Origin: Squalus acanthias
Taxonomy: Eukaryota
Reading direction: 5' to 3'
NCBI GenBank assembly: GCA_030390025.1
Contig: JASTWF010000223.1
Location: forward strand, 496,001 to 560,000
Length of the DNA stretch: 64,000 nucleotides
In this document: in pieces, positions 1-64,000 of the stretch
Numbering within the stretch: the first letter of the stretch is position 1
Layout: each line of letters opens with the position of its first letter
Position numbers and translations under genes: made by a program
Notes under the pieces: model-generated
Database searches by the model: none
What the model saw: the letters and a program-made list of their open reading frames with translations, nothing else
What the model was told of the DNA's origin: nothing

Positions 1-1856
1 AAGGAAGGGAAAAAGAACAGGGATTTGGAAAGCCAGGGAAAGCTGCTGAGACGCCAATTTAAAGAAAAAAGGTGGGGAGGTGGGAAAGAGAGAAAACTAA
101 AGATTTACCGACATGTAAGTTATTAACGTCTGTGCTGAGACAAATAAAACACAAGATTCCTGAGTGAAAGGAACCTTAAACAAACTCCTCTAATTTAAGT
201 TTGTGTGAAAGTGTGTGTTAAAGTGTGAAAGTTTTCCTGACTATGGATGTTTAAGAAGTTACAGTATTCCTTTTGTCTGAAAGTCTGTCCTTAAAAAAAA
301 AGCAAAAATGTCTGTTGTGTGTTTTAGCTCCACCCACTTCTCTGTGTTTAAAAAAAGCGTTTAACCCTTTTGTCTTGTCTTGGGTTTTGGAAGTTTTAAC
401 AATGTGTGAATAAGATTGTGCCCCCAGAATTGAAACAAAACTTCAAACTACAATTTAAGTTAAGCTGGTGTGGAAAAACTGAGAAAAACAAAAAGTTTGT
501 TTCACAAAAGATTAAGTTTCAGTGTAACATTTAACCTTGGAGTCGCGGTTGCTATGGTGAAATATTACAAAGCAATTTGTTGAAATGTGAAAAACTAATT
601 TTTCTCCAGTTGTAGTCAATGTTTTTACAGTGATTTGGAAAGGCATCTGAAGAAAGGACAATAAGAAATATGACGTAATGTACTGTTTTCTGCAAGCATG
701 TGCTATTTTGTTTTGTTTTATCTCTTCAGTTCGTATTTAGTTAAAGTGTGAAAGTCTTTTTCGTTCGGGAAAGTTTTTTTAATATAAATTTACGTGAAGT
801 GACGCAATTGCATGCGCCTGACAAAGTTTGGCTCCGCCTTCTTAAAAACCTACAAAGGAGTTAACCCTTTCCACTGACAGCTGTTTAAGTTCACCAAGCA
901 ACAACTTTAGTATGGCTGAATGAAATTTAAAGATATTGGAATTTATTAAATTTAAGTGTCTTAATTTTAAGTTAATATTTCCCCACAGTGACGGAAGGAA
1001 AATTATGATTTGATAAATTAACTCCTTGGGCTCTTAAACAGAGCCACAATGGATTCTCTGCTATCTTTTGTTATATGGAAGTTACCTTGTAAACTAATTG
1101 TAGCACTTCTGTCTCTAATGTTAAAACACTGTGTAAACCACCCAGCCTGGGAATCACTTGTTTCTGAAATTGGAATTGATAAGATAAATTGATTGAAATG
1201 AAATTGAACATTGACAAAACCTGTCAGTTCAACAATACTGCTGTTTGGATTTGGGGATAATTTTGAAATGACAAAATGGACTCAGGCACTATAAATTGGG
1301 TTACTTTTGGGGAAATAAAAGAACCTCTAAAATAATGATAAATAAAAAGTGTTAATAACTTGGACCAAGTGAGAACGTTTGAGCTTTGTTTTCTATCTTA
1401 AATATTGTACTGGACAGCAAAGTTCCTCCAAGGCTCATGAATGAGATATGAATGTTAATTAATGGGATGGTAAAATAGAGAGAGGAAGTGATTGAGGGTG
1501 TAAGATAGAAACAGGAAAATTACACTACCAAATGATAATTTTCCGAGCTTTCTAGTGAAAGTCAGAAAAGTGTAGCTACGAATAGTAAATTGATAGCTTT
1601 CCCTTGGAGACATTTGTGCCCCTGCATTGACACATACTCCACCGATAAACTATCTAATTAATGAAGCAATCAGAATAGAGTTAAACACACTGGTCCCTGT
1701 TAGAGTAATTGAAATTGAAGTTTAAGTGAAGAATTACATGGAATTTGGATTGGATGGCTGAGGGCGTCTTTGGGCTTGTGTGTTCCCAATTTCCAGAGGT
1801 AAGGGCTGGTCACAAACAGGATTGCGGGAGGGTCGATATGACACCCCTCATGATCA

Positions 1857-2597
1857 AGGGGGAAACCCCCTGGTGATTCAGACCAGGGGACCCACTTTAC
1901 GGGTAGGGTCATGAAGAGGACATGTCAGTTATTGTGGGTAAAGCAGAGGTTCCACATACCTTACCACCCACAGAGTTCCGGAATGGTGGAGCGTACGAAT
2001 AGAACCCTGAAAATGGTTATAGCAAAAGCGATTGCGAGCACGGGTAAGAACTGGGTGGATGTCCTCCCGACCATATTAATGAGGTTGTGGGCAACCCCCA
2101 ACCGGACAATAGGACTAATTCCATCTGAATTAATGACTGGGAGGGCTGTGAGATTACCAGAAGGGGTGATAGAAGGGTGTAGTGAAACAGGGCCGCTGAG
2201 GGATAGAATTACACGGTATGTAGCGGAGCTATGTAAACAGCTTCAAGGGATGAAAGTGGAAGTAAAGCAGCAGCAAGAAGCGGAAGATCAACACGGGCGT
2301 GGGCCTGAACCCGAGTCATCGGGGCTCCCAACGGTGGGAGACAGGGTAATGGTAAAAGGGCTGCCGTCCAAACCGGGACTGGTGCCTCGGTGGTCTGGGC
2401 CTTACACGGTCCTAATAACCAGCGATACCTGTGCAGGTTTGGACATACAAAAGGGGGGTAGGTGGAAACATTGGTCCCAGGTTAAACCGTATGACTCACG
2501 TTCTGTTTCTTCCAACAGGAAAGCTAGAAGCAGATCTCTTAATTACTTTGTTTCAGATAAACCTCTCTCACAATGGCGGCATGGTGGACGGCCGTGA
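1857..2597 (+). mobile_element. Endogenous retrovirus integrase remnant (catalytic core plus C-terminus, 5' truncated)
   Basis: In-frame DSDQGTHFTG upstream of the ORF start, then HIPYHPQSSGMVERTNRTLK, W..VLP..L...R/WATPN and a GPY/F-type C-terminal motif (PRWSGPYTV). Confidence 0.9.
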
Positions 2598-2818
2598 TGG
2601 CGATCACCCTCCTGTTAATTACAGTAACGTGGAAGGCGCCCACCGTGCACATCGATAAAAGTACTTGTTTGCATCCAGGACAATACATGCAACTGCCACA
2701 GGGGGGAAAAGGGGAATGGGTAAAGAAACCCAATATATGGATCACGGACCGTGTCACCGCACGTACCCATACGACCAAGGTATGGAAATTAAATCCCAAA
2801 TGTAATATGGGACAATGA
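2573..2818 (+). mobile_element. Truncated env-like ORF of the same retroviral element
   Basis: Overlaps the integrase 3' end, starts with a signal-peptide-like segment (MAAWWTAVMAITLLLITVTW) and is preceded by acceptor-like tttcttccaacag (~2518) and tttgtttcag (~2556). Confidence 0.55.
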
Positions 2819-3871
2819 TACTGGGACGCTATCTGTGGCAACAACCATGATCTGTCCGCCCCCGAGAGTCCAGTTGGATCCCTGGACAAGCCAGCAAGTA
2901 GGGAATTCGGGGATTTAGGTATGTTCTACCTGGATTAGACGAGGTCTGACCAGGGGCCAACAGGAGGAAATGATAGGGTAACCTGTAGGTTTGGATAACC
3001 TTTACATGTATATTATAGTTGCGTTAGAAGCCATGCGATTAAAATGTTATTGTAACTGCAAGTCATGATGGGAAGCTTGAGCAAATCCAGACCAAAGCTT
3101 AGTGTCTGCATTTAACAGTAGCAGTAGTTGTAATAAAGTTTCTTCACGAAACCTCGAATCAGGAACAATGAACAAAGATAATGGTAACTGGAGACTGGAT
3201 AAGATAAACAAAACTGCAGAAAGGCAGAAGTAAGGACCTTGGTTCCGGGACAGTTGAGATAGCGGGAAGCATCTGCCAAAGCCTACGTAACCGGTAATTA
3301 ACGGCTGATTATGTATAAATAGACTGCCACAACCATTGTAAATTTGACATTGTTGACTAATCACAGCGATCAATCTCTATCAATTAGTCTACAACAGACC
3401 CAGACATGAGGTGAGGAACGCCCCAGTGGTGGAGAGCTTTAGGAACCATTGGACCAAAGTCGCCTGTTCTTCCCAAGCACACTGCACTTACCACATGTCG
3501 TGTCTCTACTTACTCGCATACTGTGTCCCAAAATTTTATTCTATGAATGTAATCTATCTAATTTGCAGTTGAATGAATCAACACTAACTGCTTCCGCTGC
3601 CTCCCAAGAAAGCCTGTCCCACCGATTGACCACACACTCGCTGTAATATTGTTTCCACAGATTAGTTTTAATTTTGTCCCCTTCAACCTACAAGCGCATA
3701 GTAAGTTAAGCGCTTATTTATCTCGTTTGTTGTTTGTGAGATCCTACTGGTCGCAAATTGCCGTTCGTGTTTGCGTCCGAAGCACCGTTATTACTCTTCA
3801 AAATGCAATTCACCAAATTAAAGCGCTGTGGAGCGCGCTGGAGTTTGAAACGCACGGAATAAACGCACATT

Positions 3872-4057
3872 GGGGTAGATTTTGACTTTGTGGGATAGTG
3901 TTACACCGGTGATAGCGAGTCGGCAGCCCGGTTTGCATCTCTCCCGACTTGTACATCCATTAATGTCAATGGAAATAAGAATCTGGACAGGTGTTAAACG
4001 GGCTGTCGATTCTCTATCACCAGGTTTACACTATCGCACAAAGTCAAAATCTACCAC
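3872..4057. mobile_element. 186-bp hairpin MITE with ATT target duplication (PIF/Harbinger-like)
   Basis: GGGGTAGATTTTGACTTTGTG...CACAAAGTCAAAATCTACCAC with long imperfect inverted arms; ATT on both sides. Confidence 0.85.
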
Positions 4058-4099
4058 ATTCGTTCTTCTCTCTAAACTTAGGATCCTAAAAGCAGCCCC

Positions 4100-4138
4100 G
4101 GTTGTAGTGCGGACTCGGTCGCTCCTTATTACACTGTG
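4100..4138 (-). promoter_or_regulatory. 23-bp-spacer recombination signal sequence of the V pseudogene
   Basis: Minus strand reads CACAGTG + 23 nt (taataaggagcgaccgagtccgc) + ACTACAACC (7/9 match to ACAAAAACC). Confidence 0.9.
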
Positions 4139-4409
4139 TGTGCGACACAGAAGCAGGTGGTGGTGTCTGTCAGGCGGAAGGCCGCGGTAGTCAGCGAGCT
4201 GCTCTTCTCAGAACTTCGACTGACGGCTCCAAGTTGACCTTTATGTTCACCGTTTTCCGATGCCATTATCAACATCTCTGGGCTCTGGTTTGGAGGCTGC
4301 ACGTACCGGTATATCGCGGAGAACGGAGTGTTTGTGCGGCTGTTCATCGATATGGTTTTCCGTTCACCGGGAGCCTGTGACAGAAATGTTTGTACAAATT
4401 CCTCGTTAC
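4139..4409 (-). pseudogene. TCR alpha/delta-like V segment pseudogene
   Basis: V-set frame GNEEFVQ...ISMNSRTNTPFSAIYRYVQPPNQSPEMLI...KGQL...SSLTT..FRLTDTTTCFCVA ends at the RSS. First Cys is AGC (Ser), Trp is CGG (Arg), Y-x-C is C-F-C, each one base from consensus. No leader exon found; LINE sequence begins at ~4480. Confidence 0.85.
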
Positions 4410-4479
4410 CTTTAACAACCAATGTTATCAATGGAGCAAAGCAGACAACACCAGTCAGTCCCAACAGGTATCTCAGGAA

Positions 4480-6270
4480 TATAGGGACAGGTGTAGGCCA
4501 TTCAGCCCCTACGATCTCTCCGACATGCAATTAGATCATGACTGATCTGTAACTGAACTCCATTTACCCTCCTTAGCTCAATATACCTTGATGTCCTTGT
4601 CCTCACCGAACAAAAAACTTGAAAGGATTGTGACAAAATACAGGAAGACATTAATAAACTTGCAGAACATGCGTGTAATTGGCAAATGAATTTCAATACC
4701 GATAAATGTGAGCTGGTGTATTTTGGTAGGAAGAATAAGAAGGCCACATGCTCCTTGGAAGATCAGAGTCTAAATGGAGTGCAGGATAAAGGGATGTAGG
4801 GGGACAGATACACAAATCACTAAAAGTAGCGCCGCAGGTTAATGAGGCCATTAGAAACCAAACAAAGCCCCGGGGCTCTTTTCTTGAGGGATAGAATTGT
4901 AAAGCAGAGAAGTAACGTTAAACTTGTATTGAACCTTGGTTAGACCAGACTTGGAGCACTGTGAACAGTGCTGATTCCCATATTATAAAAAGATCAGAGC
5001 AGCCCTGGGGTAGGTGCATTTACTTTTAGAAGGATCACACCAGAACTGAGAGGTTAAACCTATCAGGAAATAATGAATCGGCTGGGGCTCTTCTCTCTAG
5101 AAAAGTGAAGGTTGAGGGGTGACCTGATAGAGGTCTTTAATATTACGGAAGAGGTTGATAGATTAGACACAGAGAAGATGTTTCCACTTGTGGTGGAGAC
5201 CAGAACTGCAACCATAAATATAAGATAGTCAATAATCACCCGGTGGGGAATTCAGGAGAAACTATTTACCCAGAGAATTTTTACACTGTGGAACTCGCTA
5301 CAACAAGGAGTAGCTGACGGAAATAGCATAGATACATTTAAGGGGAATCTAGTTATACACACGAGGGAGCAAGGAATACAACGTTACACTAAAACGGTTA
5401 GATGAAGAGGGTGGGAGGAACCTCGTGAGGAGCATAACCAGCGGCATAGACATGTTGGGCCGAAAGGCCTGTTTCTGTGCTGTATATTCCGAATAACCCA
5501 GCATCCTCAGCCTTTTGGGGGAGAGAGTTCTAGATTTCTACTACCCTTTGTGTGAAAAAGTGTATGCTGATTTGCCTCCTAAATGGTCTTGCTCTAATTT
5601 TAAGATTTTGTACCCTCCTTCTTGATCAGAGGAAATATTTTCTCCATATCTAACCTATCGAATACGTTTGACACGTAAAACACCTCGATCAGATCAGCCC
5701 TATATATTTTTACTCATGGGAATACAATTCAAGTTTATGCAACCTGTTCTCATAATTGAATATTCTATGCCCCGTTATCAGAATGGTGAATCGGCGCTGT
5801 GGCCGCTCCAAGGCCAATGTATCCTTCCTCAGGTGCGGTGCCAGAACTGAATGCACTGCTCCAATTGGGTCTTATCAGAGATTTACACAACTGAAGCACA
5901 ACTTTCACCCCTTTGTGTTCCCGCCCCCTTGAGATAAAGACCAACGTTCCTTTAGCCCTTTTGATTGCATTTTGTACCCATCTAATTGCTTTTAATGATT
6001 TGTGTACTTAGATTCCTAAATCACATTGCTCCTCCACAATACCTAGTTTCTCACCATTTAGAAAAAACTCCGATTTATCTTTTCTTAGGTCCAGGGTGGG
6101 TGTCCTCCCACTTGCCCACATTAACCTCAATGTTCCCCAGTTTTGGCCATTCATTTAATCTATCAACGTTCTCCTTACATCTGCACTACTTACTGCCCTT
6201 CCTAATTTAACGTCATCTACAAACGTGAATATACAACTCTCTCTTCCTTAATCCAAGTTATTCATAAATT
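4480..6270. mobile_element. Cluster of degraded CR1-clade LINE 3' fragments (+ at ~4620-5485, - at ~5500-6270)
   Basis: Typical RT C-terminal and 3' UTR sequence (ttagaccagacttggagcactgtg, aggggtgacctgatagaggtcttt, gggccgaaaggcctgtttctgtgctgta). Confidence 0.8.
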
Positions 6271-7647
6271 CGATGATAAATATCTGTACCCAGCTCCGGG
6301 GGACACAATGTAATGGTAACCTTACAAGAACTGTCGCTGTTTGCTCACACATCTAAGTTCTTACATGTCATAAAGCTGACTGGAATAACAAGCATTAATA
6401 TCCATCTGAAATATACTTGCATGTTGTGCGCTGACAGTTTCTGTACAAATGCGATCAGAGTATGGTGGCAGGAGTTACTGAGAAATGTTACGGGTACAAT
6501 AGCATTCAACTGCTTCAGTGGTTTATCGTGCTCAAAAAAACACAAAATCCACAACCTCGAATTGATTTGACATCATCATGTACTGTTCTCGTGGGTCATT
6601 CTCGTCATTTAGAAAAGGAACAACAGTGGTGCAAAATCAAACAGCGTCACCATATGAGGCCCAGAGGTTATTGTTGGTGGAATAACAGCCAATGGTTAAC
6701 AAATTCGTGTAACGGAAGTGTTATCCGGATCACAGTAATGGACTTAGATTTTAGTTAAATCAAATGGGCAAAGGGATGTTTTATCGACAAGCTGCTCATT
6801 GATCAGCTTATATCACAGCAGCAATTACTGAGGGTTGTCTGATTCCTACCCGTTCGGTTTCTTTGTATTTCACTTTTTTCATCTATTATCTTGTATAACC
6901 TCACTGAGTCCAAATAGGAGTAATAATTCTCAGTACTTTTTACAAATCACGCATGCAGTTCTCCTGAACGGTGTAGCTGATTTATAGTTACTGAGGTTTC
7001 TAGCAGCCATCCCATGGCATTGGTCACTGTGACTAGGGTGTTATCAACAGAGTGCGATTGGGATCCTTTTACTGGTAATCGGTTTGACACATGCAGGAAG
7101 TGACCGCTATATCCAATATATTACCAGTGAGTCTCAAGTGACATTCCACAGAGGAATCAAGGCCAGTATATTCTTCCAGAAACAAGTTGAAGGGCGGTGA
7201 ACTGGTGGACCAGGCGACGCAGACATAATTCAGGCTCCATTTCACGTCATATATTCAGTCCTTAATTTGTATAATACAAAATGTTATTATTATTGTTGTT
7301 GTTAAGATTTGTGGTTGAATTGCAACACAGATGGTACTTTTGGGGCGAGGACAGTTCATTGGAGCCTCCATTATAAATATAGACATAAGAATTTCAAGTA
7401 GCAATGTTGACACAGCAATTGCAGGAAAACGTCAAATATTTAATTCTTGACTCGTTGGTCTTCGTGGTGTTGTGCATAGAGAATGAGACCCGGCGTCCAG
7501 CGCCGAGGAGAAACGGCTTCGCGTCAAAGTTCGCTTTAATTCGGTAACCAGCTGAAAACCTGCGAATAGAAACTCGGGTTCTCTGCCGGGGTGTTGACGG
7601 GACCACAGTAAGCTGCAGGAACTCTTGGTAGTGAAATAGATACCGTC

Positions 7648-7752
7648 TAAAGTTCTGATGAAAGATCATCGACCTGAAACGTTAACTCTGTTTCTCTCTC
7701 CACAGATGCAGCCTGACCTGCTGAGTATTTCCAGCATTTTCTGTTTTTATTA
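7648..7752 (+). mobile_element. Penelope-derived short terminal repeat with hammerhead-like core
   Basis: agtt-CTGATGA-a-agatc-atc-gacct-GAAAC-gtt-aact followed by ctctctccacagatgc...cctgctgagtatttccagc; same repeat as the tail of the Penelope fragment at 27218-27620. Confidence 0.75.
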
Positions 7753-7769
7753 CAGTCTAAATTTACAAT

Positions 7770-8535
7770 GGCCCAATATTTGCACTCGGAGGTTTCCCGC
7801 GTGCGGACACCTCCCACCTGTAAAATATGTGCGAATTTCCCTGGTGGCCCGGGAGATAGGGAGGCTTGCGATCCTGGGCCTCTCCGCGTGCGCACGGGCA
7901 TAGCCCCACCTATCCCAGGGGTGCAGGCGCTTCGCAAGCGCCCCTGGGATCAAGTGGGCCGGCCCAACCAATGAAAGAAGGGAATCCCCATTCATACTTT
8001 TGACAGTTCTATAGGTACGGAACTGTCATAAATATGAATACGGATCACTGAAAAAATACACCAACACATGAAATAATTTTTTTTTAAATTACATATTTAA
8101 AATTAATTAAAGTGCCATTTAATGAAATATTTTAAAGAAAAATTAAATTTTTGCAAAAAAATATATATGTTTTAACGGGGCTAAAATAAACTTAGCTGAT
8201 TGGACTGGGTTTTTAAAGTATAAATGAGTGATAACATTTTATTTTTCTATTTTTTAAACTCTTATGCTGGTAAAAGCAGGCCTTACGCCTGCTTCTATCA
8301 GGCGTAAGAATTTCAATGGCATTCGCTGGGCAGAAGTTGGGCAAATAGCGCAACTCTCCGCCCGCGGAGGCACTTTTCCCGGGAATGCGGAGGATCTGTA
8401 AAGAGAATTCTGGACAGATCGCAAGTGCCGGGTTAACGCGCATGCGCTTTGTATGCCTAAACCCGGAACTTGCACGGCCCCAACAGGGCGCGTGCGCACA
8501 TCCTACGCACCCGTGGGGGTTGCAAAATACGGCCC
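7770..8535. mobile_element. Non-autonomous DNA transposon (Harbinger-like MITE, family 1)
   Basis: Imperfect TIRs GGCCCAATATTTGCA / TGCAAAATACGGCCC, CpG-rich arms, AT-rich core, flanks AAT/ATT; related, in opposite orientation, to 15602-16325. Confidence 0.75.
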
Positions 8536-8839
8536 ATTGTTTCCTTCTGTCCTACTCACTGTCGGAAGCCACTGTCTGACAGAGATTTGCTGACTCAGAC
8601 CTGGAATAAATGGAAAACAACGTAAAAAAGTGAACCATTTTGAAATTCACTGCTGTTCCCATCTCACCCAAAATCGCGTCCCAGAATTACCTGTAATGAG
8701 TGCCCCAAACACAGCGCAGATACTGAATAACCGCATTGCTGCTCCGCCCTGTGTATAATAACTCTGTCACCTCTGGAAACTGGCAGGAATTGGAGAGTGA
8801 AACAACCCGCATTGAGGGCCGGTTGTCCCGCTCCAGTAT

Positions 8840-9740
8840 AGAATCATAGAATGGTTACAGCACGGAAGAAGGCCATTCGACCCGTCAAGCCCGTGCCGGT
8901 TCTCTGCAAGCGTACTTCAGCTAGTCCCACTCCACCCCTTTTCCCCATAGCCCTGCATTTTTTTTTCCTTCAGGTACTTAGCCAACTCCCTTTTGAAAGC
9001 AATGATTGAGTCTGCCTCCACCACCCTTTCAGGCATTGCATTCCAGATCCTAACCACTCGCTGAGTAAAAAAGTTTTTCCTCACGTCGCTTTTGGTTCTT
9101 CTGCCAATTCACCTCAAATCTGTGCCCTCTGGTTCTCGACCCTTCTGCCAATGGGAACAGTTTCTCTCTCTCTACTCTGTCCAGACCCCTCATGATTTTG
9201 GAACACCGCTATGAAATCTCCTCTTAATCTTCTCTGCTCCAAGGAAAACAACCTCAGCTTCTCCAGTCTATCCAGTCTACTGTGTACAGTATTGGTCTCC
9301 CTATCTAAGGAAGGACGCAAATGCATCAGAAGCAGCCCAGAGAAGGTCCACCAGACCAACACCCGGAATGGGCGGGCTGTCCCACGAGGAAAGGTCTGTA
9401 TCCGCCGGAGCCCGGAAGAGTAAGAGGTGACCCGACCGAAACACACAAGATCCTGAGGGGTTTGAACAGGGTGGATGTGGAGAGGATAGTTCCTCCTGTG
9501 GGAGAATACAGAACTGGGGTCACTGTTTAAAAATAAGGGGTCGCCCATTTAAGACAGAGATGAGGAGAAACCTTTTCTCAGAGGGTCGTGAGTCTTTGGA
9601 ACTGTCTTCCTCAGAGGGCGGTGGAAGCAGAGCCTTTGAGTATCTTCAAGGCAGAGGTAGATAGACTCTTGATAAGCAAAGGGGTGAAAGGTCATCGGGG
9701 TAGGCGGGAATGTGGAGTAATCAGATCAGCCATGATCCCA
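8840..9740. mobile_element. Two abutting CR1 3' fragments in opposite orientation
   Basis: Minus-strand RLEKLRLFSLEQRRLRGD and plus-strand RGDPTETHKILRGLNRVD..., both with CR1 3' UTRs. Confidence 0.8.
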
Positions 9741-10699
9741 CTCGCGGACACGCCGTAATGTTCGGTATTCGGGGTAAAGCAGGGCCGGCAGTCTCCTGCC
9801 AATGACCACGTAAATATTCCAACCGCACAAACCTCATCCACTCAAAGTCCAGACAGGACAAGGATTTTATTTAGAAGGAACGAGCGAATCGTTCTAAGGC
9901 ATCAGTTTATAATATCGTAGTGCGCTCGGTGTGTGGGAACTTGCTGAAATCGCTAACACTGCTCCAAAATATGACCTGTAGTATTAGTTTATTTAGGATT
10001 TGAACATTAAAGTTCACTATTTTTTTCTGTATAAAACGTCCTATCATTGAATGTAGTAGAAAGTAGTAACTGGGAGGAAGTGTTTGTGTAAATATTGAAC
10101 CTTTGCTTCTCGGTGTTAGGTCCTAGCGAGCCACCAGGATAAATTTTACAAAAAATAAACAAGTGCAATTGAAATAACCGGGTTTCCCCTGTGGATAATT
10201 CTGTTACATTTCCAGTTTACTACCTGCTCATCAGAACGACTTCTTGTATCTCACTCCCTCTCTGTGGCATTTACCCGAAAAAAAAATGCAATGAATGAAC
10301 CGCCCACTTTGCCACTTTCAACATGATAATGTTTCTCTGAGCAACTCTACAGCGTCAACATGTGTTTCACCGTTGAGGTTATGTTGAAACCACATCGTGC
10401 GGTCGAGCTTCTTACTGCTGCTGTAACCTGGGGTGAGAGTTCCGGTCTAATGTATGTCAGCTCGATACAGGTGCACTTCCGGTTCCAACGGCAGCTTCTG
10501 ATCTCCAACTGACTGGAGACAGAAATGGGGTTGAATAGAGATCAGAACAATTCGAGGATGAAGCTGATGGTGACGGTGATCCAGAATCTGCACTACACTG
10601 GTAACGACACATTTCAAGCCTGAATCCCTTTTTAGTGACCGAATTATAAAGAGAATATTGAAGCCGTGGAAAAATTATCAAGCAGTTTCATTAAGATCG

Positions 10700-10868
10700 A
10701 AACAGAAGATGCTGGAAATACTCAGCGGGTCAGGCAGCATCTGTGGAGAGAGAAACAGAGTTAATGTTTCAGGTCAATGAAAGGTCAGATACTGCCTGAC
10801 CTGCTGAGTATTTCCAGCACTTTCTGTTTTTATTTCAGATTCCAGCATCCGCGGTATTTTGCTTTTAT
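10700..10868. repeat. Inverted dimer of the Penelope-derived short repeat
   Basis: gctggaaatactcagcgggtcaggcagcatctg ... cagatactgcctgacctgctgagtatttccagc form an inverted pair around a partly deleted hammerhead-like core. Confidence 0.7.
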
Positions 10869-11809
10869 TTTCATTAAGTCGAACCAGGCTATGGGATCGA
10901 GGTCTGATGGGAAATATGAAAAGCTGGGGCTGCCTTTACCGGAACACGGATAGTCAAATCTAGTGTTCGATATTTAGAAAAACTATTAGAAGGTAAATAG
11001 TGAAACCTATCACGAGGGAAGACCTGATAGAAATCTTTAAGTTTGTAGCCATTGTGGAGAATTTGGATCCAGGAAACCTCTTGTGTGTGTCGCAGGGTTA
11101 GATGACTAGGAGACAAGGGCTAATGTTAAGGGTGTTGAATGAATGTGCAAAAGTTTAATAACATTGTTTAATAAAAGGAACTTATTGTGGACATGTTGCA
11201 AGCGGTGGTGGTGGGGGATGAACGGAAAGCCATGATAATGTTTATAGAAAGGGGAAGAACGCATGTCACTAAAGGAGATACAGGGCTGCTAGAGCTAGAG
11301 TCACTATAGGGAAGTTCAGGAGACATTTATGATGCAAGGGTAAATAGAGCAATGGTCTTCTCTTAACCAAAACATTACTGTACATAACTGAACCTCTTGG
11401 GTGATCGGTAACAAGGGAGCATAGCAGGAGGCTCAGTCTCGGAAGTATGAAGGTGAGGGACAATATAATCTCAGGTGAAATCTTCTTAGAACGTGAAATA
11501 AATGTTCACAGGTGACTATAGAGGGCGAGTCAACCACAACGTTAAGGCTGAATTAAAAGAGACACAAGAGAAAATATTAAAGGACAGAGAGAACTGGGAC
11601 GGGAGTAAATAATTCCAGTTTACAGTTTGCAGTGGCTCCGACGGCTTGGGTCGAAAAGTGTTTTTCTGTGTTTACTTTGCGGAGATTTATTTGATTTACT
11701 ACAGATAAAAATGCTTAAAGGGCTTGTCAAGGTGACATAGTCTCAGAATAAGGGATTAGCCATTTAGGACTGAGATGTGGAGAAATGTCTTCACCGAAAG
11801 GATTGTGAA

Positions 11810-12730
11810 TACATAAGAACACAAGAACATAAGGAATAAGAGCAGGAGTTGGCCCTATGGACCCTCGAGCCTGCTCCGCCATTCAATAAGATCATGGTTG
11901 ATCATCGACCTCAACTCCACTTTCCCGTCCGATCTCCATATCCCTTGATTCCCCTAGAGTCCAAAAATCTATCTATCTCAGCCTTGAATATACTCAAAGA
12001 CTGAACATTCACAGCCCTCTGGAGTAGAAAATTCCAAAGATTCACAATTCCTCCTCATCTCATTCTTCAATGGCCTACCCCTTATCCTGCGCCTGTGCCC
12101 CCTAGTTCTAGACACTCCAGCGAGGGGAAACAACCTCTCAGCAGCTAGCCTGTCAATCCCCTTCAGAATCTTGTATGTTTCAATGAGGTCACCTCTCATT
12201 ATTCTAAACTCCAGAGAGTATAGGCCCATTCTACACAATCTCTCATCATAGGACAACCTTCTCATCCCAGGAATCAATTTAGTGAACCTTCGTTGCACCG
12301 CCTCTGAGGCAAGTATATCCTTGCTTAGATAAAGAGACCAAAACTGTGCACAGTACTCCAGGTGTGGTCTCATCAAGGCCCTGTACAATTGTAGCAAGAC
12401 TTCCTTACTCTTATACTCCAACCCCTTGCAATAAAGGCCAATATGCCATTAGCATTCCTCTTTGCTTGATGTACCTGTATGCTAACTCTCTGTGTTTTTT
12501 GCACGAGGACACACACATCTCTCTGAACACCAACATTTGAAAGTTTCTCACCATTTAAAAAATATTGTTTTTCTATTCTTCCTACCACAGTGAATAACCT
12601 CACATTTTCCTACATTATACTCTATCTGCCACCTTGCTGCCCACTCACTTATTCTGCCTATATTCCTTTGAAGACTCTTTGAGTTCTCCTCACAGCTTAC
12701 TGTCCCACCTAGCTTTGTATCATCAGGAGA
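11810..12730 (-). mobile_element. CR1 LINE 3' fragment
   Basis: LLQLYRALMRPHLEYCAQFW...RGDLIETYKILKG; ataagaac tandem tail at ~11812-11832. Confidence 0.9.
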
Positions 12731-23445: not shown

Positions 23446-26400
23446 TCAAGACCCTAGGATGTAAGCCATCAGGTCCAGGTGATTTATCTGCCTTGAGTCC
23501 CATTATTTTACCGAGTACCACTTCCTTAGTGATTTTGATCGTGTTTAGCTCCTCCCCCGCTAAAGCCCCCTTTTTGTCCATTGTTGGGATATTCTTAGTG
23601 TCCTCTACTTTAAAGACTGATACAAAATATTCATTCAGTGTATTTGCCATCTCCATATTTCCCACCATTAATTTCCCGGTCTCATTATCTAAGGGACCAA
23701 CATTTACTTTAGCCACCATTTTTCTTTTTATATAATTATAAAAACTCTTACTATCTGTTTTTATATTTTTTGCTCATTTACTTTCATAATCTATCTTCCC
23801 TTTCTTAATCAATCTTTTAGTTATTTTTCGCTGTCTTTTAAAGTTTCTCCAATCCTCCCACTAGATTTGGCTACCTTAAAAGCCCTTGTTTTTAGTCGAA
23901 TACTATCCTTAATTTCTTTACTTAGCCACGGATGACTGTCTTTTCTTTTACACCCTTTTCTTCTCAGTGGAATATATATTTTTTAGAAGTTGTAAAATAA
24001 CTCCTTAAATGTACACCACTTATCATGTATCGTCTTACCCTTTAATCTATTTTCCCAATCCACTCTACTCAATTCCGTTCGCATACCTTCATAGTCTCCT
24101 TTATTCAAGCTTAGCACGCTTGTTTGAGATCCAAACTTCTCACCCTCTAAATGAATATGGAATTCAAACATGTTATAGTCACTCATTCCAATGGAATCCT
24201 TTTCTAGGACATTTTTAATTAATCCTGTCTCGTTACACAGGTCCAGATCTAAGGTTGCTTGCCCTCTGGTTGGTTCAGTTACATACTGCTCAAGAAGTCC
24301 ATCCCAAATACACTCAATGAACTCATCCTCAAGGCAGCCCTGCCCAATTTGATTTGTGCAGTTAATATGATAGTTAAAATCCCCCATAATTATGGATGTT
24401 CCCTTATTACAAGCCTCAACTATTTCCTGATTGATACTCCGTCCAACAGAGTTGCAACTGTTCGGAGGCCTATAGACTACGCCCACTAGTGTTTTTCCCC
24501 CTTATTATTCCTTTTCTCCACCCAAACTGTTTCATTATCCTGATCTTTTGACCCAATATCATTTCTCTGTATTACAGTGATTCCTTCCTTTATTAACATA
24601 GCCACCCCACCTCCCCTTCCTTCCTGCCTGTCCTTCCTGATCGTTAAATGACCTGGTATGTTTAATTCCCAGGCATTGTCACCCTGCAGCCATGTTTCTG
24701 TATTGGCCACAAGATCAAACCCATATGTAGTTATTTGTGCCATTAACTCGTCTATTTTGTTACGAATGCTACGTGCATTCAGATAGAGAACTTTCAAATG
24801 TGTTTTGTGACACTTAGATACTGCTTTTGTCCTTTTTATTATTTTACCTTTTACTCCATACCTTCTGCCCCTTCCTGACACACTCTGGTTTTTAATTTCC
24901 CCACTGCTACCTAAGTCTATGACCTTCTCTGTTCTCATTTATGTTATTTGCTCTCTAGGAACCCCCCCCCCCCCCCACTAGTTAGTTTAAAGCCCTCTCT
25001 ACAGCGCTAGTTATATGATCCGCCAGGACTCTAGTCCCAGCACTGGCCAAGTGAAGCCCGTCCCAACGGAAGAGCTCCCTCCTGCCCCAGTACTGGTGCC
25101 AGTGTCCAAGGATCAAAACCCATTTCTCCCACACCAGTCTTTGAGCCACTCATTTAACTCTCTAATTTTATTTGTCCTAGCCAAATTCGCTCGTGGCTCA
25201 GCTAATAATCCAGTGATTATTACCCTTGGCGATCTGTTTTTTAATTTGACCCCTAGCTGCTCATACTCCTTTAACCAGAACCGGCGTCCTTTTCCTATCT
25301 ACGTCGTTTGTAGCAGCATGGACCACGACAACTGGATCCACCCCTCCCACTGCAAGTTTCTTTCCAGCCCAGAGGAGATGTCCTTAACCCTGGCACCGGG
25401 CAGGCAAGACAGCCTACGGGACTCTCGCTCTCGGCTGCAGAGATCTCTATCTGTCCCCCTAATAATACTATCCCCTACCACTACAACATTTCTATTTACT
25501 CCCCCCTCTTGAATGGCCCCCCGTTCCACGGTGCTGTGGCTAGGTTGCTCATCCTCCCTGCGGTCCCTGCTCCTGTCCCCACAGGGAGTAAGAACCTCGA
25601 ACCTGTTGGACAGAAGCAAGGTCTGCGGCTCCTCCAACACTACCTCCTCGATCCCCGTACCTGCCTCACTCGTAGTCACACCGTCCTGTCCCTGGCCATG
25701 GGCTTCATCTGAATTAATTAACTTCATAGGTGTGACCACCTCCTGAAACACAGAGTCCAGGTACTTCTCCCCCTCCCTGATGTGTCGCCGTGTCTGAAGC
25801 TCAGACTCCAGCTCATCAACACGGAGCTGGAGTTCTGTAGCAGCAGACACTTGTCACAGATGTATTCACAGTGAGCCTCAATGGGGTCCACCGTCTCCCA
25901 CATTTCGCAACAGTAACCCATCACCTGCTCTATTCTATGTAATTAATTAATTTTTTTATTGTTAGTTATGCACAGTCTCTGCCCGATTATAGATGCTAGT
26001 ATCCCCTCTAATTAATTGGATTTAAATTAAATCAATCCCTCTAAATTACACCAGTTAAATGGTTTACCAACAGTCACTCTGCACCAGAAAGGCCTTATTA
26101 ACTACAACCCACAGAGTTAAAGTTTGAAAAGAGCACCCGACACCCCACTCACCCGAACTCACACTTACCCAAACTCAGCACTCTCTGCTGACTCGCACTA
26201 GCACTGGTCTTTTTTTACTGTTTGTTTGTTTACAACCAAATGAGTCACCCCAGCTGATTGATTAGAATACTGGTTTCCACTGCCTGCTGTGCCAATTTAC
26301 TCCTACTGCAGTGTAACCTTATTTTACTCTTCTTAAACCAACAGAATCCCAAATATTTAACTTTTCCCCTTCATTTAAACTGCTTATGTACTCTTATCAA

Positions 26401-26472
26401 GAATGATTTAAAGAGAACTAACAATTAAAGAACTCTCACACTTAGCCAAACTCAGCACTCTCTGCTGACTCG
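23446..26472 (-). mobile_element. 5' half of a CR1 LINE: 5' UTR, ORF1 (Zn finger plus SGNH esterase), ORF2 AP endonuclease
   Basis: CCEMWE...YICDKC; VVVVGDSIIRGTD...CLPGARVKDI; KVLYLNARSIRNK...ETWL; GVVYRPP...IIMGDFN; KSPGPDGLHPRVL; frameshifted. Confidence 0.9.
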
Positions 26473-26479
26473 CCAACCT

Positions 26480-27155
26480 GACCGGTCCATTTATATCTTC
26501 CTGCAGTCTGCAGCTTTCTTCTTCATTATCAACCGCACGGTCATTTTTGAATCATCTGCAAACTTCATAATTATACTTCCTACATTCAAGTCCAAATCAT
26601 TCATGTATTCCACAAAAAAGCAGAGGACCCAGTACTGAGCCCTGTGGAACTCCACTGGAAACAGCTTTCTAGTCACACAAAAACCCTTCGTCCATTGCCC
26701 TTTGTTTCCTGCCTCTGAGCCAATTTTGGATCCAACTTTCCACTTTGCCTTGGATCCCATGGGCTTTTACTTTCGTGACCTGTCTGCCATGCGGGACCAT
26801 ATCAAAAGCCTTGCTGAAATCCATATAGACTACATCAGACACACTATCCTCATCGACCCTCCTTCTTGCCTCCCCCAAAAATTCAATAAATTTAGTCAGA
26901 CACGATCTTCCCTTGACAAATCCCTGATTAATCCATATGTTTCTAAATTAAGGTTTATCCTGTCCCTCAGAATTTTTTGCAATAATTTTGCCACCACCGA
27001 GGTTAGGCTACCTGGAGGGTAATTACTCGGTCTAACCCTTTCTCCCTTTTTAAACGACGGTACCACGTTAGCAGTCCTCCAGTCCTCTGGCACCACACCT
27101 GTATCCAGAGAGGATTGGAAAATGATGGTCAGAGCCTCTGCTATTTACTCTCTTA
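26480..27155 (-). mobile_element. CR1 RT fragment
   Basis: VPEDWRTANVVP, DVVYMDFSKAFD, KFADDSK motifs. Confidence 0.9.
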
Positions 27156-27216
27156 CTAAGGACAGAATTAGGCTGAACTGAGATGCTCTCTGGGTCTAAC
27201 AATCTATGAGAGATCA

Positions 27217-27620
27217 AAAGCAAATACTGCGGATGCTGGAAATCTTAAATAAAAACAGAAAATACTGGAAATACTCAGCAGGTCAGGCAGCATCTGTGGA
27301 GAGAGAAACAGAGTTAACGTTTCAGGTCGGTGTCCTTTCGTCATAACTCGATAAAGTTAGAGCCGGGGCAGAGAAGGGGGAGGAGATGAAAGAAGAAAAT
27401 GGAAGATAGAAGGCAGGAGAGATTAAAAGACAAAAGAGATGATGGTGGAACGCAAAAGGAGCTGGTAATGGAACAAGTAAAGAAACAAAAGGTGGGTCTA
27501 GAGGAGGTGCAAATGGCAACAGAAGAGTCATTATCAGTATCTGCTTTCCGAAAAAATGAAAGCAGTGGTTTTAACCTGAAATTGTTGAACTCGATGTTGA
27601 ACCCAGAAGGTTGAAAACAG
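27217..27620 (-). mobile_element. Penelope-like element 3' end (ORF C-terminus plus terminal repeat)
   Basis: QPSGFNIEFNNFR, typical of the PLE ORF end, then a pyrimidine-rich tract and gagtt-ATGACGA-a-aggac-acc-gacct-GAAAC-gtt-aactc (degenerate hammerhead-like core). Confidence 0.75.
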
Positions 27621-27639
27621 ATGTCTTTGCTGATGCTTT

Positions 27640-27900
27640 TTAATAGATAAATTACCAAAACACCAGGATAACTGCCCCTCTATTTCTTGAATAGTACCAT
27701 AGGATCTTAACATCCACCTGAGAGAGAAGATAGGGTCTTGATTTAAGTTTCTTCTGGAAGGCGTCGCCTCCGACAATGCAGCACATCCTCAGTACTGCAC
27801 TGGAGTGTCCGCCTCAATTATGTGCGCAAATCTCGAGAGTGGAAATAAAACCCGCAACTTCCGACTCAGAGGTGAGATTGTTACCACTGAGACAAGGCTG
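27640..27900 (-). mobile_element. tRNA-derived Deu-type SINE fragment
   Basis: Similar to the SINE at 47340-48110 (ccctcagtactgcactgga, ttccgactcaga blocks). Confidence 0.6.
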
Positions 27901-29559
27901 AAACTGAATGTATCCTTCATTGTCTCCTTTTACACTGTTTTCCCGAGGTTTCTCGGTCTCTTCCGAAAACGTTACAGCGGACGAGCGGGAGAACCTCCAA
28001 GAAAATTCACTTCAGTTGTTTTTAACTGTTTTGAAAAATTGCCCATGACTTTAGCAAAAACGATAAGAATATATGTGATTTCGCATTTAGTGTAGAGCCA
28101 TGGGCGCTGCACACCGCACGTCACAATCCCGCTCCTCACAAGGTGACCAATTGCACAGGGCTGGAACTGAGTCACCTCGAGATGCTTGGGATTGACTTCA
28201 TCTATCAGGTGACACCTGAGTTCAGCGAAAACGCTCAGACCAGAGGACAACATTATTGTCGAATGATCTGGAGCTGTGACAAGGGAGGAACGCTGGACTG
28301 GATGGATTGAAACAGGGTGTTAGTTGGAGATCCTGTTTGCGCGAAGCTTGGGGTATTATGGAGAGGATGGAGACAGCAGGTTTGAAGGAGTAAGGTTTCT
28401 GCCTGCGGAAAGAGAATCATTGACCATATCACCCAGCACCGGGAAAAGGGAGTGGAGCTGAGCTGTCGGGAATTCAATGCATTGGGATCAATGGAGCAGG
28501 GCAGTGGGTCTGATGGAGGAAATTAATGGGGAGAAGGCATGAGAGAGATATGCGGGAAACTGTGGAAAGACTGGGTCGGTGTGTACAGTTGGTAAGTGTG
28601 GGGGGAGGGAGGAGGCGGCAGACGGGTAGCTGGAGGTGGAAGGAAGGGTAGAACGCAATGAAGGCCGCTGCAAACATGCTCCCGATCTTGAAGATAAGGA
28701 AATTCATCAGGTGATTGAGACTTCTCGGGATGTAGTTGGTGAATTGAAAGAAGGCCGCCGACCATAGATCCCATATGAAAACATTTTCAATGACCCATTC
28801 CGTTTGACATTCCCGCACCTGTACTGTGTGAAGGCAGGTTTTTCTCCCCTTCTCTCCTGCTGGCGATGCCTCGTGCTCGGTCCGGGTCCGTGATCACCGG
28901 AGGAATCCCCGCCACCCATACCTCACCAACGTCGCTATTCTTCATGCATGGCGCTGGACAGCGAGGCCTAGAAATTCGTCTCGGGCGGTGGCGCAAAACG
29001 GGCGGTAACAAACCGTTCGTCTGTTGTACGCTGCACCTGAAATTCAGAGCGGACAGACTATTCTACTAGTAGATCGGGGAGTCACAGCTGAGAGTGATCC
29101 TGCCTCCATCCGTTGCTCACATACGGGAACTTTCCAACAGGCGGGCCCTGGAGAAAGATTGGCAACATTAACTTTCAAGATTTTTCCTGCTAAATGACCA
29201 GAGCGAGTCTGGCTATTTCTAACGGCCATTCTGTCGTCTCAACTGATATCCCTTAACTGAGCATTTGCTGGAGATAGGGATCCTATTTTTAATTTACTCC
29301 TCTAACAAATAAGGTTCTTAAACTTTGAAAATTACGTTTATTATGTTTATTAAGCATACAGTGCATGCAATATTTTTAGCATACACTTAAAAACAGGACT
29401 TACAAACACAACTGACAATTGTTGCTTGTGAAGTCGAACGTGTTGCAGGTGTGAGCTCAGTATCTCTGGTCATTGCGAATCCAAATCCTCATTACAAACA
29501 GCAAAGGATTGTGAGTCCAGCAACAATAACTTCCATGTGATTCTGGCCCGAGTGGTTTT

Positions 29560-30222
29560 AAGAACATAAGAACATAAGAAATAGGAGCAGGATTGCCCAT
29601 ACGACCCATCGAGCCTGCTCCGCCATTCAATATGATCATAGCTGATCATAGACCTCAACTCCACTTTCCCACCCAGTCTCCATATCCCTTGATTCCCCTA
29701 GAGTCCAAAAATCTATCTATCTCAGCCTTGAATATACTCAAAGTCTCAGCATTCACAGCCCACTGAGGCAGAGAATTACAAAATAATTTAAAAACTCTGA
29801 GTGAATAAATTCCTCCTCATCTCGGTCTTAAATGGCCTACCCCTTATCCTGGGAATATGCCCCCTAGTTCTAGACACTCCAGCCAGGGGAAACAACCTCT
29901 CAGCATCTACCCTGTCAATCCCCTTCAGAATCTTGTATGTTTCAATGAGATCACCTCTCATTCTTCCAAACTCCAGAGAGTATAGGCCCATTCTACACAA
30001 TCTCTCATCATAGGACAGCCCTCTCATCCCAGGAATCAATCTCGTGAACCTTCGTTGCACCACCTCCAAGGCATGTATATCCTTCCTTTAGACAAGGAGA
30101 CCGAAACTGTGCACAGTACTCCAGGTGTGGTCTCACAAAGGCCCTGCACAATTGTAGCAAGACTTTCTTACTCCTATACTCCAACCCCCTTGCAATAAAG
30201 GCCAATATGCCATTTGCCTTTT
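29560..30222 (-). mobile_element. CR1 LINE 3' fragment
   Basis: RPHLEYCAQF, RGDLIETYKILKG; aagaacat tandem tail. Confidence 0.9.
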
Positions 30223-30984
30223 AAACATCAAGCTTCAATATAAATTGAATAATAGCAGTATTGCTCTTATACAACCGTTCTACAGTATCACATTAAATGA
30301 CCAGTAATTAATACAACGTGTTTACCTCGCGGATTTCAAGATGCTCAAACCTGAATTTCATCTGTTACCGTCAACGCAATAGATTTCAGACTGTTCCGAG
30401 GGCTATAACTTTTGAAGGGAACAGGCTCTACCTTCATACTATTCGGCTACCTTGGGCTGCAAGTATGCGTATTTGTTCTTATCTCCTAGTCATTATCTCC
30501 TCATCATTAATACCGCCCTCATGCTAACTCTGTGTTAACTGGCTTCAGAAATGCCACATCATGTTGCTTCACCATCCTTTATCTCGGTTGTATAGCAATT
30601 TGTTTCTCTGAGGAGTGCGTAGGACAACCTGTAACTATGTACAGGTCTCATTACGGCCTTGTGGGCCTTCATAGTTCTGATTGCCTCAGCATTCTTTCAA
30701 TTTAATCAGTTGTTGTGATCTGTTGGTGACTTAGAACCCGCTCCCCTTAGCTCGATGACGGATTCTATGGCTCAGCTCCTTATGTTCCCAAGGAGATGAT
30801 AAAGCTTCACGTAGCACCGCCCTCTTTGCTAATAGCCCAAAGCGAGGCGAGACGGGATACCTGACCAGGAGCTAACAACTGTAACCGCCTTACATTGTTG
30901 TTATCAGTAGCTTTATTCTTGTTCCGTAGTATTGCTAATCAACTAAGTGAAACCTTTAAATAAAAGAGTGTCTATATTTCTGTA

Positions 30985-33942
30985 TCAGGATAGTAACAGA
31001 CTTCAGGAGGACATCGACAGACTGATGAAATGGTGTTTTAGCTGGCAGGATATGTTGAAGAGGGTATTAAAAATGCCTACGGGATGCTTAGCTTTATCAG
31101 TAGAGGCAAAGTGTACCAAAGAAAAGGAGTTCAGCTAAACCTTTATAAAACATTGGTTTTAAGCCCAGCTGGAGTATTGTAGCGAATTCTGGGCACCGGA
31201 CATTAGGAAGAATCTCAAGGCCTTAGAGAGGGTGCAGAAAATCCGAAACTAGGGTCCTAAATCTAAACAAAGGAAACTACGAAGGTATGAGGAGTGAGTT
31301 GGCTATGATAGATTGGGGAGCTTCATTAAAAGGCATGACGGTGGATAGGCAATGGCTAACATTTAACGAACGAATGCATGAATTGCAACAGTTATACATT
31401 CCTTTCTGGCGCAAAAACACAAAAGGAAAAGCGGCCCAACCATGGCTAACAAAAGAAATTAAGGATAGTAATAGATCCAAAGAGGAGTCATATATAAAGT
31501 TCCCAGAAAAAGTAACACGCCTGAGGATTGGGAGCAGTTTAGAGTTCAGCAAAAAAAGGACCAAGAAAATAATTAAGAGGGGAAAATAGAGTATGAGAGT
31601 AAACGTGCAAGGAACATAAAAGCGGACTGTAAAAGCTTCTACAAGTATGTAAAAAGAAAAAAAGACTGGTGAAAACAAATGTAGGTCTCTTACAGTCAGA
31701 AACAGGAGAATTTATAATGGGGAACAAGGAAATGGCTGAGCAATGAAACAAATACTTTGCTTCTGTCTTCATGGAAGAGGACACAAATAACTTACCAGAA
31801 ATGCTAGGGAACCAAGGGTCTAGTGAGAAGGAGGATTTAAAGGAAATTATTATCAGAAAAAAAGTAATGCTGGAGAAATTAATGGGACTGAAAGCTGATA
31901 AATCCCCAGGGCCTGATAATCTGCATCCCAGAGTACTAAAATAAGTAGCCATGGAATTAATGGATGCATTGGTTGTTATCTTCCAAAATTCTATAGATTA
32001 TGGAACAGTTCCTTCAGATTGGAGGGTGGCAAATGTAACCCCACTATTTAAAAAAGGAGGGAGAGAGAAAGCAGGGAACTACAGACTGGTTAGCCTAACA
32101 TCAGTAGTAGGGAAAATGCTAGAGTCTATTATGAAGGATGTGCTAACAGGACACTTAGAAAATATCAATGGGATTAGACAAAGTCAACATGGATTTATGA
32201 AAGGGAAATCGTATTTGACAAACCCACTGGAATTTTTTGAGGATGTAACTGGTAGAATAGATAAGGGAGAACCAGTGGATGTGGTGTATTTGGATTTTCA
32301 GAAGGCCTTTGATAAACTCCCACATAAGACGTTAGTGTGCAAAATTAAAACACATGGGATTGGGGGTAATATACTAGCATGGATTGAAAATTGGTTAACA
32401 GACAGGAAACAGTGTGTAGGAATAACTGGGTCTTTTCAGGGTGGCAGGCGGTTACTAGTGGGCTACCGCAGGGATCAGTGCTTGGGCCCCAGCTATTCAC
32501 AATATATATCAATGATTTCGATGAGGGAACGAAATGTAATATTTCCAAGTTTGCTGACGACACGAAACTAGGTGGCATTGTGAGTTGTGAGGAGGATGCA
32601 AAGAGGCTTCAAGGCGATTGTGACAAGTTGATTGAGTGGGCAAATACATGGCAGATGCAGTATAACGTGGATAAATGTGAAGTTATCAGCTTTGGGCGGA
32701 AAAACTGAAAGGTAGAGTATTATTTAAATTGTGATAGTTTGGGAAATGTTGATGTACAAAGGGACCTGGGTGTCCTTGTACACCAGTCACTGAAAGCAAA
32801 TATGCAGGTGCAGCAAGCAGTTAGGAAGGCAAATGGTATGTTGGCCTTCATTGCAAGAAAATTTGAGTACAGGAGCAAGGATGTCTTACTACAGTTATAC
32901 AGGGCCTTGGTGAGACCACACCTGGAGTACTGCGTGCAGTTTTGATCTCCTTACCTAAGAAAGGTTATACTTGCATAGAGGGTGTGCAGCGAAGGTTCAC
33001 CAGACTGATTCCTGGGATGGCAGGACTGTCGTATGAGGAGAGATTGTGTCAACTAAGCCTGTATTCACTAGAGTTTAGAAGAATGAGAGGATATTTCATT
33101 GAAACGTATACAATTCTGACATACTAGACAGACTGAATGCAGGGTGGACGTTTCCCCTGGCTGGGTGGTCTAGAACGACGGGTCACAGTCTCAGGATACG
33201 GGGTAGGATATTTAGGACTGAGATGAGGAGAAATTTCTTCACTCAGAGGGTGGTGAACCTGTGGAATTCTCTACCACAGAATGCTGTGGAGGCCAAGTCA
33301 CTGAATATATTTAAGAAGGAGACAGATAGATTTCGAGACACAAAAGGCATCAAGGGGTAATGGGGAGAGAGTGGGAATATGGCATTGAGATAGTGGATCA
33401 GCCATGATCATTTTAAATGGCGGAGCAGGCTCGAAGTGCCGAATGGCCGACTCCTGCTCCTATTTTTTCTGAAAGATTTACAAGAATGTTTCCATGGATG
33501 AAATAAATAAGTTACGTGAAGAGACTAGAGTAACTGCGATTGGTCTCCTTAAAGTAGAGAAGGCTAAGGGGATTTCTCATACAGGTGTTTAAAATCATGA
33601 ATGATTTTGACAGACTCAATAAGAAAAACTTTTTCCAGTGACTGAAGGGTCGCTAACCAGAGGACACAGATTTAATGTAATTGGCAACGGAACCAGAGGC
33701 GCCAGGAGGAACAATAATTTGTTTAGCGAGTTAGTCTGATCTGGAATGCACTGCCTGAAAGGATAGTGGAAGTAGATTCAATAGTAACTTCCAAATGGAA
33801 ATTGGATAAATACTTGAAGGGAGAACATTCGCAGAGCTACGGGGCAAGAGCAGGCGGATGGGACTAATTGGAGAGAACTTTCACAGGCACGATGGGCCGA
33901 ATGGCCAGCCGCTGTGCTGTATCAATCTACGATTCTATGATT
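30985..33942 (+). mobile_element. Younger CR1 (~31240-33470, RT domain to 3' UTR) nested in an older CR1 3' fragment
   Basis: ORFs with DWRVANVTPLFKKG, QHGFMKGKS, YLDFQKAFD, PQGSVLGP and KFADDTKL. The older element breaks at gagagggtgcagaa and resumes at aagatttacaagaatg. Confidence 0.88.
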
Positions 33943-35489
33943 CGCACCAAGTAAAACAATGATTAATGCCCAGAACTGTTCCTTTGCAGATGTAACTTTC
34001 CTCCCACAATGGGGGGATTGTGTGTAACTGTGCCAGTATGCGAGGCACAGTGTAAGAATAAGGGCTTTTGAGGGTATTTTGCGGGATTAGGCATTGCAAG
34101 AATTAAATGACCCTCGGCCTTTTTTCTCTGACTAGCTGCTTTCTGCAGAAAACATACCGCCTTGGATTTCCTGCTGACTGAAGTTTCTGGGTGCGTCACA
34201 AGTGGCCTCCTTTATTGTAGAAACACTGTTGTTATTTGTTTTTAATTCGTTTATGGGATGTGGGCGTCGCTGGCAAAGCCAGCATTTATTGCCCATCCCT
34301 AGTTGCCCTCGAGAAGGTGGTGGTGAGCCGCCTTCTTGAACCGCTGCAGTCCGAGCGGTTAAGGTTCTCCTACAGTGCTGTTAGGGTGGGAGTTCCAGGA
34401 TTTTGCAATAAAGGCAAGGGAAAAGGACAGGGGAGGTTCAGAGCTCTCTCAGTTTTATCTCATCGGTTCCACGTCTGTGGGGATGTGAAACTTATGTGAG
34501 CCATGCAATCATAACCAACTCTACATCCCTTTCTACTAATTTTCAGTATTGAGCTTTGCTAGACCGTAGTTTAATATTAAGAGCGCCAGTTTATAGTTTT
34601 TATTAAGTTATTATACTTTTATTAATGTAGCCTTCTTTCTCTTCTGTGGGGATTAGCGGAAATCATGTGACAAATCAGATTCTAATTGGAAGCCGTTGTC
34701 ATCATGGTTGCATCACCCACATGGAAACCAAGAACAGAAAAAGGAGATTATGGAGGCCCAAAGCCTTTGGCTGGAGGCAGAACTTCCCGGGCCCATGATT
34801 GGGTAGAATGCAGGGTTAAGGAAGGTACATGATTAGATGGATCTTTCTCTAGTTCAGGTTCTGGGGGTATATCCTAGTGGGTTTGCGTTATTCTCAGACT
34901 AGACGGGCCAGGAAGGGCACTGACCCAAACAGGTGCAGGTCCTCCTGTGAGTAGAAGGAACCAGGATTGGGCCACGCCTACTACCCAAATGACAATAACG
35001 AGTAATATAATTCTGTATCGCACTTTGTAAACTGCTGCTCCAATACTGGGTGTATTAAGTCTCACTAATGCTTAAATAAAGAAGGAAAGAAAGACTTGCA
35101 TTTATATAGCGCCTTGCACGACTACGGGACGTCCCAAAGCGCTTTACAACCAATGAAGTGCTTTTCTGAAGTGTAGTCACTGTTGTAATGTGGGAAAATC
35201 ATAACTGTTACCAATATGGAGCCAGCTTCGAACCATTGAACAGACAGTTTAAAGGGGCTTCCATTTTCTCTTACAACAGTTGCTACATGCTGCTATCAAG
35301 TATTCTACATTTGCTTTCCGAAGAACTTTAAAGGAAAAACACCAGCAAGTTGCAATGTGACTCCAGTGTTCAGCTCACATTGTAGCTATTCGGCGCTTTC
35401 ATTTAGAACTCGGGGGCGTCCAGTTTTGTCCAATTTACTGCACCAAAAATCAGGGTCAAATCCACTGCATTCATCTGTTTTTTCAATTA

Positions 35490-36097
35490 CTGTAACTGAT
35501 ATAAATGGTGATGTCACCTAACATGTTTGTTCAATGCCTGTAACTGATATAAATGGTGATGTCATCTAACATGTTTGTTCAATGGCTGTAACTGATATAA
35601 ATGGTGATGTCACCTAACATGTTTGTTCAATGCCTGTAACTGATATAAACGGTGATGTCACCTAACATGTTTGTTCAATGCCTGTAACTGATATAAATGG
35701 TGATGTCACCTAACATGTTTGTTCAATGGCTGTAACTGATATAAATGGTGATGTCACCTAACATGTTTGTTCAATGCCTGTAACTGATATAAACGGTGAT
35801 GTCACCTAACATGTTTGTTCCACGACTGTAACTGATATAAATGGTGATGTCACCTAACATGTTTGTTCAATGGCTGTAACTGATATAAACGGTGATGTCA
35901 CCTAACATGTTTGTTCAATGGCTGTAACTGATATAAATGGTGATGTCACCTAACATGTTTGTTCAATGGCTGTAACTGATATAAATGGTGATGTCACCTA
36001 TCATGTTTGTTCAATGACTGTAACTGATATAAATGGTGATGTCACCTAACATGTTTGTTCAATGGCTGTAACTAACATTAATGGTGATGTCATCTAA
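35490..36097. repeat. 48-bp minisatellite, about 12.5 copies, immediately upstream of GPCR-B exon 1
   Basis: Unit ctgtaactgatataaatggtgatgtcacctaacatgtttgttcaatgg. Confidence 0.95.
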
Positions 36098-36674
36098 TTG
36101 TGTCTCGGAGGGTTCACATCAGGTATAATAAGGGATCTTTTGAAAGTCGAACAGAGCGCGTGTGGAATCTCGAATAGACATCGCTGCTTCTCACAGAAAA
36201 TGCACGCCCCGCCCAGAGGCCTAGTATATGCCATTTACTACACTGCCCTTGCAGCTATCGCTGTGCCAGGTAAAGTATTGCAGCAAGTTATTGATTCTAA
36301 CAAGCGTTAGTTATCTGGATCGTCTCAGTAACTTGTTATTGGCCACACTTTGTGCAATGTGTTCCCCCCGGAGTCGCCTGTAGCGGGATCGGTTCGACCG
36401 ATCTTACACATTGAAGGGCCGTTGTTCAGTGCGACAGTTGATGACAATTACCTTCAAGTGTTGATGCCGGTTGTTTACTTTCATGATTGTACTCGGCCTG
36501 TATAATGGTGCAGAGTGAAATAAGCCGCCTCGAACACCCACCTCGAAATAACACTTCCAAATGTGTCTCCATTTCTCCAACCACCGCGCTGTGAGGAGCG
36601 GGGGAACGAGCCACCAGCAGCCGCCTTGCTCCCGTTTAACTGTTTCTGGTCGATTGTGGATAGATGGAGACAAT

Positions 36675-37415
36675 GGCCCAAAAATTAGTGCCGCTACGCG
36701 AGAGTACGCACTGCGTACTCTCGCGTATTCTGTCTCCAATTGCCGGTTTTCTGCATGCACTGCGCATGCGCTGAAAACCGGCACTTGTTGAATGGAAAAG
36801 GGGGCGGGTCCTAGGTGAACCGCGTGCGCGCTACAGGCTGCGCGCACGCTGTGCACTTAGTGCTTTGGACGCGCAGGTAAGTACGGAAGATTCTACACAT
36901 AAAAAAAGGAGGAGTAAGACCCACTTTTAACAAGGTAAATAGTGAATTAAGTATTATTTTGAATTTTTTTAACAGGTATATCTTTTTTAGAGACTTTAAA
37001 AACAGGTAAGTTTATTTTTATAACTTTTTAAAAGATTTTAAATTTTTTCAAAAATTTAATTTTTTATTTAAAATGGTTAATTTATTTAACTATACTTATT
37101 TTATTAATGTGATGGTTTTTTTTTAATTTAAATGAGGTTTAGCGGTTCTTTTGGGGGGCTATAGTATTCATAGCTTTCACAGCCGTGCTGTGAAAGTTAT
37201 GAATGGAAGATGGTGTGCTGCCATTGGCTCTAACTGAGTCACGTGATCCCACAGCTCGCACGAATTAACTACGCCGCTGGGATCCGCAAGCCCAGCACAG
37301 CAGCTGTCCAGAACATCAAGTTCGTGCGAGCTGGAACTGAAAAAGCCAACGCGCAGTGAGAGATCGCGGGGAGGCCTTACCCTCGCACGAAGGCTTCCTC
37401 ACGAATTTTTGGGCC
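36675..37415. mobile_element. Harbinger-like MITE, family 2, copy C (in the GPCR-B intron)
   Basis: TIR GGCCCAAAAATT...AATTTTTGGGCC, TSD AAT, 741 bp, closely similar to copy B. Confidence 0.9.
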
Positions 37416-38249
37416 AATGTACCTAGAAACATATCTCTGTGTTTTTAAACTGAATTACATGTACCTATAACAATTGCGTTGAAATCAAGTCTAATAACAT
37501 TTCACTTCCCTCACTTCCAGGGATCCAAGTTCTGTTCCCACCTGGCGCGACTCCGAGCAACCCGTTGCAGCTGGGTGTGACTGGGAAACGTCACCAAGTG
37601 ATTGCTTTAAATGACAATCTGTTATTGCACATTATATCACTGCAGTGCACAAACAGGCTAGATACCAGCATTACACTGCGAACCCCTGTTCAGACATTTT
37701 TATCACGTTATTCATATTTTATTTCAGTGGTGTTATCACATTACTGTCATTGATGAATCTGTCTGATTTTTCTTCCCTTTTCTCCTGCGGATTGGCTCAA
37801 GCTGGGTTGCGGTAGTGAGGGCGCTCTAAGCCACCAGGTGCCTTGGCGTTCTATATATTTTAGTTATTTACAGTGTCATTCTTCAGTCGCTGTGGAAGAT
37901 CCGCAGTCACGTCTTTAATCTGTACATCGGGTGTGAGACAAACATTGAACTCCAACAGGTGTCCTATTGTACAAAAATACAGAAACGCTGACTATCTGTT
38001 CAAAGCCAACCCCACCACTGAACTGAAGAGCCCCAGATCATATGGGCGGATGATGAGGACAGCGAAAGTGGTCTTCTGACCGTCTCAGTACTGAACACCC
38101 CGTGAGAAAACAAAGGGGCATCAATTGATAGGCATGCCTGCAGCAATTAAATTAAATTAATTAAAACTCGCGCTAATTTTCTGCAATTCGAATTGGTCTG
38201 CATAGATATGCAAATAATTGATGACTGCTTTCAAGATCGACATGCATTT

Positions 38250-38600
38250 ATATCGTCACTTTCACGACCTCAGGACGTCAAAACGCGTTTTAAGCCAATG
38301 AAGTACTTTTGAAATGTAGTCACTGTTGTAATGTGGGAAACGTGGCTGCCAATTTACACACAGCAAGCTCCCACAAACAGCAATGTGATAACGACCAGAT
38401 AATCTGTTTTAGTGATATTGGACTGGACTGGTTGAGCCGAATGGCCGGTTTCTGTGCCGTATATCCTACGTGATTGAGGGATAAATATTGGCCAGGACAC
38501 CGGGGATAATTCCCCTGCTTTTCGTCGAAATAGTCCCATGGGATCTTTTAAGTCCATCTGAGAGAGCAGACGGGGCCTCGGTTTAACGTCTCACCCGATG
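38250..38600 (-). mobile_element. Deu-type SINE fragment (a shorter piece also lies at ~35085-35200)
   Basis: aagtacttttgaaatgtagtcactgttgtaatgtgggaaac and gagggataaatattggccaggacaccgggga blocks, complementary to 47830-48110. Confidence 0.7.
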
Positions 38601-39237
38601 AATGTACTGAATCTGTGAATGATTGACTGTTGATTAATAATGAACAGGTTAACCATTTGTTGACCAATGCAGCATTCATCAATCCAACATGTCAATTAAT
38701 TGCTGAGATGATTTAATGATTTGTTTGAACGAATCGACTTATTGAAGGTAAGCTAAAGGCCAACAATTCGAAATCTTGAAATAAGTGACTAGTTTATTAA
38801 TAAACCTTATTCCGGGAACACGTTAATCCCGGGCTTCTGTCCCGTTTTATAACCCCGACCATTGGTTCGATCCTTCACTGGACTTCCTCACTCGCTGCTC
38901 CTGACATCTTTCCTACAAACGCTGCTCTGTCCCTCCACAGGCAGGTTCGGGTTATTTTAATTATCATTGCACAGTCCACTCTCTTAATCCATTTGAAACG
39001 TATACAATTGTTTGAATGGATTTTGTTTCCTTATGGATCTCCATTATAAATGCAAATTATTAACTTTCATCCAACCGAGATCTCCGTTCTGTCCCACTTC
39101 CACTTTGAATTATTAGACGGTTTTCATCGCTTCAAGGAACAAAGCTGCGATCTTTGCAGAATTCCGGTCAACCTAACACTTTTAAAGGAGTTTACTCTAA
39201 TTCTTTCTCTTTCTCTCTCCTTCTTACAGTTAATTTA

Positions 39238-39813
39238 GTGGCGATTGTGATCCTGTCCCGGAGAAGGTGCGGTCTCTCCAGATGTATCACTCGGTACCTG
39301 GTGTCCATGGTGACGATTGTGATCCTGTCCCGGGGAAGGTGCGGTCTCTCCAGAAGTATCACTCGGTACCTGGTGTCCACGGTGACGATTGTGATCCTGT
39401 CCCCGGGAGGGTGCGGTCTCTCCAGATGTATCACTCGGTACCTGGTGTCCATGGTGACGATTGTGATCCTGTCCCGGGGAAGGTGCGGTCTATCCAGATA
39501 TATCACTCGGTACCTGGTGTCCATGGTGACGATTGTGATCCTGTCCCGGGGAAGGTGCGGTCTCTCCAGATGTATCACTCGGTACCTGGTGTCCATGGTG
39601 ACGATTGTGATCCTGTCCCGGGGAAGGTGCGGTCTCTCCAGATGTATCACTCGGTCCCTGGTGTCCATGGTGACGATTGTGATCCTGTCCCGGGGAAGGT
39701 GCGGTCTCTCCAGATGTATCACTCGGTATCTGGTGTCCATGGTGACGATTGTGATCCTGTCCCAGGGAAGGTGCGGTCTCTCCAGATGTATCACTCGGTA
39801 CCTGGTGTCCATG
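39238..39813 (+). repeat. Coding minisatellite, 8 x 72 bp (VTIVILSRGRCGLSRCITRYLVSM)
   Basis: Eight near-identical in-frame units counted in both DNA and translation. Confidence 0.97.
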
Positions 39814-40769
39814 GCGGTGACGGATCTCCTGGTCATTCTCACCGCTGTGATATTAAACCGGATTCCGGGTATTTATTTTCCAGGTAGTTTCCTGTCCATT
39901 ACGCCCGTATGTTGTCTCAGCATTGCGTTAATTTATGCATCCAGAGACAGTTCTGTCTGGTTAACGGTTGCTTTCACCTTCGATCGATTTGTGGCCATTT
40001 GTTGCCAGAAGCTGAAAACAAAATATTGCACCGAGGAAACGGCGGCTGCTGTTATAGGAACGATCTGTGCGCTGGGATGTCTGAAAAGCGTTCCCTGCTA
40101 TTTCAAGCATGAGCCCATGTTCACAATCAACAATGTCCCGTGGTATTGCAGACTGAAGGAAATCCGTTATACCTCATCCGTGTGGACAGCGTTTGACTGG
40201 TTCGACCGTATTTTAACCCCATGTCCCCCGTTCCTTCTGGTTTTGCTGCTCAATGCTCTGACCGTCAGACACATTCTAGCGGCCAATAGAGCCCGCAGGA
40301 GACTCCGGGCCCACAGCAATGGAGAGAATCAGAGTGACCCAGAGATGTAGAGCCGGAGAAAGTCCATCGTTTTACTCTTCGCCATCTCGGGCACTTTCAT
40401 CCTGTTGTGGATGACGTTTGTTGTACAGTTCTTTTATGAGCGATTTACAAACGATTATATAATGAAAGGCTTCAATGACCCCAAATTTATTCTACAAGAA
40501 AGCGGAAATATGCTTCAGCTGTTGAGTTCTTGCACCAACACCTTTATTTATGCAGTGACTCAGAGTAAGTTCAGAGTGGAGTTAAAGAACGCGGTCACAT
40601 ATCCACTGAATGTACTCGGTGAATTAATAAAACAATGAAAGTATGAACCTCAGGATTAATTGTGCATTATGAGAATTGTCCATGGACTGCTTCAGAGTTT
40701 GGGAAACAATGTTATTGATTTGAGGTGAATACAATAAATCTGTACGTTTGTGGGCTGGCATCAGATAAA

Positions 40770-42040
40770 ATAAGAACATAAGAAACAGGAGTAGGCCAAT
40801 CGGCCCTTCGAGCCTGCTCCGCCATTCAATAAGATCATGGCTGATCCAATCTTGGCCTCAACACCACTTTCCCGCTCTCTCCCCATACCGCGTGACTCCC
40901 TTGTACTTCAAAAGTCTGTCAATCTTCGCCTTAGATATATTCAATGACTCCGCCTCCACTGCTCTCTGGGGTAGAGAATTCCAAAGATTCACGACCCTCT
41001 GACAGAAGAAATTCCTCCTCGTCTTCGTCTTAAAGGGGCGACCCCTTATTCTGAAACTGTGCCCCCTAGTTCTAAATACCCCCACTAGGGGAAACATCCT
41101 CTCAGCATCCACCCTGTCAATCCTCCACAGAATCTTATATGTTTCAATAAGATCATCTCTCATTCTTCTAAACTCCAATGAGTATAGGCCCAACCTGCTC
41201 AACCTTTCGTCATACGTCAACCCCTTCATCCCAGGAACCAACCCAATGAAACTTCTCGGCACTGCCTCCAATGCAAGTATATCCTCCCTTAAATATGGAG
41301 ACCAGTACTCCAGGTGCGGTCTCACCAAGGCCCTGTACAACTGCAGCAGGACATCCCTGTTCCTATACTCAAACCCTTTCGCTATGAACGCCAACCAACC
41401 ATTTGCCTTCTACACCGCCTGCTGCACCTGCATGATTAACTTCAGCGACTGATGCACAAGGACACCCAGGTCTCGTTGCACTTCCCCTTCTCCCAATCTA
41501 TTGCCATTCAGAGAATAGTCTGCCTTTCTGTTTTTGACACCAAAGTGGATAACCTCGCATTTATCCACGTTATATTGCATCTGCCACGCTTCTGCCCACT
41601 CACCCAACCTGTCCAAATCATCCTGGAGTTTCTCGGTATCCTCCTCGAAGCACACACTCCCACCCAGTTTTGTGTCATCTGCAAACTTGGAGATATTACA
41701 TTTAGTTCCCTTGTCTAGATCATTAATGTATATTGTGAATAGCTGAGGTCCAAGGACCGATCCCTGCGTTGCCCCACTAGTCACTGCCTGTCACTCGGAA
41801 AAAGTCCCATTAATTTCTACTCTCTGCTTTCTGTCCGCCAACCAGTTCTCTATCCAAGTCAATACCTTGCCCCCAATCCCATGTGCCTTAACTTTACACG
41901 CTAATCTCTTATGCGGGACCTTATCGAAAACCTTTTGAAAGTCCAAATACACCACATCTACTGGTTCTCCCTTATCTATTTTCCCAGTTACATCCTCAAA
42001 AAATTCCAGTAGATTAGTCAAGCAGGATTTACCTTTTGTT
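40770..42040 (-). mobile_element. CR1 LINE RT/3' fragment
   Basis: KGKSCLTNLLEFFE, QGSVLGPQLF, KFADDTKL, RPHLEY motifs. Confidence 0.92.
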
Positions 42041-42399
42041 AGAGGACAACTAAGCACAGAAGGAGGCCATTCGGCCCATCGTGTCCGTGCTGTCTCTTTC
42101 AATGTGCTTTCTAATCAGTTGCACTCTTTAGCCAGAGCACTGTAAAAAGTCACTTCCAACTAATTATGCAATTCCCTGTCGAAAGTTACTATTGAATCTG
42201 GTTCCACCACGTTCTCAGTCAGTGCATTCCAGATATCAACAACTCACTGCATAATGAAAATTCTTTTCATCTCTCCTTGGTTCATTTGCTGATTACCTTA
42301 AACTTGTTTCCTCTGGTTACTCTGATTCTGCCACGAGAAACAGACTTACTTACTCTATCCAAACCCATCAATATTTTGAACAGCTATATTAAATCTCCC

Positions 42400-43810
42400 C
42401 GTCTGGAAAATGACAAAGATGGACAAGGTGTAAACGTACTCAATTGGGGAAAGGCTAATTTTACTAAGCTGAGATGTGACTTTACAAAAGTGGACTGGAA
42501 ACAGCTACTTGAAGGTAAATCAATGTCAGCGCAGTGGGAAGCATTTAATGAGGTGATATGTAGGTTCCAGAGAAAATATTTTCCCACAAATAAAAAGGAT
42601 GGTTCTCCCGAATCTAGATCCCCTTGGATGTCAAGGGTCAGACAGCAGAGCAGGCTGGAGGGGCCGTATGGCCTACTCCTGCTCTTATTTCTTATGTCCT
42701 TATGATTGGATAAGGAAAAAAAGCGAAGCTTTTGTCAGACATCGAGAGCTCAATACGACAGAAAGCCTACAGGAGTATAGAAAGTGCAGGGTTGAAATTG
42801 AAAAGGAATTTGGGAAAGCAAAGGGAGAAAATGAAAATATATTGGCAAGTAAAATCATGGAAAACCCAATGATATTTTATTAATACATAAAGAGCAAAAG
42901 GACAACTAAGGAAAGAGTAGGGACTATTAGAGACAAAAAAGCTAAACAATATGTGGGTGGAAGACATGAGTATGGTTCTTAATAAATACTTTGCATCTGT
43001 CTTCAAAGCAGAAGGGATGATGCAGACATTGCAGTTAAGTAGGAGGAGAGTAAAATATTAGATGAGGTAAACATAGGGAGAGAGGAAATATTAAGGTTTT
43101 AGCATCTTTGAAAGCAGATAATTCACGAGGCCCAGAAGAAGTGTATCTCAGGCTGTTAAGAGAGGCAAATATCGGAGGCTCAGACTACCCTTTACTATTC
43201 CTGTCCGTCTACTGGTGCCAGAAGACTGGAGAACTGCTAACGTTGTACCGTTTTTAAAGAGGGAGAACTGGATAGGCCAATTACAGGCCAGTCAGCTTAA
43301 CCTCGGTGTTGGAAAAAAAATTGGAATAATTCTGAGGGACAGTAAACATTGGCATTTAGAAAGGCACGGATTAATCAAGGACAGTGAGCATGGATTTGTT
43401 AAGGGAAGATCGTGTCTGAGTAACTTGATTGAATTTACCGAGGAAGGCCGATGAGGGTCGTGTATTTGATGTAGTCCACATAGATATTAGCAAGGCTTTT
43501 GACAAGGTACCACATCGCAGGTTAGTCAAAAAGTAAATGTCCATGAGATCCAAGATAGAGTGGCAAGTTGGATCCAAAATTGGCTCAGTGGCAGGAAGCA
43601 AAGGGCAAAGGTCGACGGGTGTTTTTGTGATTGGAAGGCTGCTACCAGTGGGGTTCCACAGGAGTCAGTACTAGGTCCCCTGATTTTTTGTGGTATATAT
43701 CAATGATTTATACTTCAATGTTGAGGCCATGATTAAGACGTTTGCAGATGATACAAAAATTGACCGTGGTTGATAGTGAAGAAGAAAGCTGTAGACTTCA
43801 GGAAGATATC
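42400..43810 (+). mobile_element. Degraded CR1 ORF2 fragment
   Basis: LNWGKANF, PEDWRTANVVP, HGFVKGRSCL and tttgcagatgatacaaaa motifs. Confidence 0.85.
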
Positions 43811-43811
43811 A

Positions 43812-46166
43812 CCTGTCACATAGGCATTTTAAAGAGACAGGACCAGTCACACAGATCTTTTTAAGAGAAAAGACAAGTAAACAGGCTGTTTAAAGAGACA
43901 TAACCAGTCACACAGGCGATTTAAAGGGTCAGGACAAGTCACAAAGGGATTTAAAGAGACATAATCAGTCACACAGGCTTTTTAAAGAGACAGGACCGGT
44001 AACACAAGCTTTTTAAAGAGACACAGACCAGTCACAGAGGCATTTTTAAGAGACATGACCAGTCACACAGGCTTTATATGGAGGCTGGAACAGTCACAAC
44101 GTCGTTCAAAGGTGACATGACGAGACACATTGTCTTTTTAAGGTATTTAAAGAGACAGGACCTGTCACACAGGCGTTTTAAAGAGACATGACCAGTCACT
44201 CACGCTTTTTAAAGAGACAGGACGACACACACAGCTTTTTAAAGAGATAGGAACAGTCACAGCGACATTTACAGTGATAGGAATTGTCACACAGGTTTTT
44301 TTTAAGAGACAAGACCAGTGACAAATGGTTTTGAAAGATAAAGACCAGTCACACAGGCTTTCTCAAGAGATTAGGCCTGTCACACAGGCTTTTTAAAGAG
44401 ACAGGACTAGTCACACGGGTGTTTTAAAGAGACAGGACCAGTCACAAGCTTTTTAAAGAGACAGGACTTGTCACACGGGTGTTTTAAAGAGACAGGACCA
44501 GTCACGAAGGTTATTTAAAGAGACACAATAAGTAACACAGACTTTTTATAGAGACAAAACTAGACACACAGGCTTTTTAAGAGGTAGGAGCAGTCACACA
44601 TGCTATGTAAAGAGACAGAACCTGTCACACAGGAATTTATAGACAGTCCCAGTCACACAGGCTTTTTAAAGCGACAGAACAGTCACAAATTCATTTTAAA
44701 GAGACAGGCCAATCACAAAGGAGAATTAAAGAGACACGAGCAGTCACACAGGATGTTAAAGAGACAGGACAAGTCACAGAGACGTTTTAATGAGACTGGC
44801 CCAGTCACACAGGCTTTTAAAGAGACAGGACCAGTCACAATGGCTTTGTAAAGTGTCAGGATCAGCCACACAGTCTTTTTAAAGAGACAGGATCAGTCCC
44901 ACAGGCTTTCTAAAAAGACAAGCCCAGTCACATAGGTATTTTAAAGAGACAGGACCAGTCACTCAGACTTTTTAAAGAGACAGGGCCATTCACACTGGCT
45001 TTTTAAAGAGACAGGACGAGACACACATACGTTTTAAAGAAGCAAACCAGTCGCACAGGCATTTTAAAGAGACAGGACCAGTCACAGTGGCTTTTTAAAG
45101 AGTCAACATCAGACATGCCGACTTTTTAAAGACATCGGACCAGTCACAATTTCTTTTTAAAATGTCAGGATCAGTTGCACAGGCTTTTTAATGAGATAGA
45201 ACCAGTCACAAATGCTTTTTCTAGAGACAGGACCAGACACACATGTTTTTTTAAATGGACAGGAGAAGTCACACAGCTTTTGAAACAGACAGGACTAGTC
45301 ACACAGGATTTTTGAAGAGACAGGACCCGTCACACAGGCTTTTTAAGAGACAGGACCAGTCACAATGCCATTTTAAAGTGGCAGCATCAATCATGCCAGC
45401 TTTCTAATGAGACAGAATCAGTCAGAATTGCTGTGTAAAGAGTCACGTCCAGTCACAATCTTTGTGTAACATGACAGGATCTGTCACACAGACTTCTTCA
45501 AAAGGTAGGATCAGTCAAACGGGCTTATTAAAGAAAAAAGAGGAGCCGCACAGGCAGGACCAGATAAACAGGCTATTTAAAGAGCCAGAACTAGACACAC
45601 AGACTTTTTAAAGAGAAAGGACCAGTCACACAGACAGTTTAAAGAGACAGAACGTGTCACAATGGTTTTTAAAGAGTCAGGATCAGTCACAAAGGCCTTT
45701 TAAGGGTACAGAGCGAATCAGACAGGCTTTTTAAAGACGCAGGACCTGTCACGCTGGCTTTCTAAAGAGACAGAGCCAATCACACAGACTTTAAAGAGTC
45801 AGGAACAGACACACAGGCTTTTTCAAGATTCAAGACTAGCCACACAGTCTTCTCAAAGAGACAGGGCCAGTCACAAAGGCTTTTTAAAGAAATACGACTG
45901 GTCAGACAGGCTTTTTAAAGTGACTTGACCAGACACACAGGCTTTTTGAAGAGACATGAATAGACACAAAGGGTTTTTAAAGAGACAGAACCGGATACAC
46001 AGACATTTTAAAGAGTCAGGACCAGTCACACAGTCTTTTAAAAAAAGACAGGACCAGTTACACAGGCTTTTCAAAACGACAGGCCCTGCCACACATGCAT
46101 TTAAAAGAGCCAGGAGAATTCACACAGGCTTTTCAAAGAGACAGGCCCTGCCACACAGGCATTTAA
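43812..46166. repeat. Degenerate ~31-bp satellite, roughly 75 copies
   Basis: Consensus aaagagacaggaccagtcacacaggcttttt, with many substitutions. Confidence 0.92.
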
Positions 46167-47339
46167 GATTAAAAATGCTGCAAACGAAGGGCCTAGAAAT
46201 TCCTCTCAGACGACGGCACAAAACAGACGGATTCGGATCGGAAATTTGGGGCCCCCATATCATTCCTTACAGATTATTAGATCATTATTGTCCGTTCACA
46301 GATTCTAATCTTGTCCTGAATATGACCCCTTAGAACCTGCGTATTTTGCAGACTCTTAGTTTTGATATTTTTAATTGAACTTAATTTTGAGGAATGATCT
46401 GTCTTTTATTAATTTTTTTGATTCATTCCCGGAATGTGGGCATCGCTGTCAAGGCAATAAAATCCCTAATTGCCATTGAGAAGGGCAATTTCAGAGGCCA
46501 GTTAAGAGTACCACATATGTGCAGACCCAGGTAAGGACGGCAGGTTACCGTCCCTAAAGGGACATTAGTGAACCAGTTGGCTTTTTTTGACAATCCGGTA
46601 ATTTCATGGTCACCATTAACGATATTAGATTGTTGATCCCAAATGTATTTAATTAACTGAATATAAATTCCTCAGCGGTCGTGGTGGGGTTTAAACTCAG
46701 GTCTCACGAATTATGAATCCAAACCTCTGGATTACTCGTCCAGTAACACAACCACGAAGCTAACGTACCCGGTGTCTACAGATATTAATCCATATCACTC
46801 TTGACTTGTGCCTTGTAGGTGTTGGAGATGCTTTCGGGAGTCAGGAGGTGAGTTTCTCACCGCAGAAAACCCAGCCTCTGAACTGCTGTCGTAGCCACGG
46901 CATTTATGTGGTATCTCCATTTGATTTTCTCATCAATGGCGAACCCGTGGAATTTGATGGTGGAGGAATCGGTGCTGGAAATGCCATTGACTGTCAAGTG
47001 GAGGAGGTTAGACTCCCTCTTGTTGGAGGTGGTCATCGGCTGCCACTGGTGAGGAGAGAAATTACCATAATGACACCAGGGATGAGGGTTTTCAGTTATG
47101 TGGAGAGAATGGAGAAGCTGGGATTGCTCTCCTTTGAGCAGAGAAGGTTAGGGTGAGATTGAATTGAAGTGTTCAAAATGATGAGGCTTTTGATACAGTA
47201 AGTAAGCACGAATTGTTTCCACTGGCTGACATGTCATGACCAAAAGGACGAACTTTCTTCACGCAGTGAGATGATCTGGAATGTACCGTCTGAAAGGCTG
47301 GTGGAAGAAGATTCAATAGGCCCAGGTCACAGCACATTC

Positions 47340-48110
47340 GCATCTGAGTCAGAAGGTTGTGGGTTCAAGCCCCACTCGAGTGACGTGAGTAAACCAATCT
47401 AGTCTGACACTCCAATGCAGTTCTTTTTGATTGCAGCACTGTCAGAGGGGCCGGTATGATGGAGCGCTGCACTGTTGGAGGGACAGTACAGAGGGAGCGC
47501 TTCACTGTCGGAGAGGCACTACTGAGGGAGCGCTGCAGTGTCACAGGAGCTGAACTGAGGGAGCGCTGCACTGCCGGAGGGGCAGTACTGAGGGAGCGCT
47601 GCACTGTCGGAGGTGCAGTACTGAGGGAGCGCTGCAGTGTCGGAGGGTCAGTACTGAGGGAGCGCTGCACTGTCGGAGGTGCAGTACTGAGGGAGCGCCG
47701 CACTGTCGGAGGGACAGTACTGAGGGAGAGCTGCACTGTCGGAGGGTCAGTACTGAGGGAGCACTGCACTGTTGGAGGGACGGTACTGAGGGAAAACTGT
47801 ATTGTTGGAGGGGTAATCATTCGGATGTGCCATTAAACCTCCTCTCTCTCAGGTGAATGTAAACGATCCCAAGGCACTATTCGAAGAAGAGCAGTAGAGT
47901 TATCCTCAGTTTTCTGGCCAATATTTATCTCAATCAGCATCACTAAAACAGATGATCTGGTCATTATTACATTGCTGTGCACAAACTGGCTGCCGCTTTT
48001 AAAACAGTACAACAATAACTACACTTCAAAAGTTATTTATTGGCTGTAAGTCGCTTTGTGTCATCCCAAGGTCGTGAAAGACGCTTTATCAATGCAAGTC
48101 TTTCTTTCCT
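47340..48110 (+). mobile_element. tRNA-derived Deu-type SINE with an internal 33-bp minisatellite expansion (~47430-47815)
   Basis: B-box-like gggttcaagccc; about 11 copies of actgagggagcgctgcactgtcggaggggcagt; Deu-like body and ctttcttt tail. Confidence 0.75.
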
Positions 48111-51100
48111 TCTCAAGAGTAAATTTCAAAAGTTAACTGGATATAACGTTGAAAAGGAGAAATTTTCAGGGCTGTTGGGAAATGGCTGAAATGTTCACTG
48201 CCATTCACGGCTGGATATGATAGCTTTGAAATTATCTGATCTGTTGGTGTGGGATCGCTTGGCTCTGTCCAACTGCCTCCAACTGGGTACGATGTTAGCG
48301 GCACATGATGGGAGGGAGGGTGTCCTCAGTGTTGAAAAATTTGGATCACATGTCACGCACAGATTAACCAAAGGATCTTAGGAGTTGTAAGGCTTTATAT
48401 TAGAGAGCTACAGTTTAAGTATAATCAGATACCAATACCTGCGATTTAAATATATACAGTAGACATACAACCCATGACAGATGAGGTCGATCTACGGCCC
48501 TGGAACGGAACGAAACGACCGGATGGACGGACGGACGGTGGGGCAGTTTGGTGGTCTCGGATTGGATGGATTCCTCTAGTCTGTGACAGCGGTAACTTCC
48601 ATTTGGTCGTCACACTAGCTGTTCGAGGTGTTAGGCCTTCAGCCAGCATTGAGCCACCTCAGAGGCAGAACTTGAACAAGGCTTTAGGCCGTAGCCACCT
48701 CGGGGAAGCCTTCGCCCTAGCTGTCTGTTTTCCTCTCTCGGTCGCCTGTTTTCATACCTTATTTCGATGGGCTGGTGGATACCTGGTGTCAATCATTTTG
48801 ACCCATCCCATTGTCCAATTGCAAGGGAGAGGGTACCTCTGACAGCCCCCTTCCAGCCTCATGAGGTCATTGTACTCCTTATCTCTGTTCCGAAGGTCTT
48901 GTTGGCTTCTCATAGACAAATTGTTTACCTACAGCTCCTTGCTGCATCCCTTATCAGGCCTAGTTATGACCACTCGAAGGCCTGCTTTTGTGTTCTGACA
49001 TCGTAATTCAGCTCTCTGTGCAACTCATTTTCTAACATGACTGGAATATTTCTGTGCCATCAAGTTAAACAAACTGCTGATCTAGGGAACCCAAAACAGA
49101 ATATTATTTCTTTCAATACACGATTTCTTACAATGTGATGGCGAGACTTATACTCCACACATATTGAGCAGTGGTCAGTCCTATCAATATCATCATGGAC
49201 ACATGCTTATGCAATAGGTAGATTGGTGAGGCGAGGTCAAGCAGGCTATTCTCTACTGTTGGTTCTCCCAGCACCTGCTGCTGTGTTCTTCAGGGCTCGG
49301 TTAATGATGGTACTTCCGAATCACTCTTGGTGATGGACATTGAAGTTTCCCCCTCCACACCCAGCGTATATTTTGTGCTCTTTCTGCTCTCGGTGATCCC
49401 ATCAACTGGTGTTCAGCATGAAGATGTGCCGATTATATAGGATTACATCGGATATACGGCACAGAAACAGGCCATTCGGGCCAACCAGTCCATGCCGGTG
49501 TTTATGCTCCACTCGAGCCGCCTCCGCTATTTCCTCATCTAAATCTATCTGCATAACCCTCTATTCCCTGCTCCCTCATATGCTTTTCTAGCGTCCGCTT
49601 AAATGCATCTATATAATTAGTTTAAACCACTCCCTGTGATAGCGATTTCCACATTCTCACCACTCTTTGGGTAAAGACGTTTCTGCTGAATTCCCTGTTG
49701 GATTTATTGGTGACTATCTTATATTGATTGCCGACATAAGAACATAAGAAATAAGAGCAGGAGTAGGCCAGTCGGACCTTCGAGCCTGCACCGGCCTCTA
49801 GTTATGCTCTTCCCCACAAGTGGAAACATTCTCTCTGTATCTACTCTATCAAAACCTTTCATAATTTTAAAGATCTCTATTAGTTCGCCCCTCAGCCTTC
49901 TTATACAAAGAGAAAAGTGACACAGCCTGTTGATCCTCTCCTGATAGGTGTACCCTCGCATCATACCCTCGATTTATCAGCTAGGGAGGTCGGTAGATGA
50001 TAATCAGCAGAACGTTACCTTGTTCATTTCTGACCGGTCGCCATGAGACTTCATTATGTCCTCAGTCAATGTTGAGAACTCGCAGGATCTCTCCCACCCG
50101 ACTGTATACCCCCGTGCCCCTACCTCTGGGGGGTCTGTCCTGATGGTGGACCAGGACATACCCTGAGATGGTGATGTAGGAGTCGGGAATGTTAACTGAC
50201 AGTTATGATTCTCCAAGTATGACTATGCGAGAACAGTGTAATCTAGGCGGCCCTGGGAATGAAATTCCTGGATTGAGACGGGAGCAGTGAAATCTTGGCG
50301 GCTGAATGAATGCAATTCCTGGATTGAGGCGGAAGCAGTGCCATGTAGGCATTTCCAACATTCTATAACCGGGGTCATCTCTAAGCTCCTGCCGTTTAGA
50401 AACATTTATTGATTGTGACTGTTTTTACCCTAATGGGCTCGGAAGGAATACATCAGAGAACAATTTTGGGGCATTCCATCATTTTTTCTTATTTTATCCC
50501 TTCCCTTTTTCTGTCACTTTCTCGTCTTTTGTTCTCAGTATGAGTTCCATACAGGAAGAGAAATTGCGTTCTCACTGTTCTTTCCACGTTAATTTATGGG
50601 CGGATGAAATATCCACTAATCATTCATTTCCAGTCACTGTCTCATTTCACACCATTTCCAGTGCTGCATTAGTTACACTGCTTCTGATGATTAGAATCGG
50701 ATTACAAGGATAATTTACATTTCACTAAATGTTCATTCAGCCAGATTTGAATACATTAATATTCTATCTTTGTGTTGAATTTACAATTGGATCCCATGCC
50801 CGTCTGTCACATTTCAGTTGATCTCTCAGTGAGACCCAGTGTGATTATTGCTTCTTGCTGTACTTCAGGATAAACAATCGCAGCTGATTGCAATTGAAGT
50901 ACTGAAGATAAGAAAACAGCTTCAGATTTCCCGTCTAATATTCTCTGCACAAGTGGAAACCAACAGGTGAATAAGTGCAAAGATAAATCTTTTCCAGTTC
51001 CGTTCAGATACTTTAAATAACCGTTCGGCGGCATTTTGCCTGTGGGATGAGTCATCTGATTTCGATGCCAATAAATGCGTTTAGTGGGACATTACCTGGT

Positions 51101-51432
51101 CAATGATAACTTTTCATTTAATTCAGATTCCATCATTTGCAATGTTATTTGGAAAATCTTCCTTTCAATGAGCTACAATCTGTGTATTTCAAAAAAATGC
51201 AGAAAAATCAATCTTCAAAACACTTCTTACAGCCCAGTTACCTTTATAACTGCAGTGCACTTGTATTTATTATCCTATCATTGTCATATTACATCCGTAC
51301 ATTTTAAATACAATTGTGTGTAATTATTGAATGTCGCTAATGAGTTGCAGATTTCACCCCGAATTATATCAAACTGCTGCTCTTGCTCCCAGCCTGATGT
51401 TTAATTTCCCTATTTATTTCCCTTCCTCACAT

Positions 51433-52328
51433 TTAACTTAGTGACGATTGTGATCCTGTCTCGGGAAAGTGCGGTCTCCCCAAATGTGTCACTCAGTACT
51501 TGGTGGCCCTGGCAGCGGCGGATCTACTGGTCGTTATCCTCGCCCTGATATTGAGGCAGATTTCGATTATTTATAGGAACAGTTTGATTGCGTTCGGTCC
51601 ATCCTCGTGTGTAATATCCACGCCGTCCTGCTTTATGCACAGACTGTTCTGTCTGGTTCACCGTCACTTTCACCTTTGATCGATTTGTGGACATTTGTTG
51701 CCAGAAGCTGAAAACTAAATATTGCACCGAGAAAACGGCGGCTGTAGTTCTGGGAACAGTGACTGTGCTGAGCGGTTTAAAGAACATCACCTGGTATTTT
51801 ATGTTCACAGATCGGTATTGGCTTTCGAACGACCCCTGGTTTTGTGATGTAACAATGGATGTTCAGGAATCACGGGTCTGGGGAACAATCGAGTTCCTTC
51901 ATTATATTCCTACCCTGAGTGTCCCATTTGTTATGATTCTGCTGCTCAATTCTGTCACCGTCAGACACATTTTAGGGTCCAGCAGAGCCCGCAGGAGACT
52001 CCGGGGTCCCAGCAGTGGGGAGAGTCCCAGAGACCCAGAGATGGAGAGCCGCAGGAAATCCATCATTTTACTGCTTGTTTTGTCAGGCAATTTCATCCTG
52101 TTATGGGCAGATTTTATGCTGTATTATATATGGAGGCGGATATAGTATTTGGTTTCTGTGTCTGTATTTCTAAATTATTAGGCACTGGAAATGGCATTGA
52201 TGCTGCAGCTCCTGAGTTGCTGCACAATCACTGGGATTTACTCCGTGACTCAGACTAAGTTCAGAGAGCAGTTGAAGACTATGGTGAAATATCCCTTTAC
52301 TATATTTGTAAAATTCATTAAAGGATGA
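51433..52328 (+). pseudogene. GPR139/GPR142-like GPCR pseudogene (GPCR-C), single 72-bp unit
   Basis: NLVTIVILSR..., SVWFTVTFTFDRFVDICCQKLKTKYC and DPEMESRRKSIILL motifs. Acceptor reads cacat instead of cacag; frameshifts and stops present. Confidence 0.88.
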
Positions 52329-52379
52329 GAAGAAGCGAAGTATTTGTAACCTGAGAGCTCCCTAGGTCTGAAATTGCGA

Positions 52380-52870
52380 TGAGCCGCTCTCCCCGTGCCG
52401 TCAGCGGGTCCGGTGATCGGGGACATTCACATTCTCACTCACACACTGTCTACACTGGGCTCCCTGGGGCTGATGGTGTGTTGAGCCGCTCTCCCCCGGG
52501 CCACCCGCGGGGCCGGTGATCGGGGCTATTCACACGCTCACTCACACACTGTCTACACTGGACTCACTGGGTCTGATACTGTGTCTCGCCGCTCTCCCCC
52601 GGGCCGCCCACCCGCGGGGCCGGTGATCGGGGACAAATACACACTGTCTACACTGTTTTTCCATGGCCTGCTATTTTGGCAAGTCGCTCTGCCCCAGGCT
52701 GGACCGCCAGAGGGGCGGGTAATCGGGGACATTCACACGCTCACTCACATACACTCTACAGTGAGTTCTCTGGGACTGATATCGTGGCCAGCCGCTCTCT
52801 CCCGAACTGCCCGCGGGGTGGTTGATCGCGGACATTCACACGTTCATTCATACACTGTCTACACTGGGCT
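52380..52870. repeat. ~100-bp GC-rich tandem repeat, about 5 copies
   Basis: Recurring gccgctctcccc...ccggtgatcggggacattcacacgctcactcacacactgtctacactggg. Confidence 0.85.
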
Positions 52871-53499
52871 GCCTGTGAGGGGCGCAGCCAACTGTCAGGC
52901 CCCTCTGGAAAGGCACCACTGCCCTAGAAAAAGATGGCCGCCCCTAACGCGCCGCCAGAAGCAGCGGAATTCCCGTCAGCACTAAGATGTCGGCTGCCTT
53001 GCCCTAGACAATGATGGGATGTCACATTTGTCCACCCCAGTCCAACACCGGCATCTCCACATCTAGACAATGATGGCGGCGCTGCTCAGTGAGCTCAGCA
53101 GCGGGACCCGCCCCACCCAGCACAATGATGGCGGCTCCCGCGCCCCGCGTAAAAATGGCGGCATCGGTGCCCCGCACAAAAATGGCGGTTCGCACTCGGA
53201 ATTTTTCTCCGGTGGGCGGGTATCAGCCATTGAGATTTCACCTTTCCAAGAAGCGAGGCCGGGGGAGTGAAAGTCTGCACAAAGCTGGATTAAACAGAGT
53301 GGACTTGAACTTGTGTTTTATTTGGTAATTTGGAAAGACTGGGAATTTGGAAAAAGAGGAACAAGGAGTTGTTGCTTTTTGCCTAAACTGCTTGCAGTGC
53401 TTTGTGTTACAGGTAGATATTTCATTTCAGTACACCTAACTTAATCTATATCAAGTAAGTAGTCAGGAAACTAAACTGTAAACTAAGTTTCCGACTTAA

Positions 53500-55100
53500 A
53501 AATTGTATTCAATTCAATTAAATAAAACTAGGTCATATGGGGGTGGGAGTGCAGGTGATGTGCCACAAATGCAGCATCTGGGAGTTTGTGGAGACCTTTG
53601 AGATCCCGGACAACCACGCTTGAAGTAAGTGTCTGCATTTTGAGGAAACTCAGCTCAGGGTTTTTGATCTGGAGTCTGAGTGGCAGACATTGCGATGCAT
53701 CAGGGATGGGGGTGTTACTTGGACACTCTGATCCAGAAGGCATTAACACCCCTTATGTTAGTGGCACAGGTCTTGTTAGTGTTCAGAGACAAGACGGTGT
53801 GACTGCAACTCAGGTAGTTTGATCTAATAGCCATAATGGAAAGGTAATTGAAAAGTGGCCAAAGTTGGGAAATAAATATTCCAGGATACTTAACTTTTAG
53901 AAGAGGTAGGCAAAAGGGAATAGGAGGAGAGTTAGCCCGGATAGTAAAGGATGGGATGAAGACATTAGAGAGAAAGGATCTTTGCTCTGAAAATCAAGAA
54001 GTGAATCAGTTTGGGTGGATCTAGTAAACAGCAAGGAGCAGAAAATATTGGTGGGAGTTGTTTTTGGCCCCCAAACAGTGGTTGGAATTTAGGGCAGCGC
54101 ATAATTCAGGCAATTAGAGGCGCATGTAACATGCATAATACAGTAATCATAGGAGACTTTAATCTACAGATACACTGGGCAAACCACTTTTGCAGTAATA
54201 GTGTGGAGGAAAAATTCATTGGGTTATGCAAGATAGTTCTTGGATCAGTATGATGAGGAACCAACTCGGGAACAGTCGATTTTATATGTAGTACTTTGCA
54301 ATGAGAAATGGTTAATTAATAACCTCGTAGTGAAGGGGCCTTTAGGGAAGGGTGACCATAAGATGTAGAATGTTATAATGAGTTTGAAAGTGATTTAGTT
54401 AAATCCGAAACTAGGTTCTTAAATCTAAAAAAAAAGCAAACTCGTAGGTATGAGGGGCGAGTTGGCTACAGTAGATTGATAAAGTCATAGAGTCATAGAG
54501 TCATAGAGTTATATAGCACAGAAAGAGGCGCTTCGGCCCGTCGTGTCCGCGCCGGCCATCAAGCCCTGTCTATTTTAATCCCATTTTCCAGCACTTGTTC
54601 CATAGCCTTGTATTGTGCAAGGTATGACGGTAGACAAGCAATGGCCAGCATTTAAATAATTAATTAATAATTTACAACAAATATTTATTCCTTTAAGGCA
54701 CAAAAACACCACAGGAAAAGTGGTCCAACTGTGGCTAACAAGAGATGTTAAAGATAGTAGAAGATCAAAGGAAGAGGCTTGTAATACTGCCAAAAGAGTA
54801 GTAAGCCTAAGGATTGGGAGGATTTTAGAATTCAGCAAAGGAGGTCCAAACAATTGATAAAGAAAGGGAAAATTGAACATGAGAGTAAACTCGCGAGAGA
54901 CATAAAACGTACTTTAAATGCTTCTATAGATAGGTAAAAATGGAGATATTAGCAAAAGTAAACGAGGTTCCCTTACAGGCTGAGACAGGAGAAATGATAA
55001 TGGTGAATCAGGAAATGGCAAGAAATTAAACAAATACTTTGTGACTTTTTTCATGGAAGCAGACGCAAACATATTCCCGGAAATAGTGGCGAGCCAAGGT
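53500..55100 (+). mobile_element. Degraded CR1 5' portion (ORF1 remnant, endonuclease, linker)
   Basis: VIIGDFN motif, gaggaaccaactcgggaacag and aaatccgaaactagg blocks shared with the other CR1 copies. Confidence 0.75.
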
Positions 55101-57561
55101 AGCTGTGGCTCAGTGGGTAGCACTCTCTTGGTGGGAGGGGCTAACAGTGAGCAGGTGCTGCTGGTTGCTTGGTTAATGCAGGGAGTTGGAGTGAATTTGT
55201 AAAACGTTAGTGGTGGGTTTTTTCTCAGGTTTTAGGGCCTTTTTGGTCCTTAAGCAGCAGGATGATGGCTGCTGAGCGGCCGGAGTGCTGGGCCCCTCAG
55301 AGGACAGTGTTACCAGAATGAATTTAATCAGTGGAGAAAACGTTGGGGGAAGGCAGGGAAAAGGCCCAAAGAATTGGGCCGAGACTCCAGGAGGATTGAA
55401 AAAGAAAACACGAGGACTGCGGTGAGAGAAGCTGCTTTGCCTGCCGACCAAAGCCGAATTTTGGGTTCCAGGTGATGGTCAGCGGCCGAGAGAAGGTGGA
55501 AAGACTTTGACTCAGTTCGAAAGTTGGTAATAAGTTCTTGGAGGTATCTCTGCTATATTCTGAAGAGGTGGTGGTCTCATTCTTAAATCTACTGGTTTAT
55601 ATTGAGGGCAATGTTCTGATGAAAACGTTGGAGTCGTGGGATATTAAAATTTACTCGGCAATAAAGCGGAGATATTATCCAGGAACGCAGGTAGCAGGTG
55701 GAACCCGTTACGTTTCTGTGTGGTTCCCAGAGGGGTGAAGCCATTGCTGTATAGCATGAAATTTGAGACAATGCAAGGCGTGCTGTACTTCCGGGCACTG
55801 CATTATAACCAGGTGAATGTTTGTTATTTTTGATTTGGACGTGATCATCTTGTAAGAAGCTGTCCAGACTTGTACTGTTATAATTGCGGCGATTCTGGAC
55901 ACAACGCTCGGAGCTGCAAGTTGGAGAGCTGTGGGGTGTGTCACAAAGACCACACCTGCTGTGAGTGTGAGGCAGAAGGAAACCCCTTGAGTAACGAGGA
56001 GATGGGACAAGGAGCAGGAGGTGGGAGTGGAACGGCCGGAGGAGCGGAGCAAGCGGAGGACACAGCTGGTGAATGGAAGTAGAAAACAGCGCAGGAGGAG
56101 GCAGAAATTGGCGGAGCAGAGAACAGAATAGAGATGGTGGAAAACACAACAAGTACAGTGGAAAAGTACAAAGACAGCAGAGGGCAGCAAGAGTCGACGG
56201 CAGAGTCGAGCCATAATACGGCTCGGCTCTCCCTAAAAAATCTGGTGTTCGTTGGGGGAGAGGAGGCAGGAGCGGGTGCATGGTAAGTGTAAGTACTCCA
56301 AAGAAAGACGGGTAGTCAACAAATCGGAGTGCAGGAGAGGGAAAGGCAAGGAGAGGTTGCAAGAGGCAGGAGCCTTAAAGGGGCAGCAGGACGGGAGCGG
56401 GGAGACAAAGACGCCAGAAGGGAGGAAGATAGGTGCAGATGCGCCATTGTCTCAGAGAGAGAAGAAACGGGGAGCAAGTGTCAGCAGTGGAGTTGAGGCC
56501 GAAGGGAGTGGCACTGTTGGAGGTACCGCGATAGCAGGAAGACTCTCTAAGAGAGATTTTGTATCTGACGGGGAGCAGGAATAGGAGGTTACAGAAGAGC
56601 TCGAGAGTGAGGAATCAGAGGGGTACAGAAACATGGATGTGAGAGGTGGGGAGGCATCGTGTGGAAAGTGAAATGTTAGTGAAGGGCCGCAGGACGGAGA
56701 AGGGGCATCTCCTCGGCCCAAACCTAATTTAAGGTAGAGTAGAAACTGCAGGGAATGTTCAAAAAGGAGGTGAAGAAGAGCCGGAGGCTTCAGGAGAAAC
56801 CAACAGCTGCCCGAAAGGTTGGGAAGGAGCATGAGATGAGGGAAGGGCCAGAGATTAAATGATGGGGAGATTATCAGGCATACTTCCCTTATTCGGAGCC
56901 ATGATTACATTGCTCTCGATTAATGTAAACGGACTGAGGGGTGAGAAGAAATTGCAGCAATTGTTGCGGTGTTTTAAAGGCACTGACTTGTTGTGTCTGC
57001 AAGAAATCATTTGGGATGAGGATTTCCTAGATAGAGTTCGGAAGGTTTGGAAGGGAGAGGTGTTTGCAAGTTGTGCAAACAATAACCATAGAGGGCTGGC
57101 TGTTTAGGAGAATCCGTCCATAAAAAAGAACGTTGCCTTGGTGCGCAAGGACACTGAGGGGAGATTTTACGGCTAAAGGTAAAATTGAAGTAATTTAATT
57201 GCGAACTCTTTAATATCTAAGCTCCGAACGACCATTGCAAGCGTCGCGAGGTTTTTGGTGGTTATTCACTGAAGTGGCAGAGGCGGAAAACCCTTGTATA
57301 GTGGGGGATTTTAAAGTATTTTTTATCACGGATGGACATTTCAGATAAGATGACCTTTAAGGATGATAACTCCAGAGGTATTGTAAAACTGATGGCAAAC
57401 TTACATTTGAGAGATTTTTGGAGGGATCGGTACCCCGTATAAAGAGAGTTCTCCAGAAGAGTTTGGGTGGGTGATGTTTCAAAACAGAGCAGAATAGATT
57501 TTGTGTTAATGCTGGAAGGGTTAAGTTCTGAGGTGATGGAGATTTATTACGAAAAAGTATT

Positions 57562-57727
57562 CCACTTCCATTTCCCAGCCCCTAAACCTGCATTAAAATC
57601 TATTACATTTCCTGCTTTTTTCCTGTTCTGAAGAAAGGTCTTCGATCTGAAACGTTAACTCTGTTTCTCTCTCCACGGATGCTGAATGGCCTGCTGAGTT
57701 CTTCCAGCGTTTTCTGTTGTTATTGCA
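57562..57727 (+). mobile_element. Penelope-derived short repeat with hammerhead-like core, inserted in the Tx1-like element
   Basis: CTGAAGA-a-aggtc-ttc-gatct-GAAAC-gtt-aact at 57628-57660; flanked by the direct repeat aaaaagtatt (57552-57561 and 57728-57737). Confidence 0.75.
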
Positions 57728-58289
57728 AAAAAGTATTGTTTACTGACCACTCGGAATTGGTTCTTAGAATTATTAACAACAGAGTTAAGATCGGTCCAGG
57801 GGTGTGGACTTTAAACAATCAATACCTGAAAGACATTGCTTATAAAGAAGGGAATTTAAATATAATAAAGAACGTTCGGAAGGAACCTTTGTTCTTGAAA
57901 TTAAGAAGCGGTTGTTGGGACAATTTCAACTATGAGGTAATTGTTTTTTTCTGTACGTTAAGGGAAAGAGAGAGCGGCAGTCCACTGGCGTCGAGAAGGT
58001 AATATAAACCAAAGTTTACGGATGTTTGTAAAGCAGTTGACGGAGGACAGCTGAGACTAAATGGCTGGTTTAAAAGGAAGAGTGGGATTTATTGCAAGTA
58101 GAAAAATGCAAGGGGGCCATTCTCCGTGCAAAGGATGAAGACGCATTGGATGGCGGAAATGCACTAGATATTTTCGAGTGCAAGAGAAGCTGCGACAGAT
58201 ATTATCATTAATTAGAGAGTTGAAGTTTGGGGAGATAATTTATGAAAGTGGGGGGATTTTGGAGGCGGCTAGCAGCTATTATGCGACCC

Positions 58290-59855
58290 CAGCTCGGACC
58301 CCAGCTATTCACAGTATATATTAATGTTCCAGACGAGGGAACTAGATATAATATCTCCAAGTTTGCAGACGACACAAAGCTGGGTGGGTGTGCGTGCTGT
58401 AAGGAGGATGCCGAGAAACTCCAGTATGATTTGGACAGGTTGGGTGATTGGGCAGATGCATGGAAGATGCAGTATAATGTGGAAAAATGCGAGGTTATCC
58501 ACATTGGTGGTAAAAACAGGAAGGCAGATTCTTATCTGAACGGCAATAGATTGTGAGAAGGGGAAGTGTAACGAGACCTGGGTGTCCTTGTGCACCAGTC
58601 GCTGAAGGTAAACATGCAGGTGCAGCAGGCGGTTAAGAAGGGAAATGGCATGTTGGCCTTCATAGCGAGAGGATTCGAGTACAGGAGCAACGATGTCTTG
58701 CTGCAGTTGTACAGGGCGTTGGTGAGACCACACCTTGAGTATTGTGTGCAGTTTTCGTCGCCTTATATGAGGAAGGATGTTCTTGCCATGGAGAGAGTGC
58801 AGCGAAGATTCACCAGACTGATACCTGGGATGGCAGGAATGACTTATGAGGAGAGATTGGTCGATTAGGCTTATATTCGCTGGAGTTTAGAAGAATGAGA
58901 GGGGATCTCATTGAAACTTACAAAATTCAAACAGGACTAGACAGACTAGATGCAGGAAGGATGTTCCCGATGGCGGGGGAGTCCAGAACCAGGGGTCACA
59001 GTCTAAAGATAAGGGGTAAGCCATTTAGGACAGAGATGAGGAAGAATTTCTTCACACAGAGAGTGGTGTACCTGTGGAATTCTCTATCACAAAAGACAGT
59101 TGAGGCCAATTCATTAAATATATTCAAGAAGGAGTTAGATATATTTCTTAAGGCTAAAGGGATCAAGGGATATGGGGAGAAAGCAGGGACAGGGGACTGA
59201 ATTTGGATGATCAGCCATGATCTCATTAAATGGCGGAGCAGGCTCGAGGGCCCGAATGGCTTACTCCTGCTCCTATCTTCTATGTTTCTATTATCAAGAA
59301 CTTTTTCCAAAAGAAGATATTCAAATTGGCGATGAAGAAGGTTAGTGCTTTTTATTGAAGAGGGTTTAAACATATGAACATACGAAATAGGAGCAGGAGT
59401 TGGCCACTCGGCCGCTCGAGCCTGCTCCGCCATTCAGTAAGATCATGGCTGATCTGATTACTCCACATTCCCGCCTACCCCGATAAACTTTCACCCCCTT
59501 GCTTATCAACAATCTATCTATCTCTGCCTCAAAAATATCCAAAAACTCCGCTTCAACCGCCCTCTGAGGAAAAGAGATCCAAAGACTCACAACCTTCTGT
59601 GAGAAAAAAGTCTTCCTCATCTGTGTCTTATTTTTAAACAGTGACCCCTAGTTCTAGATTCTTCCACAAGAGGAAACATCTCCTCCACATCCACCCTGTC
59701 CAGACCCCTCAGCATCTTTTATGTTTCAATCAAGTCACCTCTTACTCTTCTGAACTCCAGTGGATACAAGCCTAGCCTGTCCACCCTTTCCTCATAAGAC
59801 AATCCGCCCATTCCAGGTGTTAGTCGAGTAAACCTTCTCTGAACTGCTTCCAACG
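58290..59855. mobile_element. Two CR1 3' fragments (+ 58290-59290; - 59370-59855) nested in the Tx1-like element
   Basis: LGPQLF, KFADDTKL, RPHLEYCVQF and RGDLIETYKI motifs, with CR1 3' UTRs. Confidence 0.9.
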
Positions 59856-60494
59856 AATGAGAGAAGCATGTCTGACAAAGAAGCAGGACTAGCTGAAATA
59901 AAAGTAACAATAAGTGTAATGAAAGGGGCGGGGGGAGGGGATCGCCAAGTGTCCGGTGGACTAAGTGCCAAATATTGTAAAGATTTTTCAGAGATTTTAA
60001 GTCTATTGCTCTCAGAGGTTTTTAAGGAGATTAACTGAGGGAAGCCTGGTTCACAGCTATGAGGAGTGGTGTCATAAGCTCAGCTTATAAAAATAAAGGG
60101 GATAGAAAGGATCTAATGAATTGGAGGCCCATCACATTATTAAATGGAGATTAAAGGAGCTTGGCGAGGGTCATGGCAAATCTTATGGAAGAGGTGATGC
60201 CGCAGATAGTTTTGTCCTCTCAGTCCTATGGAGTCATAGGCCGGGACAGCGCAGTTCTGTTGTCTTGATCCGAGATGCGATGGAGCTCAAGGAAGAGAGT
60301 GGGAGGGAGGCTTATGTATTAAAGATAGAGCAAGAGAAAGCCTTTGATCGCTCATGAGTTTTTATTGATGGTTTTGGAAGCATTTGGTTTCGGGGAAAGT
60401 GTCATTGATTGGATAAGAATTGTTTATTCAACATATTCAGCTGTGAGAAATGTAATGGTTTTCTATCCAAGTATTTTCCCATAGAGAGAGGAGG

Positions 60495-60865
60495 GTGGTG
60501 ATGGATGGGGACTGGTTGGGCCACTGTTCAAGGAAGAAGCGGAGCGCCCTCAGGCCATCCTGGTGGGGGATGGAGGTGTAGAGGGATTGTACGTCCATGG
60601 TGAAAAGGAGGCGGTTGGGGCCGGCAAACTGGAAACTGTTAAAGTGTCGGAGGGCCTCGGAAGAGTCACGGATGTCGGTGGGAAGAGACTGGACAAGGGG
60701 AGAAAAAATAGAGTCGAGATAGGAAGAGATAAATTACCATTTCCAAGACCGTCACTGAACTCATATGCTCTGGGGACCTTCCCCCCACGGCCGCCAACCT
60801 CATAGTTCCCCAACCCCGCACAGCCCGCTTCTACCTCCTTCCCAAGATCCACAAACAGGACTGCC
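60495..60865 (-). mobile_element. Penelope-like RT fragment
   Basis: Reverse strand encodes LLFTMDVQSLYTSIPHQDGLRALRFF, a PLE RT motif. Confidence 0.8.
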
Positions 60866-60869
60866 CTAG

Positions 60870-63800
60870 TAGACCCATCGTTTCAGCCTGTTCTCGCCTC
60901 AACGGCCCAACCAGTACCCATCCACCATCACCCGCCTCCTGTTAGTGTGGTAGAAAAAGCTGTTAATGTGGAAGAAAAACCTTTTATTGCGGTAGAAGGA
61001 CCAGTTATGCCCACTGCACCCTCCTGCACACTTCGATTAGAAGGAAATTGTTACAATTGTGGGAGACCTGGGCACTATTCTAATTTTTGTAAGAAACCTC
61101 GAAAACAGTGCCAACGGTACCCTCTCCTTCAAGGAAATGTACCCCCACCACCCGCGATAATATCCGCTGATCCCCTGGAGACCAAGTTAGATCAATTGGC
61201 CGGAGAAATGAGTAAAATGACAGCCATACTGAACACCCACATTGTTACAAGAGCTAATCCGGTGGGGGCCTTCTCGAACCAGGCTGGACGACAGCCACAG
61301 GGATCCCAGGCAACGGCCCAATGAAGGGACGGGCCCTCTCTTGTTCGGAAGTGGGGTTCCGACGTGATGTTAACGGGCGACAGGAAATGTTGTTTTTTCT
61401 AACGGGGGGCCGACAACAACTCATGCTTATTGACACCGGTTCATCCATTACCATCATCCATACCGTACACCCTGAACGCCATGCTGCGGCGGGCAAGGGA
61501 TGCTTGACATTACCAGGCTTTGATGGGAAGCCAACCTCTGCTTTTAAGGGAGAAATAATAACTATGTGTAAAAACGGAATTTAATTGAATGTTGATAGCA
61601 CTGTCTTGATGACAACTCCTGATGAAAGGGGCATATTGGGAAGTGATGTTTTGGAAAGTTACGGGACAATTATTGATTACAACCAGAGATGTATTTGGAT
61701 TCGGGACAGGAGGTGGTGAATTTGTCGAAATATCGGATGCCCACTCCGTTTTTGCGATTAATAAGACTTGCTTGTACGAGGCATTAGATCACACAGATGA
61801 GCGAGTCAAAGTATTAATTCAAACGCACTCACCCTCATTCGCCACCAGTAAGCAGGACTGCGGTCGAATGGAATGTGAGGAGACGATTAACGGTCCGCCC
61901 CACTCCTTTGTTCAACAGTACCCAATTCCCAAAGAAAGTCATCCCTATATTAGAGACGTCATCGACTCCCTCTTAAAACAGGGCATTCTGAGAACAGGCA
62001 CGTTCACGGTTAATTCATCAGCTTGGCCGGTTCGGAAGCCGCACAATAGCTGGAGGCTCACTGTTGATTACCGAATTCTTAACAAGGTTACACCCAAGAG
62101 CGCTCCTATTGTTAAGGATGCTCCCACCTTATTATCAGAGCTCCTGAAAGACTCTAAATACTGCTCCACCCTAGACATTGCGAATGGCTTTTGGAGTATT
62201 CCCGACAGAACAGAGGATCAATATAAATTTGCTTTCACCTCTGAGGACCAGAGTTACACGTGGTCGTGCCGCCCCAAGGCTTCCACAACGCCCCGAACAT
62301 TTTCCATACCAGAATGATACGGATCCTGAAAGCTTTTTCTAAGCCCCAGTGTCTGCTTTAGTGTGTCGAAGATTTGCTACTGGCTACTCGTACAATCGAG
62401 GAGCACGTTGAACTATTAGATGAACTTTTAACACTGTTAAGCAGTGCAGCTTGAAAATTAACCCTGGAAGAGCTCAGCTTTTGCAGGAAAAGGTCACCTA
62501 TTTGGGAGTGACGATCTCTCCGTAGGGTCTAAGTCCTGACGAGCACAAAATAGAGGTCATTCAACGACTCCCGCTTCCTGTATCCCGGACAGCACTCCGA
62601 TCGTTTTTGGGACTACTTGGATACCAGCGTAGTTTTATTCCTGGATTTGCAGAACTTGTAAAGCCCCTCTATGAACTGTTAAAAGGAAAAGAGGATCAAA
62701 GTTCCTCCCTGTGGGGGCCAGATCACACCGCTGCAGTTAAGAATTTGAAACAGGCTGTTACGCAGACTACCTGTCTGATATCACCTGACCCGACACAACC
62801 ATTCCATCTCGAGGTCGGATCCAACGACCACAGTCTGACTGCGGTCCTATGTCAAGAACGACTGCACAGATTACAAACGATCGCTTATGCCTCACGGGTA
62901 TTGCAGGGGGCAGAACGGACTTATTCAGCGTGTGAGCGCCACTCACTGGCAACGTTCTGGGCCAATCAACACTTTACCTACATTACGGGCTTTCAGAGGA
63001 TCATCTTACATTCCCCTTACACCCCACTGAACCTCCTTATCCAACTAGGCAATTCGTTGATCTTATCCCGACGCATCAGTAAATGGATTTTCGAACTATT
63101 ACATCGGGACATTGATATAACCTCCAAACAGACAACTCTTTTACCACTGATGCTTGCGTATGAGGGACAGCCTCACAAGTGTTCACTGCCTTTAATAGAC
63201 TTTGAGTCCCATCCTGTTTTGCGATCACCAAAAGAAGAAACCTCTGAAGTATACGTGGATGGCTCCTCCTACCACATACAGGGGTCACCTCATACCGGAT
63301 GTGCTGTGGTCCTGCCCGAGAAGATTCTCAAGTTTAAAAGTAACAAACACTCAAGCCAATATATAGAGATTTTGGCCCATCTCATCGCCGTTCAAGAAAC
63401 TTCTGGCTACCCGACAAACATTTGGTCTGACAGTGCCTATCCCATCAATGCCATGCTGTCCCTTCCCCTCTACCAAAAGAATTCCTACTTCTCGTCAGAT
63501 GGTAAACCCCTAACACATGGGTCATGCTTACGTCCCAAATGGCAGGCCCTAAAGGCACGACAAAAGCCTTATCACATTGGTAAGGGTAATGCCCTGGGGT
63601 ATAATGCGGCAGATGTAGCTGCTAAAGAAGCAGCCCTGACCCATGATCCTCTCCCTCTACCACTTGTGGAGTTAATCTGCTGCAGTTAGCAAAGCTCTCA
63701 ATCTGGCTTCGCTTCAAACAGATTATTGCCCCTATGAGATGGTCATCAATTGGCATGACCAAGGTAAACCCTTACCGGCACCTACCACATGGGCCCCCAA

Positions 63801-64000
63801 GACCCTTCTTAGTATAAAGGGTTCACATACTTATGTATCAAAATGCCCCAGATAACTACCCGGTTGTCTGTATTCCCCCACACCTGGCAGAAGAACTCTT
63901 GTTCCTATTGCTCTCCCAACCTGTAGGAGGTCATTACTCGACAGAAGTCACTTTCATAAAGATTGCCTCCATAGCCTGGTGGCCTGATATGAAGGAAACT
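60870..64000 (+). mobile_element. Retrovirus-like LTR element: gag C-terminus, protease, RT, tether, RNase H, integrase start (degraded; continues beyond the window)
   Basis: CYNCGRPGHYSNFC; LIDTGSSITII; WPVRKP..SWRLTVDYR.LN; LDIANGFWSIP; degenerate YVDD (CVED); FLGLLGYQRSFIPGFA; second RNase H with VYVDGSS...WSDSAY...N.AAD.AAK; GGHYS...WWPDM. Confidence 0.92.

What the first reader, a model, noticed from the sequence alone, without database searches (positions are those of the whole stretch)
39238..39813. GPCR paralogs carry a variable-number coding repeat (1, 2 and 8 copies) in the TM1-ICL1-TM2 region
Seen: the same 72-bp unit with the same junction (TCCATG|GTGACGATTGTG) occurs 8x in GPCR-B, 2x in GPCR-A (20275-20418) and 1x in GPCR-C, in frame in A and B. 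In GPCR-B only the first unit begins GTG GCG; the later seven begin GTG ACG, as in GPCR-A. Inference: the array was seeded or homogenised by exchange between paralogs. Each unit adds an 11-residue hydrophobic stretch plus an Arg/Cys-rich loop, probably too short for a TM helix, so it would lengthen ICL1 or kill the receptor. This could be a family-wide VNTR that diversifies or switches off members of an expanded GPCR family.
Basis: partly seen in the sequence, partly recalled or inferred. Interest (0 to 1): 0.7.

Follow-up and report, generated by a model that had tools for sequence, protein, structure and literature searches.

The report
Repeat spreading between shark receptor genes
A 72-base piece of a shark receptor gene became a tandem repeat that sits, with one and the same joint, in four separate branches of a very large gene family; it was likely copied from gene to gene, and since its carriers are broken or drift like dead genes it likely switches receptors off rather than diversifying them.

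Summary
The array is real: 8 x 72 bp, in frame, at the start of exon 2 of a cartilaginous-fish GPR139-like receptor gene. It is not family-wide: 14 loci carry it (2-13 units) against about 1,300 family sites. All 61 junctions read as one type (one 75-bp variant), and only a Val-Thr-type gene like A can make that type by microhomology. The carriers fall in four lineages 78-86% alike (one clade rejected, AU p=1.7e-36), keep their own first codons, and share two markers missing from single-unit relatives. The unit lies in a tract already homogenised among paralogs at silent sites. So one duplication likely spread by interlocus gene conversion, then changed length by unequal exchange. All three window genes are broken (B stop, A no exon 1, C frameshift); 11 of 14 carriers are broken, and open-frame carriers evolve neutrally (dN/dS 0.97 versus 0.31). 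'Switches off' is favoured over 'diversifies'; whether the array kills or follows death is only partly resolved. The repeat also occurs in contigs of other organisms.

The parts
39238..39813 (+). Array of 8 x 72-bp in-frame units (end of TM1, ICL1, start of TM2) in gene B
36200..36269 (+). Exon 1 of gene B (N-terminus and first part of TM1), followed by a GT donor; phase-1 intron
   Evidence: HMM built from N-termini of 88 homologues, 44 bits; sequence
39230..40638 (+). Exon 2 of gene B (AG acceptor at 39228-39229; normal stop at 40636-40638)
   Evidence: Pfam 7tm_1
40348..40350 (+). Premature TAG in ICL3 of B, removing TM6-TM7; shared with L036, absent from L035
20275..20418 (-). Array of 2 x 72-bp units in gene A
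19453..20426 (-). Exon 2 of gene A: open frame, conserved TM2 Asp read as Ala (20263-20265); exon 1 not found, and similarity to intact relatives ends near 21820
51433..52328 (+). Gene C: distant family member, one diverged unit, no junction, acceptor AT, frameshift and stops

Best explanation
This is a coding minisatellite, likely born once by a short-homology duplication in a Val-Thr-type receptor gene, that was likely copied by gene conversion into three other branches of the family and likely inactivates the receptors that receive it. Steps: (1) shown: a 72-bp unit flanked by TGG (CATGG in L039/L042) exists only in A-type genes; inferred: the first duplication happened there. (2) shown: the unit and the next 60-70 bases are 97-99% alike among single-unit paralogs whose bodies are about 80% alike, silent sites included; inferred: this is a standing conversion tract. 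(3) shown: carriers in other lineages keep their own first codons and gene bodies but have donor-type junctions and shared markers; inferred: a recipient paired with two different units of a donor array and copied what lay between. (4) shown: ordered unit variants and 2-13 copies among recent duplicates; inferred: unequal exchange or slippage. (5) shown: carriers are broken or neutral; inferred: 24 extra residues per unit, repeating helix ends between TM1 and TM2, spoil folding, selection lapses, and stops and frameshifts follow.
For: One junction type in all 14 loci, also in a search blind to the junction (59 of 60 matches in the same loci); codon 2 is ACG in 60 of 61 later units, while first units of the three non-A lineages have GCG or GCT in 7 of 7 that keep their 5' end. 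Carriers as one clade rejected on gene bodies: p-AU 1.7e-36, 7 changes, 47 rows; bodies 78-86%, intron ends 50-59% alike. G at unit position 24: 0 of 30 single-unit genes of these lineages, 56 of 60 units in non-A arrays; A at position 47: 0 of 99 single-unit genes, present in arrays of all four lineages. Microhomology at the 72-bp period only in the A type; the others favour 69 bp. Fourfold-site divergence 0.09-0.10 over the unit and TM2 start against 0.19-0.48 in most of the body; silent-polymorphic columns 8 of 33 against 51 of 75, p=4.6e-5. Exon 2 open in 4 of 14 carriers against 56 of 83 single-unit genes, p=0.008. Branch counts: open-frame carriers 8 silent to 25 replacement (0.97), single-unit genes 220 to 219 (0.31), p=0.006. 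In the B lineage all six copies share the array but not the stop or frameshift, so the array came first. Tandem joint also in contigs of organism D and of organism B, two studies.
Against: With kinship removed only 6 independent pairs remain and the link between array and breakage is not significant (median p 0.375). Without A the open-frame contrast weakens to p=0.03, or 0.064 against end branches only; counts are small and assembly errors add replacement changes. L038 and its single-unit sister L131 both lack a detectable exon 1 in the DNA fetched, and A and L037 share loss of exon 1, so there the array may have entered genes already dead. Three carriers keep both exons and an open frame. 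A run guessed to be RNA holds the repeat. No fold shows that the array spoils the receptor. Low silent divergence could reflect another constraint on the DNA or RNA, not conversion. G24 does occur in 20 of 99 single-unit genes overall, most of them distant.
Confidence: 0.65

Rival explanations
1. Same origin and spread, but the array is a passenger: it lands anywhere in the conversion tract and survives only in genes that were already non-functional, or redundant, for other reasons.
For: L038/L131 and A/L037 may have lost exon 1 first; a third of single-unit genes are broken too (27 of 83); the paired test is not significant.
Against: In L032, L039 and L042 the array is the only visible lesion; in the B lineage it predates the stop and the frameshift; in L040/L041 a stop lies inside the array. 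Survival only in dead genes still implies that the array is harmful to live ones.
Confidence: 0.3
2. The array moved as a small DNA circle, excised from one array and integrated by a single crossover into the matching unit of another gene, rather than by gene conversion.
For: Gives the same product: recipient first codons, donor junctions, recipient body. Raised for Drosophila satellites in PMC7403614 (passages read).
Against: Homogenisation also covers single-unit genes and a second tract at ICL3 that has no repeat, so conversion is already at work here; L040/L041 differ from their single-unit sisters just beyond the array at bases shared with other lineages.
Confidence: 0.15
3. Functional diversification: extra units form added membrane-associated helices or a longer loop and change signalling; the array is tolerated or favoured in some receptors.
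For: All units are in frame except one; the three complete carriers have 3, 3 and 5 units, an even number of extra units; within their arrays 5 of 7 distinct variants are silent; the junction 19-mer has hydropathy 1.48, between native TM3 (1.37) and TM1 (1.82); possible RNA in organism B.
Confidence: 0.08
4. Independent duplications in each lineage, or one ancestral array lost from most genes, with no transfer.
For: Arrays collapse easily; within the A clade single-unit and multi-unit genes are interleaved, so losses there are possible.
Against: Non-A genes cannot make the ACG junction from their own sequence; an array older than lineages 80% alike would have to be lost many times and in other sharks, where 118 of 120 homologues show no second unit and the other two are fused gene models; shared markers at positions 24 and 47.
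Confidence: 0.04
5. Assembly artefact.
For: Copy numbers come from one assembly; some loci 98-99% alike could be alternative haplotypes.
Against: Units carry distinct variants in the same order in B, L034 and L036; the tandem joint is in contigs of other organisms.
Confidence: 0.02

Closest known systems
[quoted passage not shown]
   Same: A rare microhomology-born junction is shared by distant loci and is proposed to spread by interlocus gene conversion or circular DNA through flanking homology, then to change length by unequal exchange.
   Different: There a foreign satellite enters non-coding arrays; here the repeat is a piece of the coding exon itself, the landing site is the matching single unit in other genes, and carriers lose purifying selection.
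DRD4 48-bp exon-3 VNTR (PMC3164202; search listing and start of abstract only)
   Same: In-frame variable tandem repeat in a class A GPCR.
   Different: DRD4's repeat lies in the third intracellular loop of one working gene and varies between alleles; this one repeats helix ends of TM1 and TM2, occurs across paralogs, and its carriers are broken or neutral.
CCR2/CCR5 gene conversion (PMC8877049; passages read) and interlocus conversion generally (PMC3966223; passages read)
   Same: Patchwise conversion between GPCR paralogs; short tracts inside about 100 bp of identity between genes about 82% alike (fog-2/ftr-1).
   Different: Those exchange point differences between two genes; here a multi-unit insertion moves among four lineages of a family of about 1,300 sites, and the homogenised patches are the cytoplasmic faces.
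Cartilaginous-fish 'probable G-protein coupled receptor 139' gene models (source names)
   Same: Same family: best hit 86% identical; two exons with the same boundary.
   Different: None of the 120 listed homologues has the array, nor does any hit of a search on the array region.

Membership tests
Class A (rhodopsin-like) GPCR | Pfam 7tm_1 above the curated cut-off | tested here: met
   48.6 and 51.4 bits against 30.5 for A and B; model matches class A structures
Cartilaginous-fish GPR139-like expansion | Close similarity to the gene models so named | tested here: met
   2,570 hits at E<=1e-20; all named rows among the best 120 are sharks or rays
GPR139 orthologue | One-to-one orthology and shared ligand | not tested
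   GPR139 is the best solved-structure match of a homologue but distant, E 4e-13; no tree with GPR139/GPR142 was built
Minisatellite / VNTR | Head-to-tail units of tens of bases with interspersed variants | tested here: met
Minisatellite / VNTR | Copy number varies between alleles in a population | not testable with these tools
   Varies 2-13 between loci; only contigs were available for other samples, which cannot give copy number
DRD4-type functional coding VNTR | Lies in a loop of a working receptor under purifying selection | tested here: not met
   Unit includes helix ends; 11 of 14 carriers broken; dN/dS 0.97 in open-frame carriers
Interlocus gene conversion tract | Tract history conflicts with the history of the flanks; shared derived markers | tested here: met
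Interlocus gene conversion tract | Local drop and clustering of silent divergence | tested here: met
   (permutation p=0.0003)
Interlocus gene conversion tract | Non-reciprocal transfer | not testable with these tools
   Needs pedigrees or sperm typing; circle integration or double crossover give the same product
Pseudogene (gene B) | Disabling lesion in the coding sequence | tested here: met
   TAG at 40348-40350
Pseudogene (carriers) | Not transcribed | tested here: inconclusive
   One run guessed to be RNA holds the repeat and an exit into TM2; contigs cannot show transcription

The most novel reading that the evidence does not exclude
A self-propagating gene-disabling repeat: born from the family's own coding sequence, it spreads like a contagion along the conversion tract that keeps the G-protein-facing surfaces of these receptors uniform, knocking out each paralog it enters, and each longer array is a better donor. 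The same conversion that maintains the family would then be an engine of its gene death, in several related shark species.
Probability: 0.4. Interest if true: 0.68.

Novelty: new variant of a known kind. Interest (0 to 1): 0.5.

Why it matters
Gene death in birth-and-death families is usually treated as independent point lesions in each copy. Here one lesion appears to have moved between lineages about 20% apart, with a traceable junction, donor type and markers, which makes the rate, direction and tract length of ectopic exchange measurable in a vertebrate family of about 1,300 sites. It also exposes patchwise homogenisation of the cytoplasmic faces of a huge, little-studied shark receptor family (searches for GPR139 with elasmobranch, and for 'coupled receptor 139' with shark, gave 0 and 1 unrelated paper). 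It affects about 1% of the family and gives no sign of a new receptor function.

Tried and rejected
A fifteenth candidate locus (C29:14791783, L112) was a false hit: a single unit whose own start resembles the junction. My first rule for an intact frame misjudged one subfamily and was replaced. A tblastn search for exon 1 failed on a bad option and was replaced by an HMM. Structure: the model from an alignment with full homologues put a helix on the last junction at pLDDT 81-90, but the homologues' TM1 had been aligned onto it; with exon-2-only rows the array was unstructured at pLDDT 22-26 and the whole model poor, 53; both lack exon 1; inconclusive. Runs: no RNA holder listed, no evidence either way. 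In X6 and X7 (organisms B, C) an 83-base contig crosses A's junction with 54 and 29 bases, two short of the tool's 31-base rule, so not counted. No junction-crossing piece was listed for X4, X5 (732 pieces not shown) or for X9, X12 (142 not shown); contigs do not show absence. The parity idea (even numbers of extra units keep topology) rests on two independent events and was not upheld by dN/dS. A pattern search for the ICL3 tract had a slip in the pattern and found nothing; not repeated. Literature searches found no description of this array; most subscription papers and all supplements were not seen.

Full report
Observation. Tandem Repeats Finder gives 8.0 units of 72 bp at 39238-39814 (96% matches) and 2.0 units at 20274-20420. 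Both are in frame; B's first unit starts GTG GCG and the other seven GTG ACG. Gene C has a single diverged unit and no junction. The unit encodes the last part of TM1, ICL1 and the first part of TM2 of a class A GPCR of the cartilaginous-fish family that databases name 'probable G-protein coupled receptor 139'. The genes have two exons; exon 2 begins 8 bases before the unit.

The window's genes are broken. B has exon 1 at 36200-36269 and good splice sites but a TAG at 40348-40350 that removes TM6 and TM7. A has an open exon 2, but no exon 1 is found on its strand in the window, similarity to intact relatives stops about 1.4 kb upstream, and the conserved TM2 Asp (the 2.50 position, named from general knowledge of class A receptors) reads Ala. 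C has an AT acceptor, a frameshift and stops.

Genome-wide extent. The exact junction has 55 matches, a looser pattern 63, and a pattern blind to the junction 60, of which 59 fall in the same loci and one is unrelated. After removing one false hit there are 14 loci on 12 contigs with 2, 2, 3, 3, 4, 4, 4, 5, 6, 7, 7, 7, 8 and 13 units: 75 units, 61 junctions. A TM2 motif finds 1,312 family sites, so carriers are about 1%. Some loci are 98-99% alike over 9 kb and may be recent duplicates or alternative haplotypes.

One origin. Codon 2 is ACG in 60 of 61 later units (one ATG variant), whereas the first units of the L032, B and L040 lineages have GCG or GCT wherever the 5' end is kept. In an A-type single-unit gene the 72-bp period is flanked by TGG and the 75-bp period by a 7-base match; in the other types there is no match of 4 or more at 72 bp and 69 bp is favoured. 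L039 and L042, which branch at the base of the A clade, have ATG before unit 1, which gives a 5-base match. L038 has one 75-bp junction. Origin in the A lineage is inferred from this.

Spread. I fetched 80 stretches (79 of the first 100 exact sites listed, plus the candidate locus) and used 30 loci. On a tree of gene bodies without the array (105 rows) carriers fall in four lineages, three of them beside or among single-unit genes. On 47 rows, with the first 60 bases dropped, one clade of carriers is rejected (p-AU 1.7e-36) and 7 changes are needed. Bodies are 78-86% alike and intron ends 50-59%. High unit identity alone proves nothing, because single units are 97-99% alike too. The markers do: G24 is in 0 of 30 single-unit genes of these lineages but in 56 of 60 non-A array units and in one A-array unit; A47 is in 0 of 99 single-unit genes and in arrays of all four lineages. 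G24 occurs in 20 of the 99 overall, mostly distant genes and three B-like fragments.

Why here. Among nine single-unit lineage representatives, fourfold-site divergence is 0.087 over the unit and 0.102 over the TM2 start, 0.07-0.08 around ICL3, and 0.19-0.48 elsewhere. Silent-polymorphic columns are 8 of 33 against 51 of 75 (p=4.6e-5) and invariant columns cluster (p=0.0003). A-type genes here end the unit with Ser-Met where their nearest homologues in other sharks have Gly-Met. The simplest reading is a standing conversion tract, which is what a donor array needs to be copied into a distant paralog; another constraint on the DNA or RNA is not excluded. After arrival, length changes locally: B, L034 and L036 share ordered variants, and L036 repeats a two-unit block.

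Consequence. Exon 2 is open in 4 of 14 carriers against 56 of 83 single-unit genes (p=0.008); with exon 1 required, 3 of 14 are complete (L032, L039, L042). These counts are not independent: 6 independent pairs give median p 0.375. Parsimony counts on 42 rows (the truncated L031, L033, L034 and the badly broken L081, L129 left out) give 8 silent to 25 replacement changes on open-frame carrier branches (0.97), 35 to 71 on broken or mixed carrier branches (0.63), and 220 to 219 on single-unit branches (0.31); p=0.006. Without A it is 8 to 20, p=0.03, or 0.064 against end branches alone. Order of events: in the B lineage the array is shared while the stop and the frameshift are not, and in L040/L041 a stop lies inside the array, so the array came first; for L038 and for A/L037 exon 1 may have gone first. 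Some frameshifts lie in A-runs and could be assembly errors.

Protein level. The junction fuses the TM2 start to the TM1 end; its best 19-residue hydropathy is 1.48, against 1.82 for TM1 and 1.37 for TM3, with an Arg inside. Two folds of the L039 exon-2 product disagree and the confident helix traces to the alignment, so damage to folding is inferred from the evolutionary signal, not shown.

Other organisms. A joint that goes back 72 bases is in two contigs of X8 (organism D, 34 bases on the short side) and in a 102-base contig of X19 (organism B, 41 bases), two studies. X19 is only guessed to be RNA; just two of its records lay on the stretch, the repeat and an exit into TM2, a weak hint that a carrier is transcribed. 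No annotated protein with the array was found among 120 homologues or in a search on the array region.

Comparison. It works like the junction spread proposed for Drosophila Rsp-like satellites (PMC7403614, passages) and like CCR2/CCR5 conversion (PMC8877049, passages). It resembles the DRD4 repeat (PMC3164202, listing and start of abstract) only in being an in-frame repeat in a GPCR and fails the test of lying in a working gene. Searches named under Tried and rejected found no description of it. Verdict: real, a new variant of known processes, interest 0.5.

Noticed in passing
exon 2 of single-unit family members, e.g. L097, L101, L090, L093; window 40250-40390: Silent divergence between paralogs drops to 0.07-0.10 at TM1-ICL1-TM2 and at TM5-ICL3-TM6 but is 0.35-0.48 in extracellular parts: the G-protein-facing surfaces look homogenised while ligand-facing parts diverge.
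   Followed up: partly
window 35476-36097: 13 copies of a 48-bp unit ending about 100 bases before the start codon of B's exon 1; also in L034 and L036 with other lengths.
   Followed up: no
window 17785-19412: 24 copies of a 67-bp unit starting 40 bases after A's stop codon; the same period shows behind L037, L039 and L042.
   Followed up: no
   Followed up: no
L031 and L033, upstream of the array: An 83-bp satellite of at least 7.8 kb replaces the 5' part of the gene and ends about 40 bases before a junction; L040 has a 32-bp satellite of 5.5 kb upstream.
   Followed up: partly
G000 C1384, C713, C581, C636: A-type and B-type genes sit head to head 18-25 kb apart on four contigs, a duplicated block; the A partner has 2 units in the window and 1 in the others.
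   Followed up: partly
L096, L116, L121, L128, L142: Broken single-unit B-like exon-2 fragments, four of them 3-6 kb downstream of B-type arrays; three carry the G24 marker.
   Followed up: partly
L038 first junction (G000:C1428:684042-684067): The only 75-bp unit; it keeps one extra codon and matches the 7-base microhomology.
   Followed up: partly
window 1911-2597, 61622-62317, 63150-63689: ORFs that look like integrase, reverse transcriptase and RNase H pieces of LTR retroelements (by eye; not tested).
   Followed up: no
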